Position numbers and translations under genes: made by a program | Shown: positions 1-64,000 of the stretch, one piece after another | Position numbering within the stretch: the first letter of the stretch is position 1 | Layout of the letters: each line of letters begins with the position of its first letter | The notes under the pieces: generated by a model | Databases searched by the model: none | Seen by the model: only the letters and a program-made list of their open reading frames with translations | What the model was told of the DNA's origin: nothing | Origin: Candidatus Levybacteria bacterium RIFCSPLOWO2_01_FULL_38_21 | GTDB lineage: Bacteria > Patescibacteriota > Microgenomatia > Levybacterales > UBA12049 | Length of the DNA stretch: 64,000 nucleotides | Direction: 5' to 3' | Assembly (NCBI GenBank): GCA_001782475.1 | Contig: MFOT01000014.1 | Span: 12,109 to 76,108, forward strand

Positions 1-2053
<2,053 letters not shown>

Positions 2054-2054
2054 T

Positions 2055-3578
2055 CTATTGACTAAAAATTTTTTTAAATTCTGCTATAGCTTCCTCCATT
2101 TTTTTAAGAGCTTCACCCGATGGTTTTTCGCCGCTTGACAATGTTTTAATAATCTGCGGATGATTTCTTTTGATAAAATTGTGGAACTCCTCTTCAAACT
2201 TTCTTATTGACTCAACTTTAATATCATCTAAAAAACCATTTACTACCGCCCACATACTTAAAATTTGAAGAGATTCCGCCAGCGGCTTATACTGTGATTG
2301 TTTTAAAACTTCTGTAATTCTTTTTCCTCTCTCAAGCTGGGCTTGAGTAGCTGAATCAAGTTCTGACCCAAACTGAGCAAAAACTGCAAGTTCCCTATAC
2401 TGCGCAAGCTCAAGTCTTACTCGTCCTGAGGTAAATTTTATCGCAGAAGTTTGCGCTGCCCCTCCTACCCTTGAAACCGAGTTTCCAATATTTATTGCTG
2501 GTTTTATGCCACTATTAAATAGATCAGACTGAAGATAGATCTGACCATCTGTTATAGATATAATGTTTGTAGGGATGTAAGCTGAGATATCATTTGCCTG
2601 AGTCTCTACAATAGGAAGGGCTGTAATAGAGCCGCCTCCAAATTCTTTGTTAAGCTTTACGGCTCTTTCCAAAAGTCTTGAGTGTAAATAGAATATATCT
2701 CCCGGGTACGCTTCTCGTCCCGCAGGTCTTCTTAGAACCAAAGAAATTTGCCTGTATGCCCATGCGTGCTTGGTTAGATCATCATATATTATTAAAACGT
2801 CTTCTCCTTTTTCCATAAAATACTCCGAAATAGCAACACCAGCGTACGGAGCAAGATACTGAAGAGCTGCCGGGTCTGAGGCGGTTGCAGAAACTACGAT
2901 TGTATAATCCATAGCGCCGAATTCTTCTAGTTTATCTATAATTTGAGCAACAGTACTTTGCTTTTGACCTATTGCAACATAGACAGCAATAACTGGTTTA
3001 AGTTTTGATTCGCTCTGAGGTTTTTGATTTATAATTGCATCAACAGCAATAGCAGTTTTTCCCAAACCTCTGTCTCCAATAATAAGTTCTCTTTGCCCTC
3101 TGCCAATTGGGATTATCGTATCAATGAGTTTAATTCCGGTTTTTAGCGGGGTATTCACAGGCTCTCTTTGAATAACACCGGGCGCTATTTTTTCAAGCGG
3201 CATGGATTTTCCAGTCTTAATGCTTGGTTGTCCATCCAGTGGCTTTCCTAAAGGCGATATAACTCTTCCTATTAACTTTTCCGATACAGTTATACTTAAG
3301 ACATTTCCTGTAGTTCTTATCTTTTCTCCCTCTATTATGTTTTCTCCACTTCCAAAAAGAATTATAGAAACATAATCTTCATCAAGATTTAAGATTACTC
3401 CTTTATTTCCGCTTTCAAATTCTACCTGCTCTCCCATGAAGGCGCGAGATAATCCCGATGCAATTACAACTCCATCACTATTTTTTTCAACAACTCCAAT
3501 ATTTTTAGTTCTTGAATCTTGAGAAAAAGACATAAGATTTTGCTCAAGTTCTTTAATTATGTCCTCATTTTTAATCAT
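2055..3578 (-). CDS. atpA: ATP synthase subunit alpha
   Basis: GRGQRELIIGDRGLGKT and RRPAGREAYPGD motifs. Confidence 0.98.
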   Translation of the reverse strand: MIKNEDIIKELEQNLMSFSQDSRTKNIGVVEKNSDGVVIASGLSRAFMGEQVEFESGNKGVILNLDEDYVSIILFGSGENIIEGEKIRTTGNVLSITVSEKLIGRVISPLGKPLDGQPSIKTGKSMPLEKIAPGVIQREPVNTPLKTGIKLIDTIIPIGRGQRELIIGDRGLGKTAIAVDAIINQKPQSESKLKPVIAVYVAIGQKQSTVAQIIDKLEEFGAMDYTIVVSATASDPAALQYLAPYAGVAISEYFMEKGEDVLIIYDDLTKHAWAYRQISLVLRRPAGREAYPGDIFYLHSRLLERAVKLNKEFGGGSITALPIVETQANDISAYIPTNIISITDGQIYLQSDLFNSGIKPAINIGNSVSRVGGAAQTSAIKFTSGRVRLELAQYRELAVFAQFGSELDSATQAQLERGKRITEVLKQSQYKPLAESLQILSMWAVVNGFLDDIKVESIRKFEEEFHNFIKRNHPQIIKTLSSGEKPSGEALKKMEEAIAEFKKIFSQ

Positions 3579-3930
3579 ATGATTGCTTTATATACGATGC
3601 TAAGCTTTTCAAGGAGTCTTTAACATTGAATTCGTAAACTATATCATTATCTACTATTCTTATTCCGGCTATAAGGTCTGATCTTTTAATATATTCTATT
3701 TTCTTTTCGGGAAACATACCTCTTAACTTACTTGTTGTCTTTTGATCGACCTTATCTATGGGGGTAAATACCAAAACTTTTTTCTCACGATCTAATTTTT
3801 TTATAAATCTAATGTAGGTTTTTAATTGTCTCCTATTAAGAAGGGGGGCAATTTTTTTTATTTTCTCAGGATCTAAGTTTCCTTTTTTAAAACTTTGCAT
3901 TGCAAGTTTTTTAATTTGTTTAATCTTCAT
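3571..3930 (-). CDS. atpH: ATP synthase subunit delta (short form)
   Basis: Between atpF and atpA; C-terminal LIAGIRIVDND resembles the delta/OSCP C-domain. Confidence 0.8.
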   Translation of the reverse strand: MKIKQIKKLAMQSFKKGNLDPEKIKKIAPLLNRRQLKTYIRFIKKLDREKKVLVFTPIDKVDQKTTSKLRGMFPEKKIEYIKRSDLIAGIRIVDNDIVYEFNVKDSLKSLASYIKQSYD

Positions 3931-4435
3931 ACCAATCTACTTTTTTAATTTTTTTAAGAGCGGCATCAAGAAACTGTTTTTGTTCTTTTTCTCCAAATAC
4001 GTCCTGCATGGATTTTTGCAAAAATTCAATAGCGAGTTTGCTTACTTTTAAAGCTATTCTTTTTTCCAATTCTTTAGATTCTTGTGCAATCTTTCCTAAG
4101 CCGGTTGATATCATGTATTCTGTTTGTTTTCTGGTTTTTTCTTCTGTTTCTCTGGCAATTTCCTGCGTTCTGTTTTTTGCATCTTCTATTATTTTCTCTG
4201 CTTTTTTTTGCGTGTTTTTTAATATAGTTTTCTCTTTTTCTAAGGTTTCTTCTAAGATCTTTTTACTCTCCTCGGCCTGTTTTAAGCTACCTTTTATTAA
4301 GTCCTCTCTTTTTTTAAGCACTGAAAGCACTGGTTTGTAGGCAAACCTTTTTAAAATATAAAAAATTATTAGAAAATTTATAATTTGAGCCCCCAAGAGA
4401 AGGGGGTCAAGCCCAAAGTTCTTTATCAGTTCCAT
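3920..4435 (-). CDS. atpF: ATP synthase subunit b
   Basis: QIINFLII TM helix, YKPV motif, long coiled coil. Confidence 0.95.
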   Translation of the reverse strand: MELIKNFGLDPLLLGAQIINFLIIFYILKRFAYKPVLSVLKKREDLIKGSLKQAEESKKILEETLEKEKTILKNTQKKAEKIIEDAKNRTQEIARETEEKTRKQTEYMISTGLGKIAQESKELEKRIALKVSKLAIEFLQKSMQDVFGEKEQKQFLDAALKKIKKVDWYED

Positions 4436-4444
4436 AAGCTAAAA

Positions 4445-4651
4445 TTATTTCATAAAGGCCAAGATCAGGGAATAAATCGCAATTGCTTCGGCAAACGCCA
4501 TAGCCAGCAACATTGCAGGCAGTATCCTCCCCGAGCTTTCAGGATTTCGTCCTATTGCTTCCATTGCCCTTGCTCCTATAAGGCCGATTGCCAAAGCAGG
4601 GAGCATTCCTCCAAGCGCTATAATTAAGCCTCCAGATATACTAAAATTCAT
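4445..4651 (-). CDS. atpE: ATP synthase subunit c
   Basis: Two TM helices, GRNPE loop, carboxylate in AEAIAIY; strong SD (GGGGGTGA) upstream. Confidence 0.97.
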   Translation of the reverse strand: MNFSISGGLIIALGGMLPALAIGLIGARAMEAIGRNPESSGRILPAMLLAMAFAEAIAIYSLILAFMK

Positions 4652-4686
4652 TGCACATCACCCCCTTTTTTTGTCTCTTCTCATAG

Positions 4687-5433
4687 TTAGTGTCTTGCTT
4701 TACGGGTATTATCAAGCATATCATGGTGGGGGGTAGTAAGGATTGCCATAAATGCCATGGTAAGCATAGAGAATACGAGCGCCTGGACCAGCCCCACGAC
4801 AACCTCTAGGAGAAGAAACGGCAGCGGAAGAAGGACGGCGAATATAGAGGAAACAGTAAGAAGAACGATTTCTCCTGCAAAAATGTTACCAAAGAGACGA
4901 AAGGAAAGCGAAACAACTTTAGTTATCTCGGATATTATTTCTAAAATTCCAATAAAAAGATTAATCGGATTTAAAGAAAAGTATCTGCTTAAATAATTAC
5001 TTATACCTATCGTTTTTATGCTTAAGATATGGGTTGCAGCAACTGATATCAATGCAAGTCCTAAGGTTGTATTGAGATCACTCGTTGAGCTTCTTAAAAT
5101 AGGCACAAGTTTTCCTTTTTCAAAAAACCCGATGCTGTTGACACCGGGTAAAAGACCGCTCCAGTTGGCAAGGAGAATAAAAATAAAAAAACTCATAAAA
5201 TACGGAAATATTTTTTTCACTTTTTTCTCAGATACAGATTCTGCTATTTCATAAAAAAGCTGTATAATTATCTCGACTATATTTTGATAAAGCCCGGGAA
5301 CCAATTTAATATTTTTAGCCAGTACAAAAGACGCGGCAAAAATAATTATATCTATAAGAAGTGTATCTATAATTGTATTCGTTATCCTAAAAGCACCTAA
5401 ATGGAAAATAGCCTCGGACTGGAATGAGAACAT
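4687..5433 (-). CDS. atpB: ATP synthase subunit a
   Basis: SLSFRLFGNIFAGE and VQALVF motifs. Confidence 0.97.
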   Translation of the reverse strand: MFSFQSEAIFHLGAFRITNTIIDTLLIDIIIFAASFVLAKNIKLVPGLYQNIVEIIIQLFYEIAESVSEKKVKKIFPYFMSFFIFILLANWSGLLPGVNSIGFFEKGKLVPILRSSTSDLNTTLGLALISVAATHILSIKTIGISNYLSRYFSLNPINLFIGILEIISEITKVVSLSFRLFGNIFAGEIVLLTVSSIFAVLLPLPFLLLEVVVGLVQALVFSMLTMAFMAILTTPHHDMLDNTRKARH

Positions 5434-5442
5434 TGTAGTAAT

Positions 5443-5471
5443 ATTTTATGGAGAAAGCGAAGGTAAGTCAA
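5443..5471 (-). promoter_or_regulatory. sigma70-type promoter of the atp operon
   Basis: TTGACT-17 bp-TAAAAT, 9 nt upstream of the atpB ATG. Confidence 0.7.
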
Positions 5472-5486
5472 GATGACAAATTCTTT

Positions 5487-8400
5487 TTAGTTAACCTTAG
5501 CTACTTTTTCGGCAATAATTATAGGTTTTTCGTTCTTTGTATCTACCCGTCCCTCAATAATAATTACAGTATCTCTTAGGAGATAGCTTTTATATTGCTC
5601 AAAAAATTTTGGAAAAATTACACATTCAACGGTAATTCCTTTTTCGTCTCCTATTGTTAAAAAGGCCATCTCGCTTCCCGTTTTTCTCGTAAAAATTCGC
5701 CTTATGTTCTCTACAATTCCGCCAATCTTTACCCTTGAACCTTCTGTCTCCTCCATAATTAGTGAGATATCATGAGTAACTTTATCTTTTAGCGATATTA
5801 ACTCGTCCATCATTGGGTGAGATGTTAGATAAAGACCTAAGAATTCTTTTTCAAAACTTAGTTTTTCTTTTAAGGTAAAATCTTCTACGTCAGCTTCTAA
5901 GGGATCGGGGAAATTTTCTTTATCGTCAAATAGAGAGACCTGCCCTTCTTTTTTCTGCTGCTTTTTCTTATGTAAAAACTCAAGAATTTCAGAATATTTC
6001 ATAAGAAGAGAGGCTCTTTTGCCAAAAGAGTCCAATGCGCCGGCTTTTATTAAACTCTCTATTGTTTTTTTATTTACACTACCCAAATCTACTCTTTCTA
6101 AGAAATCGTCAAGGTTTTTAAAAATCCCCACCTGCCTATTTGAGATAATATTCCCGATTGCAGCTTCCCCAATATTTTTGATGGCAGAAAGCCCAAATCT
6201 GATACTCGATTTCCCTTCTATAGAAAACTCGCTTCCAGACTTATTTATATCTGGGGGTAGCACTTTTATATCCAATCGTTTGCATTCTGCAATACCTTCT
6301 GCAATTTTTTCGTTTTTTGAAGGACCGCTTGTGCCCCTTGATTCGGCGGTTAAAAATGCGCTCATAAATTCAACCGGATAATGAGCCTTAAGATAAGCGG
6401 TTCTATAGGCAATAGTTGCATAACAGGCTGCATGAGCCTTGCCAAAACCGTATCCAGCAAACGGCTCAAATAACGTCCACAAATTCTCAGCATCTTTTCT
6501 TTTCATCCCGTTTGAGACGCAACCCTCGACAAATTTATCGTGTTGCTTTTTCATTTCGGAAGGAATTTTCTTTCCCACAGCTCTTCTTAATTTATCTGTG
6601 TCAATCCATGAATAACCTGCAACTTTTATTGCCGTAAGGAGAAGATCATCTTGAAAGGTAATAATCCCATAAGATTCTTTTAAAACATCTTTTAGTCTTT
6701 TATCTGGGTAAGTTATAAGTGAAGGATTATGTTTCCTTTTTATAAATTCTGGAATATTTGCCATCGGACCTGGTCTATAGAGAGCTACCATTGCCTGAAG
6801 ATCAAATATAGAAGTTGGTTTAAGTTCTTTAATATATCTTCTCATACCGGATGACTCAAGCTGAAATATCCCCGTAGTTTCTCCTGAGGCTAAAAGTTCA
6901 TAAGTTTTCCTATCATCAAAAGAGATATTTGAGAAGTCCACATCAATTCCACGATTTTCCATGATGAATGTTAAAGTTTCTTGGATAATTGTCAAGTTCC
7001 TAAGACCCAAGAAATCAATCTTTAAAAGACCTACTCCGTCTTCTCCGACCGTATACATATCGTACTGAGTTATTATTTTCTCGCCGTTTGGTTCTCTTTG
7101 GAGCGGCGTATATTCAGTTAGAGGTTTATCTGCGATTACGACTCCGGCAGCGTGTACAGAGGCATGCCTTACAACACCCTCAATTTTTTTCGCCAGATCT
7201 AAAAGTCTTTGTGTTTCTGGTTCTGTCTGATACGCAATTTGAAGTTCAGGGCTTTGTTCCAAAGCCTTATCTAACGTCATTGCATGCCCCTGCCATCCTG
7301 GCGGCATCATTTTTGCTATTCTATCGGGAACTAAATAGGGAAGGCCCAAAACTCTTCCTGTATCTCTTACAGAACCTCTTGCCTCAATAGTTCCAAAAGT
7401 TATTATTTGGGCAACTTTGTCCCGCCCGTATTTTTTTGTTACATATTTAATTACCTCGTCTCTTCTATTATCTGCAAAATCCAGGTCTATATCTGGAGGA
7501 GAGGGACGCATCGGGTTTAAAAATCTTTCAAAAGGAAGGTTAAAAAATAAAGGATCAACATCTGAAATTCCCAAAGCGTAAGAAACAATTGAGCCGGCAT
7601 TTGATCCGCGTCCCGGACCAACTGTAATCCCTTGAGCTTTAGCCCAATTTACAAAGTCGGCAACTATTAGGATATAGGTCTCATAACCTTTCTTAAGAAT
7701 TGTTTGCAATTCGTAATCTGTCCTTTTCCTAATTCCTTTTGTAATTTTTTTATACCTTATTTTAAGCCCTTCTTCAACTTTCTCTTTAATAAATTCTGCG
7801 GGAGTTTTTTTACCGGGTACGTTAAACGATGGTAATATCCATCTTCCAAGTTTAATTTCCAAATCGCACATATCAGCAATTTTTGAAGAATTTTCAATTG
7901 CCTCGGGTATATTTAGAAAAAGTCCTAACATTTCCTCTTTGCTTTTTATATAGAAATCTGGAGAAAGAATCATCGATAACTTCCTGTTTTTATCATTTAG
8001 AGTAGTTTGAGTTTGTATGCACAAAAGAATTTCCTGGGCTTCTGCGTCTTGCGGATAAATATAATGGTTATCATTTGTTGCTACAAGAGGGATACTTAAT
8101 TTTCTTGATAAATCTACTAATTTCTCGTTTAAAAGATCTTGGTTTTCTATATTAATATGCTTTTGAAGTTCCAGATAAAAGTTTCCTTCGCCAAATATTT
8201 TAGAAAGAGTCTTAGCTCTGTCTACAGCGGTTTCTTCTTGGCCATTTATTAATGGTTCCGATATAAAACCATTTAAACAAGAGCTTAAACATATAATGCC
8301 GCTAGCGTGTTCCTTTAAAAGCTCAAGATCGCTTCGCGGACGATAGTAATATCCCTCAAGGTTTGAAATAGAAATTATCTTAATCAAGTTCTTATATCCG

Positions 8401-8690
8401 GCCTCATTTTTTGCAAGAAGAATTAGATGATTAGAATCTGAGTCAAGCCCTGCTTCTTTATCATGCCTTGTTCTTTTACTTATATAAATTTCGCATCCAA
8501 TTATTGGTTTTATATTTTGCTCAAGACATTCTTTATAAAATTTAATAGCACCGTACATATTTCCATGGTCTGTTATAGCTATTGCTTTCATATTCAGTTC
8601 TCTTGCTCTCTTAACCATCTCATTTATTTTGGATAAGCCATCCAATAGAGAATATTCAGAGTGATTGTGAAGATGGACAAAGTTTGTCAT
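5487..8690 (-). CDS. dnaE: DNA polymerase III alpha subunit
   Basis: PHP motif HLHNHSEYSLLDG, GPGRGS, PPDIDLD, C-terminal OB fold. Confidence 0.98.
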   Translation of the reverse strand: MTNFVHLHNHSEYSLLDGLSKINEMVKRARELNMKAIAITDHGNMYGAIKFYKECLEQNIKPIIGCEIYISKRTRHDKEAGLDSDSNHLILLAKNEAGYKNLIKIISISNLEGYYYRPRSDLELLKEHASGIICLSSCLNGFISEPLINGQEETAVDRAKTLSKIFGEGNFYLELQKHINIENQDLLNEKLVDLSRKLSIPLVATNDNHYIYPQDAEAQEILLCIQTQTTLNDKNRKLSMILSPDFYIKSKEEMLGLFLNIPEAIENSSKIADMCDLEIKLGRWILPSFNVPGKKTPAEFIKEKVEEGLKIRYKKITKGIRKRTDYELQTILKKGYETYILIVADFVNWAKAQGITVGPGRGSNAGSIVSYALGISDVDPLFFNLPFERFLNPMRPSPPDIDLDFADNRRDEVIKYVTKKYGRDKVAQIITFGTIEARGSVRDTGRVLGLPYLVPDRIAKMMPPGWQGHAMTLDKALEQSPELQIAYQTEPETQRLLDLAKKIEGVVRHASVHAAGVVIADKPLTEYTPLQREPNGEKIITQYDMYTVGEDGVGLLKIDFLGLRNLTIIQETLTFIMENRGIDVDFSNISFDDRKTYELLASGETTGIFQLESSGMRRYIKELKPTSIFDLQAMVALYRPGPMANIPEFIKRKHNPSLITYPDKRLKDVLKESYGIITFQDDLLLTAIKVAGYSWIDTDKLRRAVGKKIPSEMKKQHDKFVEGCVSNGMKRKDAENLWTLFEPFAGYGFGKAHAACYATIAYRTAYLKAHYPVEFMSAFLTAESRGTSGPSKNEKIAEGIAECKRLDIKVLPPDINKSGSEFSIEGKSSIRFGLSAIKNIGEAAIGNIISNRQVGIFKNLDDFLERVDLGSVNKKTIESLIKAGALDSFGKRASLLMKYSEILEFLHKKKQQKKEGQVSLFDDKENFPDPLEADVEDFTLKEKLSFEKEFLGLYLTSHPMMDELISLKDKVTHDISLIMEETEGSRVKIGGIVENIRRIFTRKTGSEMAFLTIGDEKGITVECVIFPKFFEQYKSYLLRDTVIIIEGRVDTKNEKPIIIAEKVAKVN

Positions 8691-8703
8691 ATTTATTTTT
8701 TAC

Positions 8704-10062
8704 TTATTTTAACTCATTTTCTATCGCCTCTATTACTACCCTAGGGTCTACTTTCCCTTTTAAAGCCCTCATAACAGAACCGACTAAATATTGCAGGGCT
8801 TGGGTTTTTCCTTTTTTAAAATCTTCTACTGCTTGAGAATTATTTTTTAATACTTTTTTAACTGTTATTTTTATTTCTTCTTCATTTATATTGACATAAG
8901 TTGTGGCTGATTCGATGTTTCGAACTAATTTTGCGGGTAGAACCTCCTCAATACTTGGTTTCCTGTTCATAATAAACTTAGCAATTTTTTTTGCGTCTAT
9001 ATTTTTATTTTTTCCAATCCTTACGGCGTCCTCGAAATAATCTGCTATGGTTGTTTCTCTCGTGAGGATTTCAGTGTCATAATCTGATAGTTCATAGTCC
9101 TTCTTAAATCTCTTGAACTTTTCTTTCGGTAGTTCTCTCATTTGAGATTTGAGATTTGAGATTTGAGATTTTGCCCAACGTATAGGTGGTATATCAGGTT
9201 CAGGAAAATATCTGTAATCGCTCGCTTCTTCTTTTGTTCTTTGAGATATTGTCTTTTGTTTTGCTTCATCCCATCCCCTTGTTTCCTGTATTGGCGTTTG
9301 TCCTTTTTGCAAAATCTCTGTCTGTCTTCTTATTTCAAATTCAATGGCTTTTTCAACGAATCTAAAAGAGTTGATATTTTTTACTTCAATTTTATAAGAT
9401 GGTAGCTTTCCATCTTTTGACAAGGAAATATTCGGTTCAAGCCTCATATCTCCTTTTTCCATATCTGCATTTGAAATTTCAAGATATCTTGCAATCTGCT
9501 GAATTTTTTGTAAGTATTCCTTAACGTCTTTTGCGTCGTCGAAATCCGGCTCTGTAACTATTTCAGCCAATGGAACCCCTGATCGGTTGAAGTCTATTAA
9601 CGAATACCCCTCGTCTTTTTGATTTTTGATTTCTTGCCCTGAGCTTGTCGAACGGGTTGATTTTTGATTTCCAAGCTCGTGAACGAGCTTGGCTGTGTCT
9701 TCTTCCATATGCACTCGTCTGATTCTTATTTTTTTACCTGTTGAGAGTTTTATACTGCCGTTAACACAAAAGGGTTCGTCATATTGACTTATTTGATATC
9801 CCTTGGGTAAATCCGGGTAAAAATAGTTCTTCCTGTCAAATTTTGAAAAATGCGGGATTTTGCAGTTTAACGCCATTCCAAGCATTACACACCATTCAAT
9901 TGCTTTTTTATTCGGCACAGGTAAAGCTCCCGGCAATCCAAGACAAACTGGGCAAGTATGGGTGTTGGGTTTTTTGCCGAAATAATCCGCAGAACACCCG
10001 CAAAACATCTTTGATCGTGTTTTTAGCTCAATATGCACCTCAAGTCCTATTACGGGTTTCAT
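8704..10062 (-). CDS. gatB: Asp/Glu-tRNA amidotransferase subunit B
   Basis: IGLEVH, RKNYFYPDLPKGYQISQ and YRYFPEPD motifs; carries repeat-derived insertions. Confidence 0.98.
   Translation of the reverse strand: MKPVIGLEVHIELKTRSKMFCGCSADYFGKKPNTHTCPVCLGLPGALPVPNKKAIEWCVMLGMALNCKIPHFSKFDRKNYFYPDLPKGYQISQYDEPFCVNGSIKLSTGKKIRIRRVHMEEDTAKLVHELGNQKSTRSTSSGQEIKNQKDEGYSLIDFNRSGVPLAEIVTEPDFDDAKDVKEYLQKIQQIARYLEISNADMEKGDMRLEPNISLSKDGKLPSYKIEVKNINSFRFVEKAIEFEIRRQTEILQKGQTPIQETRGWDEAKQKTISQRTKEEASDYRYFPEPDIPPIRWAKSQISNLKSQMRELPKEKFKRFKKDYELSDYDTEILTRETTIADYFEDAVRIGKNKNIDAKKIAKFIMNRKPSIEEVLPAKLVRNIESATTYVNINEEEIKITVKKVLKNNSQAVEDFKKGKTQALQYLVGSVMRALKGKVDPRVVIEAIENELK
9140..9171. repeat. 7-bp tandem repeat (ATTTGAG)x4 inside gatB
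   Basis: Four perfect copies at 9140-9167 plus a partial copy; encodes KSQISNLKSQ. Confidence 0.9.
9637..9656. repeat. REP-like palindromic element (family A) inside gatB
   Basis: CCCTGAGCTTGTCGAACGGG; same core as the copies at 14834, 17213, 17237, 33598 and 54126. Confidence 0.8.
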
Positions 10063-11441
10063 AATCCTGACTCCTCAACTGCTTTTCCAACTTGAAAAAG
10101 TCTTCCTTCTGAAAAATGAGGTCCTAAAATTTGTATTCCTGCGGGAAGATTGTCAATAAGACCCATAGGTATTGAAATACCCGGAATTCCCGCTAGATTT
10201 GCTGTTACTGTATAAATATCCGAAAGGTACATCGCAAGCGGATCAGAAGTTTTTTCGCCTAACTTCCAAGGAGGAGTCGGAGAGACGGGCGTGATAACAA
10301 CATCCACTTTTTTAAATGCGTCATCAAAGTCTTTTTTTATTAAAGTCCTCACCTGCATTGCTCTTTTGTAGTAAGCCTCATAATATCCCGAGGATAAAAC
10401 ATACGTTCCAAACATAATTCTCCTCTTTGCTTCATCTGCGAAGCTACTTCTGTCGTTCCCGTATCTTATTCCGTCATATCTTGCAAGATTAGATGAAACT
10501 TCAGCAGGCTGAATTATATAGTAACAGGCAATAGCGTATTCTGTATGGGGAAGTGATATATATTCAGCAATTGCTCCTCGTGCTTCTAGTAGATTTATAG
10601 ACCGTTCTATCTTTTCTTTTATTCTTTTATCAAGACCTTCTGAAAAATATTCCTTAGGGATCCCAATTTTTAAGTCTTTCACTCCTTTATTTAAGTAATT
10701 TTCGTAATCATCAACCTTTTTGTCTGGCATAGTTGCATCATTTGGGTCTTTTCCTGCTGTAACAGACAACATTAAAGCTGAATCTTCTACGTTTTTGGTA
10801 AAATGCCCGATACTGTCAAGAGATGATGCCATCGCAATTATTCCATATCTTGAAACTCTTCCGTAAGTTGGCTTAAGTCCAACAACATTACAAAAGCTTG
10901 CAGGGAGCCTGATCGAACCGCCGGTATCTGTTCCCGTTGACGCCAAGGACATATTTGCGGCAACAGAGACAGCAGAGCCCGAGCTTGAGCCTCCCGGCAC
11001 ATATTCTTCATCCCATGGATTTTTAGTAGGCCCAAAATCAGAATTTTCTCCGCTTGATCCGTGAGCCCACGCATCGCAGTTGGTTTTTCCAATTATAATA
11101 CCACCAGCTTCTTTGAGTTTTTTTACAACTGTTGCGCTGTATTGCGGGATATAATTATCAAGAACCCTTGATGCGGCAGTAGTTCTTATTCCTTTTGTAA
11201 GATAAATATCCTTAAGGGAAATGGGAATTCCCAGAAGCGGGAAATTCTCCTCATCTTTTATTCTTCTATCCGCTTCTTTTGCTTCTTCTAGTGCTTCTTT
11301 AACGCAAACTGTTATGAAAGCGTTTAGATTTTTTCTTTCTTTTATTTCAGACAGACAACTATTTACCAATTCTATTGATGAGAATTTTTTCTTTGATAAA
11401 CCTTCTTTTGCTTGCTTTAATGAAAGGGTATTTAATGACAT
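10059..11441 (-). CDS. gatA: Asp/Glu-tRNA amidotransferase subunit A
   Basis: Amidase signature GGSSSGS and GTDTGGSIRLPA; SSNLARYDG. Confidence 0.98.
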   Translation of the reverse strand: MSLNTLSLKQAKEGLSKKKFSSIELVNSCLSEIKERKNLNAFITVCVKEALEEAKEADRRIKDEENFPLLGIPISLKDIYLTKGIRTTAASRVLDNYIPQYSATVVKKLKEAGGIIIGKTNCDAWAHGSSGENSDFGPTKNPWDEEYVPGGSSSGSAVSVAANMSLASTGTDTGGSIRLPASFCNVVGLKPTYGRVSRYGIIAMASSLDSIGHFTKNVEDSALMLSVTAGKDPNDATMPDKKVDDYENYLNKGVKDLKIGIPKEYFSEGLDKRIKEKIERSINLLEARGAIAEYISLPHTEYAIACYYIIQPAEVSSNLARYDGIRYGNDRSSFADEAKRRIMFGTYVLSSGYYEAYYKRAMQVRTLIKKDFDDAFKKVDVVITPVSPTPPWKLGEKTSDPLAMYLSDIYTVTANLAGIPGISIPMGLIDNLPAGIQILGPHFSEGRLFQVGKAVEESGL

Positions 11442-11716
11442 TAGAATATTTTGGGAATTTTAAACATACCGTTATGATTTTTTTTGGAATTTGATAGCGC
11501 TTCATCTTGAGCAAAACATATTGTATTTATATCTTCTCTTGTCACATTCTCCAATCCTGTGGTTTGGTTTGTTTCTTCAATATTTTCGACATCTTTCTCG
11601 TTTAGTTTTTCGACATAAGAGAGAACCTCATTTAATTGCTTTTCGAATTTTTTTTCTTCTTCATTTGACAGGGGGAGATTGGCAAGCTTTGCTACATGTT
11701 TTACATTAATTTTCAT
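11441..11716 (-). CDS. gatC: Asp/Glu-tRNA amidotransferase subunit C
   Basis: VKHVAKLANL...TRED...FKIPKI; directly upstream of gatA. Confidence 0.95.
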   Translation of the reverse strand: MKINVKHVAKLANLPLSNEEEKKFEKQLNEVLSYVEKLNEKDVENIEETNQTTGLENVTREDINTICFAQDEALSNSKKNHNGMFKIPKIF

Positions 11717-11722
11717 AGATCA

Positions 11723-11751
11723 ATTATATTCGGCTTTCGTAATTTTGGCAA
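11723..11751 (-). promoter_or_regulatory. Promoter of gatCAB-dnaE (leaderless start)
   Basis: TTGCCA-17 bp-TATAAT, then 6 nt to ATG, no SD. Confidence 0.7.
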
Positions 11752-11787
11752 TGACTGAAGTCAACAAAAAACCTACTACTAAACTAA

Positions 11788-12612
11788 TTAAGATATAATT
11801 TCTTGAAGTACTGATTTTCTTGCTTTCTTTTCAAAAAAATCATCAAGAAATGTCAGTTGAATTTTTCTTTTATACTTTATATTGAGTGCTTTTTCTATTA
11901 GATAATCGGCAAACTGTGGGTTTTTTGGCAAGATTGGTCCGTGAAGATATGTTCCAAAAGTATTTTTAAATATCGCACCTTCTGTTTTATCGATGCCATT
12001 ATTCCCAAATCCTTTTAAGACTTGCCCAAAGGGCTTTACGTCCTTTCCAAGATACGTTCTTCCTCCATGATTTTCAAAGCCAACTATAATATGTTTTTCT
12101 TCGATCTTTCTATCTCCGACCTCGTAGGTCGTGGGCGTGAGACCTACGAGGTCAACTTCAACAACTATATTCCCAATCAGTCTTTCACTTTTTTCTCCGG
12201 GGTGTTCTGTATGTAGGTCTAGAATACCAAGTCCTGGGATTACATTACCATCTGCTTCTTTGTAGTATTTGCCTAAAAATTGATATGCGCCGCATATATA
12301 AAGTCCAGTGGTGCCAGCCTCTATTTTCTCTTTAAGTAATTTTATTTTATCTTTTGAAAGGTCGTTTGAGACAATTTTTTGTTGCTTGTCTTGTGCGCCT
12401 CCCATGAAAAAAAAATCACAATTTTTAAGTTCCTGCACGGAAAACCCCACGCTTAGTCTTTTTACTTTGGTATTTATACTTCTTAAAAAGCATCTTTTTT
12501 GAATAACAATTATATTTCCGCGATCACCATATGTACTCATTAAATCCGGGTATAGCCATCCAATGGTAAGGGAATATTGATGATTGACGATTGATGATTG
12601 ACGATTTTTCAT
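11788..12612 (-). CDS. gatD: CobQ-like glutamine amidotransferase (lipid II amidation glutaminase subunit)
   Basis: LYPDLMSTYGDRGN, ICGAYQFLG, GFENHGG and YLHGPILPKNP motifs; coupled to murT. Confidence 0.92.
   Translation of the reverse strand: MKNRQSSIVNHQYSLTIGWLYPDLMSTYGDRGNIIVIQKRCFLRSINTKVKRLSVGFSVQELKNCDFFFMGGAQDKQQKIVSNDLSKDKIKLLKEKIEAGTTGLYICGAYQFLGKYYKEADGNVIPGLGILDLHTEHPGEKSERLIGNIVVEVDLVGLTPTTYEVGDRKIEEKHIIVGFENHGGRTYLGKDVKPFGQVLKGFGNNGIDKTEGAIFKNTFGTYLHGPILPKNPQFADYLIEKALNIKYKRKIQLTFLDDFFEKKARKSVLQEIIS
12118..12153. repeat. Double palindrome inside gatD
   Basis: GACCTCGTAGGTC-GTGGGCGTGA-GACCTACGAGGTC; perfect 13-bp inverted repeat. Confidence 0.9.
12576..12606. repeat. 7-bp tandem repeat (ATTGAYG)x4 at the gatD 5' end
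   Basis: ATTGATG ATTGACG ATTGATG ATTGACG ATT; encodes NRQSSIVNHQ. Confidence 0.85.
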
Positions 12613-13898
12613 AAAATTGATTTCCCTGTTAAGATTTTTCTAAGATCCAGCATTGCCGAATATGTAGGAAGAACATATAGCACTTCTTTTCTGTTAATTT
12701 TTTTTAAACCGAATTTTAGTGCTTCTTTATAGTTTTCAAAGACACTTAATTTTTGATGCGAATTCTTAAAAGAATATTTCAATCTTACTGCCATATCGTA
12801 AGTTCTGTCTCCAGATACAAAAATATTTTTAAAACTGTCAATAAAGCGTTCAAAGTCCACATCCCATATCCAAGAAACGTCTCTTCCATCTGGTATTTTA
12901 TTATTTAAAGCGATCAGAATATTTTTTCCTTTAAGTCCTTTAACGGTCATAAGAGACTGATTAAAGCTAACCGGATTTTTAGATAAAAATATCTGAAGCG
13001 TTTTGCCATTTATGTATATTTTCTCCTGTCTTCCGAAAGCGGGCTTAAATTTCTTAAGAACTCTTGTAATAAAATATTGATTAATTCCCAAGCTTTTTGA
13101 TACTAAAACTGCCGCGTTTGTGTTGTAGCGGTTATAAAGACCTGGCAGGGGATACGATACTAATTTTTCAAGATTAGGAATAGGTCTTTTATTATCGCAG
13201 CTTTCACACATCCAATCTCCAAGATGAGAAAATGCAACCCTTTTATATAAGAGTTTTGAACCGCAATTGGGACAGTAGGTAGAATCTGAAGCATGTTCTA
13301 ATTCTGTTTTCCTCATTTCATCTACGCCAAAGTAAAGGACTTTTGCTTTCGATTTTTTACCAAGAGAGGCAATTTGCGGATCATCCGAGTTTAAAACAAG
13401 AGTGGTTTTAGCCTTAAGTTTGCCAAAAGCCTTCCTCCATTTGTCCAAGATAATATTTACTTCTCCGTATCGGTCGAGCTGATCTCTAAATAAATTCAAA
13501 CAGATAATAAAATCAGAAGAGAAAAATTTAAGCAGGGTAGGCAAAGTATTTTCATCAACTTCATAAATCGCGTATTGAAAATTTAAATTTCCAAAAAAAG
13601 TCGAATTTTTTATTATTGATGAGGCAACCCCGTTTATAAGATTTGCGCCTGCTTCGTTGTGGAAAACTTTATTATTATTAGTCTCAAGTATTTCTTTAAT
13701 CAGCTTACCCGTAGTTGTTTTGCCGTTGGTACCTGCAACAAGAATAATTTTAAATTTTCTTTTTGTGAGAGTGTCTTTTAAAAAATTCTTATTAATGCTA
13801 AGAGCTATGTGGCCTGGCCAAGTAGAGCCTGATCCTAGATTTAGAAAACTGCTTAAAAAAACAAATATTTTGCCAAAAAGTATCAGAAAGAGATTCAT
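12609..13898 (-). CDS. murT: Mur-ligase family lipid II isoglutaminyl synthase subunit
   Basis: GTNGKTTT, NLFRDQLDRYGE, CxxC...CxxC and DGRDVSWIWD motifs. Confidence 0.93.
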   Translation of the reverse strand: MNLFLILFGKIFVFLSSFLNLGSGSTWPGHIALSINKNFLKDTLTKRKFKIILVAGTNGKTTTGKLIKEILETNNNKVFHNEAGANLINGVASSIIKNSTFFGNLNFQYAIYEVDENTLPTLLKFFSSDFIICLNLFRDQLDRYGEVNIILDKWRKAFGKLKAKTTLVLNSDDPQIASLGKKSKAKVLYFGVDEMRKTELEHASDSTYCPNCGSKLLYKRVAFSHLGDWMCESCDNKRPIPNLEKLVSYPLPGLYNRYNTNAAVLVSKSLGINQYFITRVLKKFKPAFGRQEKIYINGKTLQIFLSKNPVSFNQSLMTVKGLKGKNILIALNNKIPDGRDVSWIWDVDFERFIDSFKNIFVSGDRTYDMAVRLKYSFKNSHQKLSVFENYKEALKFGLKKINRKEVLYVLPTYSAMLDLRKILTGKSIL

Positions 13899-13926
13899 AG
13901 AATGATTATACCGATTTCGAACAAAA

Positions 13927-14826
13927 TCACATTAAGCGAAGGATTTTTATCCTCTCTTCAATCGGCGGGTGGGTGTTGAAGAGGTTGGCAAACCAACTAC
14001 CTGATATTTTTCCTTTAAAAGGATTGGCTATATATAAATGAGCCGTTGCATTGTTTGCAACCTCGAGTGGCTCTTTGTCTTTGCTTATTTTCTCAAGAGC
14101 GGTAGCTAGTCCTTCCGGATATCGGGTTAAAAGAGCTCCTGATGCATCTGCAAGAAATTCTCGTTTTCGGGATACAGCAAGCTGAATAAGGGTTGCAATA
14201 ATAGGAGATAGAATTGCAAGGACAATCCCGATCAACAAAAAAATTCCCTGAGCATCGCCTCTACCCCTCTCGTTTCTTCTTGATTCTCCATACCAAAGGC
14301 TCCTCATGAAAAAATCAGCCAAAAGCGCTACGAGTCCTACTAAAATTACAACAATAGCCATAAGCCTTATGTCGAAATTTCTAATATGCGACAATTCATG
14401 CGCAATAACTCCTTCAAGCTCTATTTTGTTTAATTTTTGTAAAATCCCTGTAGTTGCACATACAACCGCGTGTTTTGGATCGCGTCCAGTTGCAAATGCG
14501 TTAGGAGCTGAATCATCAATAATATATACTTTTGGCATTGGTATGCCTGCGCCAATACAGAGATTTTCAACAATTCTAAAAAGTTCAGGATTATCGTTTT
14601 TTTTAATTTGCTTTGCCTTTGACATTCCAAGAATTATTTTATCGGAATAATAATAGCTTGCAAAACTCATTACTCCTGAGGTTATAAGAGCCATTCCCGC
14701 AAACGATAAGCCATAACCTGAGGCATTGCCATAAACATAAAGCAATGTTGTTATAAAAATAACAAACAAGGCAATAATCAGCCAAGTTTTTAACTTGTTC
14801 GAGCTAATTTGAGAGTAGATGTTCAT
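13927..14826 (-). CDS. htpX: M48 zinc metalloprotease HtpX
   Basis: PNAFATG, HELSH, SRKREFLAD and THPP motifs. Confidence 0.95.
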   Translation of the reverse strand: MNIYSQISSNKLKTWLIIALFVIFITTLLYVYGNASGYGLSFAGMALITSGVMSFASYYYSDKIILGMSKAKQIKKNDNPELFRIVENLCIGAGIPMPKVYIIDDSAPNAFATGRDPKHAVVCATTGILQKLNKIELEGVIAHELSHIRNFDIRLMAIVVILVGLVALLADFFMRSLWYGESRRNERGRGDAQGIFLLIGIVLAILSPIIATLIQLAVSRKREFLADASGALLTRYPEGLATALEKISKDKEPLEVANNATAHLYIANPFKGKISGSWFANLFNTHPPIEERIKILRLM

Positions 14827-14833
14827 ATCTGGG

Positions 14834-14854
14834 ATCCTTCGCTTTGCTCAGGAT
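14834..14854. repeat. REP-like palindromic element (family A) between lemA and htpX
   Basis: ATCCT-TCGCTTTGCTC-AGGAT. Confidence 0.7.
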
Positions 14855-14863
14855 GGCATTTTT

Positions 14864-15418
14864 TCAGAATGTCACCTTTACCGATTTTCTTTCTCCTTCT
14901 TCTGTCTCGAAGAATTCCTCTTCTTTAAAACCTAATCCACGACCAATAGGGCCACTAGGAAATTTAGCAAGAGTTGCGTTGTAGTCTCTAACATTTGTGT
15001 TATAAAATTGCCTAGCATAAGCAATTTTTGCTTCAATGCCAGAAAGCTCTTCTTGCAGTTTTAAAAAATTTTGAGAAGCTTTAAGATCGGGATAATTTTC
15101 CGATACCGCGAATAAGCTTTTAAGAGCGCCAGATAAAATATTGTCTGATTGGGCTTTCTCATGCGGAGAAGTTGCCTTCATAAGCGATGTACGTGCTTCT
15201 GTTACTTTTTCAAGTAATTCTTTTTCGTGCTTTGCGTATCCTTTGACTGTTTCGACTAGATTTGGAACTAAATCAACACGTCTTTTAAGCTGAACATCAA
15301 TGCCAGAAAAAGCTTCTTTTATTCGAACTTTTCCAGTTGCAAGGCTGTTGTACGTAGACCAAATAAATAAAACTACGGCAACTACAAATCCTACTATAAT
15401 TATCGTGGTTATGTCCAT
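14864..15418 (-). CDS. lemA: LemA family protein
   Basis: IDVQLKRRVDLVPNLV and ENYPDLKA motifs; SD AAGGAGGTGA. Confidence 0.96.
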   Translation of the reverse strand: MDITTIIIVGFVVAVVLFIWSTYNSLATGKVRIKEAFSGIDVQLKRRVDLVPNLVETVKGYAKHEKELLEKVTEARTSLMKATSPHEKAQSDNILSGALKSLFAVSENYPDLKASQNFLKLQEELSGIEAKIAYARQFYNTNVRDYNATLAKFPSGPIGRGLGFKEEEFFETEEGERKSVKVTF

Positions 15419-17191
15419 TTATAACTCACCTCCTTTTAGCCATTTCATAAAATGATTATACCCTAATGTATTTAATATGTCATTTTTCCCAGCCCACCCA
15501 CGCCTTGCCATTGCTACACCGTATCTCATGAGATTCATCTCCGCGGTTGAATGACTGTCTGTATTAATTACCAACCTTACACCGTTTTGGATAGCTTGTC
15601 GAATTAAATCATCTGGCAAATCAAGGCGAGCAGGCCAGCTGTTAATTTCCAAAGCTTTATTAAATTTTTTACAAAAAGCAAAAACTTCATTCCAGTTGAG
15701 TTCATACCCCGGTCTTTCATTAAGCATTCTGCCTGTAGGATGGGCAAGTATTTTTGCTTTTTTATGAGATAATCCTTTTAATATTCTTTTTGTCATTGTG
15801 TGTTTGTTCATATTAAATAAACTGTGAATTGAGACTATTGCGCCATCCAAAAGATCCAGACATTTATTATCGATTGCTAGGCTTCCATTGGGTAAGATGT
15901 CAACTTCGAGTAATTTAAATATACGAACATTATTAATGTTCGAATTTATTTGTTCAATATTCTTATTTCTTTTTGATATTATCGCGTATACCTCACTTGA
16001 TTCATGCTTTGATATACTTGGGTTGTGTTCGGAAAATCCAATATATTCGTAACCAAGTTCTTTTGCCTTAGTCATCATTTCTTGTATAGAATTTTTACCA
16101 AGGTCGTGACTAGGCTCAATTGGGAAACTTGAGTGAATATGCAAGTCTCCCTTGATGTCTTCAAGCTCTATTAATTTAGGCAACTTATGGGAAACTGCAA
16201 GCTCAATTTCTCCGGTATTTTCTCTAATTTCAGGAGGAATCCATTCCATTCCAAGAAAATTATAAAATTTCCTTTCGGTATCAAACTTTTGAAGCTTTTT
16301 TATTCTTCCCACTTTAATGCCATATTCGGAAAGAGACAATCCTTTTTTGATCGCATATTCGCGAAGAGCTATGTTATGGCTCTTACTGCCTGTAAAATGT
16401 TGAAGTAAAGATCCAAAAGCTTCAGGAGGTTGGACCATAAGATCGATTTGCCTCCCTCCTGAAACAAGCATGGAGGCTGTGATATCACCCTTTTCTATCA
16501 CTCTTTCTTTATGAGGGTAAGAAATAAAATGAGAAATAACAGACTGCGGGTTATTTGAGGAAACTGCAATATCTATATCACCAACAGTTGCCATTTTCCT
16601 TCTTAAGCTTCCAAGCGGTTCGGCTGTTATAACAAATTTTGATTTTTTAAGATAATCGACGATCTTTTCAGCAATTTCCTGAGCGTAGGGAAGCACCATT
16701 CTGGTTGTTTTTCCCTTACCCTCTCTAAATTCCGAAATCGCTCTTAAAATATCACCTTGGGATTTTTGTCCAAAACCGTCAAGGAAGGCAATTTTGCCCT
16801 GTTTTGCCGCTTTCTCAAGCTCATAAATTGCAGTTTCGGGATTATCTAATTTGAATTCTTTAACAAGTTTATATGCTCTTTTGGGCCCAAAACCCGGAAT
16901 TTCCAAAAGAGGAAATACCGAAGCTGGTATTCCTTTTAGCGCCCACTTAAAATGCTTTACCTCACCCTTCTTGAATAGCTCTATGAGGTGAGATCTTATG
17001 GTATTTCCGATCCCAGGCAGAGTATCGAGCTTATTTTCATAATAAAAATCCTTAATTTCGGAAGTTAAATTTGCGATTGTATCAGATGCTTTTTGATAAG
17101 CAATAATTTGAAAGCGGAATTTTTTTTCGTTCTTAATCGTATAAGCTGCTGCAATATTTCTTAAAAGTTTTGAAACCTGTTCGTTAGTCAT
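15419..17191 (-). CDS. polX: DNA polymerase X with PHP domain
   Basis: GSLRR, GDIDI, FTGSKSHN, PPEIRE; PHP motifs DLHIHS and INTDSH. Confidence 0.95.
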   Translation of the reverse strand: MTNEQVSKLLRNIAAAYTIKNEKKFRFQIIAYQKASDTIANLTSEIKDFYYENKLDTLPGIGNTIRSHLIELFKKGEVKHFKWALKGIPASVFPLLEIPGFGPKRAYKLVKEFKLDNPETAIYELEKAAKQGKIAFLDGFGQKSQGDILRAISEFREGKGKTTRMVLPYAQEIAEKIVDYLKKSKFVITAEPLGSLRRKMATVGDIDIAVSSNNPQSVISHFISYPHKERVIEKGDITASMLVSGGRQIDLMVQPPEAFGSLLQHFTGSKSHNIALREYAIKKGLSLSEYGIKVGRIKKLQKFDTERKFYNFLGMEWIPPEIRENTGEIELAVSHKLPKLIELEDIKGDLHIHSSFPIEPSHDLGKNSIQEMMTKAKELGYEYIGFSEHNPSISKHESSEVYAIISKRNKNIEQINSNINNVRIFKLLEVDILPNGSLAIDNKCLDLLDGAIVSIHSLFNMNKHTMTKRILKGLSHKKAKILAHPTGRMLNERPGYELNWNEVFAFCKKFNKALEINSWPARLDLPDDLIRQAIQNGVRLVINTDSHSTAEMNLMRYGVAMARRGWAGKNDILNTLGYNHFMKWLKGGEL

Positions 17192-17212
17192 TTAAGAAAT
17201 GATATCAAAGCA

Positions 17213-17264
17213 TTGATATTTCGACAAGGCTCAATATCAATCCTGAGTTACATCGAAGGATTGA
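17213..17264. repeat. Two overlapping family-A palindromes in the polX/tRNA-Asp divergent spacer
   Basis: TTGATATT-TCGACAAGGCTC-AATATCAA and TCAATCCT-GAGTTACATCGA-AGGATTGA. Confidence 0.8.
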
Positions 17265-17300
17265 CTATAATTCAATTATTTGTTAGGATACTTGAGGCTT

Positions 17301-17375
17301 GGGGTGGTAGCTCAGTTTGGCTAGAGCGCTTCCCTGTCACGGAAGAGGTCGCGGGTTCGAGTCCCGTTCACCCCG
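17301..17375 (+). tRNA. tRNA-Asp(GTC)
   Basis: Cloverleaf; anticodon arm CTTCC-CTGTCAC-GGAAG; T-loop TTCGAGT; CCA not encoded. Confidence 0.97.
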
Positions 17376-17429
17376 CAAAAAATGTAATTCCTGCCAAGCC
17401 TCTAAAACTTCTGCTCAGAAAGGAGGTAT

Positions 17430-18035
17430 ATGCCAAAACAAGGTAGAAAAAAAACAAAAGAGGGTAGTAAAAATAATTTCTTTTTTAAAATTAAATGGAG
17501 TGAATCGTATGTCAGTCTTTTGTTGGGGCTTGTAGTAATTGTTGCTGTTGCAGCTTTGGGAATAATTTTTGTAAAATCGCAAAGAACTACAGAGACGAGT
17601 TCAACGCAGCTTAATCCTTCTATTCAGATTCAAGAAGAAAAAAACGCAAATAAGGATAGCAATCAAAAGACATACACAATAAAACAGGGAGACAATCTTT
17701 GGACAATATCGGAAAATTTCTACAAATCTGGGTATAATTGGGTAGATATTGCAAAAGTAAACAATCTGGAAAATCCGGGAATGATTTTCGCAAGAAATAA
17801 ACTCGTGATCCCAAAAGTAGAACCAAAAATTATTACTGTTATCACTTCGGAAAAACAAGAGATAGGCAAATCCATTGCCGGAAATTTCTATACTATCGAG
17901 AAAGGCGACAATCTTTGGGATATAGCAGTAAGAGCTTACGGAGACGGATTTTCATGGACAAGGATTGCAAAGGCAAACAGCTTAGACAATCCCGATTTAA
18001 TATTCTCAGGAAATGTTTTAAAAATCCCGCGGTAG
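17430..18035 (+). CDS. Membrane-anchored protein with two LysM domains
   Basis: One TM helix, two YTIxxGDNLW...NP..I..G/RN.L.IP repeats; SD AAGGAGGT. Confidence 0.92.
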   Translation: MPKQGRKKTKEGSKNNFFFKIKWSESYVSLLLGLVVIVAVAALGIIFVKSQRTTETSSTQLNPSIQIQEEKNANKDSNQKTYTIKQGDNLWTISENFYKSGYNWVDIAKVNNLENPGMIFARNKLVIPKVEPKIITVITSEKQEIGKSIAGNFYTIEKGDNLWDIAVRAYGDGFSWTRIAKANSLDNPDLIFSGNVLKIPR

Positions 18036-18054
18036 TTTGATATAATAAACTTGC

Positions 18055-18126
18055 GCGGTGGTAGTTCAGTGGTAGAATGTCTCCTTCCCAAGGAGAAGGT
18101 CGCCGGTTCGAATCCGGTCCACCGCT
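18055..18126 (+). tRNA. tRNA-Gly(CCC)
   Basis: Acceptor GCGGTGG/CCACCGC; anticodon arm TCTCC-TTCCCAA-GGAGA; U73. Confidence 0.96.
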
Positions 18127-18167
18127 CAAAGGAAGCAACGGAACGTCTATTATTTCCCGCTCAAACA

Positions 18168-18782
18168 ATGAAAGAAAAATTTGTTAAACCAGATGATCCA
18201 GTTCTTGTAAAGATAGCTCAAGGGATTAAACCAGAGGAAGTTGAATCTCCAGAAACAGCTGCAATAATTGAATGCGTGATTGATGTCGTTTACGGTAAGC
18301 AGGCAGACAGAAATAAACCTCTTTTGGTTGGGTTAGCTGCTCCCCAAATAGGTATTTCTAGAAGAATTGTTCTAATCGATGTTGCTGCTAGAGGAAAAGG
18401 TAATATTGGTGACTTAAGAGTCTACATAAACCCGGAGATTGTTTGGAAGTCAGAGCAAGAAAGTGAATGGTATGAGGGATGTTATCCTACAAGTAGAGTC
18501 TGTGGAATTGTTTCAAGACCTACAAGAATAAGAATATTAGGACTAACTCAGGAAGGGAAGTCAATTGAAGAAGAACACGAAGGATATACTGCCAGGATAT
18601 TTCAACATGAAATAGATCACTTAAATGGCATAGAATTTGTTTCCCATATTACCGATGATGATAAATTACATTGGGTAGAGGAGGAAGAATTTCCAGAATA
18701 TAGAAACAATGAGGGTTGGAGAAAGTGGTCTAAAAAATGTCCTCGCGAGAAGTGGGAAAAGATTAAAGGTATCCAACAATAA
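18168..18782 (+). CDS. def: Peptide deformylase (divergent)
   Basis: GLAAPQIG, EGCYP (canonical EGCLS) and QHEIDH; start moved to ATG 18168 because the longer ORF overlaps tRNA-Gly. Confidence 0.88.
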   Translation: MKEKFVKPDDPVLVKIAQGIKPEEVESPETAAIIECVIDVVYGKQADRNKPLLVGLAAPQIGISRRIVLIDVAARGKGNIGDLRVYINPEIVWKSEQESEWYEGCYPTSRVCGIVSRPTRIRILGLTQEGKSIEEEHEGYTARIFQHEIDHLNGIEFVSHITDDDKLHWVEEEEFPEYRNNEGWRKWSKKCPREKWEKIKGIQQ

Positions 18783-18857
18783 CCAGAATCCTTCTCTCTG
18801 AACGATTTGATAAATTCAAAAGCCTCTGGTCAAAAGCCGTAAACGCAATGTTAAATG

Positions 18858-18890
18858 TTCCCAATTGACGGGGTTTCTGTGATTTGATAA
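18858..18890 (+). repeat. Direct repeat copy 1 (degenerate pyrG promoter copy)
   Basis: 30/33 identical to 19606-19638. Confidence 0.85.
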
Positions 18891-18949
18891 CAGATTTTAG
18901 TTGCAAGGATTCCAAAACTTTTAATACTAACAATTGTCAATGTTCTTAC

Positions 18950-18978
18950 TTGACTGTATGCAATATATGTGTTATTGT
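18950..18978 (+). promoter_or_regulatory. Promoter convergent on the NYN gene 3' end
   Basis: TTGACT-17 bp-TATTGT with extended -10 TG; no + strand ORF downstream. Confidence 0.6.
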
Positions 18979-18984
18979 GTAATT

Positions 18985-19047
18985 AATCATTAGGGAGAAA
19001 ACGAACCTTAGACTACGTGTCTATGAGCAACGCCTCCCATTTTTTTT
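18985..19047 (+). ncRNA. Putative ~60-nt antisense sRNA overlapping the NYN stop codon
   Basis: Promoter upstream; GGGAG/CTCCC closing stem; TAGAC/GTCTA apical stem; T8 tract. Confidence 0.5.
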
Positions 19048-19562
19048 GGTTTAAATTCAAGCTTATTTTTATCGTAAATAATAAAAGTCTTATATTTTTG
19101 AAACGGTTTCAATAAAGACGACTCGGATTTAACATTTGGGATAACTATTATTAATAATTTTCCTTTCCCAACTAAGAATTCGTGCAGGCAGTAAAAATCT
19201 CCATCTCCCGATACTATTACCGCTTTATCATAATTTTTGTATTCAACAGCAGCTGAATATAATACTAATTCTGCATCTACATTTCCTTTTGGCTTACCCT
19301 GATTGTCTTTAACCGTAGGCTTAAAAACTAGATCATAGCCATATGATCTTAGTTTTTTGTACATTCTTTCATTTTGCTTAATATAACCGATAAAAAGAAA
19401 AGCTTTTTTTACCCTAAACTTGTCAGATAAATATTTTCTAAATTTTTTAAAATCCAACCTCCATCCTCTGTATATTAACTTCTTATTGCGATAAAGATTC
19501 TTACTAGTACCTAAATTCAAATTTTGACTATCAACAAAGGCATAAACTACTTCTTTTTTCAT
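19008..19562 (-). CDS. NYN domain (LabA/DUF88, PIN-like) ribonuclease
   Basis: AFVDSQNL, KGNVDAEL and VSGDGDF acidic motifs intact; start set at Met18 of the track ORF. Confidence 0.92.
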   Translation of the reverse strand: MKKEVVYAFVDSQNLNLGTSKNLYRNKKLIYRGWRLDFKKFRKYLSDKFRVKKAFLFIGYIKQNERMYKKLRSYGYDLVFKPTVKDNQGKPKGNVDAELVLYSAAVEYKNYDKAVIVSGDGDFYCLHEFLVGKGKLLIIVIPNVKSESSLLKPFQKYKTFIIYDKNKLEFKPKKMGGVAHRHVV

Positions 19563-19605
19563 CACAAATCTATAATAACACAAAAGCTTGCTATCGAGTT
19601 GGAAA

Positions 19606-19641
19606 TTCCCCATTGACGGGGTTTTTCTGATTTGATAAGAT
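19606..19641 (+). promoter_or_regulatory. pyrG promoter (direct repeat copy 2)
   Basis: TTGACG-17 bp-TAAGAT, then 5 nt to GTG. Confidence 0.7.
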
Positions 19642-19646
19642 AAATC

Positions 19647-21320
19647 GTGCCCCTATCAAATAAAAAACATAAAACCAAGTATATTTTTGTTTCAGGCGGT
19701 GTAATCTCCGGCATCGGAAAAGGAACAACCGCTGCATCAATTGCGTTTCTTCTCAAAGCCGCAGGCTATAAAGTTGCTCCTATAAAATTTGAGAACTATC
19801 TAAATCTTGATGCCGGTACGATAAATCCTATTGAACATGGCGATCCCTTCTTGTGCGAAGACGGTACAGAAGCAGATATGGACATAGGAAGCTATGAGAA
19901 ATTCTTGCATGAGGACATGGGAAAAGAGAATTTCGTCACGATGGGGGATATCTACAAGACTGTCATCGATAGGGAAAGACGGTTTGAATACAACGGAGAA
20001 GATGTTGAGGCAATCCCCTATATTACGGATGAAATAATAAAAAGACTAGACCATTTGGCAAGAAAGAAAAACGCAGATATCGTTACGATTGAACTGGGCG
20101 GAACAGCAGGCGAATATCAAAACGTACTTTATTATGAGGCATCAAGAATCTTAACGCTTAAAAGGCCCGGTGATGTAATCCATATCCATGTAAGCTATGT
20201 ACCAACTCCGGGTCATCTGGGAGAACCAAAAACAAAACCGACCCAGCTATCTATTAAGATGCTAAATTCTATGGGAATTCAGCCCGATTTTATAATCACA
20301 AGGTCCGAAAAGTATCTGGATCAAAGAAGAAAAGACAGACTTGCTCTTTTTTGCAGCATGCAAGAAGAAGACATAATTTCAAATCCTGACCTTGGGTCTA
20401 TTTACGAAATCCCAATTGTTCTTAATAAACAGGATTTGGATCAAAGGATTCTTAAAAAACTTCGGCTTTCGGTTCGAAAACCGAAATTGGCAGCTTGGAC
20501 AAATCTTATTGAAAAAATAAAAGCAAAAGGCAAAAAAAATATAGAGATTGCTATAGTTGGAAAATACTTCGGCACAGGAGATTATCAATTAAGAGACTCC
20601 TACGCTGCTTTATTTGATGCAATAGATCATGCTTCGTGGAAACTTGGGGTAAATAGCAAAACACACTGGATTGATGCTGAAAAAATAGAGCGGGAAGGCA
20701 TTGGGCTTATTGGAAATCCGGATGGAATCATAGTTCCAATAGGTTGGGGAGAACGTGGAGCAGAGGGAATGATAGCTGCCGCAAGCTACGCAAGAAATAA
20801 AAAGATTCCTTACTTGGGCCTTTGCTATGGAATGCAACTTTCGGCAGTTTCGTTTGCAAGAGATGTAATAAATTTTAAAGATGCAAATACAACGGAAAAT
20901 AATCCAAAAACAAAACACCCGGTTATTCATCTTATTCCAAAGCAAAAAGAATTTATGGAAAAAAGGGCATATGGAGGAACAATGAGATTAGGAGCATGGG
21001 ACGCAATCGTAAAAAAGGATTCTATGGCATTTGATATCTACAAAAAATACAATGGATTTTTAAATATTGAAAAAGGATTAGTAAGCGAAAGACATAGGCA
21101 TCGTTACGAATTCAATGATAGATTCACAAAAGATTTTGAGAAAAAAGGACTTGTTATAAGCGCAAGGTCGGTTGTTGAAAATCTTGCGGAAATTATTGAA
21201 CTTCCCAAAGACAAGCACCCATTTTATATTGCAACGCAAGGCCATCCTGAATATAAAAGCAGACCCCTCAATCCTCACCCTATTTTTCTTGCCTTTATAG
21301 AAGCTTGTAAAAAAACCTAG
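19647..21320 (+). CDS. pyrG: CTP synthase
   Basis: KYIFVSGGVISGIGKG, KTKPTQ, GLCYGMQ, RHRHRYE and HPEY motifs. Confidence 0.98.
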   Translation: MPLSNKKHKTKYIFVSGGVISGIGKGTTAASIAFLLKAAGYKVAPIKFENYLNLDAGTINPIEHGDPFLCEDGTEADMDIGSYEKFLHEDMGKENFVTMGDIYKTVIDRERRFEYNGEDVEAIPYITDEIIKRLDHLARKKNADIVTIELGGTAGEYQNVLYYEASRILTLKRPGDVIHIHVSYVPTPGHLGEPKTKPTQLSIKMLNSMGIQPDFIITRSEKYLDQRRKDRLALFCSMQEEDIISNPDLGSIYEIPIVLNKQDLDQRILKKLRLSVRKPKLAAWTNLIEKIKAKGKKNIEIAIVGKYFGTGDYQLRDSYAALFDAIDHASWKLGVNSKTHWIDAEKIEREGIGLIGNPDGIIVPIGWGERGAEGMIAAASYARNKKIPYLGLCYGMQLSAVSFARDVINFKDANTTENNPKTKHPVIHLIPKQKEFMEKRAYGGTMRLGAWDAIVKKDSMAFDIYKKYNGFLNIEKGLVSERHRHRYEFNDRFTKDFEKKGLVISARSVVENLAEIIELPKDKHPFYIATQGHPEYKSRPLNPHPIFLAFIEACKKT

Positions 21321-21342
21321 ATTTAGGCTATAATGAATCCTT

Positions 21343-21618
21343 ATGATAGATTTGAATTTTAAACCAGGAGATATAGTAAAAGTTCACCAAAAAATTAAAG
21401 AAGATTCAAGGGTCAGGTCGCAAGTATTTGAAGGAGTTGTTTTGGGAATTAAAGGCAGGGGAGAAAACAGAACCTTTACTGTTAGAAAAACTGTTGGAGA
21501 TATAGCTATCGAGAGAATATGGCCTATATATTCGCCAAACATTCAAAAAATTCAAGTAAAAGGTCACATAAAAAACAAAGTAAGAAGAGCAAAACTTACT
21601 TATCTTCAAAAATCTTAA
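21343..21618 (+). CDS. rplS: 50S ribosomal protein L19
   Basis: FKPGDIVKV, QVFEGVV, TFTVRK and VRRAKL motifs. Confidence 0.96.
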   Translation: MIDLNFKPGDIVKVHQKIKEDSRVRSQVFEGVVLGIKGRGENRTFTVRKTVGDIAIERIWPIYSPNIQKIQVKGHIKNKVRRAKLTYLQKS

Positions 21619-21621
21619 TAA

Positions 21622-21987
21622 ATGAAAATTGCAAATCCAATTGCAAGAATTGGTGAAGAGTTTGCTTCGAATTTTCTTCGAAAAAAGGGATACAAAATAA
21701 TCGAACGGAATTTTAGAAAAGGTTATGGAGAAATAGACGCAATAGCAACTAAAGATAATACGCTTGTTTTTATAGAGGTGAAGACAAGAGTTTCTGATAA
21801 TTTTGGAGCACCATTTGAAGCTATTACTCCCTGGAAATTAAACTCTCTTGTAAAAACCGCTCAATTTTATAAGAAACTCCATCCAAATCTTCCCGATTCA
21901 TTAAGAATAGATGCTGTTTCCGTTAAACTTAAGAATGATAGAACCTTAAAGGATATTCATATTTTGGAAAACATTAGCGGATTCTAA
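21622..21987 (+). CDS. YraN/UPF0102 family putative endonuclease
   Basis: GEE.A...L...GY.IIERNFR...GEID...VFIEVKTR. Confidence 0.93.
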   Translation: MKIANPIARIGEEFASNFLRKKGYKIIERNFRKGYGEIDAIATKDNTLVFIEVKTRVSDNFGAPFEAITPWKLNSLVKTAQFYKKLHPNLPDSLRIDAVSVKLKNDRTLKDIHILENISGF

Positions 21988-23984
21988 TATTCTTCTTTAA
22001 TTTCTCTTATTCTGTCTCGAAGCTGCGATGCGGTTTCAAAATCAAGACTTTTGGCGGCCATTTGCATCTCTGACCTCAATTTTTTTATTAAGATTTCCTT
22101 TTCATCCGGCAGGAGAATTTCCTTACCCAATAACTTAAAAAGTAAATCACTTGTGTTTTCTTCTTCAATTTCTTTTTCTATTAACTTTGCTCTTATTTCT
22201 TTTTCTATACTTTTTGGGGTAATTTTATGTTTCTTGTTGTATAAAAGCTGAATCCTTCTTCTTCTTCTTACTTCTTTTATAGCCTCCTTCATTGAGAAAG
22301 TCACGTTATCTGCATATAAAATTACTTCTGAATCTATATGTCTTGCGGCTCTTCCCATTGTCTGGATTAAAGAAGTTTTGCTTCTTAAAAAACCTTCTTT
22401 GTCTGCATCTAAAATTACTACAAGGGAAACTTCGGGCAGATCAAGCCCCTCCCTTAATAAATTAATTCCTACAATTACATCATATTCGCCAAGTCTTAAC
22501 TTATCTAAAACATCCTGCCGGTCTAGGGTCGCTATATCAGAATGAAGATATGAAACCTTTAGTCCTTTTTCTTCAAGAAAAGAGGAAAGATCTTCTGCCA
22601 TTCTTTTGGTAAGTGTTGTAACAAGGACTCTTTCTTTCTTAAGAGACCTTTTTGTAATTTCTTTTATAAGATTTTCTATCTGATTTTTTGTTGTTCTTAT
22701 GTGAATTTTAGGATCAAGAAGACCGGTGGGTCTAATTAATTGCTGGACAATTGCATTTTTATACTCACTTGCAAGTGATAATTCATATTCATTAGGAGTT
22801 GCGCTAACATAAATTAGCTGCGGCACTCTTGCCATAAATTCATCGTATCTAAGGGGTCTATTATCAAGTGCGGATAGAAGTCTAAACCCGTAATCAATTA
22901 GAACTTCTTTTCTTCTCCTGTCCCCATTATACATACCTCGGAGTTGGGAAAGCGTAATATGGGATTCGTCAATTACGCAAAGCCAATCATTATCTGCTGC
23001 TTTTTTAAAATAATCAAGAAGAGTATAGGGAGGCTCTCCTTCTTTTCTGTCGTCAAAGTATCTTGAATAATTCTCAATTCCGTTTACATACCCAACTTCT
23101 CTTATCATCTGCAAATCGAAATTTGTTCTTTGCGTAAGTCTTTGAGCCTCAAGGAGTTTATTGTTTTTTTTCAATTCCTCAACTCTTGCGGCTAAATCTT
23201 TTCGGATCTTTGAAAAAACATCATTATATGTCCTTGGGTCTGTCATATAGTGTTTTGCAGGATAAATTACAGCACCTTTTTGAGAAATAATTGTATCTGC
23301 GGTAAGAGGGTCAAAGTCGATAATCTCTTTGACTATATTGTTTTTTATTTCTATCCTTATCCCAAAATCGGAATACGCGGGGAAAACATCAATAGATTCT
23401 CCTCGCACTCTGTATGTCCCTCTTTTAAATTCGTATTCGTTTCTGTCGTATTGAAGATCCGTAAGTCTTAAAATAATATTTTTTCTGTCTATTTTCATAC
23501 CCTTCCTAATCTCTAAAATAAATTTTCCATATTCAACAGGAGACCCGAGGCTATAAATGCAGGAAACAGAAGCTACAACAATTACGTCTTTTCTGGTCAA
23601 AAGGTTTGCTGTTGCAGAAAGTCTTAATTTATCAATCTCCTCATTAACCTCTGTCTCTTTTTCTATATATGTATCGCTTTGAGGTATGTATGCTTCTGGC
23701 TGATAATAATCGTAGTATGAAACAAAATAGGAAACTGCACTATGAGAGAAGAAATCTCTAAATTCCTGATAAAGCTGAGCTGCTAAGGTTTTATTATGAG
23801 AAATCACGAGAGTTGGTTTTTGAACTTTCTCTATAACATTTGCAAGCGTAAAAGTCTTTCCGCTACCGGTAACACCCAAAAGCACTTGATAAGGAGTATT
23901 TTTAATTATATTTTTAGAAAGCGCATCAATAGCCTGGGGTTGATCTCCGGTTGGCTTAAACTTTGACACCAATTTAAATTTCAT
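21984..23984 (-). CDS. uvrB: Excinuclease ABC subunit B
   Basis: GVTGSGKT, YYDYYQPEAY, DESH and INLLREGLD motifs; UVR domain. Confidence 0.98.
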   Translation of the reverse strand: MKFKLVSKFKPTGDQPQAIDALSKNIIKNTPYQVLLGVTGSGKTFTLANVIEKVQKPTLVISHNKTLAAQLYQEFRDFFSHSAVSYFVSYYDYYQPEAYIPQSDTYIEKETEVNEEIDKLRLSATANLLTRKDVIVVASVSCIYSLGSPVEYGKFILEIRKGMKIDRKNIILRLTDLQYDRNEYEFKRGTYRVRGESIDVFPAYSDFGIRIEIKNNIVKEIIDFDPLTADTIISQKGAVIYPAKHYMTDPRTYNDVFSKIRKDLAARVEELKKNNKLLEAQRLTQRTNFDLQMIREVGYVNGIENYSRYFDDRKEGEPPYTLLDYFKKAADNDWLCVIDESHITLSQLRGMYNGDRRRKEVLIDYGFRLLSALDNRPLRYDEFMARVPQLIYVSATPNEYELSLASEYKNAIVQQLIRPTGLLDPKIHIRTTKNQIENLIKEITKRSLKKERVLVTTLTKRMAEDLSSFLEEKGLKVSYLHSDIATLDRQDVLDKLRLGEYDVIVGINLLREGLDLPEVSLVVILDADKEGFLRSKTSLIQTMGRAARHIDSEVILYADNVTFSMKEAIKEVRRRRRIQLLYNKKHKITPKSIEKEIRAKLIEKEIEEENTSDLLFKLLGKEILLPDEKEILIKKLRSEMQMAAKSLDFETASQLRDRIREIKEEY

Positions 23985-24051
23985 ACATCGATTATTCTAC
24001 CATAATTAATAGCTTCTGAGACACTTTGAATATTTTTGTCATATTGACATT

Positions 24052-24066
24052 GTTCTAACTTTTTTC
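24052..24066 (+). promoter_or_regulatory. Candidate LexA operator in the lexA promoter
   Basis: GTTC-N7-TTTC between TTGACA and the -10 region; matching motif at dinB. Confidence 0.55.
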
Positions 24067-24116
24067 GTATAAAATACTAGTACTTCGAGATTATCAGTTG
24101 GCTAGAGCGAAGTCGA

Positions 24117-24749
24117 ATGCATATGCCAGGTGTCATCTACAGAAAAGAGAGGGAGCTTTTAGAATATCTTGCTCAATTTCAAGCGCAATATGGCTATTCG
24201 CCAACCTTAGCAGAGCTTGCAAAGGCTACGGGACATCGGAGCAAATCCACTGTCCACGCACTTATTAGAGCCTTGGTAGAAAAAGGCTACGTTCAGAAAG
24301 TCGAAGGAAATACCCGTGTTCTTAAAATCATAGAAGATAAAGTTAGACTATCCTTTAGGGGAATTCAGCCCTCAATTGAACTTCCTTTAATGGGATACAT
24401 AGCAGCAGGTAAACCTTTGGAGCCACATACTGATCCAAACGCTACCTTTCAGATATCCGCCTCTATGATTTCGGGAAAACATACATCCTACACTTTGCAA
24501 GTAAAAGGCGATTCTTTAATAGAAGACGGTATTTTAGATGGCGATTATGTTGTAATAGAAAAGGCTCAAGAAGTTGTAAGCGGCGACATAATTGTAGCAA
24601 TTGTTGATGACAATCTTGCAACTCTTAAAAAATATTATAAAGAGAATGGTAAGATAGTTTTAAAACCAGCGAATTCAGAAATGGAGCCAATTTATCCTAA
24701 TTCTTTAAAAGTGCAGGGAAAAGTGGTGGGAGTAATTAGAAAATTTTGA
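24117..24749 (+). CDS. lexA: LexA repressor
   Basis: wHTH (SPTLAEL), IAAG cleavage site, catalytic Ser (GDSL) and Lys (TLKK). Confidence 0.95.
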   Translation: MHMPGVIYRKERELLEYLAQFQAQYGYSPTLAELAKATGHRSKSTVHALIRALVEKGYVQKVEGNTRVLKIIEDKVRLSFRGIQPSIELPLMGYIAAGKPLEPHTDPNATFQISASMISGKHTSYTLQVKGDSLIEDGILDGDYVVIEKAQEVVSGDIIVAIVDDNLATLKKYYKENGKIVLKPANSEMEPIYPNSLKVQGKVVGVIRKF

Positions 24750-25376
24750 TTATTTTTTTCTCAATTTAATAATCTTTAGCTTGTGGTTTAAATATATCAG
24801 AATAAAGAAAATAATAATACCCAAAATTATAAAATCGAATTTCCTGAAGTATTGCTCTAAAACATTCCATCTGCTTTGGAAATAAAACCCTATATAGGTT
24901 AGGAAAATTGACCAAATTATAGAACCTACAAGTGTATAAGATGAGAATTTCCATATATTCATTTCAAAAATACCTGCGGGGAGAGATATAAACGTTCTTA
25001 CAGCAGGAAGAAGTCTACTAAAAAATACAATACTATCTCCATATTTCTTAAACCATCTATTTGCCCTGTCTAAATCGTGTTCGTTAACCAAAATGAGTTT
25101 CCCGTATTTTCTAATATTTTTGACAATTATATTTTCCTCAAGAAAATAGCCAATGTAGTAAGCAATAAGCGAGCCTACGAGATTGCCTATAGCTCCTGCT
25201 AATACTACTGGAATAAAAGAAAGATTTCCTTTTGCCACAAGGAAACCAGAAAAGGGCATCGTAATTTCTGAGGGAATTGGAATAAGAGCTGATTCAAGAG
25301 TCATTAAAATAAATATTCCAAGATAGCCGGTGGATTGTATTAGGTGTATAATTGATAGAGTAATCTGCTCAAGCAT
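24750..25376 (-). CDS. dedA: DedA family membrane protein
   Basis: ESALIPIPSE and RLLPAVRTFISLPAG motifs. Confidence 0.94.
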   Translation of the reverse strand: MLEQITLSIIHLIQSTGYLGIFILMTLESALIPIPSEITMPFSGFLVAKGNLSFIPVVLAGAIGNLVGSLIAYYIGYFLEENIIVKNIRKYGKLILVNEHDLDRANRWFKKYGDSIVFFSRLLPAVRTFISLPAGIFEMNIWKFSSYTLVGSIIWSIFLTYIGFYFQSRWNVLEQYFRKFDFIILGIIIFFILIYLNHKLKIIKLRKK

Positions 25377-25379
25377 TTT

Positions 25380-26090
25380 ATGGGAATTTTATATATTGTA
25401 TCAACACCGATTGGAAATTTACAAGATATAGGAGTAAGGGCAGTTAAAATTTTAATAGAAGTTGACATAATTGCCTGTGAAGATACAAGAAAAACCGGCT
25501 TTCTTCTTGAAAAAATAAAGGATTTATATATGAAACTTTTTTCTCTTGCGACAGATATAAAAAGACAAAATTTAGTTTCCTATTACGAACAGAATGAAGA
25601 GAAGAGAATTCCTGAAATTATAAATTTTTTAAAAGAGGGGAGAAACGTGGCTCTTGTGTCTGATGCAGGCACTCCCGCAATCTCTGATCCGGGATTTAAA
25701 TTAATTCGAGAATGTATAAAACAGGGAATAAAAGTTGAATCTATTCCCGGTCCATCATCTGTGATCTCTTCGCTCGTTGTATCAGGTCTTCCAACAGATA
25801 AATTTCTTTTTGCAGGCTATCCGCCCAAAAAACCAGGTCATAGGAAAATTTTTTTCACAAAACTTAAGCAAGCAAAAGAAAAAGTTAAACTTACTTTAAT
25901 TATCTTTGAAGCTCCCCATAAACTCTTACGAACGTTAGATGAAATTAAAGAAATATTCGGGGATGTTGATTTGGTTTTAGCCCGGGAGCTGACAAAAACT
26001 TTTGAGGAGGTAAAACGAGACAATCTTTCAAGTTTAATTAGTTATTTTGAAAAGAAAAGTCCTAAGGGAGAGTTTGTAATACTTCTATAA
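25380..26090 (+). CDS. rsmI: 16S rRNA C1402 2'-O-methyltransferase
   Basis: STPIGNLQD, ACEDTR, SDAGTPAISDPG and RELTK motifs. Confidence 0.96.
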   Translation: MGILYIVSTPIGNLQDIGVRAVKILIEVDIIACEDTRKTGFLLEKIKDLYMKLFSLATDIKRQNLVSYYEQNEEKRIPEIINFLKEGRNVALVSDAGTPAISDPGFKLIRECIKQGIKVESIPGPSSVISSLVVSGLPTDKFLFAGYPPKKPGHRKIFFTKLKQAKEKVKLTLIIFEAPHKLLRTLDEIKEIFGDVDLVLARELTKTFEEVKRDNLSSLISYFEKKSPKGEFVILL

Positions 26091-27344
26091 AGCTTTAATC
26101 TGGTCTTCAATTTCAAGCAATCTATTATACTTTGCAACATTTTCGCCCCTTGCTGTTGCGCCAAATTTTACATAATCCGAAGAAACTGCCGCGGCAAAGT
26201 CAGCTATAAAATCGTCTGTTGTTTCAGCACTTGTAGCTGACACGATTATTTTAAGACCTGCTTGTCTTGCAACTTCTACAACAGCTAAAGTTTCTATTAC
26301 CGTACCAACTTGACTAGGCTTAACTACAATACCTGAAATTGCTTTTTTATCTAAAGCTATCTGAAGTCTATAAGGGTTAGTGGATGTTAAGTGATCTCCT
26401 GCAACAATAGTATTTGCAGAAATTCTATTTGTAAGATCGACCCACCCATTCCAATCCTCCTCGTATAAAGGATCTTCAAGATAAAGCAAGTGGAATTTTT
26501 TATTTAGATTCTCATAGTAAGTTGTAAGATCAGAAGATGAAAATTGCATAGCAGAATCCTTAATCTTATACTTTCCCTCACTATAGAAGCTGTTAGAAGA
26601 CGCATCAATTCCCAAAAACACATCAAATCCCACACGAAAAGCAGTATTTTCTATCGATTGTTTTATTATATTAAGTCCGTCTTCGTTTGTCGCCAGGTTT
26701 GGAGCAAAACCTCCTTCGTCCCCAACAAGAGTGGGTAGATTTTTAAACCCTAAGTCATTCCTTAAAGTACTGTATATATTTGCTCCCATCTCCAAAGATT
26801 CGCTGTAAGGTTTTGAACTGACTGGAATGACTAGAAACGACTGAAAATCTAAATTTCCACCAGCGATTTTTCCACCATTTAAGAGATTAAAGATGGGTGT
26901 TGGAATTTTAAGAGGATTACCTTCTTTTTTTATAAATTCTCGAAGATAAACAAAAAGGGGGAGAGCAGAACTTTTTGCAGCGGCTCTTGAGACTACCATG
27001 GAAAGGGCAAGCATGGCATTGGCCCCAAGTCTTGATTTGTTCTGCGTACCGTCAAGCTCAATCATAATTTTATCTATCTCTTGCTGTTTATTTACCTCAA
27101 TACCTATGATTCTAGGCGCGATAATACTTTTAATATTTTCTATTGCTTTTAAAACGCCTAAGCCTTTGTATCTATCTTGATCATTATCAATAACTTCTGC
27201 AGCTTCAAACCCTCCCAAGGAAGTCCTACCCGGAGAAGAAGCAGTTGCTAAAGTGCCGTCAGCTAAAACCAAAGCTACCTCAACCGTAGGATGACCTTTG
27301 GCATTTAAAATTTCTCGCGCCTCAATCTTTTTAATTTTAGCCAT
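26085..27344 (-). CDS. eno: Enolase homologue with degenerate active site
   Basis: Clear enolase scaffold (GDEGGFAP, LEDP, AKYNRLLEIE), but SHRS is SATS, QEF is QSF and HA is IA. Confidence 0.85.
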   Translation of the reverse strand: MAKIKKIEAREILNAKGHPTVEVALVLADGTLATASSPGRTSLGGFEAAEVIDNDQDRYKGLGVLKAIENIKSIIAPRIIGIEVNKQQEIDKIMIELDGTQNKSRLGANAMLALSMVVSRAAAKSSALPLFVYLREFIKKEGNPLKIPTPIFNLLNGGKIAGGNLDFQSFLVIPVSSKPYSESLEMGANIYSTLRNDLGFKNLPTLVGDEGGFAPNLATNEDGLNIIKQSIENTAFRVGFDVFLGIDASSNSFYSEGKYKIKDSAMQFSSSDLTTYYENLNKKFHLLYLEDPLYEEDWNGWVDLTNRISANTIVAGDHLTSTNPYRLQIALDKKAISGIVVKPSQVGTVIETLAVVEVARQAGLKIIVSATSAETTDDFIADFAAAVSSDYVKFGATARGENVAKYNRLLEIEDQIKAL

Positions 27345-27353
27345 AACAGAAGA

Positions 27354-28403
27354 TTATGATTTTCTACTTAACTGTTTTTTAAAATAGTCTACCCAAGGAA
27401 TGACGCTTGGATCCTGCCCATACAACATCGCAAGATAAAATGATAGATAGCCACCAAATGATAAAACCTCAAGCACCTGAGAGAGCTTACCGTTTGAAAA
27501 GGGTTTAAACTCAACCCACGAAACGTCATTTTTTTCAATTACACCCTTTGTCAGTTCATACCGCCTTCTTAATTTATAAGAGTATAAATCAGAACCAATA
27601 AATAAAACTTTGAGTTTTTTGTCTTGTGGGTTCTTGAGACCTTCCATTAAATGATGGTTTAGCTCGGGAAGCTCAGAATACGCAGAAAAACTTTTTGCAG
27701 TTTCGTTTATTTGATTTCTAATTATATGGGCGTTTCCATTAAGATGTTCTGCTGCAATTATAACCGGTATAGAATTATGAATTTTTTGAGCTAATTCTAT
27801 CGATCGCCCTTTTATTTGATCTTCATTCTTTCTTATTGTCAAAATAGCCTGGCTTACCTCATCATCAGAAACAGAAATGTAACCTAGGTTATTAAACATT
27901 CCAATTGTTCCCAAAGCCATATATCCCGTACCAAAACGAGGCTGTTGTGAAGGATTATATTTTTGGTCAAACACAATCGCAGGAATATTGTTCTGTCTCA
28001 CTATGTCAAGAGCTTTCCCGCCGTTCGTTAGAGCTACTAGTAACAGTTTCTTTTCTAATGCTGTCCGTACGCAATTAAGAGGTTCCTCAGTGTCCCCAGA
28101 ATAAGAGGAAAGGATTACTAGAGTATTTTGGTCCGCAAACCCTGGCAAGCGATAATCCCCTAAGGAAACTAAGGGAACTTTTAGTGAATCATGATATAAA
28201 GCACGTAAAACATAAGCGCCGTACATGGACCCACCCATGGCGCATAAAACAATATTTTTGACGTTTTTTAAATTTTCGAGAAATACGACTTTTTTTGATA
28301 ATTCCCAAATATCTACGCACTGATCTGGCAACATATCTAACGACTCATACACGTTGTTCGGATCATGTTTTTTTATTTCTTCAAGATCTCTCAAGTCAAC
28401 CAT
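27354..28403 (-). CDS. Bifunctional phosphoglucose/phosphomannose isomerase (SIS domains)
   Basis: MGGS, SSYSGDTEE, QPR, QINETAK and PELNH motifs. Confidence 0.88.
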   Translation of the reverse strand: MVDLRDLEEIKKHDPNNVYESLDMLPDQCVDIWELSKKVVFLENLKNVKNIVLCAMGGSMYGAYVLRALYHDSLKVPLVSLGDYRLPGFADQNTLVILSSYSGDTEEPLNCVRTALEKKLLLVALTNGGKALDIVRQNNIPAIVFDQKYNPSQQPRFGTGYMALGTIGMFNNLGYISVSDDEVSQAILTIRKNEDQIKGRSIELAQKIHNSIPVIIAAEHLNGNAHIIRNQINETAKSFSAYSELPELNHHLMEGLKNPQDKKLKVLFIGSDLYSYKLRRRYELTKGVIEKNDVSWVEFKPFSNGKLSQVLEVLSFGGYLSFYLAMLYGQDPSVIPWVDYFKKQLSRKS

Positions 28404-28429
28404 GATATGATAGTAACATTAGTTTTTAC

Positions 28430-28578
28430 TATTCGCAATCCTTACAGCATCCCTAGAGCCTCATTATCTAATAACCGGTTTACCAATAGTTTTCCGATAC
28501 GGGATCGGGATAGATATGACGAACCGGTATAATTCAACACTACGGCTATAACAGTATTAAATTTTCTTATTGAGAATA
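28430..28578 (+). ncRNA. Possible 6S-like rod-shaped RNA (boundaries uncertain)
   Basis: Nested stems with a central bubble at 28454-28550; outer stem only partly supported. Confidence 0.35.
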
Positions 28579-29315
28579 TGAATTGCTTCATCATGCAATA
28601 ACCCGTTTGTACCAATAAATCCTCGGCCAAAAATGTCCCATGGTTTTCCATCGATATGCGTTATTCTTCCTCCAGCTTCTTCAATAATTACTTTAAATGG
28701 CGCAGAGTCCCATGGCTGCGCATATACGTCAATTGTTGCGTCAATGCTTCCACAGGAAAGTAAGAAATGACCATATGTAGGTTCGTATCCTCTCACGCTA
28801 CCTACTATGTCAACTAATTTCAATAGAGGCTTCTTATTTTTAAAATGTCTTAAGCTTCCAAAGGTAAGATAACATTTGCTTAGATCGCTTATATTCGACG
28901 TGTAAATTTTTTTAAGACCGCGATGTGCCCCTTTACCTCTTTCGGCATACATTAATCCATTGTGTAGTAAGGGGAAATAACAGACACCAAGCATTACTTC
29001 ACCTTTTTTGTACAATGATATCAGAATACACCAAAACGGAATGTTCCTCGTAAAACATCTCGTCCCATCGATGGGGTCAATTATCCAAAAGGTTTCTTCC
29101 TCTTTGTCTCCGCCTGTTTCCTCAGCGAGAAACTTTGCGTTTGGTATGCGGGATAATATAAAAGACCTAATCGCATCCTCAGTTTGAAAATCCGCTTCAG
29201 TAACTACGGTTTTATCTTTTTTGATACTAACGAGCATTTTTTTTTCATAATATTTTAACGCCGTTTTCGCACCAATCTTGGCTGCTTCAATTGCAATTCT
29301 TAGCTCATTTGACAT
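28557..29315 (-). CDS. Inositol monophosphatase family (HisN-like) phosphatase
   Basis: VTEAD, AEE, WIIDPIDGT and PWD motifs. Confidence 0.92.
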   Translation of the reverse strand: MSNELRIAIEAAKIGAKTALKYYEKKMLVSIKKDKTVVTEADFQTEDAIRSFILSRIPNAKFLAEETGGDKEEETFWIIDPIDGTRCFTRNIPFWCILISLYKKGEVMLGVCYFPLLHNGLMYAERGKGAHRGLKKIYTSNISDLSKCYLTFGSLRHFKNKKPLLKLVDIVGSVRGYEPTYGHFLLSCGSIDATIDVYAQPWDSAPFKVIIEEAGGRITHIDGKPWDIFGRGFIGTNGLLHDEAIHILNKKI

Positions 29316-29328
29316 ATTTATTATAGAT

Positions 29329-29850
29329 CTAAGCCCGATTTTCCCTTTTATGCCAATCGTTTATAGCGTATCTATGCTTGTATGCAATATGCTCTGGAAG
29401 CTGATCTGGTATAAAATATTTCCAATTCTTATGTTCTTTGCTCAACCTAATTTTTCCCTTAGAAGTTCCATAGAAAATAATATCTACGTGCATACCGCGT
29501 GGATCGTCATCAATTAAATATACTCCTGTTATTCCTTGGACAGCAATCTCTAGTCCGGTTTCCTCTTTTGTTTCTCTCTTGATTGCATTCTGAGCCGTCT
29601 CCCTGTAATAGATGAACCCTCCCGGCAGAACCCAATAATTTTTAAAGGGTTCATCTGCTCTTTTAAGCATTAGTATTTCCCCATCTTTATGAAGAAGAAT
29701 ACTCACAACAGGTTTTGGATTATTCCAAAAGATAAAACCACAGTTACTGCATTTTTTGACTTTCTCGTTGTCTATTGCTTGCGGAACTAGATTGCTTGCA
29801 CAATGAGGGCAGTATACATAGAGATCCTTCTCTTTTATTGGTTTGCTCAT
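29329..29850 (-). CDS. NUDIX hydrolase with N-terminal zinc ribbon
   Basis: CPHC...CSNC; Nudix box PGG...ET...AIKRETKEETG. Confidence 0.92.
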   Translation of the reverse strand: MSKPIKEKDLYVYCPHCASNLVPQAIDNEKVKKCSNCGFIFWNNPKPVVSILLHKDGEILMLKRADEPFKNYWVLPGGFIYYRETAQNAIKRETKEETGLEIAVQGITGVYLIDDDPRGMHVDIIFYGTSKGKIRLSKEHKNWKYFIPDQLPEHIAYKHRYAINDWHKRENRA

Positions 29851-29860
29851 TATCTATAGA

Positions 29861-31258
29861 TTAATGGGAGTCATATTGACGATTCCAATCAAGATGAACC
29901 TCCGGAAAATTTTTTAAACTATCCTCAACGAATCCCTTAAGTCGAACAAGTCCCTCGGGAGTTTTTGCTTCTACTCTTAGTACGACAATAGGCCCGGTAT
30001 TTGATGCTCTAAACAAAAACCATCCGTCATTTGTGTATCCACGTATACCATCAAGATCAATAACCTCAGTGCATAGGGGTCTGAAATAGCCTACTATTCG
30101 TTTTACCAGGTCGAACTTGATATCATCAGATACTCCAATTCTGTATTCCGGCGTAGCATAGTATTTAGGGAACGCATCGATGATCTGTGATAGTGTCTTA
30201 TTTTTTTCTGCCAAAATCCTTAATACTTGGCACATGGCGTGAACAGCGTCATCAAATACGTACCAATCCTTTGTTATCCAGTAATGACAGCTCATCTCTC
30301 CGCAGAGAAGCGCTTTTTCTTCATAAACTTTTTCATCGAGCAGGGAATGTCCTGTTTTCCAAAAGATAGGAATACCTCCGAGTCTTTTTGTTTCATCAAC
30401 TACCATCTCCGAATCTTTTAGCTCAACTATTACTTTTTCACCAGGATTTTTGGGTAGGTAATCTTGTACCAATAGTGTAAGGATTATGTCTCCCAACTGA
30501 ATTCTTCCCATATCGTCAACGAAGCCTACACGGTCAGCATCTCCATCGAACAGTATGCCTACGTCCGCCTTATTGTCTAAAACTTTTTTAATGAGATCTT
30601 TGTAAGCATCGATAACAACCGGGTCAGGAATATGAGGAGGATTGGTTGGGTTAAACTCTGAGTAAAGTTCTATGACTTCACATCCTAAATCTCTTAATAG
30701 ATTGGGCACAAAAAGCCCTGCGATCGCAGCACTTGAGTCAACTACCACTTTTAACTTCTTTTTAAGTTTTATTTTCTTTTTGATTTCTTCGTAATAGTCT
30801 TTGTTTCCTTGTGGCCAAGAAGTAATCTTGCCAGTCCCATTTATGAATTCACCTTTTCCCATAAGCTCTCTTATTTGCTGTATTTCCAGACCAGATATCG
30901 TATTGTGACCATGACATAATTTAAACCCGTTATACTGCGGTGGATTATGGCTCGCAGATACCATCACGCCACCGTCAATTTTGTAATATTGTCTTGCGAA
31001 GTACATGGTCGATACAATAGCAATCCCCAGATCAAGTACGTTGCATCCCGTAGAAATTAAGCCCTCCATTAGAGCTTTCTGATAAGGCTCTGAGGTAGTT
31101 CTAGTATCGCGAGCAACTACTACATCTTTTGTTCCCTGACTCTTAAGATATGTTCCATAAGCTTTACCCAAAACCAATGCAAATTCCTTATTAATATCAT
31201 GATCAACAATTCCTCTTATATCGTACTCCCTAAATATTCTTGGGTTAATTTTCAGCAT
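29861..31258 (-). CDS. Phosphomannomutase/phosphoglucomutase
   Basis: FREYDIRG, SASHNP, FDGDADR, GEMS and RASNT motifs. Confidence 0.95.
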   Translation of the reverse strand: MLKINPRIFREYDIRGIVDHDINKEFALVLGKAYGTYLKSQGTKDVVVARDTRTTSEPYQKALMEGLISTGCNVLDLGIAIVSTMYFARQYYKIDGGVMVSASHNPPQYNGFKLCHGHNTISGLEIQQIRELMGKGEFINGTGKITSWPQGNKDYYEEIKKKIKLKKKLKVVVDSSAAIAGLFVPNLLRDLGCEVIELYSEFNPTNPPHIPDPVVIDAYKDLIKKVLDNKADVGILFDGDADRVGFVDDMGRIQLGDIILTLLVQDYLPKNPGEKVIVELKDSEMVVDETKRLGGIPIFWKTGHSLLDEKVYEEKALLCGEMSCHYWITKDWYVFDDAVHAMCQVLRILAEKNKTLSQIIDAFPKYYATPEYRIGVSDDIKFDLVKRIVGYFRPLCTEVIDLDGIRGYTNDGWFLFRASNTGPIVVLRVEAKTPEGLVRLKGFVEDSLKNFPEVHLDWNRQYDSH

Positions 31259-31288
31259 AAATTTTATGGATAGGCATGTTTTTTAATA

Positions 31289-31981
31289 TTAAATTTCCAA
31301 CAAAAAAAAGTCAATGGCGTTAACTAGCGGCATTGAAAGAGTGCCGGTTTTGTAGGAAAGATCTATCTTATATAGTTTTTTGTAAATTTTTGTTAAATGA
31401 TCTTGATCAAAAAAACCTGCCTGCTTTAAAAGCCTTTGTTTTTGCCATGGGGCAAGCTTTTTTACTTCCTCAATTTGAAACTTTGAACTTTTATCTATTA
31501 CTCCCAAAAGAAGCCGAATCTGGCGAACAATCATAAAAACTATAATCTCCTGCGCAGATGTCTTTAAAATCTGGTGAAAAGTTTCTAATAAAAATTTTCC
31601 ATTCCCCGGCTTTAGAGATTCTAAAAAGCTAAATAAAATTTTAGGATAGTTAAAAGTCTTAACTGCGGATTTTGGAAAAAGATTTAGATATTTTGATAAT
31701 GCTTCTTTTTCCTCCCAAATAACAATGTTTCTTTTTTCATTTTCTTTTAATAAAGATGCTATTTCTTTTAACTCGCTGTCTGAACGTTTTTTAGAGAAGA
31801 GATTTTCTAAAACAATATTTTTTTCTTCATCAAGAAAATTTGTTCCCTGAAAAAATTCCGCTAAATCCGCTATTGTTATTTTTTCTCCTTCAAATGTCCG
31901 AAGACTTAAGAATTCATTTTTTTTCTCAAAGAGGTACTCTCTTGAGGAAATAGAATCCTGCCCGTTTATTATTGTAATCAT
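31289..31981 (-). CDS. holA: DNA polymerase III delta subunit-like protein (short)
   Basis: Delta C-terminal pattern MIVRQIRLL...KID...KTG; N-terminal IINGQD. Confidence 0.7.
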   Translation of the reverse strand: MITIINGQDSISSREYLFEKKNEFLSLRTFEGEKITIADLAEFFQGTNFLDEEKNIVLENLFSKKRSDSELKEIASLLKENEKRNIVIWEEKEALSKYLNLFPKSAVKTFNYPKILFSFLESLKPGNGKFLLETFHQILKTSAQEIIVFMIVRQIRLLLGVIDKSSKFQIEEVKKLAPWQKQRLLKQAGFFDQDHLTKIYKKLYKIDLSYKTGTLSMPLVNAIDFFLLEI

Positions 31982-32352
31982 AAAGAATTTTTATACTCTT
32001 TAAATAATTTGTTTGTCAAAGACCCCAAATGTCTCTTTCTTATGCGGTGGTGAAGAAGAGCACCTGAAAAATTTTTAGGAATGTGCAAAAGTTCGTGAAT
32101 TAAAACTTTTTTTCGATTATCCTCCGGAAGCTTATCGTAATGTTTTGATAAAACTTCTATTACATAAGCAGCTTCTATAGACAGGGCTTTTTGAAATATT
32201 TTAGGCATTGCCCAAATTCTTGCATACGATCTTGATTTTGAGCCGTAGCTTCTAAAACAAAATATTCTTGAGGATTTGATATGCGGAAGTTTCAAAACTT
32301 TAAGAATTTTCTTTATATCTTTTTTAACATCTTTTGCCTCTTTCCACTCCAT
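31978..32352 (-). CDS. Putative metallopeptidase
   Basis: HELLH zinc motif; YARIW and YVIEV. Confidence 0.75.
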   Translation of the reverse strand: MEWKEAKDVKKDIKKILKVLKLPHIKSSRIFCFRSYGSKSRSYARIWAMPKIFQKALSIEAAYVIEVLSKHYDKLPEDNRKKVLIHELLHIPKNFSGALLHHRIRKRHLGSLTNKLFKEYKNSL

Positions 32353-32440
32353 ATACTAATACTACAAATACTACCAATAAATACCAATAATCCAATATTC
32401 AAATATTTGTTTATTTGAGATTTGTGGCATTGGTATTATT
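32353..32440. repeat. Imperfect inverted repeat built from ~9-bp units
   Basis: TACTAATAC/TACAAATAC/TACCAATAA units; AATACCAAT...ATTGGTATT and TCAAATA...TATTTGA pairings. Confidence 0.6.
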
Positions 32441-32441
32441 A

Positions 32442-32960
32442 TCAAGTATGTTTATCTGCAACATAGGAAGCACCGTATGCTTCGGGTTTTGTCTTTGCCA
32501 CAAATCCATTACCTGTTACCATTCCCACGACTTCTTTTATCATATCTCTAGTGTCTCCGTGTTCTCCAACATCTATATGAATTTCTAAATTGTAGGAAGG
32601 CATCTCACCGTTTAATTTCTTTTTAAGAAGCGGCACAAAAGAGAATGCAAAAGCAAGAGAGCTCATTGTCTCAGCATAAATTTTTTCTCTCAAACTATGT
32701 ATGTTTGATTGAGAAACTTTTTTCCAGAAATATTTTCCTCCAAAGCCTTTACGATGAACAAGAACTGCGGTAACAAGACTGATCTGTCTGTTGCTTTTTC
32801 CTAAACCTTTCTCGTGGGAATCTGTTCCTATTACCAAGCTATATTCTGCACCTGGATCTTCTTCTAAAAACACCTTTATATAATTTATAACATCCCCGAT
32901 TCTTAATTGTCCGTAAGTTACGCTTTGGTAAAATCCATTTACAACCTGATACTCATCCAT
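32442..32960 (-). CDS. RNase H-like YkuK (DUF458) family protein
   Basis: IGTDS, LREKIYAE, LEIHIDVG and KPEAYGASYVAD motifs. Confidence 0.9.
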   Translation of the reverse strand: MDEYQVVNGFYQSVTYGQLRIGDVINYIKVFLEEDPGAEYSLVIGTDSHEKGLGKSNRQISLVTAVLVHRKGFGGKYFWKKVSQSNIHSLREKIYAETMSSLAFAFSFVPLLKKKLNGEMPSYNLEIHIDVGEHGDTRDMIKEVVGMVTGNGFVAKTKPEAYGASYVADKHT

Positions 32961-33005
32961 ATTTTAGGACTTATTATACCACAATTATTAAGACTTGCTA
33001 TCATC

Positions 33006-34208
33006 CTATAGTTTAAAACCGAGAGTTTTTGTTATACTTTCCAAAAATAGAATCAGAGTACCTTCGTCTTTTTTATTTTTCTTTAAAATTCTTTTTGCAA
33101 CTTTTAAAACCAGCTCAAGCGACCGAGGGGTATTTACGTCATCATCCATAATTTTAATGAACTTATTGAAATAAGATGCGCCAATTATCTTTTTACTAGA
33201 GGAATTTTTTTGTTTTACAGCTTTTTTAACTATATTAATACAATTCCTGGCATATTCAAGTTCTTTTTCCTCATATTCCCAAGGTTGTTTATAATGGTGT
33301 GAAAGCAAAGTCCATCTTACCGCATTAGGCGTATATTTTTTAAGAAGGTCTTTGATCATTATTAAGTTGCCCAAGGACTTTGACATTTTTTCACCATTGC
33401 AAAAAACCATTCCAGTATGCATCCAGTACCTTACAAAGGGGGCTTTGCCTGTATAACTTTCGGACTCCGCAATTTCACTTTCGTGATGGGGGAATATCAA
33501 GTCTTTTCCGCCACCATGAATATCTATTCTTTGGCCTAAAAATCTATCTGCCATAGCAGAGCATTCTATATGCCAGCCCGGACGGCCTTTTTCTTTACCC
33601 TGAGCGGAGTCGAAGGGCCAAAAGGGTTCACCTGCTTTTGTCTTTTGCCATAAAACAAAATCGAGTGGATCTTTTTTAAAAGGGTCAGAAGGATCAGCGC
33701 CTCTTTCTTTTGAAATAAGAATCATCTGCTTTCTGTTAAATTTTGACAACCTACCGTATTTTTTGAATTTTCCAACATCGAAGTAGATGTTTCCATCCCT
33801 TTTATATGCAAGACCCTTCTTAAGTAATGAGATAATGATTTGAATCATTTTATTAATTGAATCTGTAGCTTTTACAAAATTGGTTGGAAGTAATACATTA
33901 AGCGATTTCATGTCTTGAATATATCTATCTGTCCAATAATCACCTAAAATCTTCCAGTTTTTGCCTTCTTCTTTTGCTTTTTTGAGAATATCATCATCAA
34001 TATCTGTTACATTTTGCGTGTACTTTACTTTATAACCCTTAAGTGCGAGATAGCGAATTAGTACATCAAAGAAAACATAGGTAAATGCATGTCCTATGTG
34101 AGTTGTATCATAAGGTGTAATTCCGCAGACATAAATTGAAACATTATTTTTTTTAAGAGGTTTAAAAACTTCTTTTTCCCGCGTTAAAGAATTATAAAGC
34201 TTAAGCAC
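33006..34208 (-). CDS. Cysteinyl-tRNA synthetase family protein, MshC-like, lacking the anticodon-binding domain
   Basis: CGITPYD..HIGH, GRPGWHIECSAM, DLIFPHHE and KMSKS; only 400 aa, ends LGFKL. Confidence 0.85.
   Translation of the reverse strand: MLKLYNSLTREKEVFKPLKKNNVSIYVCGITPYDTTHIGHAFTYVFFDVLIRYLALKGYKVKYTQNVTDIDDDILKKAKEEGKNWKILGDYWTDRYIQDMKSLNVLLPTNFVKATDSINKMIQIIISLLKKGLAYKRDGNIYFDVGKFKKYGRLSKFNRKQMILISKERGADPSDPFKKDPLDFVLWQKTKAGEPFWPFDSAQGKEKGRPGWHIECSAMADRFLGQRIDIHGGGKDLIFPHHESEIAESESYTGKAPFVRYWMHTGMVFCNGEKMSKSLGNLIMIKDLLKKYTPNAVRWTLLSHHYKQPWEYEEKELEYARNCINIVKKAVKQKNSSSKKIIGASYFNKFIKIMDDDVNTPRSLELVLKVAKRILKKNKKDEGTLILFLESITKTLGFKL
33598..33617. repeat. Family-A palindrome inside the CysRS-like gene
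   Basis: CCCTGAGCGGAGTCGAAGGG; encodes PFDSAQG. Confidence 0.8.
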
Positions 34209-34268
34209 GATTACTATTATACATCAAGAAAGGGGATTTATTTGCTTTTAAGAGCAAATAAAGCTTGC

Positions 34269-34290
34269 TCTCCGAAGCCTTGGCGAAAGA
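34269..34290. repeat. Short palindromic element abutting the tRNA-Lys CCA
   Basis: TCTCCGAAGCCTTGGCGAAAGA with GCC-TT-GGC core. Confidence 0.5.
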
Positions 34291-34365
34291 TGGTGAGCCG
34301 TGCAGGATTCGAACCTGCGACCAAGAGCTTAAAAGGCTCCTGCTCTACCGCTGAGCTAACGGCCC
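34291..34365 (-). tRNA. tRNA-Lys(TTT)
   Basis: GGGCCGT...ACGGCTCA-CCA; anticodon loop CTTTTAA. Confidence 0.97.
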
Positions 34366-34457
34366 TCAGGAACAATTATATCAAGCTAAGTATAACTTGA
34401 CAAGATAATCTTATATATATAGACTAATAAAAGACCCGTGACAGAGAGGAGGTGAAA

Positions 34458-35117
34458 ATGACTAATATTGGAGAGACATTAGTTGCCTCTATAAACGCAG
34501 GTCTTGTTGCGCTTACAGCATTTGTCCCCAAATTTGTCCTTGGACTCGTTATACTTCTGGTTGGTATCATTATTGCTTCAATTTTAAAACAAGCAGTCCT
34601 TGAACTTTTTAAGGCATTAAAAATTGAATCTTTCCTCAAAAAATACGGAGTCCCAGAAGCAAAAGACGAATTTTCGTGGTCTGGCATCTTAGCAGAGATC
34701 GTAAGATGGTTTGTTATAATAGTTTTCCTACTTCCTACGGCAGACATTTGGGGATTACCAAAAGTTGATTTAGTGTTAAGCCAGGTCCTATTATACTTAC
34801 CAAATGTTTTCGTTGCGGTAATAATTACACTGGTTGGATTTGTTTTTGCAAGACTTGCCCATGATGTAATCTTAGCATCTACCAAAGGTTTGTCTTCGGA
34901 GACAGCTAGAACTGTTGCGTCGATAACCCGTTGGGCAATCAGTGTTTTTGTGATTTTGGCTGTATTAAACCAGTTGGGCGTTGCATCGGACCTTATAAGA
35001 ATTCTCTTTACAGGTTTTGTTGCAATGCTTGCTATAGCCGGCGGAATTGCCTTTGGTCTTGGGGGGCAGGGAAGCGCAAAAGACATTGTTGAGGGAATAA
35101 GAAACAAGCTTAAATAA
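34458..35117 (+). CDS. TM-helix repeat membrane protein (MscS-associated/CmpX-like)
   Basis: Two repeats of (F/Y)(V/L)P(K/N)...IILLVG; GIAFGLGG; SD GGAGGTG before ATG 34458. Confidence 0.85.
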   Translation: MTNIGETLVASINAGLVALTAFVPKFVLGLVILLVGIIIASILKQAVLELFKALKIESFLKKYGVPEAKDEFSWSGILAEIVRWFVIIVFLLPTADIWGLPKVDLVLSQVLLYLPNVFVAVIITLVGFVFARLAHDVILASTKGLSSETARTVASITRWAISVFVILAVLNQLGVASDLIRILFTGFVAMLAIAGGIAFGLGGQGSAKDIVEGIRNKLK

Positions 35118-35134
35118 AAGAAGTCAGACTTCTT
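35118..35134. repeat. Perfect palindrome AAGAAGT-CAG-ACTTCTT (REP-like or terminator)
   Basis: Directly after the stop codon; same 3-nt-loop geometry as the other palindromes. Confidence 0.55.
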
Positions 35135-35240
35135 AAAAATTGTATTAGGGCTTGTATTAGGATATAATACCGACATAAACCGTCGTAAGTAGTGTGCGTA
35201 GCTATGTTGTCCATTAAGCGCTGGTTTTCAAAAATATTTT

Positions 35241-35316
35241 GGCCCCATCGTCTAGCGGCTTAGGACAGCTGGTTTTCAGCCAGCTAACACCGGTTCGAAT
35301 CCGGTTGGGGTCACCA
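35241..35316 (+). tRNA. tRNA-Glu(TTC)
   Basis: GGCCCCA/TGGGGTC; anticodon arm GCTGG-TTTTCAG-CCAGC; CCA encoded. Confidence 0.96.
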
Positions 35317-35375
35317 AGATGTTAATTATTCTTCACATTTGACTCCGCAGTGATATATGTTAGTATAAATATAAT

Positions 35376-37055
35376 ATGCTCCTGCCCGATGAGCAAATAA
35401 AAGTTATTCTTTTTCGAGCGGGTATTGATCAAAAAACCCTTGATGATTTAGAAATTTTTACAAGAAACGCTCGAATTACACTCCAGGAAGCGGCAATTGA
35501 GAAAGATGTCATTACCGACGAAAGATTAGGTCTCCTAGTTGCCAGTCATATAAAATTTCCATTCATCTCTCTATCAAAAATTACTATTCCTGAAAGCGTT
35601 TTTCGTATTGTACCAGAGAGACTTGCCAGAAAGTATAAGGTGATTGCTTTTGCCCGTGACATGGACGGAATAAAACTGGCTATGTCAGATCCCGCGGACC
35701 TACGCTTTCAAGAAATGATTATTAAAAAAACTGGACAAAGGGCAACCCCATACCTGGCAACAGAAAGAGATATTGAAAACACGCTTCAGGTATACAGAAA
35801 AGATTTGAAAAAATCATTTGACGAATTACTTCAAAGTGAGATTAGTAAAAATGCCAGTGATATCGGGGATGCGCCAATTGCAAAAATTGTTGATCTTCTT
35901 ATTACATATGCATACCGTGACAAAGCATCTGACATTCACATTGAACCGGAGGAAAAAGATTTATTGATTCGTTTTAGGATAGACGGTATTTTACATGATG
36001 TGCTATATCTAGATAAAAAATTACATGATAGAATTTTGACTCGCATCAAAATACTTTCAAGACTTAGAACAGATGAACATTTAAGCGCACAGGATGGAAA
36101 GATCAGGCTCGTTGTCGACGAGGATAATTTAGATTTGCGTGTTTCTATAATTCCATTAATAGAGGGGGAAAATGCAGTACTACGTCTTTTGTCTTCTCAT
36201 TATCGCCAATTCTCTCTCCTTGACCTAGGCATGAATGAGCGAGATTTAAAAAAAGTTACCAGCGCAATAGATAAATCAAATAGTATGATTTTATCAACAG
36301 GCCCAACTGGTTCAGGCAAGACAACCACTATTTATGCGCTCCTCAAAATTCTCAATACTAGAGAAAAGAACATAACCACCATTGAGGATCCCGTTGAGTA
36401 TAAAATTCAGGGGGTAAATCAAATTCAAGTAAATGTAAAAACGAATCTTACATTCGCAGAGGGTCTTAGGAGTATTCTAAGGCAAGATCCTAATATTACC
36501 TTTGTCGGAGAAATTAGAGATATTGAAACCGCGGGAATTGCTGTAAACGCTGCTTTAACTGGTCATTTAGTTGTCTCAACTCTTCACACCAATGATGCGG
36601 CTACTGCACTTCCTCGACTAATTGACATGAAGGTTGAGCCATTTCTTGTTGCCTCAACAGTCAGTATTATTATTGCTCAAAGATTAGTCCGAAAAATTTG
36701 TGAATCATGCAAGATGCAAATTACTGTAAAAAGATCCGATATAGAAAAAAATATTTCAAAAGGAATGATTTCCAAACATTTTACAATGACAGAAGATATA
36801 ACCATGTATAAGGGGAGGGGATGTAAGGTTTGCCATTTTACAGGTTATTTAGGTAGGATTGGCATCTTTGAAGTACTTGAGGTTACAGATAGAATTCGTA
36901 AATTAATCACAGAAAAGAATGATTCCGGTATTATTGCTCAAGCGGCCATTGAAGAAGGGATGACCACAATGCTTGATGATGGTTTGGATAAGATTAAGAA
37001 AGGAATGACAACACTTGAAGAGGTACTTCGAGTCACCAATGTTGGTGCACTATGA
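35376..37055 (+). CDS. pilB: Type IV pilus assembly ATPase (PilB/GspE)
   Basis: ASDIHIEP, GPTGSGKTT, TIEDPVE, LRQDP, TGHLV.STLH and Zn motif. Confidence 0.95.
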   Translation: MLLPDEQIKVILFRAGIDQKTLDDLEIFTRNARITLQEAAIEKDVITDERLGLLVASHIKFPFISLSKITIPESVFRIVPERLARKYKVIAFARDMDGIKLAMSDPADLRFQEMIIKKTGQRATPYLATERDIENTLQVYRKDLKKSFDELLQSEISKNASDIGDAPIAKIVDLLITYAYRDKASDIHIEPEEKDLLIRFRIDGILHDVLYLDKKLHDRILTRIKILSRLRTDEHLSAQDGKIRLVVDEDNLDLRVSIIPLIEGENAVLRLLSSHYRQFSLLDLGMNERDLKKVTSAIDKSNSMILSTGPTGSGKTTTIYALLKILNTREKNITTIEDPVEYKIQGVNQIQVNVKTNLTFAEGLRSILRQDPNITFVGEIRDIETAGIAVNAALTGHLVVSTLHTNDAATALPRLIDMKVEPFLVASTVSIIIAQRLVRKICESCKMQITVKRSDIEKNISKGMISKHFTMTEDITMYKGRGCKVCHFTGYLGRIGIFEVLEVTDRIRKLITEKNDSGIIAQAAIEEGMTTMLDDGLDKIKKGMTTLEEVLRVTNVGAL

Positions 37056-38104
37056 AAACTGAACATATTAGATTATCCAGCAGTGATACGTTAACTATGA
37101 TAGGCACATTTTCCACCATGATGAATGCAGGTATTCCAATTCTTGAAACCGTAGACTCGCTTCTTGAAGATGCAAGAGGAAATACGAAGAAAATTCTTAT
37201 TTCTATAAGAGAAGATCTTATTCAAGGAAAACCTCTTCATGTATGCTTCTCTAAATTTCCATTAGCTTTCGATAAAGTTTCAGTGAATATTATAAAAGCT
37301 TCAGAAGAAGCAGGGACGCTACATATTGTATTAAAGGATTTAAGAGATCAAATTCAGAAAGATATGGAATTTACAGATAATGTAAAATCTGCGTTAATGT
37401 ATCCTTTTATTGTCCTTATTGTTTTCCTAGCAGTGCTTCTAATAATCCTCGTTGTGGTAATTCCAAAAATTTCTACGGTGTTTTTACAGCTACGTGTTGA
37501 TTTGCCGCTTCCAACGCGTGTTCTCATTTTTGCCTCAAATGCAATTTTGCATAATTTAATTCTACTTTTGATTGCACTTCTTGGTATAGGTTTTGGCATC
37601 CATTTTTTGTTCAGAATCCAAAGGAAGTTTATCCTCCATTTGCTATATACGCTTCCTTTTGTCTCAACAATTATTAAAGGGATAGATTTGACGCGATTCT
37701 TCAGGAGCATGTATCTATTACTTAATTCCGGCGTCATCATAACATCTGCGCTGGAGTTGGCAAAAGATGTTGTGATACGTCAAGATATTGCCAAATCCAT
37801 AGGATATGCTCAAGAAAGTGTTCTTGCAGGACGAAGACTCTCTGAGGCGCTCAAAGAAAGAAAAGATATTTTTTCTGGAACTACGATTAAGATTGTAGAA
37901 GCCGGAGAGAGAACTGGAACACTAGATAAGTCAATGGGGGACATATCAAACGATATGGATTACCAGGTTGCCAAAATGCTTAAAACATCAATTACCCTAC
38001 TTGAACCGCTTATGCTTATATTTATGTCTATTTTGGTAGGAGGAATGATGATATCAATTATTGCTCCAATTTATGGATTGGTTAGTAGTATTGGCGGAGG
38101 ATAG
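37052..38104 (+). CDS. pilC: Type IV pilus platform protein (PilC/GspF)
   Basis: Two T2SSF repeats (SEEAGTL, GERTGTL); LMYP and LLEP motifs. Confidence 0.93.
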   Translation: MKTEHIRLSSSDTLTMIGTFSTMMNAGIPILETVDSLLEDARGNTKKILISIREDLIQGKPLHVCFSKFPLAFDKVSVNIIKASEEAGTLHIVLKDLRDQIQKDMEFTDNVKSALMYPFIVLIVFLAVLLIILVVVIPKISTVFLQLRVDLPLPTRVLIFASNAILHNLILLLIALLGIGFGIHFLFRIQRKFILHLLYTLPFVSTIIKGIDLTRFFRSMYLLLNSGVIITSALELAKDVVIRQDIAKSIGYAQESVLAGRRLSEALKERKDIFSGTTIKIVEAGERTGTLDKSMGDISNDMDYQVAKMLKTSITLLEPLMLIFMSILVGGMMISIIAPIYGLVSSIGGG

Positions 38105-38106
38105 AC

Positions 38107-38595
38107 ATGAAGAAAATTTTCAATTCCGAACGCGGGTTTACACTTGTTGAGCTAGGTATTGTTTTTGGAATTATAGCTCTTTTATTTGGATTTGCAACAA
38201 TTAATCTGGTAAATGTTCAAAAAGTGACCTCGATAAATTCGGCGATTGATACATTGGTATCAGACATGAAAAGTCAACAAACAAAAGCAATGGTTGGTAC
38301 CGGAAGCGTAGCAGGAGAAAGCTTCGGTATGTATTTTCAGTCAGATAGGTACATTTTGTTTACTGGCACGACCTATTCCAGCACGAATTCTTCGAATTTT
38401 ACCATTATGCTGGGGAGTAGCATTCAATTTGCTAACAGTACATTTCCTGATAATACTATAGTTTTCCTACGACAATCAGGAGAATTGAGCGGATTTATAG
38501 ATGAGAGAAATACTATAGCCATCCAGAACACCCAAGGGCTTAATAAGAAAACAATTACTGTTAATCGATATGGTGTAGTAACGAAAGTAAATTAG
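38107..38595 (+). CDS. Minor pilin (FimT/GspH-like)
   Basis: Prepilin motif RG-FTLVEL. Confidence 0.88.
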   Translation: MKKIFNSERGFTLVELGIVFGIIALLFGFATINLVNVQKVTSINSAIDTLVSDMKSQQTKAMVGTGSVAGESFGMYFQSDRYILFTGTTYSSTNSSNFTIMLGSSIQFANSTFPDNTIVFLRQSGELSGFIDERNTIAIQNTQGLNKKTITVNRYGVVTKVN

Positions 38596-38597
38596 CA

Positions 38598-40487
38598 ATG
38601 CAAAAAGGGCAATCTCTTATTGAGCTACTTTTAACTATTGCCTTGGTTTCAATTTTTTTTCCGGCGCTTTTGACCGGATTTGTCTCAACCCGAAACAATA
38701 GGGCAATAAGGGATCAAAGACAACTTGCAACAGCATATCTGTATGAAGCACAGGAAGCAATAAGGGTTGTCCGGGCAAACAGTTGGTCTAATCTCCCTAC
38801 CGGTACATATCATCCAATTATTTCAGGCAGTACGTGGGTACTTATTAGTGGATCAGAGCTTATCGATAGTAATTTTACCCGTCAAATCGTTATTGACGAT
38901 GTCTTAAGAGACGGCAGCGGAAATATTACGCAAGATGGAACACTAGATCCATCTACCAAACGTATTACCATTTCTGTTTCATGGAATTTACCGTTTCCCA
39001 ACTCCGTTAGTGCAACATCGTATCTCACCCGGCATGATAGTAATATTTATACAGATACCACAGTTGCCGATTTTTCCGGAACGGCTCAGGGGGCGACAGT
39101 CTCGGCAACAACGGGAACTCCTATTCCTAATGATGGGCAGGTACAGCTTGGTGCTGGAGGCGAAGGTAATTGGTGCACGCCAAATTTATCAATTGCCTCC
39201 CTTGATCTTCCAAAAAATGGGGTTGCGAATGCAATATCGGCCATCGAAGGCAAGGGATTTGCCGGAACTGGCGATAACTCCTCGGGTGTTTCTTATGCTA
39301 GCATTGCAATAAGCAATACTCATCCTCCTGTCGCAACAGTTTTGGGAACTTTTGATGGGTTTAAAACCAATGACGGTATATTTGGGGAGCCGGATTATGC
39401 ATATCTTGCGACTGATAACAATTCAAAGGAGGTTGAAATTGTTGACATAACACACACGACAAATGGTAAATACTCAGAGGCAGGATATTTCAACGCTCCT
39501 GGGAATGGCACTGGGAATAGTGTCTTTGTTTTGGGCAACATTGGATATATGACTGATGGTAACCAGTTATATACTTTTGATCTGTCAAGCAAGTCCGGTT
39601 CCCGTCCCCAACTTGGAAGCGTCACGCTTGCCGACACCGGAGAAAAAGTTTATGTTGTGGGAAGCTATGCCTATGTTGCAATATCAGAAGGAACACTGGA
39701 ACTTCAGATTATTCAAGTCACAAATGGAGGAAGAACTTTATCGATGGTTGGACAAGCGGATGTTAACGGACACGAAGCGTCTGATGTGTTTGTAAATTCA
39801 ACAGGAACTCGCGTCTATCTTGCAACCGAGTCGTCTTCTTCGCAAAAAGAATTTTTTATAATAGATGTTTCGACAAAAACGGGAAACAGACCAACTGTTG
39901 GATCATATGAAGCAAACGGTATGAATTCAAAAGGTGTCACCGTTGTTCCGGGGAACAAAGCACTTCTTGTCGGGAAAGAAGGGGAGGAATACCAGGTCAT
40001 CGATATTTCAAATGAGACAAACCCCACACGCTGCGGAGGTTTAAATATAGACAGCGGAGTAAACGGTATTTCATCCGTTCTTGAACAAGATGGAGATGCT
40101 TATTCCTATATTATTACTGGTGATGCTACAGCTGAGTTCAAAATTATAGAGGGGGGGCAATTTCCAACAAGCGGAATATACACTTCTCCGATTTTTGATG
40201 CGGGATCGGATGTATATTTTAATAGCTTTATGGTTAACCACATTGTTCCACCCTCAACGTCAATGCAGTATGAAGTAGCAGTGGCAGCTGCCGTGAATAA
40301 TAGCTGTTCGAGCGCAATTTTTTCTTATGCCGGTCCATTTGCAACAAGTTCTGCTCTCCCCTCAACGACCGGAAACCCTTCGTATCAGAATCCGGGAAGG
40401 TGCCTAAAATATAAAGTTACACTTTCAACCTCTGACATTACTCAAATACCAATTCTATCGGATATAACCATTAATTACTCACCATGA
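38598..40487 (+). CDS. Large minor pilin with a repeat-built (LVIVD-like) beta-propeller region
   Basis: KG-QSLIEL prepilin motif; repeats such as YAYLAT...VEIVDI and YAYVA...LQIIQV. Confidence 0.82.
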   Translation: MQKGQSLIELLLTIALVSIFFPALLTGFVSTRNNRAIRDQRQLATAYLYEAQEAIRVVRANSWSNLPTGTYHPIISGSTWVLISGSELIDSNFTRQIVIDDVLRDGSGNITQDGTLDPSTKRITISVSWNLPFPNSVSATSYLTRHDSNIYTDTTVADFSGTAQGATVSATTGTPIPNDGQVQLGAGGEGNWCTPNLSIASLDLPKNGVANAISAIEGKGFAGTGDNSSGVSYASIAISNTHPPVATVLGTFDGFKTNDGIFGEPDYAYLATDNNSKEVEIVDITHTTNGKYSEAGYFNAPGNGTGNSVFVLGNIGYMTDGNQLYTFDLSSKSGSRPQLGSVTLADTGEKVYVVGSYAYVAISEGTLELQIIQVTNGGRTLSMVGQADVNGHEASDVFVNSTGTRVYLATESSSSQKEFFIIDVSTKTGNRPTVGSYEANGMNSKGVTVVPGNKALLVGKEGEEYQVIDISNETNPTRCGGLNIDSGVNGISSVLEQDGDAYSYIITGDATAEFKIIEGGQFPTSGIYTSPIFDAGSDVYFNSFMVNHIVPPSTSMQYEVAVAAAVNNSCSSAIFSYAGPFATSSALPSTTGNPSYQNPGRCLKYKVTLSTSDITQIPILSDITINYSP

Positions 40488-41029
40488 GGAATAAATTGAA
40501 AAAACAGAAGATAATTAAAGTTTTATTAAATAAGCAAGGCTTTACCTTTGTAGAGCTCTTATTGTATATTGGAGTTTTTTCTATTCTGATTGTAGCTCTT
40601 TTTCAACTTTTTACTTCAATCATCGATACGCAAATAGAGTCACAAAGCACGTCATCAGTTTTTCTAGATGGGCAGTATATTCTTAATCGTTTTAGATATG
40701 ATATGGAGCGCGCAAAAAGCATTATAATTCCATCTCCCCCGGGTCAACAAGGAGCAACAGCGGAGCTTTCTATAGATAATGCTACGCATACATATTCTTT
40801 AGTTCAGGGGAACCTAACCCTCACAAATGATGTTGCGTCAATAACTGGTCAGCTTAACAGCTTAGACACTACTGTTTCCAATCTTAATTTTACTCGAGTA
40901 AGCGATACGCAAGCAAAGAACACTGATACACTAACCATCTCTTTTAGGCTTACAAGCAATGTAATAAAAAGAGGAGGACCAAAAGCAGAAAATTTTAAGA
41001 CAACGGTCGGGATGCGACCAAAACAATAA
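40484..41029 (+). CDS. Minor pilin (PilW-like)
   Basis: QG-FTFVELLLY. Confidence 0.85.
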   Translation: MRNKLKKQKIIKVLLNKQGFTFVELLLYIGVFSILIVALFQLFTSIIDTQIESQSTSSVFLDGQYILNRFRYDMERAKSIIIPSPPGQQGATAELSIDNATHTYSLVQGNLTLTNDVASITGQLNSLDTTVSNLNFTRVSDTQAKNTDTLTISFRLTSNVIKRGGPKAENFKTTVGMRPKQ

Positions 41030-41032
41030 TCC

Positions 41033-41416
41033 ATGAATCGGAAGTTTAAAATGTCTCTTAATCAAAAAGGGCAGGTATTTGTAACATTGCTGTTTTTTGT
41101 TATTATTGGTGTAACAATTATATCGGCTGAGACAATTGTACTTTTTACAAATATCCTATCAGGAAGTACCGAAGAGCAAGGAGCAAATGCTTATTATGTT
41201 GCTGAAAGCGGCATCGAAGAAGCTTTGCTTCGATTAAATCGTAATCCTGGTTACGCTGGGGGAGTACTTACTGTAGGGCAAGGCAACGCCGCGACGCAAG
41301 TAGGCAATGGAATCATTACGGCAACAGGCACCTATGCGGGTACTATTAAAAAAATTGAAGTTCAAATAGTCAACAATGATGGCGCACTAAGAATAGTTTC
41401 GTGGAAGGAAATTTAA
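41033..41416 (+). CDS. Minor pilin (PilX-like)
   Basis: KG-QVFVTLL lacking Glu5; AYYVAESGIEEAL motif. Confidence 0.82.
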   Translation: MNRKFKMSLNQKGQVFVTLLFFVIIGVTIISAETIVLFTNILSGSTEEQGANAYYVAESGIEEALLRLNRNPGYAGGVLTVGQGNAATQVGNGIITATGTYAGTIKKIEVQIVNNDGALRIVSWKEI

Positions 41417-41418
41417 TA

Positions 41419-42225
41419 ATGGATTTTTCAGAAAAACAGACAATAGTTTGTTATATCGATAAGGATAAAGCATTGTTCTATCAGGATGTAGATGGTTCAA
41501 TGCTCCAAATGGATTTTCCGCCTGATATTATCTCTGACCAAGAACTTACCGGTAGAGAAAAACTAGAGCAGCTTATCAAGTCCTTTCTTGAAACTAACAA
41601 ATTGGGGAAAGGAAATATTATTTTTATCTATGCTCCAAATGTTACCATTGAGAAAGATTTTCCAGACGAACTTGCAAGAAATAAAAATGAAGAAATTCAA
41701 AAATTCATCGACATGATTCCATTTGAAGAAGTCTTGAGCAAAATTTATAAATTAAATAAAAAGACAAAGGTAGTCACAATTAATCAAGAAATATATAAAT
41801 CAATAAAAAATATTTTTGAGAAGAAAAATTTTTTAGTTCTTGGAATTATTCCATCTACAGTACTTCAAGAAGCAGTCGCGGAGTTATCAATGAATATAGA
41901 TTTAGCCTTTATCGCAAGTAAAATATATTCTCTTAGGCAATATAGTATGGTAAATGATGGTGAACTTAAAAATGAGAATACTAAAGAAAAGCCTGCTTCA
42001 AAAAAACAAAATATCAGAATTTATTTTCTATTAGCTGTTTTTGCCATATTGCTTTTTGTTCTTATAATTATTTTGATAATAAATCTTTTTCCAAAAAATT
42101 CATCAAAAAACCTTCCAGTTTTAGAACCGCCGCTCTCTCCAACTCCGACAGTACCAGTGGTAAATCGGGAATCAATACCAGTAACACAACCGTCTATTAG
42201 CTCTCCAAGTGGGTCAGATATCTAA
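41419..42225 (+). CDS. Hypothetical bitopic membrane protein, possible PilM/PilN-like alignment component
   Basis: Cytoplasmic domain, one TM helix, Pro/Ser-rich tail; position in the pil operon. Confidence 0.55.
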   Translation: MDFSEKQTIVCYIDKDKALFYQDVDGSMLQMDFPPDIISDQELTGREKLEQLIKSFLETNKLGKGNIIFIYAPNVTIEKDFPDELARNKNEEIQKFIDMIPFEEVLSKIYKLNKKTKVVTINQEIYKSIKNIFEKKNFLVLGIIPSTVLQEAVAELSMNIDLAFIASKIYSLRQYSMVNDGELKNENTKEKPASKKQNIRIYFLLAVFAILLFVLIIILIINLFPKNSSKNLPVLEPPLSPTPTVPVVNRESIPVTQPSISSPSGSDI

Positions 42226-42306
42226 CCTCAGTGAGCAAAAGAGCCATGTAATTGCTCTTGTTGACAGGGTAATTTCTACTGTGTTATGGTTAATTTGTCT
42301 ATTTTA

Positions 42307-42765
42307 ATGAATTACTCTCTATCGCAGAAAAAAAACAAAGGCTTTACGTTAATAGAAATCCTTGTTGTAATAGGAGTATTGTCAGTTCTTTTCTCAATTA
42401 TTCTTTTTTTAATCAATCCTGCCGGACAATTTAGTCGGGCAAATAATGCAAAACGACGAAGCGATATTATGGCAATTCTTAATGCAATAGGCGCATATAA
42501 CGCAGATAATAAAGGAGTTTTGCCGAATAGTATTACAACCACTGTTGCAACTATAACAGATGCGGTAAATGGCGCTGACATCTGTGCTTTGTTGGTCCCA
42601 AAATTTATTCCTGCCCTTCCAACTGATCCATCCCTTAAAACAAATGACATAACTACATGCACAAACTATAATACAGGATATACCGTCGTAAAGGACGCAA
42701 ATAATAGAGTTACTCTCGCGGCCCCAAATCAAGAAAATGGTGAAGTAATTTCCATAACCCGATAA
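42307..42765 (+). CDS. Type IV pilin (probable major pilin)
   Basis: KG-FTLIEILVVI, disulfide-forming Cys pair, own TTGACA promoter upstream. Confidence 0.88.
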   Translation: MNYSLSQKKNKGFTLIEILVVIGVLSVLFSIILFLINPAGQFSRANNAKRRSDIMAILNAIGAYNADNKGVLPNSITTTVATITDAVNGADICALLVPKFIPALPTDPSLKTNDITTCTNYNTGYTVVKDANNRVTLAAPNQENGEVISITR

Positions 42766-42876
42766 TTGCCAGCGTGCGACCCATTAGTCCTCCACAAGCA
42801 ACTTCAGGAGACAATCAAAAGCATGTAGTGGATTGCTCTACTTCAAATTTTCCCCTATAATAAAAGATCGATTTCT

Positions 42877-45807
42877 ATGGATAAGATAATTATAAAAGGT
42901 GCGAGGGAGCACAATTTAAAATCTATAAACGTAGAAATTCCAAAAAACAAGCTTGTTGTTTTTACAGGTCTTTCGGGCAGCGGAAAATCCTCTTTGGCTT
43001 TTGACACTATTTACGCCGAAGGGCAGAGAAGATATGTAGAAAGTTTATCATCTTACGCAAGACAGTTTCTTGGAATTATGAAAAAACCCGATGTAGACTT
43101 AATAGAAGGGCTATCTCCTGCAATATCAATTGACCAAAAATCTACCTCACATAATCCTCGCTCAACAGTTGGAACAGTTACGGAAATTTACGATTACCTA
43201 AGACTTCTTTTTGCCCGAATCGGTCATCCGCATTGCCCAAGCTGCAGACGAGAAATAACTCATATGACAAAAGAGCAAATTACTAATGCAATTTTTGATC
43301 TTTTAAAAAATCAAAATACAAACATAAAGCTTGCTAAATTAAAAATTTTAATCTTATCCCCAATTGTCAAAGACAGAAAAGGAGAATACAGAGAGCTTTT
43401 TTTGGATCTTAAAAAAAGAGGATATAAAAAAGTACGAGTAGATAGAGAAATATTCAATGTTGATGAAAATTTTGTACTTATAAAAACTAATAAGCACAAT
43501 ATTGATGTTGTAATTGACGAGCTTATTTTAACAAAAGATACAGACAGATTAAGAGTAGGGGAGGCTGTTGAGCAGGGTCTTAAGCTGGGAGATGGAGAAC
43601 TTATTCTTTCAATTGTAAAAGATCCCGGTTTTACGATTCCTGAGAAACCCAAGAAAATGGAGGATGAACTTTTCTCGGAAAAATTTGCATGTCCTTTTTG
43701 TAATATTTCAATTCCGGAGATAGAACCTCGAATTTTCTCCTTTAACACTCCTCATGGAGCTTGTCCAACTTGTAATGGCTTGGGAACAATTCTTACGGTT
43801 GATAAAGATTTAGTCTTTAATAATAATTTATCAATCTCAGAAGGCGGGATTCTGCCTTTTCCAAATATTTATTATCAGGATACGTGGTTCTCAAGAATAT
43901 TTATAACTTTTTGTAACGAAAATAACATTCCCCAAACAAAGAGGTTTTCAGAAATCTCAGAAGATAAAAAAAATCTTTTGCTTTTGGGAACAGGAGATAG
44001 GGAGTACGAGGTAAAAGGGAAAAATAGATGGGGAAGACCTACTGTAATTTACGAACCATTTAAAGGGGTCCTTAATGAAATAAAACAAAGGTACCATTCA
44101 ACAGAGTCCCCATTTATAAAAAGCCAAATAGAAAAATTTATGAAATTTGAAACCTGTTTTGAGTGCAGTGGCGTAAGACTTAAAAAAGAAGCGCTTTTGG
44201 TAACGGTGGATGGAAAATCGATAGTCGATATTTCTAATCTTTCTATTTCTCTTTGCGCTGAATTTATAAATAACCTGCAATCCGGAATTTCCCAAAGAGA
44301 AGGAGAAATCGGGAGAATGATAATAAAAGAAATCAAGCAAAGGCTTTCTTTTTTACTAGATGTGGGTCTTGAATATTTGACACTATCTCGGGGCGCTCAA
44401 ACTTTAGCAGGAGGAGAAGCGCAGAGAATAAGGCTTGCCTCTCAAATTGGATCAGGACTTGCCGGAGTTTTATATGTATTGGATGAGCCTTCTATTGGAC
44501 TTCATCCAAGGGACAACGGAAAGCTTATTAAAACTCTTAAAAAATTAAGAGATTTGGGAAATACGGTAATCGTTGTCGAACACGATAGAGAAACAATGGA
44601 AGAATCAGATTTTATTTTAGATTTTGGTCCGGGAGCAGGAGAAGAAGGAGGAAGAATAATCGCACAGGGAGCTGTTTCGGAAATTAAAAAAAACCAAAAT
44701 TCTCTAACCGGGCAGTACTTATCTGGTGAAAGAAAAATTGAAATATTGAATGAGAAAGAGAAAATTTCTTTACAAGGAGTATCCTTATCTGCCTCGGCAA
44801 GAAGTATCCTCATAAGAAAAGCGATAACCATTATAGGAGCTAAAGAGCACAATCTAAAAAATATTGATGTTGTATTTCCGCTTAATAAATTTATTGTCGT
44901 TACCGGTGTTTCAGGATCGGGAAAATCAACTTTAATAAATGACATTCTCTACCATGCATTAATGCAGAAACAAAACCCATATCACCGTGAAAAACCGGGA
45001 CGCTTCGATAGTCTTGAGGGGTATGAAAATATAAAGCATGTTTTCTTAATAGACCAGTCTCCAATAGGGAGAACTCCAAGAAGTAATCCTGTGACATACA
45101 CTGGCAGTTTTACTTACATAAGAGAGTTATTTGCGAAAACAAAGGAAGCAAAACTGCGCGGATATAAAACTGGAAGATTTTCGTTTAATGTAAAAGGAGG
45201 ACGATGTGAGGCATGCCTTGGTGAGGGACAAATAAAAATAGGAATGCAGTTTTTGCCGGATATTTACATAAAATGCGAACAGTGCGAGGGGCTTCAATAT
45301 AATAACGAAGTTCTGGAAGTTTTGTTTAACGGCAAAAACATTGCGCAGGTTTTGGCAATGAGCGTATCTGAGGCTCTCTCGTTTTTCTCATTTGTACCGG
45401 GTCTTTCACATAAACTTCAGACCTTAAATGACGTTGGGTTATCCTACATGGGACTTGGTCAATCAGCACCAACGCTCTCGGGCGGAGAAGCGCAGCGAGT
45501 AAAGCTTGCTACAGAATTATCTAAGAGAGGGGGACAATCTTTGTATTTGCTGGATGAACCGACAACAGGTCTCCACTTTGCAGACTTGGAAAAACTCCTA
45601 ATTGTCCTAAAAAAACTTGTTAAACAGGGAAATACAGTTATAATCATAGAGCATAACTTAGATGTTATAAAAAATGCCGACTACATTATAGATTTGGGAC
45701 CAGAGGGCGGAGAAAACGGAGGAGAAATTGTAGCTTCTGGAACACCCTTAGAAGTTTCAAAAAATCCAAAGTCCTATACAGGCAGATTTTTAAAAAAAGT
45801 ACTGTAA
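42877..45807 (+). CDS. uvrA: Excinuclease ABC subunit A
   Basis: Two ABC modules ([18 protein letters not shown]), zinc fingers, LSGGEAQR. Confidence 0.98.
44772..44813. repeat. Composite palindromic element (family C) inside uvrA
   Basis: ACAAGGAGTATCCTTAT-CTGCCTCG-GCAAGAAGTATCCTCAT. Confidence 0.8.
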
Positions 45808-45837
45808 AAAATTAAAAAATAAATATATACTAAACTC

Positions 45838-47673
45838 ATGAGGAGATTAATTCTTCTTTTATTTTTTTTCTATTTTTTCTTAATCTCGCCTTCTTTCTCT
45901 TTTGCAGCTTCGAATTTTTTAACAGATTATGATATAAGATATACAATTTTTGAAAATCAGAATACCCATGTCGAAATTAATGTTATTCTAACAAATCAAA
46001 CCTCGGTTTACTATGCATCTTCGTATAAAATTCATCTCGGATTTGAGCAAATAGAAAATATCAAAGCCTTTGATCCCGACGGAAACATACTTGGCAACGT
46101 ATCAAAAGATAACGAAGAGCAAACAATTGAAGTAAATTTCAACAAAAGAGTAACAGGCGTTGGAAACAAGCTTAATCTTACTATATCCTTTGATACTAAG
46201 GAAGTTGCCCAAAAATTAGGAAACATATGGGAGGTAAATATTCCGGGATTTTCTCCCAAGTCAAATTACTCAAGTCTAAATGCCCAGGTAACCGTACCCA
46301 AAAGTTTTGGAAGGCCGGCTTATGTTAAACCGCAAATTAAGGACTGGCAGCAAAAAGAAAACACTTATTTCTTTACTAAAGAACAGCTTGAAAAATCCGG
46401 AATCTCTATGGCATTTGGTGAAAATCAAATATATAAATTTAATCTTACCTATCATCTTTTAAATAAAAATTTATTTCCCATAAGAACCGAGATTGCTCTG
46501 CCTCCTAACACTAACTATCAGGATGTACAAATAGAAAACATAAACCCCAAACCGACAAATGTAAAAGTAGATAATGACGGCAATTGGCTTGCGGAGTATT
46601 CATTATCTCCGGGAAAAAAAATTGATGTAAATGCAAACGGCAAAATAAAAATTACTCTTTCTCCAAAAAAAGAACCAAAAACAGACAACGAATTGTCAAA
46701 ATACCTAAAACCGAAAAAATATTGGGAAGCGGATAATGAAAAGATAAAAAAGCTTGCTCAGTCTTTAAAAACACCCAGAGCAATTTATGATTATGTTTCG
46801 GGTTATCTTAAGTATGATTACTCAAGAGTTTCCTCAAACAAACCAAGATTAGGAGCTCTAAATTCAATGAATGACCCTTTCTCTGCAGTATGTCTAGAGT
46901 TTACAGATCTTTTCGTAACATTAGCAAGAGCGGCAGGGATACCGTCGCGGGAGATAGACGGATACGCATACACACAAAATTCTAAAAAGAGACCTCTGTC
47001 TTTAGTAAAAGACGTTTTGCATGCATGGCCGCAGTATTACGATAAGGACATTAAAACCTGGGTGATGGTTGATCCCACGTGGGCAAATACAACAGAGGGT
47101 ATGGATTATTTTGATGTTTTAGATTTTGATCATATAGCATTTGTTATTAAGGGGCAGGAGAGCAATTACCCTGTTCCTGCCGGCGGATACAAAATTCCGG
47201 GGAATGAAGCATTAAAAGATGTTGATGTCAGTTTTGCTAATATTTTTGAAGAAGAAACTCCGACTTTGCAAATAGTCCAAAACCTGCCGAATAATTTAAT
47301 ATCCGGGCTTCCTTTTTCGGGAAGTCTTTTAATCAAAAATGCCGGAAAAACCTTAGCACCTTCGCAAAGTATAATTATCTATACATCTGTTCTTAAACCT
47401 TATTATCAAAGACTTGCCTTAGGTGAAATTCCACCCTATGGGAGTATTATTCTTCCGATCTCATTTTCTAAAACATCATTTTTGACAAATAGACAAGATC
47501 TAATTAGAATATCGCTTGGAGGAAGTACGCTTTTTCATAAGATTAAGATTACTCCAATCTTTTTAAGTAAATGGGTTTTATTAGGAGGTGCAGTAGTTTT
47601 TTTTGGAATACTCATTGTATCAGTCATTGCCATCAAACCCTGGAATCTACCTATTTTTAGATCAAAAGGGTAA
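45838..47673 (+). CDS. Secreted, membrane-anchored transglutaminase-like protein
   Basis: Signal peptide; triad AVCLEF / HAW / VDPTW; C-terminal TM helix. Confidence 0.88.
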   Translation: MRRLILLLFFFYFFLISPSFSFAASNFLTDYDIRYTIFENQNTHVEINVILTNQTSVYYASSYKIHLGFEQIENIKAFDPDGNILGNVSKDNEEQTIEVNFNKRVTGVGNKLNLTISFDTKEVAQKLGNIWEVNIPGFSPKSNYSSLNAQVTVPKSFGRPAYVKPQIKDWQQKENTYFFTKEQLEKSGISMAFGENQIYKFNLTYHLLNKNLFPIRTEIALPPNTNYQDVQIENINPKPTNVKVDNDGNWLAEYSLSPGKKIDVNANGKIKITLSPKKEPKTDNELSKYLKPKKYWEADNEKIKKLAQSLKTPRAIYDYVSGYLKYDYSRVSSNKPRLGALNSMNDPFSAVCLEFTDLFVTLARAAGIPSREIDGYAYTQNSKKRPLSLVKDVLHAWPQYYDKDIKTWVMVDPTWANTTEGMDYFDVLDFDHIAFVIKGQESNYPVPAGGYKIPGNEALKDVDVSFANIFEEETPTLQIVQNLPNNLISGLPFSGSLLIKNAGKTLAPSQSIIIYTSVLKPYYQRLALGEIPPYGSIILPISFSKTSFLTNRQDLIRISLGGSTLFHKIKITPIFLSKWVLLGGAVVFFGILIVSVIAIKPWNLPIFRSKG

Positions 47674-48883
47674 GGTTTTATATGTAGGGAAGGCAAAAAA
47701 CTTAAAAAAAAGAGTAGGCAGCTATCTTATTAATAGGTCTTCGCTTCTTGAAAAAACAAAGATTCTTATATCCAAAACCTCAGAGATTAAAACAATTAAC
47801 ACCCATTCCGAGATAGAAGCCTTACTCCTTGAAGCAAATTATATAAAAAAATATAGACCCTTTTTTAACTTACGGCTTGTCAACGGAAAAGCTTATCCCC
47901 TTATTAAAATAACTATTAAAGATGACTATCCTAAAATCCTTATCTTACGAAGAATCGAGGATAAAAAAAACAACTTATACTTTGGTCCTTATCCAAACGC
48001 AGGCGCGATGAGATTAGTATTAAAAACTATAAGAAAAATTTTTCCATACCAATCTGTTAAAAACCATTCAAAAAAAGTTTGCCTGTATTATCATTTGGGA
48101 TTATGCCCGTGCCCTGCGATTTTTGATTCACCCGTACTTAAGAAGGAGTATAAAAAAAATATAAAAAGAATAGTCACTTTCCTAAAAGGAGATACAAAAA
48201 AAGTATTAAGGGATTTGGAAAAAGAGAGAGATGCTTTAAGCAAAAAGGAAGAATATGAAAAGGCAAATAATCTTCAGGAGAAAATAAACTCGATTCTAAT
48301 TGTTACAAGTCCTTCTTATCCCTCTTTTGATTCCCAAGTTAATCCGAATTTAGAAGAAGATATAAAAAATGAACAACTGTTGAGCCTAAAAGAAGCACTT
48401 AAGAACACAAAATCGCAAGTTGCTTTACCTAGAAGAATCGAATCTTTTGATATATCAAATATCTCGGGTCAATTTGCAGTTGGATCTATGGTTGTTTTTA
48501 CTAACGGAGAAAAAGACTCCACTCTTTACAGAAGATTTAAGATAAGATTTTCAAAAGGGAAAGCAAATGATTTTGCGATGCTTTCAGAAGTTGTATCTCG
48601 AAGACTAAATCATAGTGAGTGGCCATTTCCAGATCTTATAATAGTAGACGGAGGAAAGGGACAAGTTTCTTCTATTCTTAAAGTCTTAAAAAGAAAAAAT
48701 CTAAATCTCGGACTTATCGGAATAGCCAAAAAAGAAGAAACTATAATAACATCGGATTTAAAAGAAATTAAGCTGCCAAAAGACTCCAAAGCCTTACATT
48801 TAGTAAGAAGAATAAGAGACGAAGCGCACAGATTTGCCCTTCTCTATCATCGCAAACTCCGCTTACGATCTATCATGAATTAA
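47603..48883 (+). CDS. uvrC: Excinuclease ABC subunit C (no C-terminal HhH)
   Basis: GIY-YIG (PGIY, YVGKAKNL), UVR, FDISN, DGGKGQ and RDEAHRFA motifs. Confidence 0.93.
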   Translation: MEYSLYQSLPSNPGIYLFLDQKGKVLYVGKAKNLKKRVGSYLINRSSLLEKTKILISKTSEIKTINTHSEIEALLLEANYIKKYRPFFNLRLVNGKAYPLIKITIKDDYPKILILRRIEDKKNNLYFGPYPNAGAMRLVLKTIRKIFPYQSVKNHSKKVCLYYHLGLCPCPAIFDSPVLKKEYKKNIKRIVTFLKGDTKKVLRDLEKERDALSKKEEYEKANNLQEKINSILIVTSPSYPSFDSQVNPNLEEDIKNEQLLSLKEALKNTKSQVALPRRIESFDISNISGQFAVGSMVVFTNGEKDSTLYRRFKIRFSKGKANDFAMLSEVVSRRLNHSEWPFPDLIIVDGGKGQVSSILKVLKRKNLNLGLIGIAKKEETIITSDLKEIKLPKDSKALHLVRRIRDEAHRFALLYHRKLRLRSIMN

Positions 48884-50235
48884 TTTCTTGAGATTTCGTA
48901 AGTATAGGGAAGATATAAAAAGGATGCAGGCGGATCATCCAGGATATATTTTTCAAAATCTAAATAAATTTTCTTACGTGTATTTATATCGATTGTCTTT
49001 CTCCCGTCTTCTAACAGCTTATCTATTCTTAAGTTTTTATATCTTGATATATTGCTGTTTTGACCTGAATGCCATAAGACATATTGATCGGGGTCTTTTA
49101 AGAGATTAAAATCACCCAAAAACATTTGGAAATTTGATGGAATTGTGTCGACTATTTCTATTCTTGGCACAACACCAATTTTTTTAAAACTCTCAAGTAG
49201 AATTTTTGCTGTATTTTTATATTGCGGTAAGGTCTTAATTATAACTATAAGTTTAGAAGAATCAGAAGCACCTTCAGATGCAGACAAAAGATTTTTGGCA
49301 TGTTCTATGTCCTGCATGCGGATATCTAATTTTTGATTCGCCCAGGAATTTGGAGAAAATGGACCAGGATTTCTCTTTCCATTTTCAAATTTATCGGGCA
49401 CAGCATACGATAAGGCTTCCCTTATTTTCTTTTCCGACAAAATCCTATCTTGCGTGTTGTAAAAAAGTGTTATCAATTGTTTGTCGTTTAAGACTTTTTT
49501 TACCGTGACAGATTTAAAAGAATTTATTTTTTTATCTTTAAAAGTTACATCGTGAATGCCTGAAATTTTAGAAACTTCTCCTATAACAAAGGCCGTTTTT
49601 AAAGCGTCTTCTGTCGGAAAAAATTGATATTTTATTATCTTTTTGTTGGATTTAATTGATATTAAATCAATAGAAGTTACAAAATCTCCATTAAACTTTA
49701 TAGATTTTACTTTATAGCTACCAAGCCCAACAAAACCCTTTTTAAAAATTGGTCTTGATACCGTGATAAGAAAAGGCGAATACGCTTCTTTTAATCTAAA
49801 AATAATTGTGTATTCATTGGGTCGCAGGATTGACGCATCCGAAAAATTATAAGTTACATTTTTTGAAGTAAGGCGTGTTTCATCCGAAAAGTATACATTT
49901 TTTCTTAAGAAAAATGTATATTCCCTGCCATTATCAGCAATTTTCCAACTTTGCGCAATATCGGGTCTAACATTTCCATCCTCAGAAACTGAAGTTAATC
50001 CTCTTGAAACACTTGTTAAGATGTAGGAAGGAAGATCATTAACGGTAAATGAACCGGCTACACCGACCGTTTCTTTTGGAATAAAGAGAAATGTAGATGG
50101 AAGAATTTTTATTAAAATCCTTAAGGCAAAAAATGCAAAAAGTCCTATTGCAAAAAAAACAAGAATTGATCGTCCCCATTTTTTAAAATAGGCTTTAATA
50201 AGCCAGAATATCAGACGGCGCCTAAATACAATCAT
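48880..50235 (-). CDS. ABC substrate-binding protein family 5 with N-terminal TM anchor
   Basis: PDIAQSW...YTFFLR..VYFSD; DPDQY.LWHS; NISRY.N..ID.LLE.GR. Confidence 0.85.
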   Translation of the reverse strand: MIVFRRRLIFWLIKAYFKKWGRSILVFFAIGLFAFFALRILIKILPSTFLFIPKETVGVAGSFTVNDLPSYILTSVSRGLTSVSEDGNVRPDIAQSWKIADNGREYTFFLRKNVYFSDETRLTSKNVTYNFSDASILRPNEYTIIFRLKEAYSPFLITVSRPIFKKGFVGLGSYKVKSIKFNGDFVTSIDLISIKSNKKIIKYQFFPTEDALKTAFVIGEVSKISGIHDVTFKDKKINSFKSVTVKKVLNDKQLITLFYNTQDRILSEKKIREALSYAVPDKFENGKRNPGPFSPNSWANQKLDIRMQDIEHAKNLLSASEGASDSSKLIVIIKTLPQYKNTAKILLESFKKIGVVPRIEIVDTIPSNFQMFLGDFNLLKDPDQYVLWHSGQNSNISRYKNLRIDKLLEDGRKTIDINTRKKIYLDFEKYILDDPPASFLYLPYTYEISRN

Positions 50236-50249
50236 AAATTCAAATTATT

Positions 50250-50462
50250 TTATCGAGGAGCAAAAAGTAGAGGTATTAAGCCAAACAACACTGCAAGAAC
50301 CACTGTTGTCCAAATTAACATCTTTTCTATGCTTTGTTTGCTTCTGTAGAATTCCCCTCCTCCGCCAAAGGTTTTAGAAAGGCCTGATCCTTGCATCTGA
50401 AGAAGAATAGCTCCAATTAAAAGCACTGGAATTAAGATTTGTAAAAATATTATAAAAAACAT
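50250..50462 (-). CDS. secG: Preprotein translocase subunit SecG
   Basis: ILLQ..GSGL...FGG between two TM helices. Confidence 0.9.
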   Translation of the reverse strand: MFFIIFLQILIPVLLIGAILLQMQGSGLSKTFGGGGEFYRSKQSIEKMLIWTTVVLAVLFGLIPLLFAPR

Positions 50463-50471
50463 ACCTTAAGA

Positions 50472-51425
50472 TTATATATTTCCTACGATAACTTTTGCAA
50501 GCTTTGAGGAATCATGGTATAAAGGAAATTCTTCGCTTACTAAGTCCTCCTGTACAAGCTTAAAAGGGAATTTTGCATCACCATTAACAAGGGGTACATA
50601 CTTATATTCATTTTTCCATCTTTGTGGGATCTCCGGATTTTGGTTTTTATTAAGAAAGAATGTATCAAAAAGTATATCTTGGCAGTGTTTCTCTATTGCT
50701 TTAGCAAAATCTTCTATAGTATATTTTGGAGTTTCGAAAGGCTTATTTGCAACATTAACTATAAAAAATTTCTCTGCCCGTGCCTTTCTTATTGCGGATA
50801 AAATATCAGGAACCATAATAACAGGAAGAACAGTAGTATAAAGATCTCCGGGACCTGCGATAACAACATCTGCATTTTTTATGGCATCTGTGACTTTTTT
50901 ATCAACCAGAGGATTCTTGGGTCTTATAAATAATTTTTTGATCTGACCCTTAAATCTTCCCAAATCAATATTTTCCTCTCTTGTTACAATATGTCCTGTT
51001 GAAGTTTTTGCCCAAATAGAAATCGGAGATAATGTGGATGGATAAATTTTGCCTTTGGTTTTGAATATTTTTTGAAGTTCTATTAACCCCTGGTTGAAAT
51101 CTTTCTTTATAAAACTTAAGGCAAGAAGCATTAAATTTCCCAGTTTTTGACCAGGCAATAGATTATCTGGTCCGTATCTTTGTCCTTTAAATCTGAATTT
51201 TAGAAGTTGTATCAAGATTTCTTCCGCATCAGATAAGGCTACCAGACAATTTATAATATCGCCCGTAGGAAATGTTTTATAATACCTTCTTAACCTTCCT
51301 GCTGAACCGCCGTCATCTGCCATGGAAACAATAACTGATATATCGGAAAAATATTCTTTTATCCCGCGCAGTAAATTAGCAGTGCCAATCCCGCCTCCTA
51401 AGCAAACTATTTTTTTATCAGCCAT
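50472..51425 (-). CDS. YvcK/CofD family (UPF0052) protein
   Basis: LGGGIG, ADDGGSAG, LGNL and GPGDLYT motifs; start at Met14 of the track ORF. Confidence 0.92.
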   Translation of the reverse strand: MADKKIVCLGGGIGTANLLRGIKEYFSDISVIVSMADDGGSAGRLRRYYKTFPTGDIINCLVALSDAEEILIQLLKFRFKGQRYGPDNLLPGQKLGNLMLLALSFIKKDFNQGLIELQKIFKTKGKIYPSTLSPISIWAKTSTGHIVTREENIDLGRFKGQIKKLFIRPKNPLVDKKVTDAIKNADVVIAGPGDLYTTVLPVIMVPDILSAIRKARAEKFFIVNVANKPFETPKYTIEDFAKAIEKHCQDILFDTFFLNKNQNPEIPQRWKNEYKYVPLVNGDAKFPFKLVQEDLVSEEFPLYHDSSKLAKVIVGNI

Positions 51426-51811
51426 GATAGGAACGTAATTATAGCAGATAACGCAAGCCCGCACACTATAAAAGCAAAAATTTGATTAACATAAGTTTTA
51501 GAAATTATAAATCCGCCGTATGAAAAGCCCTGAAAGACAAATGACGTAATTTTTATCTTGGGAACAAAAAGGGTGAGAAGATAAAGAATTATTACATTCG
51601 TAAAAAATGAGAATGCGCCCAGCGTTACAAGATTTAAAGGAAGCGTTAAGATATTTAAAATTGGTTTTATCAGAAGGAATATTATAGAAAGCGCTACTCC
51701 GCCCAAAAGATAAGTCTCAAACCCTCCTGTAATCTTTACTCCCGGAAATACTAAGGTCAGGAAAAAAAGAGAAAAAGAGTAAAATAATACGGCTCTTAAA
51801 ATTGTTCTCAT
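51407..51811 (-). CDS. 4-TM phage-holin-family (YvlD-like) membrane protein
   Basis: IKPILNILTLPLNLVTLGAF motif; start at Met69 of the track ORF. Confidence 0.85.
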   Translation of the reverse strand: MRTILRAVLFYSFSLFFLTLVFPGVKITGGFETYLLGGVALSIIFLLIKPILNILTLPLNLVTLGAFSFFTNVIILYLLTLFVPKIKITSFVFQGFSYGGFIISKTYVNQIFAFIVCGLALSAIITFLSWLIKK

Positions 51812-51847
51812 AATTTTATCTTGTAAATAAAATTGTATAATAAACTC

Positions 51848-52522
51848 ATGAAAAAGCCAAGTTTTACAGAAGAAAAGAAGATTTGGAAAAAAGGCTGCAA
51901 ATTTGTAATAGGAGTTGACGAAGTAGGGAAAGGAGCGTTCGCAGGACCGGTAGTTGCCGCAGCTGTAGTTTTTAACAAGGATACTCCTTGTCAGCCTCGT
52001 ACAAGGAGTATCCATGAAGACATAAACGACTCAAAACTTCTAAAACCTAAAAAACGAGAGGAGTTGTCAAGGGTCATAAAAAAACAAGCACAATTATATG
52101 CCATTTCAACCATTGGCGTATCTACCATAAACAAATTAGGAGTTGGAAAAGCAAGTCAGATGGCCATAAGAAAATCGATAAAAACAGTAATTGGTGACAT
52201 TATTGAGATAAACAATAGCAAGCCCCCGATTTTTGTATTAGCAGACGGATTCCATATTAAATATATTCGGGGGATTGGGCTAATAAACCAGAAGGCAATT
52301 ATAAAAGGGGATAGAAAAAGTATCTCAATTGCCGCAGCATCTATTATTGCAAAAGTTTATAGAGATAAATTAATGAGAAAACTTAACCGAAAATATCCGG
52401 GTTACGGTTTTGTAAGAAACAAAGGCTACGGAACAAAATTCCATCAAATTGCACTTGCCAAGCAAGGACTATCGGAAGTCCACCGAACATCTTTTAATCT
52501 AGGAAAATTTCTGAGTTTTTAG
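51848..52522 (+). CDS. rnhB: Ribonuclease HII
   Basis: GVDEVGKG..AGPV, DSK.L, SIAAASIIAKV.RD and KGYGT motifs. Confidence 0.96.
   Translation: MKKPSFTEEKKIWKKGCKFVIGVDEVGKGAFAGPVVAAAVVFNKDTPCQPRTRSIHEDINDSKLLKPKKREELSRVIKKQAQLYAISTIGVSTINKLGVGKASQMAIRKSIKTVIGDIIEINNSKPPIFVLADGFHIKYIRGIGLINQKAIIKGDRKSISIAAASIIAKVYRDKLMRKLNRKYPGYGFVRNKGYGTKFHQIALAKQGLSEVHRTSFNLGKFLSF
51975..52017. repeat. Composite palindromic element (family C) inside rnhB
   Basis: ACAAGGATACTCCTTGT-CAGCCTCGT-ACAAGGAGTATCCATGA. Confidence 0.85.
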
Positions 52523-52593
52523 TTGAGTTTTCACTGCTTTCTATATCTCCTTGGGATAAGTAAGATAATGTGCTAAACTAAGCTAATTCCATT

Positions 52594-54036
52594 ATGAAAA
52601 TTCTATTTGCCGTTTGGGAACTTGATCCCTTTTTCAAAGTAGGGGGTTTGGGTGATGTTGCCAGGTCATTTCCTGGCGCTTTAAAAGAAAAGGGGATAGA
52701 TATAAGAATAGTTCTGCCGTATTATAAAGTTCTGAAGCTGGGCAGGCAGAGAAGAGTTATGATAGGTAAAATAAAATGTTTTTACGATAATAAAAACGAA
52801 GATGTGGAGATTTATAAAGTGGAACATCCAATAAGCAAAATACCAGTTTATCTTATAAAAAATAAGAAATATCTGGATATAGCTAAATTTCCAGACACTT
52901 TCGCTTTTTTTTGCTTGTCAATTGCAGAAATTATAAAAAGCAATATTCTTTCCTGGGCTCCGGATATAATTCACTGCAATGATGTCCATACCAGTTTGGT
53001 ACCGCTCCTTTTAAAAGAAAAAAAAGTTCAAGTCAAGACACTTTTAACCATCCATAATCTTTCCTATCAGGGAAGAACAGGTATTGACGTTTTGAATAAA
53101 TTAAAAATAGAAACTTCCAAATGTGCGGTTTTGCATTGGGAGATAAAGTCAAAAAGAGTGAATTTCTTGATGGAGGGCATAATACATGCAGACGCAATAA
53201 CCACAGTTTCCCCAACATATGCCAGAGAAATCTTAACAGAAGAGTACGGGTGCGGTTTGGAAGATGTGCTTAGGGGAAGAGAGGGAAAAATCTTTGGCAT
53301 ACTCAACGGAATTGATAATAATTGGCACCATATGATGGCAAATAGCATGGTCAGATATCCCTATTTGTTGACAAAAGAAAACATTGCGAAAAATAACGAG
53401 TTGAAAGTTTACTCATGGGAGGAAGGGAAAAAGTTAAATAAGCTGTACTTGCAAAAAAAACTTGGATTAAGAGTAGACCCGTCAATACCCTTGGTTTCTT
53501 TTATTGGCAGGTTCGATCCATATCAAAAAGGGGTCGATATTATCCACAAGATGCTGCGCAGAATCAATTTAGAAAAATGTGCGTTTGTCATTTTAGGCAG
53601 CGGTGACCCGCATTGGGAAGAAAGATTTCAATGGCTTGCCAAATTTTATCCCAAAAATATTTCCTGCAATTTCATTTTTGATGAGGTTTTGGCTCATCAG
53701 ATTTATGCCGGATCAGATTTTGTCCTCATCCCTTCCAAATTTGAACCATGCGGTTTAGTACAGATGGTTGCCATGTTTTTCGGAGCGTTGCCAATTGCCC
53801 ATGCAACCGGTGGTCTTCGTGATTCTATAAAAGAAGGTGAAACCGGTTATCTTTTTAATAAGTACTCCTCTGTCTCTCTGGAATATTCATTAAATAGAGC
53901 TATTGGGATTTGGTTACAAGATAAAAAACGATATAAAACAATGGTTGAAAACGCTATGAAAATGGATTTTTCTTGGGATAGAAGTGCACGCGAATATTTA
54001 AGTCTTTACCAGAAGTTAATAGACGGAAAGTTATAA
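52594..54036 (+). CDS. glgA: Glycogen/starch synthase (GT5)
   Basis: KVGGLGDV, HCND, TIHNL.YQG, GILNGID and PSKFEPCGL motifs. Confidence 0.93.
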   Translation: MKILFAVWELDPFFKVGGLGDVARSFPGALKEKGIDIRIVLPYYKVLKLGRQRRVMIGKIKCFYDNKNEDVEIYKVEHPISKIPVYLIKNKKYLDIAKFPDTFAFFCLSIAEIIKSNILSWAPDIIHCNDVHTSLVPLLLKEKKVQVKTLLTIHNLSYQGRTGIDVLNKLKIETSKCAVLHWEIKSKRVNFLMEGIIHADAITTVSPTYAREILTEEYGCGLEDVLRGREGKIFGILNGIDNNWHHMMANSMVRYPYLLTKENIAKNNELKVYSWEEGKKLNKLYLQKKLGLRVDPSIPLVSFIGRFDPYQKGVDIIHKMLRRINLEKCAFVILGSGDPHWEERFQWLAKFYPKNISCNFIFDEVLAHQIYAGSDFVLIPSKFEPCGLVQMVAMFFGALPIAHATGGLRDSIKEGETGYLFNKYSSVSLEYSLNRAIGIWLQDKKRYKTMVENAMKMDFSWDRSAREYLSLYQKLIDGKL

Positions 54037-54125
54037 AAAAAGTTATAAATGTAGTCGCTATAGTCGCTACCTGAAAGGTGAAACAGCCTCGCTACCTTCG
54101 GCAATCTCAATATAGTTTACACTGA

Positions 54126-54146
54126 GGCCTTCGACTGAGCTCAGCC
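54126..54146. repeat. Family-A palindrome downstream of tRNA-Lys(CTT)
   Basis: GGCCTTCGACTGAGCTCAGCC. Confidence 0.7.
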
Positions 54147-54165
54147 GAATATCCTTGCCAAATTG

Positions 54166-54238
54166 TGAGCCGCCGGCGAGTCGAACGCCGAACCGATTCC
54201 TTAAGAGGGAATTGCTCTGCCAGTTGAGCTAGCGGCCC
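54166..54238 (-). tRNA. tRNA-Lys(CTT)
   Basis: GGGCCGC/GCGGCTC; anticodon arm ATTCC-CTCTTAA-GGAAT; CCA not encoded. Confidence 0.95.
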
Positions 54239-54296
54239 TCTTTATAAAAAAGCGCTGATTTAGTATACTATAAGAGGTTTGTCATAACAATACTTG

Positions 54297-54370
54297 GCGC
54301 CTGTAGCTCAACTGGATAGAGCACTTCGCTTCGGACGAAGGGGTTGGGGGTTCGACTCCCTTCAGGCGCG
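54297..54370 (+). tRNA. tRNA-Arg(TCG)
   Basis: GCGCCTG/CAGGCGC; anticodon arm CTTCG-CTTCGGA-CGAAG; CCA not encoded. Confidence 0.95.
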
Positions 54371-54465
54371 CAGCGTAACAAATTACTTCGTAATTTAAAC
54401 GCTGCAGAGACGTAAAAATTTTTAATTTTGTACGTCTCGCAACGTACGAAATCGAAGATTTCTAC
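54370..54465. repeat. Three tandem hairpins after tRNA-Arg
   Basis: Cores AAATTAC-TTC-GTAATTT, AAAATT-TTT-AATTTT and GAAATC-GAA-GATTTC, with (C)GT(A)/(T)AC(G) outer stems. Confidence 0.75.
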
Positions 54466-54523
54466 ATCTTCTTCTATCCTATAGCTTTATTTTGAGCTTT
54501 GTGTTATAATCTTTGATTAAATT

Positions 54524-55615
54524 ATGAAAAGATTCAGGGATTTGCTCAATTTTGCGGTCCAATTTGCAAAAACTCACAAAATAATTTCATTTACTATTTT
54601 TTTGACACTTATAGTAATCTTAATTGTCTTAAAACCCGGCAAGCAAGCTCCGATTGCCACAGAAAAAGTAAGAAGAGAAAATATTTCCCAAACAATTTCT
54701 ATAACGGGGAGTATTGATTCAAATAATACTGCGAACTTAAGCTTTAAGGCTTCGGGAAAGTTGGTTTATTTGGGAGTAAAAAAAGGAGACTATGTTTATG
54801 CCTACCAGACAATTGCCGGAATGGACGAACGAACAGTTCAGAAGAATTTAGAGATTACCCTAATAGATTATTCAAAGCAAAGATTAACCTTTGACCAGAC
54901 TCTTGAAAAAAATCAAAACAGAACACCGCAAGAAGCTTTAAATAATGATATGAAACGGATCCTTGAGAATAATCAGTTTGATTTAGACCGTGCGGTAAAA
55001 TCTGTGGAACTTCAAGACCTTGCTAAACAGGAATCTGTTTTAACAACTCCAATCACGGGAATTATCACAAGATCAGATGTTGAAACTTCCGGGGTAAATG
55101 TTTCTGCGGCAACGACTTTTACTGTTGTAGATTTAAGTTCTCTTAATTTTAAGATGGACGTTGATGAAGCAGATATTGGAAAAGTTAGGCAAGGACAAAA
55201 AGTAAAAGTTGTGCTTGATGCGTATCCTGATGAAACATTAAATCTAACAGTAGACAAAATAGATTTTGTTTCTCACACAACCTCAACCGGAGGAACTGCT
55301 TTTACCGTACATGCAAACTTTGCAGATCATCCCGACAATAAATACAGAGTGGGAATAAATGGAAATGCGGAAATTATAACTGGGGAGAGAGAAAATGTTC
55401 TTGCAATTCCCGTATCTTCGATAACAGAGGATAATAAAGTGTTTATAAAAACTAAAAGGGGGTACGTGGAAAGAAAAATAAAAACAGGTCTTCAAAATGA
55501 TACGAGAGCGCAAGTGATAAGCGGACTTTCGCAAAACGATGAGGTAGTCGTAGAATCAACTCTTGTTCCCAAAAAAACACAGGCAAGATTTCCGTTTAGG
55601 TTTTTTATAAGATAA
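54524..55615 (+). CDS. Efflux periplasmic adaptor / membrane fusion protein (MacA/YknX-like)
   Basis: TM anchor; lipoyl halves (VKKGDYV, TPITG); VDEADIGKVRQGQ. Confidence 0.9.
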   Translation: MKRFRDLLNFAVQFAKTHKIISFTIFLTLIVILIVLKPGKQAPIATEKVRRENISQTISITGSIDSNNTANLSFKASGKLVYLGVKKGDYVYAYQTIAGMDERTVQKNLEITLIDYSKQRLTFDQTLEKNQNRTPQEALNNDMKRILENNQFDLDRAVKSVELQDLAKQESVLTTPITGIITRSDVETSGVNVSAATTFTVVDLSSLNFKMDVDEADIGKVRQGQKVKVVLDAYPDETLNLTVDKIDFVSHTTSTGGTAFTVHANFADHPDNKYRVGINGNAEIITGERENVLAIPVSSITEDNKVFIKTKRGYVERKIKTGLQNDTRAQVISGLSQNDEVVVESTLVPKKTQARFPFRFFIR

Positions 55616-55623
55616 AATGATTC

Positions 55624-56304
55624 ATGAAGAAAACAAACCTCATAAGCCTTGCGAATATAACTAAAGATTATAACCTCGGTGGTTTGATAGTGAATGTTTT
55701 AAAGGGAATAACTCTTAAAATAGAAAATGGTGAATTTGTTGCAATTTCCGGAAGATCCGGCTCTGGAAAATCGACTCTAATGAATATCATAGGACTTTTA
55801 GACACACCGACAACAGGATCTTACTATCTAGAAAGTGTTGATGTATCAAGCTTAAAAGAAGATGAGTTATCGTATCTTAGAAATAAAAAAATCGGATTCG
55901 TTTTTCAGTCATTTAACCTTCTCCCAAGAGCAACAATTCTTGAAAATGTTATCCTTCCGGGAATTTATGCGGGATTAAATACAAAAGACAGGGAAAATAC
56001 GGCAAAAAACATTTTAGAAAAAATCGGGCTCTTCAAGCATATCAACAAAAGACCCAATCAGCTTTCAGGAGGAGAACAGCAAAGAGTAGCAATTGCTAGG
56101 GCTTTAATGAATAATCCAGATATTATCCTAGCAGATGAGCCGACAGGAAATTTAGATACAAAATCAGGGCAGGAAGTTATAACTTTATTAAAAGACTTAC
56201 ATAAACAAGGAAAAACCATTGTGCTTATAACTCACGAGAAAGACATTGCTAGGGAAACAGATAGAATTATAAACTTGACTGATGGAAGAATTGATCTCGA
56301 TTAG
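55624..56304 (+). CDS. ABC transporter ATP-binding protein (MacB/LolD-like)
   Basis: [24 protein letters not shown] and [10 protein letters not shown] motifs. Confidence 0.95.
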
Positions 56305-56320
56305 ATGGGATAGATTGATT

Positions 56321-57514
56321 ATGGATATAAACGAACTTTTTAAACTCTCATATAGAGCAATAAGCGCAAATAGACTAAGAAGTTTCTTAACAATGCTGGG
56401 CATTGTTATTGGAGTTTTTGCAATTATTTTACTTGTCTCAATAGGCACCGGACTTCAGACATTTATTACAAATCAGATAGCAGGATTTGGTTCAAATCTT
56501 ATTGTCGTTATCCCGGGAAGAATAGGAGGCGCTAGGACTCCAGGCGGTGTTGTATCTAATAAACTTGTTGTTGCAGATGCAAAAACGCTTGCGTTAAAAC
56601 TTAAAAACGAGGCAAGTGTGGCACCTGTTGTTCAGCAAATTTCAACAGTTAAATACAAAAATAGGGAAAATAAAGGAACTACTGTGTTTGGCACTACTTC
56701 AAATTATTCAAAAACTGTTCAAAACGCAACAATAGGACAGGGTAGCTTTTTTTCTCAAAGTCAGGAACAATCCGGAGCAAGGAACGCAGTTATAGGACAG
56801 ACGGTTCTAAACAATTTATTCCCTTCGCAAAATCCTATCGGTAAAAGATTTTTTATAGGAAATAATATATATACGGTAATAGGAGTGATAAACAAAAGAG
56901 GTGCGGTTTTTGGAATAGATCAGGATAACGTTATACTTATTCCTTTGTCTTCCGCTCAAAGGCAATTTGGACTAACTCATCTCAATGCCATATTTATTTC
57001 GGTAAATTCACCGTCTCTTATTCCAAGAGTTAAAGACCAAACGCAAAAAATTTTGTTAAAACACTTGACAGAGGACGATTTTACGGTTCAAACAGCAGAA
57101 TCAACGCTTTCTATTGTTTCAAACATTACAAACATTCTTTCTATTGCCCTAGGAGGTATTGCTGCGATATCATTATTAGTTGGGGGGATTGGAGTTGCAA
57201 ATATAATGCTTGTATCTGTTACCGAAAGGACTAGAGAAATAGGACTTAGGAAAGCACTTGGGGCAAAAAGAATAGACATATTAAAGCAGTTTTTGCTTGA
57301 AGCAACAATGCTTTCTTTAACCGGAGGAATAATAGGTATTATTCTGGGAATCCTAGGATCGTTAATACTCGCAAGATTTCTTGTTTCTCAGGTAACCCTA
57401 TGGTCTGTCTTTATAGCTTTTGGTTTTTCTGTTGCGGTAGGAATTATATTTGGAATGGCTCCTGCAATAAGAGCCTCAAAGCTTTCCCCCATAGAAGCCT
57501 TAAGATATGAATAG
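56321..57514 (+). CDS. ABC transporter permease (MacB/FtsX-like)
   Basis: RSFLTMLGIVIG, GGIGVANIMLVSVTERTREIG and PIEALRYE motifs. Confidence 0.95.
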   Translation: MDINELFKLSYRAISANRLRSFLTMLGIVIGVFAIILLVSIGTGLQTFITNQIAGFGSNLIVVIPGRIGGARTPGGVVSNKLVVADAKTLALKLKNEASVAPVVQQISTVKYKNRENKGTTVFGTTSNYSKTVQNATIGQGSFFSQSQEQSGARNAVIGQTVLNNLFPSQNPIGKRFFIGNNIYTVIGVINKRGAVFGIDQDNVILIPLSSAQRQFGLTHLNAIFISVNSPSLIPRVKDQTQKILLKHLTEDDFTVQTAESTLSIVSNITNILSIALGGIAAISLLVGGIGVANIMLVSVTERTREIGLRKALGAKRIDILKQFLLEATMLSLTGGIIGIILGILGSLILARFLVSQVTLWSVFIAFGFSVAVGIIFGMAPAIRASKLSPIEALRYE

Positions 57515-60500
57515 AGAAGGAAAGTCATTTTTTTTAAGTGTGGCCACGTTTTTAATCGGCTGGCCAATTTCCGCAATTGCCATTTTTTTTATTGGCAAAA
57601 TTATATTATCGCAATTCAATCTTGTTTCTCCATATATTAAAATACCAAGTATTCTTCCTTTAACAGGTGGGGTAATTTGCTTTATCTTGTTTTACTTCGG
57701 AAGAGCATTTCTCTTCAAAAAGCTCTTAGAAGAAAGGGGGCATAAGCTTGATTTTAAAGAAGTATCTTTTTTATGGGGTTTATCCGGACTTAAAAGATTT
57801 GCGCCCGGAAATATCTGGTCTTTTTTGGGAATGACATTATCCTTCTCAAAAAAGGGTGTTGATAGTAAGACTATTATCCCCTTATTTTTTACAGAAATAG
57901 GATTATTTATTATAGCAAGTCTACTCTTGTCTCTTTTTTCTATTCAATTTATCTTGCCTTACGTACTTTCCGTACACACATATTCAATTTTCATAATTCC
58001 TTTTATATCTTTTATTGTTATCTTAATTAGCCTAATTTTTGTATTTAATAAAATAGCTATCGGCAAATTAAAGGACGGGGGGGTAAAAAAAATTTTCCCC
58101 AGTTTTAATCCTTATACCAATTTTGTTCTTTTATCTATTACCGTCGGCTCATTATTTTTATTTGGCCTTGGAACATTTCTAACAATTGCATCAGTAGTCT
58201 ATCTACCTTTAAATTTTTTTCTCCCATTAATTGGTTTTTTTGTTTTTTCTCTTCTTCTAGGTTTCTTATCTTTTATAACACCTATGGGACTTGGGGTAAG
58301 AGAAGGAGTAATAGCAGTCGGGCTTTCTAAAATATTAACTCTTCAGCTTGCCGGATTTTCAGCTATCTTCGCAAGGATTGTTCTTATTTTATCTGAGATA
58401 ATCTTCATTTTATCCGCAAGCTTATGGAAAAAAATAAAAGATAGTAGATTTTTGAAAATAGAAAACTATATTAAGAATCATCTCCACGAGGTCATATTGC
58501 TTTTGATGATTACGCTTTACGCAGTATATTTCTCTCAGGCCAGCTTTTTAAGATATGACAATTTTTTTACTGGAAGATTTGATCTTGGAAACATGGATCA
58601 GGCAGTTTGGAATACTATTAATGGAAGAATTTTTAAAATAACGGACCCAAACGGAACAGACATAATCTCTCGACTTTCCTTTCATGCGGATTTTATACTC
58701 GTTTTTATATCGCCTCTTTACTTTATTTGGGCAAATCCTAAAATGCTACTTCTTCTTCAGTCAATCGCACTAGGACTTGGAGCTGTCTTTATCTACCTAA
58801 TTTCCAATAATCTTTTAAAGAACAAAAATATTTCTCTTGCATTTTCTTTAGCGTTCCTTTTAAATCCGTCTCTTCAATTTAGCAATTTATACGATTTTCA
58901 TCCTGTAACGCTTGCGACGACTCTTTTACTTGGTGCTTTTTATTTTTTAAAAAGGGAAAAGTATCTATGGATGCTAATCTTCTTGATTTTAGCATCTTTA
59001 TCTAAAGAACAAATATGGATAATTGCAGCTTTGTTTGGAGCCTATTTGTTTTTTATTGATAAAAAAAGGCTTATGGGAATTCTAATAACAGTCCTTCCGC
59101 TGGGTATTTTCTATTATTTAATTGCCAAAGCAATACCGGAAGCTCGAGGAGCTCAGCATTTTGCTCTTTCTTATTATTCTGATTTTGGAGAAAGTCCTCT
59201 TACTATTATTAGAAACATATTTCTCTCGCCTGGAAAAATAATCGGGATACTGCTTCAAGAAAAACAGCTTATTTATTTAACAAAAATATTTTCTCCATTG
59301 GGATTTTTGTCGCTTCTTTTCCCCCTAACTCTTATTTTTATTCTTCCGGATTTATTTATAAATCTACTAAGTAATAACTCTCAACTTAGAGAAATTTACT
59401 ACCAATATACCGCAACAATTACTCCTTTTATCTTTATATCAGCAATTTATGCTGTTGCGACCGTACAAAAGCGTTTTTCAAAAATATCATTTCGATTTTT
59501 TATGTGGTACATATTAATATCTGCTATTCTTGGTGCTTACTTTATTGGCCCTTTACCCGGTTCGAAAAATCCAAATATAAACATGTTTACAAAACAACTC
59601 CCTCAAAAAGAGACAATAGCAAACTTTTTAGATTCTATACCTCAAAAATTCAGTATTGCAGCAACCAACAATCTCGGATCTCATCTTTCTCATAGACAAA
59701 AAATCTACACAATACCTGTTGGAATTGATCAAGCGGATATAATTCTTTTTCTTTTAAATGACCCATTTGCCCAGCCTTCTTTAAAAGCACAAATTGAAAC
59801 AGCAGACAAGATGAAAGAAGACAAGAATTATATTCAGGTTTTTAAACAGGGTGACTTTATAGTTTTTGAAAAAAGAAATCTGTATCTTGAAGAACACGAG
59901 AAAAAAATAAAGCAAGTTAAGCTTTTCCCCTTGTCTATTCCATCGCTTGCTCACAGAGACTATAAAAAGGGGGAAATTAAAATAGAAAATAAAATAGAAA
60001 CTAATAAATCATTTACAAGCTATATTGCTTCTTACTTATCAGACGGACTTAAGGTTTATGCGCTTTTAAATATCCCAAACATACCCAAGCCTCAAAATGG
60101 TTTTCCGGTTATTATTGTAAACCACGGATATATAAATCCGAAAGGCTATAATACTGTTTCCTCTTATAAAAACATTACCGATTATTTTTCCAAAAATGGA
60201 TATTTGGTGTTAAAACCCGACTACCGAGGCAATGACAAGTCCGAAATCGATAATAAAGCCTTAATGCGCTTTGCGTATCCCATTGATGTAATGAATTTAA
60301 TCTCATCAATTTCTAGTATCAAAGAGGCGGACAGCAGTTCGGTCTACTTATGGGGACATTCCATGGGGGCAGAGGTAGCTTTGGAGGTACTTGAGATAAT
60401 AGGAAAAAACGAAGAGCTTTCAAAAAGTGTTAAAGCTGCTGTCTTGTGGGCGCCGGTAACAGACCCTCTAAGATGGTTTTCCAAACAAAACCTTCCAAGA

Positions 60501-60815
60501 CTTGAGGAGAGTGTAATCACTCCTTTTCCATACTCAAAAACTTTTCAGATCTTAGGAAAACCAGAAGACAACCCCAAGCTTTGGGAAAGCATCTCGCCTC
60601 TATCATATCTTGGGGATATAAAAGCTCCTGTACAAATCATTCATGGTACCGATGACAAAACCGTACCTTACCAATGGTCTATAGAGCTATTTAACGATCT
60701 TAAGAGTCTTTCGAAAAATACAAAGCTTAATCTTTATGATAATGCCGGGCATAATTTAAATCCCAAATGGGAGGAAGCTACAAGGGATTCTCTAATGTTC
60801 TTTAAGAGTTTTTAA
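57507..60815 (+). CDS. Fusion: flippase-like TM domain + DUF2079-like membrane domain + alpha/beta hydrolase
   Basis: PGNIW and PMGLGVRE (LPG-synthase-TM-like); FDLGNMDQ and DFHP (DUF2079-like); HGY, DYRG, GHSMG, HGTDD.TVP and AGH. Confidence 0.75.
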   Translation: MNREGKSFFLSVATFLIGWPISAIAIFFIGKIILSQFNLVSPYIKIPSILPLTGGVICFILFYFGRAFLFKKLLEERGHKLDFKEVSFLWGLSGLKRFAPGNIWSFLGMTLSFSKKGVDSKTIIPLFFTEIGLFIIASLLLSLFSIQFILPYVLSVHTYSIFIIPFISFIVILISLIFVFNKIAIGKLKDGGVKKIFPSFNPYTNFVLLSITVGSLFLFGLGTFLTIASVVYLPLNFFLPLIGFFVFSLLLGFLSFITPMGLGVREGVIAVGLSKILTLQLAGFSAIFARIVLILSEIIFILSASLWKKIKDSRFLKIENYIKNHLHEVILLLMITLYAVYFSQASFLRYDNFFTGRFDLGNMDQAVWNTINGRIFKITDPNGTDIISRLSFHADFILVFISPLYFIWANPKMLLLLQSIALGLGAVFIYLISNNLLKNKNISLAFSLAFLLNPSLQFSNLYDFHPVTLATTLLLGAFYFLKREKYLWMLIFLILASLSKEQIWIIAALFGAYLFFIDKKRLMGILITVLPLGIFYYLIAKAIPEARGAQHFALSYYSDFGESPLTIIRNIFLSPGKIIGILLQEKQLIYLTKIFSPLGFLSLLFPLTLIFILPDLFINLLSNNSQLREIYYQYTATITPFIFISAIYAVATVQKRFSKISFRFFMWYILISAILGAYFIGPLPGSKNPNINMFTKQLPQKETIANFLDSIPQKFSIAATNNLGSHLSHRQKIYTIPVGIDQADIILFLLNDPFAQPSLKAQIETADKMKEDKNYIQVFKQGDFIVFEKRNLYLEEHEKKIKQVKLFPLSIPSLAHRDYKKGEIKIENKIETNKSFTSYIASYLSDGLKVYALLNIPNIPKPQNGFPVIIVNHGYINPKGYNTVSSYKNITDYFSKNGYLVLKPDYRGNDKSEIDNKALMRFAYPIDVMNLISSISSIKEADSSSVYLWGHSMGAEVALEVLEIIGKNEELSKSVKAAVLWAPVTDPLRWFSKQNLPRLEESVITPFPYSKTFQILGKPEDNPKLWESISPLSYLGDIKAPVQIIHGTDDKTVPYQWSIELFNDLKSLSKNTKLNLYDNAGHNLNPKWEEATRDSLMFFKSF

Positions 60816-60875
60816 AGGAGATTTTCTCAACTTAATCCTCTTGTCTTAAGTCTTGAAAAGTTCTACGATAGCAAT

Positions 60876-61688
60876 ATGGTTACTGTTGTTAAGGCAACGG
60901 GCGAGAAAGAACCATTCTCCGAAATTAAAGTGAGAAATTCTATAAGAAGAGCCGGAATTCCGCAGGAAATTCAGGAGCAAGTCTTAGTGCATATAAAAAC
61001 AAAGATTTACGAAGATATTCATACATCCGAAATCTATAAACACATTATTGAATTTCTTAAAACTTCTCCTCACCCATTTAATAAGACAAGATATACGCTC
61101 AAACAGGCAATAATGGACTTAGGTCCTACAGGATATCCTTTTGAGAACTATGTTTCGGAAATTCTAAAAAGCGAGGGATATCAAACTCAGGTAAGACAAA
61201 TTTTAGAAGGGGAGTGTGTTTCTCATGAAATAGATGTTATTGCTCAAAAAAACGACAAAAAGATTTTAATTGAGGCTAAATTTCATAATAGTCCGGGGAC
61301 AAGATCTGATATTCATGTTTCTTTATATACAAAGGCGCGTTTTGATGATTTAAAAGATAAGTATAATTTTACCCAAGGATGGATTGTTACAAATACAAAA
61401 GTGACTACAGATGGGGTAAAATATGCGCTTTGCAATGGAATGAAAATTATCGGATGGAATTATCCAGAAACAGGAAGCCTAAGGGATTTAGTCGAAAAAG
61501 CAAATCTTTATCCAATAACAGCTCTGCAGTCTCTTTCGCAATCACAAAAACAAAGTCTTCTTGATCAAGGAATAGTTTTGTGTAAAACTATTTGTCAAAA
61601 TCAGAATCTGTTGAGTCAGTTTGATATATCGGATCATAAAAAAAATAATCTTAAAGACGAACTAAACTTTGTCTGCAATATTAGTTAA
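60876..61688 (+). CDS. ATP-cone domain fused to a PD-(D/E)xK (Mrr-like) nuclease
   Basis: VVKATGEKEPFS..K (ATP cone); TGYPFE, HEIDVIA, IEAKFH and VTNT. Confidence 0.82.
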   Translation: MVTVVKATGEKEPFSEIKVRNSIRRAGIPQEIQEQVLVHIKTKIYEDIHTSEIYKHIIEFLKTSPHPFNKTRYTLKQAIMDLGPTGYPFENYVSEILKSEGYQTQVRQILEGECVSHEIDVIAQKNDKKILIEAKFHNSPGTRSDIHVSLYTKARFDDLKDKYNFTQGWIVTNTKVTTDGVKYALCNGMKIIGWNYPETGSLRDLVEKANLYPITALQSLSQSQKQSLLDQGIVLCKTICQNQNLLSQFDISDHKKNNLKDELNFVCNIS

Positions 61689-61697
61689 AACTTTTAA

Positions 61698-62945
61698 TTA
61701 CAATTTTGCTAATTTTGTCCTTTCATATTTATCTGCCATATAGCCGTTGGGGACTGTTGTAAGCTTATCTGAATGGAGAAGAAATCCATTTCGGATAGTA
61801 TGATCTCCGAATCGATTGTTAATCTTGTCGATTGCAGATAAAAGATTGTCATTTTTATAGCTTGCATCAAAAAGGGGAAGAGTTAGATTCTTGCTATCTT
61901 CAAGGCCTGAAACCCAAACACTAATTTGTCTTACATAAGAATCTTTTAAATTAAACATTTCTTTGTTTTCTTTAAAAAGAGAGTTAAATAGATTAAATAA
62001 ATCTTTGGAGTCATCAAAATAGAAATTATATGTTTTTCTCCCGTGTACATTAATATTTCCCCGCAACAAAAATCCTAAAGTCCTTGCCTTTTTATTAAGT
62101 CTTCTAAGTTTTATTGATATTTCTTCCCAGAGCTCATAAGTATTTTGCAAAATCTTTCTTTTATCATATTCGTTTTGGGGAAGACAGTAATTTCTTCCGA
62201 TTGATTTTACATCTGGTACTAAAGTATAGGGCATGATTCCTGAATCATCTTTCCCTTCCGAAATATTTCTGAGAAACTGAGCCTCCATTTTACCAAATTC
62301 GCAAACAAGTCTGTAATGGGGAACTTTTCGGATATCTAAAAGATTAAAAACTCCAAGTTTATTGAGTCTGTCTTTAATTCTTTCCCCGATTCCGCAAATA
62401 TCTGTAAGTTTTGCTTTTTTATAAACTGCATCCATATTTTGGTGAGTTATTTTAAACATACCATCTGGCTTATTAAGACCGGAGGCAAGCTTTGCTAAAA
62501 GTTTATTATAAGAAATGCCAAAAGAAGCTGTTATATATTCTCCTATTTCTTCTCTTATTCTTTTTTTGATTATTGATACGATTCCCCCCGCTCCGTTAAA
62601 AAGATGGGCAGTCGGTGTCATGTCTATGAAAACCTCATCGATTGAAAAAAGTTCGACAAAAGGTGAGTAATCTTTGCAAATATTGATAAACTTCTTGGAA
62701 ACTTTAAAGTATTTAACAAAATCCGCAGGAACAAGAATTAAATCAGGACAAATTTTAAAAGCCTCATAGGTTCTTGAACCTGTTCCGATGCCCAGTTTTT
62801 TAGCTTCTTTGCTACTTGCAATAATACAAGTCCTACCGTTTGTTGCAGTAACTCCTATAGGTTTACCCCGAAGTCTAGGATTATATTGCTGCTCAACGCT
62901 TGCAAAAAAAGAATCGAAGTCGATATGAAGAATAGCTTTATCCAC
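61698..62945 (-). CDS. dinB: DNA polymerase IV (Y family)
   Basis: LHIDFDSFFASVEQ, SIDE and AKLAS...KPDG motifs; GTG start at 62945. Confidence 0.93.
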   Translation of the reverse strand: MDKAILHIDFDSFFASVEQQYNPRLRGKPIGVTATNGRTCIIASSKEAKKLGIGTGSRTYEAFKICPDLILVPADFVKYFKVSKKFINICKDYSPFVELFSIDEVFIDMTPTAHLFNGAGGIVSIIKKRIREEIGEYITASFGISYNKLLAKLASGLNKPDGMFKITHQNMDAVYKKAKLTDICGIGERIKDRLNKLGVFNLLDIRKVPHYRLVCEFGKMEAQFLRNISEGKDDSGIMPYTLVPDVKSIGRNYCLPQNEYDKRKILQNTYELWEEISIKLRRLNKKARTLGFLLRGNINVHGRKTYNFYFDDSKDLFNLFNSLFKENKEMFNLKDSYVRQISVWVSGLEDSKNLTLPLFDASYKNDNLLSAIDKINNRFGDHTIRNGFLLHSDKLTTVPNGYMADKYERTKLAKL

Positions 62946-62958
62946 TAGAAATAAAGTA

Positions 62959-62973
62959 GAACAAAATACGAAA
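62959..62973 (-). promoter_or_regulatory. Candidate LexA operator in the dinB promoter
   Basis: Minus strand TTTC-N7-GTTC inside TTGATT-17 bp-TACTTT. Confidence 0.55.
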
Positions 62974-63009
62974 TAAATCAATACGACAAAGAAGAGCTTA
63001 CTGTGTCAA

Positions 63010-63951
63010 TTACAAACCGTAGGCTGAAAGAGGAGCGTTTCCTATGTGACTGCGGTGAAGAGTCATTATATAGGAATCGCACTGCAAAAACCCGGAAATT
63101 GTAGAAAACGCGCCAATAAAACCATCTTGTTGCAGTATCTGTATCGCACTAGGACTAAAAGAACCATATGGATAGGCAAAAATATTAATTGCCTGTCCGG
63201 TATTTTGCTCAAGCTGTTGTTTTGCTGTCTGTATTTCATACTGAATTTTATCCTGCGATCCTCGTCCTATAGCATAATGTGACCATGTATGACTTGTTAG
63301 GTAGACCAATCCACTTGCCTTCATCTCTTTTATCTGATCCCAAGAAAGAAAATTAGGGCTACCTACGAGTCCTGTTGCGACCATAAGATTTATTACAACA
63401 TTATATTTCCTAATAATCGGAAGAGCGTAGCTATAAGCATTTTCATACCCATCGTCCAGGGTAATCACAATGCTTTTTGGTGAAAGACCTGAATGATTTT
63501 TTAATGCATTTACAAGTTCTTCCGCAGTAATTGTATGATACCCATTTGACACAAGATATGCCATTTGCTGATCGAAAACTCTATTATCCACGCTTCCTGC
63601 GGTTTGACCTTTCTCAATCGCCACTGATTGAGGCTGTATACGATGATAGGTTAAAACTGGAACATTAAGACAGTAATGATTTTTAAGCGGTGTATTAATT
63701 TTTTCATCAACCTTAACGTTTTCTGTTATTTTTTCCTCAGGTATTCCTAGCGTTGGCGTTGAAGTAAGTGTAATTATATTTGAAGACAAGACCGGCGTAC
63801 AAAAAGACAAAGAATTGCAAACCATTGGGGAACTTTGATATCCGTAAGACATGGTCTTATGAATTATTTCTCCTTTTTTGACATTTCCAAAATACTCAAA
63901 AATAAATAAAAAAATAATTAAAACAGCAAGAAGCTGTATGCGTTTTATCAC
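63010..63951 (-). CDS. Polysaccharide deacetylase (CE4) with N-terminal anchor
   Basis: VLTYH, TLDDG, SHTWSH and FAYPYG motifs. Confidence 0.92.
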   Translation of the reverse strand: MIKRIQLLAVLIIFLFIFEYFGNVKKGEIIHKTMSYGYQSSPMVCNSLSFCTPVLSSNIITLTSTPTLGIPEEKITENVKVDEKINTPLKNHYCLNVPVLTYHRIQPQSVAIEKGQTAGSVDNRVFDQQMAYLVSNGYHTITAEELVNALKNHSGLSPKSIVITLDDGYENAYSYALPIIRKYNVVINLMVATGLVGSPNFLSWDQIKEMKASGLVYLTSHTWSHYAIGRGSQDKIQYEIQTAKQQLEQNTGQAINIFAYPYGSFSPSAIQILQQDGFIGAFSTISGFLQCDSYIMTLHRSHIGNAPLSAYGL

Positions 63952-64000
63952 AGGGGAAATAATATCAAAATTTAATTTAAATGTAAATGACTATAAGCTT

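Follow-up and report, generated by a model that had tools for sequence, protein, structure and literature searches.

In the type I toxin–antitoxin (TA) pairs TxpA/RatA and BsrG/SR4, a convergent small RNA with its own promoter overlaps the 3′ end of the toxin mRNA. ToxIN, CptIN and TenpIN each combine the gene of an RNase with that of a structured RNA which encodes no protein, a composition shared by the NYN unit described here. The RNA of ToxIN-type systems consists of tandem pseudoknot repeats which lie upstream, are co-transcribed and are followed by a terminator (PMC12283969), and RNA mimics known as pseudo-ToxI occur on phages (PMC3475682). AbiF, accompanied by AbiFr or RCd22, is a solo RNase neutralised in cis and in trans by binding a short structured RNA, and is present on prophages (10.1101/2025.04.15.648962; PMC12737573). 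The DUF3800-I to -XI, drum and skipping-rope motifs are structured RNAs that finish in a terminator and adjoin a lone gene, pointing either way; a single protein family is served by several folds unrelated to one another, and no function has been assigned to them (PMC5737381). The DUF3800 protein has an RNase H-like fold (PMC10910872).

The locus analysed here lies in a stretch of 64,000 nucleotides, the whole of which is called the window. It differs from ToxIN, CptIN and TenpIN in that its predicted RNA is single and rod-like, and lies downstream of the NYN gene, on the opposite strand and behind its own promoter. Upstream tandem repeats, a terminator and co-transcription of the ToxIN type are absent at this locus, as is a ToxN-type toxin, NYN being the only Pfam family matched and also the fold matched. 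AbiF differs in its HEPN fold and in having its RNA upstream and co-transcribed, and the window contains neither a HEPN/Abi_2 protein nor a match to the Rfam abiF motif. The DUF3800 RNA motifs are closest in layout, but the protein is a different one (NYN), and Rfam gave no match at E ≤ 10 over the RNA unit, either to the DUF3800, drum and skipping-rope motifs or to any other family; the RNA family tied to this NYN subfamily is absent from Rfam. With type I pairs the locus shares its convergent layout, the RNA being complementary to the mRNA with a predicted overlap of the 3′ UTR, but NYN is a 20-kDa protein of nuclease fold, and both the sequence and the own-strand fold of the RNA are under selection. 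Of type III TA in the broad sense, where an RNA binds and inhibits a protein toxin, the locus has the linked gene for a structured non-coding RNA. By layout or fold, the module is not ToxIN, CptIN, TenpIN or AbiF, and by analogy it likely works like them. The open literature searched yielded no NYN–RNA system and no RNA partner for the NYN/LabA-DUF88 family.

The NYN gene and its RNA unit in the window

All testable features place the window gene in the NYN family. Its product scored 49.9 bits against the PF01936 model (cut-off 24.2), and four aspartates (D11, D96, D120 and D122) are invariant in an alignment of 34 sequences, in keeping with the initial annotation, which had described the acidic motifs as intact. 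The predicted structure (pLDDT 91) matched VPA0982 (2qip; E = 4.6e-7, TM 0.68) and the MARF1 NYN domain (probability 1.0); fold and acidic active site are common to these two proteins, the B. fragilis CRISPR NYN and the window protein, which has a net charge of +22. NCBIfam gave no match for this protein, and PADLOC gave only weak NYN and HEC-09 matches (E = 0.009). RNase activity is predicted by analogy with the B. fragilis NYN; a related NYN is a Mn-dependent RNase for which the first Asp is required (10.1101/2024.04.08.588522).

The genome carrying the locus is 788 kb, and the record titles of the nearest NYN homologues are mainly those of Patescibacteria. Genes follow in the order tRNA-Gly, peptide deformylase (+), RNA unit, NYN (−) and pyrG (+), with coordinates given in Table 1. 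A −10-like hexamer occurs 4–10 nt upstream of the ATG in 24 of the 39 NYN rows listed, a count without a background control that is suggestive only of a likely leaderless NYN mRNA. The same genome holds a second, distant NYN gene (G000:C10:5261-5710, 30% identity); it too is faced by a convergent promoter, a hairpin and a U tract, and its RNA belongs to another type.

Table 1 Features of the NYN locus and its surroundings, in window positions
Feature	Position	Strand	Detail
Apparently variable slot	18129..19605		between tRNA-Gly and pyrG
ORF-like stretch	18763..18933	−	56 aa; between deformylase and RNA unit; no Pfam match
Left copy of 33-bp direct repeat	18858..18890	+	duplicated piece of pyrG promoter; 30/33 match
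Small-RNA promoter	18950..18978	+	−35 TTGACT, 17 bp, extended −10 TG-n-TATTGT
−35 element	18950..18955	+	TTGACT
Extended −10 dinucleotide	18970..18971	+	TG
−10 element	18973..18978	+	TATTGT
Predicted ~62-nt small RNA	18986..19047	+	conserved fold; model R1 82 bits; predicted ends; begins AUCAU
Closing stem P1	18993..18997 with 19034..19038	+	GGGAG with CUCCC
Apical stem	19009..19013 with 19019..19023	+	UAGAC with GUCUA; loop UACGU
U8 tract	19040..19047	+
NYN (LabA/DUF88) gene, 184 aa	19008..19562	−	PF01936 E 6e-13; stop codon 19008..19010
Possible −10 box	19572..19577	−	TATTAT, 9 nt upstream of NYN ATG
Right copy of 33-bp direct repeat	19606..19638	+	part of pyrG promoter
pyrG promoter	19613 and 19641		TTGACG, 17 bp, TAAGAT

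Facing the NYN gene, a sigma70-type promoter, a folded unit of about 62 nt and a U8 tract occupy 18950–19047 of the + strand. The initial annotation had described this promoter, with its 17-bp spacer and extended TG, and both stems and the U8 tract; every element is present where it was placed, and the promoter has an equivalent in homologues. The RNA layout comprises a conserved 5′ AUCAYNA, P1, an internal loop with two invariant ACG motifs, a covarying apical stem and a loop of YRYGU type. With a closing stem of just 5 bp around a 36-nt interior the unit is an atypical terminator, and a terminator scanner run on the window did not call it. Within the window alone neither promoter nor fold beats chance convincingly, and it is the homologues which carry the support: promoter-like sites numbered 27 against 17.8 ± 4.5 in shuffles, and the fold z-score was −1.6 on the + strand versus −2.5 on the mRNA strand. 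The mRNA strand was originally said to fold at least as well, which is the case in the window (−16 versus −13 kcal/mol).

The NYN stop gives an overlap of 40 nt with the RNA unit, about the last 13 codons as first described. Comparison with homologues indicates that this overlap is incidental and not typical. In 24 of 37 close homologues the coding sequence ends short of the RNA; in 4 the stop codon alone overlaps it, and the remaining 9 run 17–30 nt into it, in different frames and with unrelated tails. The window tail KKMGGVAHRHVV (residues 172–184), where model confidence is low, reads into the RNA locus; it is a read-through past a lost stop that most homologues have kept (24 of 37 end before the RNA), and not, as was originally proposed, a C-terminus dictated by the RNA structure. 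A functional C-terminal tail was rejected, given the differing frames among homologues and a pLDDT of 57–68.

The pyrG genes of relatives are preceded by a matching promoter, and NYN lies upstream in 0 of 29 such pyrG loci, of which one is without upstream DNA and some are short. The left copy of the 33-bp repeat is the left end of the inserted NYN+RNA unit. Flanking repeats of 33–68 bp were found at five other NYN+RNA loci, and one locus has a repeat of 208 bp. The direct repeats at L003, L005, L008, L012, L063 and L051 duplicate either the promoter of the adjacent gene or its beginning (at L012, its first codons), and no transposase was seen near these insertions.

Several further features of the region were observed. 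The pyrG −10 is conserved in relatives and the GTG start sits 5 nt past it (19636–19649), so pyrG is likely leaderless; many NYN genes resemble it in an apparent leaderless start. The slot between tRNA-Gly and pyrG appears variable: a tRNA-Gly-like end directly precedes the pyrG promoter in four relatives, and contigs from two sequencing runs connect 18129 directly to 19606. The peptide deformylase gene may be another insertion, and CCGCTCAAA recurs at the tRNA end and before the deformylase ATG.

Conservation and selection of the RNA

Loci for comparison comprised 35 found by protein search and 30 from 201 genomes of the phylum, one of which is the window; leaving out the fragments L034 and L035, this gave 63 loci of close and mid homologues, window included. 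Using a fixed rule (a −35 starting with TTG, 16–18 bp, a −10, a folded 30–80 nt and TTTT), a convergent unit was detected at 52 of the 63 loci and on the sense strand at none, against a background of 6 in 594 long ORFs of the same genome, one of these six being the window NYN itself. At the 11 loci missed, the unit is visible under looser patterns. Homologue promoters read TTGAnn-16/18-TAnnAT at the equivalent place; a conserved reverse promoter is what the initial annotation had proposed looking for.

The rule was also positive at 12 of 14 further loci with 48–57% identity. One of the two misses is truncated where its contig stops, the RNA still being visible, and the other, L258 (G300:C1), is truly without the unit; its NYN keeps the catalytic motifs, has a net charge of −2 and bears a 40-aa C-terminal extension. 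It is possibly a domesticated form. Ten of 21 distant NYN loci were positive and about four more could be read by eye, while the unit is absent from six loci which form one long-branch clade and from L270. In three members of this distant Patescibacteria clade (L269, L273 and L276) the NYN gene directly precedes what we take to be a pnp-like gene, likely a housekeeping contrast. Homologous NYN proteins extend to Dehalococcoidia (proteins only), and RNA units are present in MAGs labelled WOR-3 and Rickettsiales.

Covarying stems, also proposed at the outset as a check, were assessed in 36 aligned RNAs. In these, 96.6% of cells pair and both sides change in 8 of 14 pairs (compensatory); the covariation score was 0.331, a level which none of 500 shuffles reached (0.112) and which fell to 0.131 or less when the structure was slid, although the structure was derived from the same, kin-related sequences, which favours this result. 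Within the apical stem by itself, as many as four kinds of pair occur at one position.

A pair read as A–C on the + strand is G–U on the mRNA strand. Counting outwards from the loop, an anchoring which is neutral to strand, G–U outnumbered A–C on the + strand by 8 to 0 in the 34 distinct RNAs found through NYN and by 27 to 1 across all 120 distinct RNAs. Because of this excess, the + strand RNA is taken as the selected fold and the unit as no cis element of the mRNA. The initial annotation had cautioned that the hairpin might be a cis element or bidirectional terminator, and this is rejected by the 27:1 bias and by intact RNA units without NYN. An integron attC site or DNA hairpin was likewise rejected, by the G–U bias and the conserved promoter.

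Selection also appears to act on the RNA sequence itself. Across 34 loci identity was 76% for the RNA, 74% for its unpaired bases and 77% for codon positions 1–2, whereas four-fold sites had 31% and the promoter spacer 35%; a cis-antisense RNA complements its target automatically and so need not keep its sequence. Nearly invariant are the 5′ AUCA, both ACG motifs and the last bases of the loop. An RNA-guided nuclease was considered and rejected, as the RNA has no variable unpaired segment.

RNA interiors vary between clades. In a quick tree, the type found in the window characterises a single protein clade (39 rows, support 98), and NYN clades of 6 and 4 are each characterised by another type; the tree's label ‘none’ covers both unclassified units (12) and true absences (7). 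RNA type goes with protein clade, a pattern which linkage alone would give. At L106, L028, L042, L045 and L142, at least two RNA units of differing type are stacked behind one NYN, or type and clade do not match, as if antitoxins from lost modules accumulate. Downstream of the unit at L055 and L007/L008 lie further short GC-rich hairpins accompanied by A tracts; these may be small RNAs belonging to other solo genes.

Co-occurrence, orphan RNAs and phage-like contigs

The NYN subfamily is patchy, being found in 38 of 150 genomes of the class. Close NYN genes (66% or more) occur in 14 of these 150, and the RNA adjoins all 14; model R1 matches 15 genomes, the extra one holding an orphan RNA. Close NYN genes thus appear, from these genomes, to depend one-way on the RNA. 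Together with covariation and promoter conservation, this co-occurrence bears out the original proposal of a dedicated convergent small RNA, and the sequence comparisons support a conserved RNA tied to the NYN gene.

An RNA-first pattern scan of metagenomes gave, among the matches listed, 81 in 80 loci with flanks, with 40 further short loci left out of the count. Five of the 81 are chance matches (21.8 bits or less, versus 59.9 or more for true orphans). The 76 true units among the matches listed comprise 55 facing NYN, 19 without it and 2 too short at contig ends to tell. Of the NYN genes faced, 38 are intact, 11 cut by contig ends and 6 flagged as broken, of which 2 are probably motif variants.

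NYN-like remnants (E from 0.03 to 3e-9) were detected at 7 of the 19 orphans: scraps lie right beside the RNA in five (L098/L115, L109, L121 and L144), 35 nt away in L127 and farther in L142. Since several orphan RNAs keep NYN scraps beside them, the RNA would seem to be harmless alone and to outlast the gene. The reverse arrangement, with the RNA as toxin and NYN as antidote, was rejected in view of the intact orphan RNAs. A further six orphans lie among phage-type genes and represent four elements (L096/L138/L162, which are one element, L163, L164 and L170), on metagenome contigs that are short, 3–6 kb. The other six (L112, L125, L129, L139, L157 and L158) had neither NYN scraps nor the phage genes tested.

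A far-clade pattern gave 34 matches in IMG/VR, four of them real units. Among the IMG/VR contigs, L282 is an intact orphan RNA next to a holin and has no NYN nearer than 3 kb, L298, L312 and L318 are whole NYN+RNA modules, and L304, sister of L312, has lost its NYN between terminase and portal and kept the RNA. In all, five distinct phage-like orphans show no NYN trace and an intact fold, and such bare RNAs on phage-like contigs parallel the pseudo-ToxI of phages (PMC3475682). Close-clade patterns gave 4 and 3 matches in IMG/VR, judged to be chance (five of the seven were scored with R1, at best 18.8 bits), and a protein search of IMG/VR for close NYN found no viral locus. The GenBank phages searched gave no match, and a plasmid search returned only NYN at 29–31%.

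Candidate mechanisms and significance

On balance, and with modest confidence, we interpret the locus as a type III-like TA pair in which a NYN RNase is held by a convergently transcribed RNA, with direct binding predicted. A folded RNA of about 60 nt, transcribed from its own promoter on the opposite strand and presumably ending at the U tract, would bind the NYN protein and hold the RNase inactive; the basic protein may recognise the apical loop, the invariant AUCA at the 5′ end and the internal loop with its ACG/ACG. Should host transcription fail, either because a phage infects or because the module is lost, the RNA would decay and the released RNase would cut cellular RNA; a phage with only the RNA would neutralise the enzyme. 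Further control may come from convergent transcription and from pairing with the 3′ UTR. An antitoxin RNA binding the enzyme, as in AbiF and in ToxIN with its phage mimics, is suggested because the intact RNase hardly ever occurs without the RNA, the RNA outlives the gene, its unpaired bases are selected and bare RNAs occur on phage-like contigs. Also in its favour are the intact catalytic aspartates, the agreement of RNA type with protein clade, and the net charge of L258, the single subfamily member without a unit, at −2 compared with +6 to +25 in the close clade. Several observations count against it: the layout is that of type I pairs, L258 keeps its catalytic motifs without the unit (1 of 14 loci at 48–57% identity), six orphans have no explanation in NYN scraps or phage genes, PADLOC matches are weak, the closing stem makes an atypical terminator, and net charge does not separate the groups cleanly, the unit-bearing distant proteins L262, L266 and L280 being at 0 to +2.

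Antisense silencing of the type I kind, in which the RNA pairs with about 60 nt at the 3′ end of the NYN mRNA and the message is then removed by RNase III or through transcriptional collision, is possible because the layout allows a full duplex and the genome encodes RNase III, yet we regard it as unlikely. The convergent layout with perfect complementarity fits, no U tract precedes the unit on the mRNA strand, one-way dependence and orphans would also be expected, and 76% identity could permit pairing in trans. It leaves unexplained the 74% identity of unpaired bases where synonymous sites are near saturation, the invariant internal loop and the 27:1 strand bias; type I toxins, moreover, are mostly small membrane peptides. 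Type III-like binding appears to fit better than antisense on these sequence data, with the antitoxin role a matter of inference.

Improbable, too, is a non-toxic NYN ribonucleoprotein that acts in regulation or processing, with the RNA as its cofactor or dedicated substrate. Every sign that the protein recognises the RNA would suit this reading just as well, and NYN.COG1432 is classed as function unknown (PMC5499597), but the patchy, mobile spread (38 of 150 genomes) fits a conflict system better, and frequent gene decay with the RNA kept, as well as bare RNA on phage-like contigs, speak against it. We are more doubtful still of a selfish addiction cassette, which would use the same antitoxin mechanism without an anti-phage role and leave orphans as slow-decaying remnants; the 33–68 bp flanking repeats at five other loci and L304, a plain gene loss on a phage, would suit it, whereas five distinct phage-like orphans with an intact fold and no NYN trace would not. 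Finally, a cis element or bidirectional terminator on the NYN mRNA is hardly credible despite the better fold of that strand in the window, given 27 G–U pairs to 1 A–C, a promoter conserved on the opposite strand, with none of the 63 loci scoring on the sense strand, and orphan RNAs without a NYN gene.

Returning to the type III-like pair, we suggest more tentatively that it belongs to a widespread, undescribed anti-phage RNA-antitoxin family. It would be the first to join an RNase of PIN/NYN fold to an RNA transcribed convergently and independently, the RNA having diversified into several folds that track protein clades, and phages of Patescibacteria would counter it by carrying the bare RNA as a decoy. 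PIN-like toxins are known with protein antitoxins, and one held by an RNA would, if true, be a new pairing. To our knowledge, few defence systems are known in Patescibacteria. Cas13 arose from AbiF, itself an RNase paired with an RNA antitoxin, and a second family of small nuclease and RNA would for that reason be of interest for both evolution and engineering. The layout seen here may also account for the orphan DUF3800 RNA motifs, and the proposal gives a testable role to the large branch of LabA/DUF88 NYN proteins listed as ‘function unknown’.
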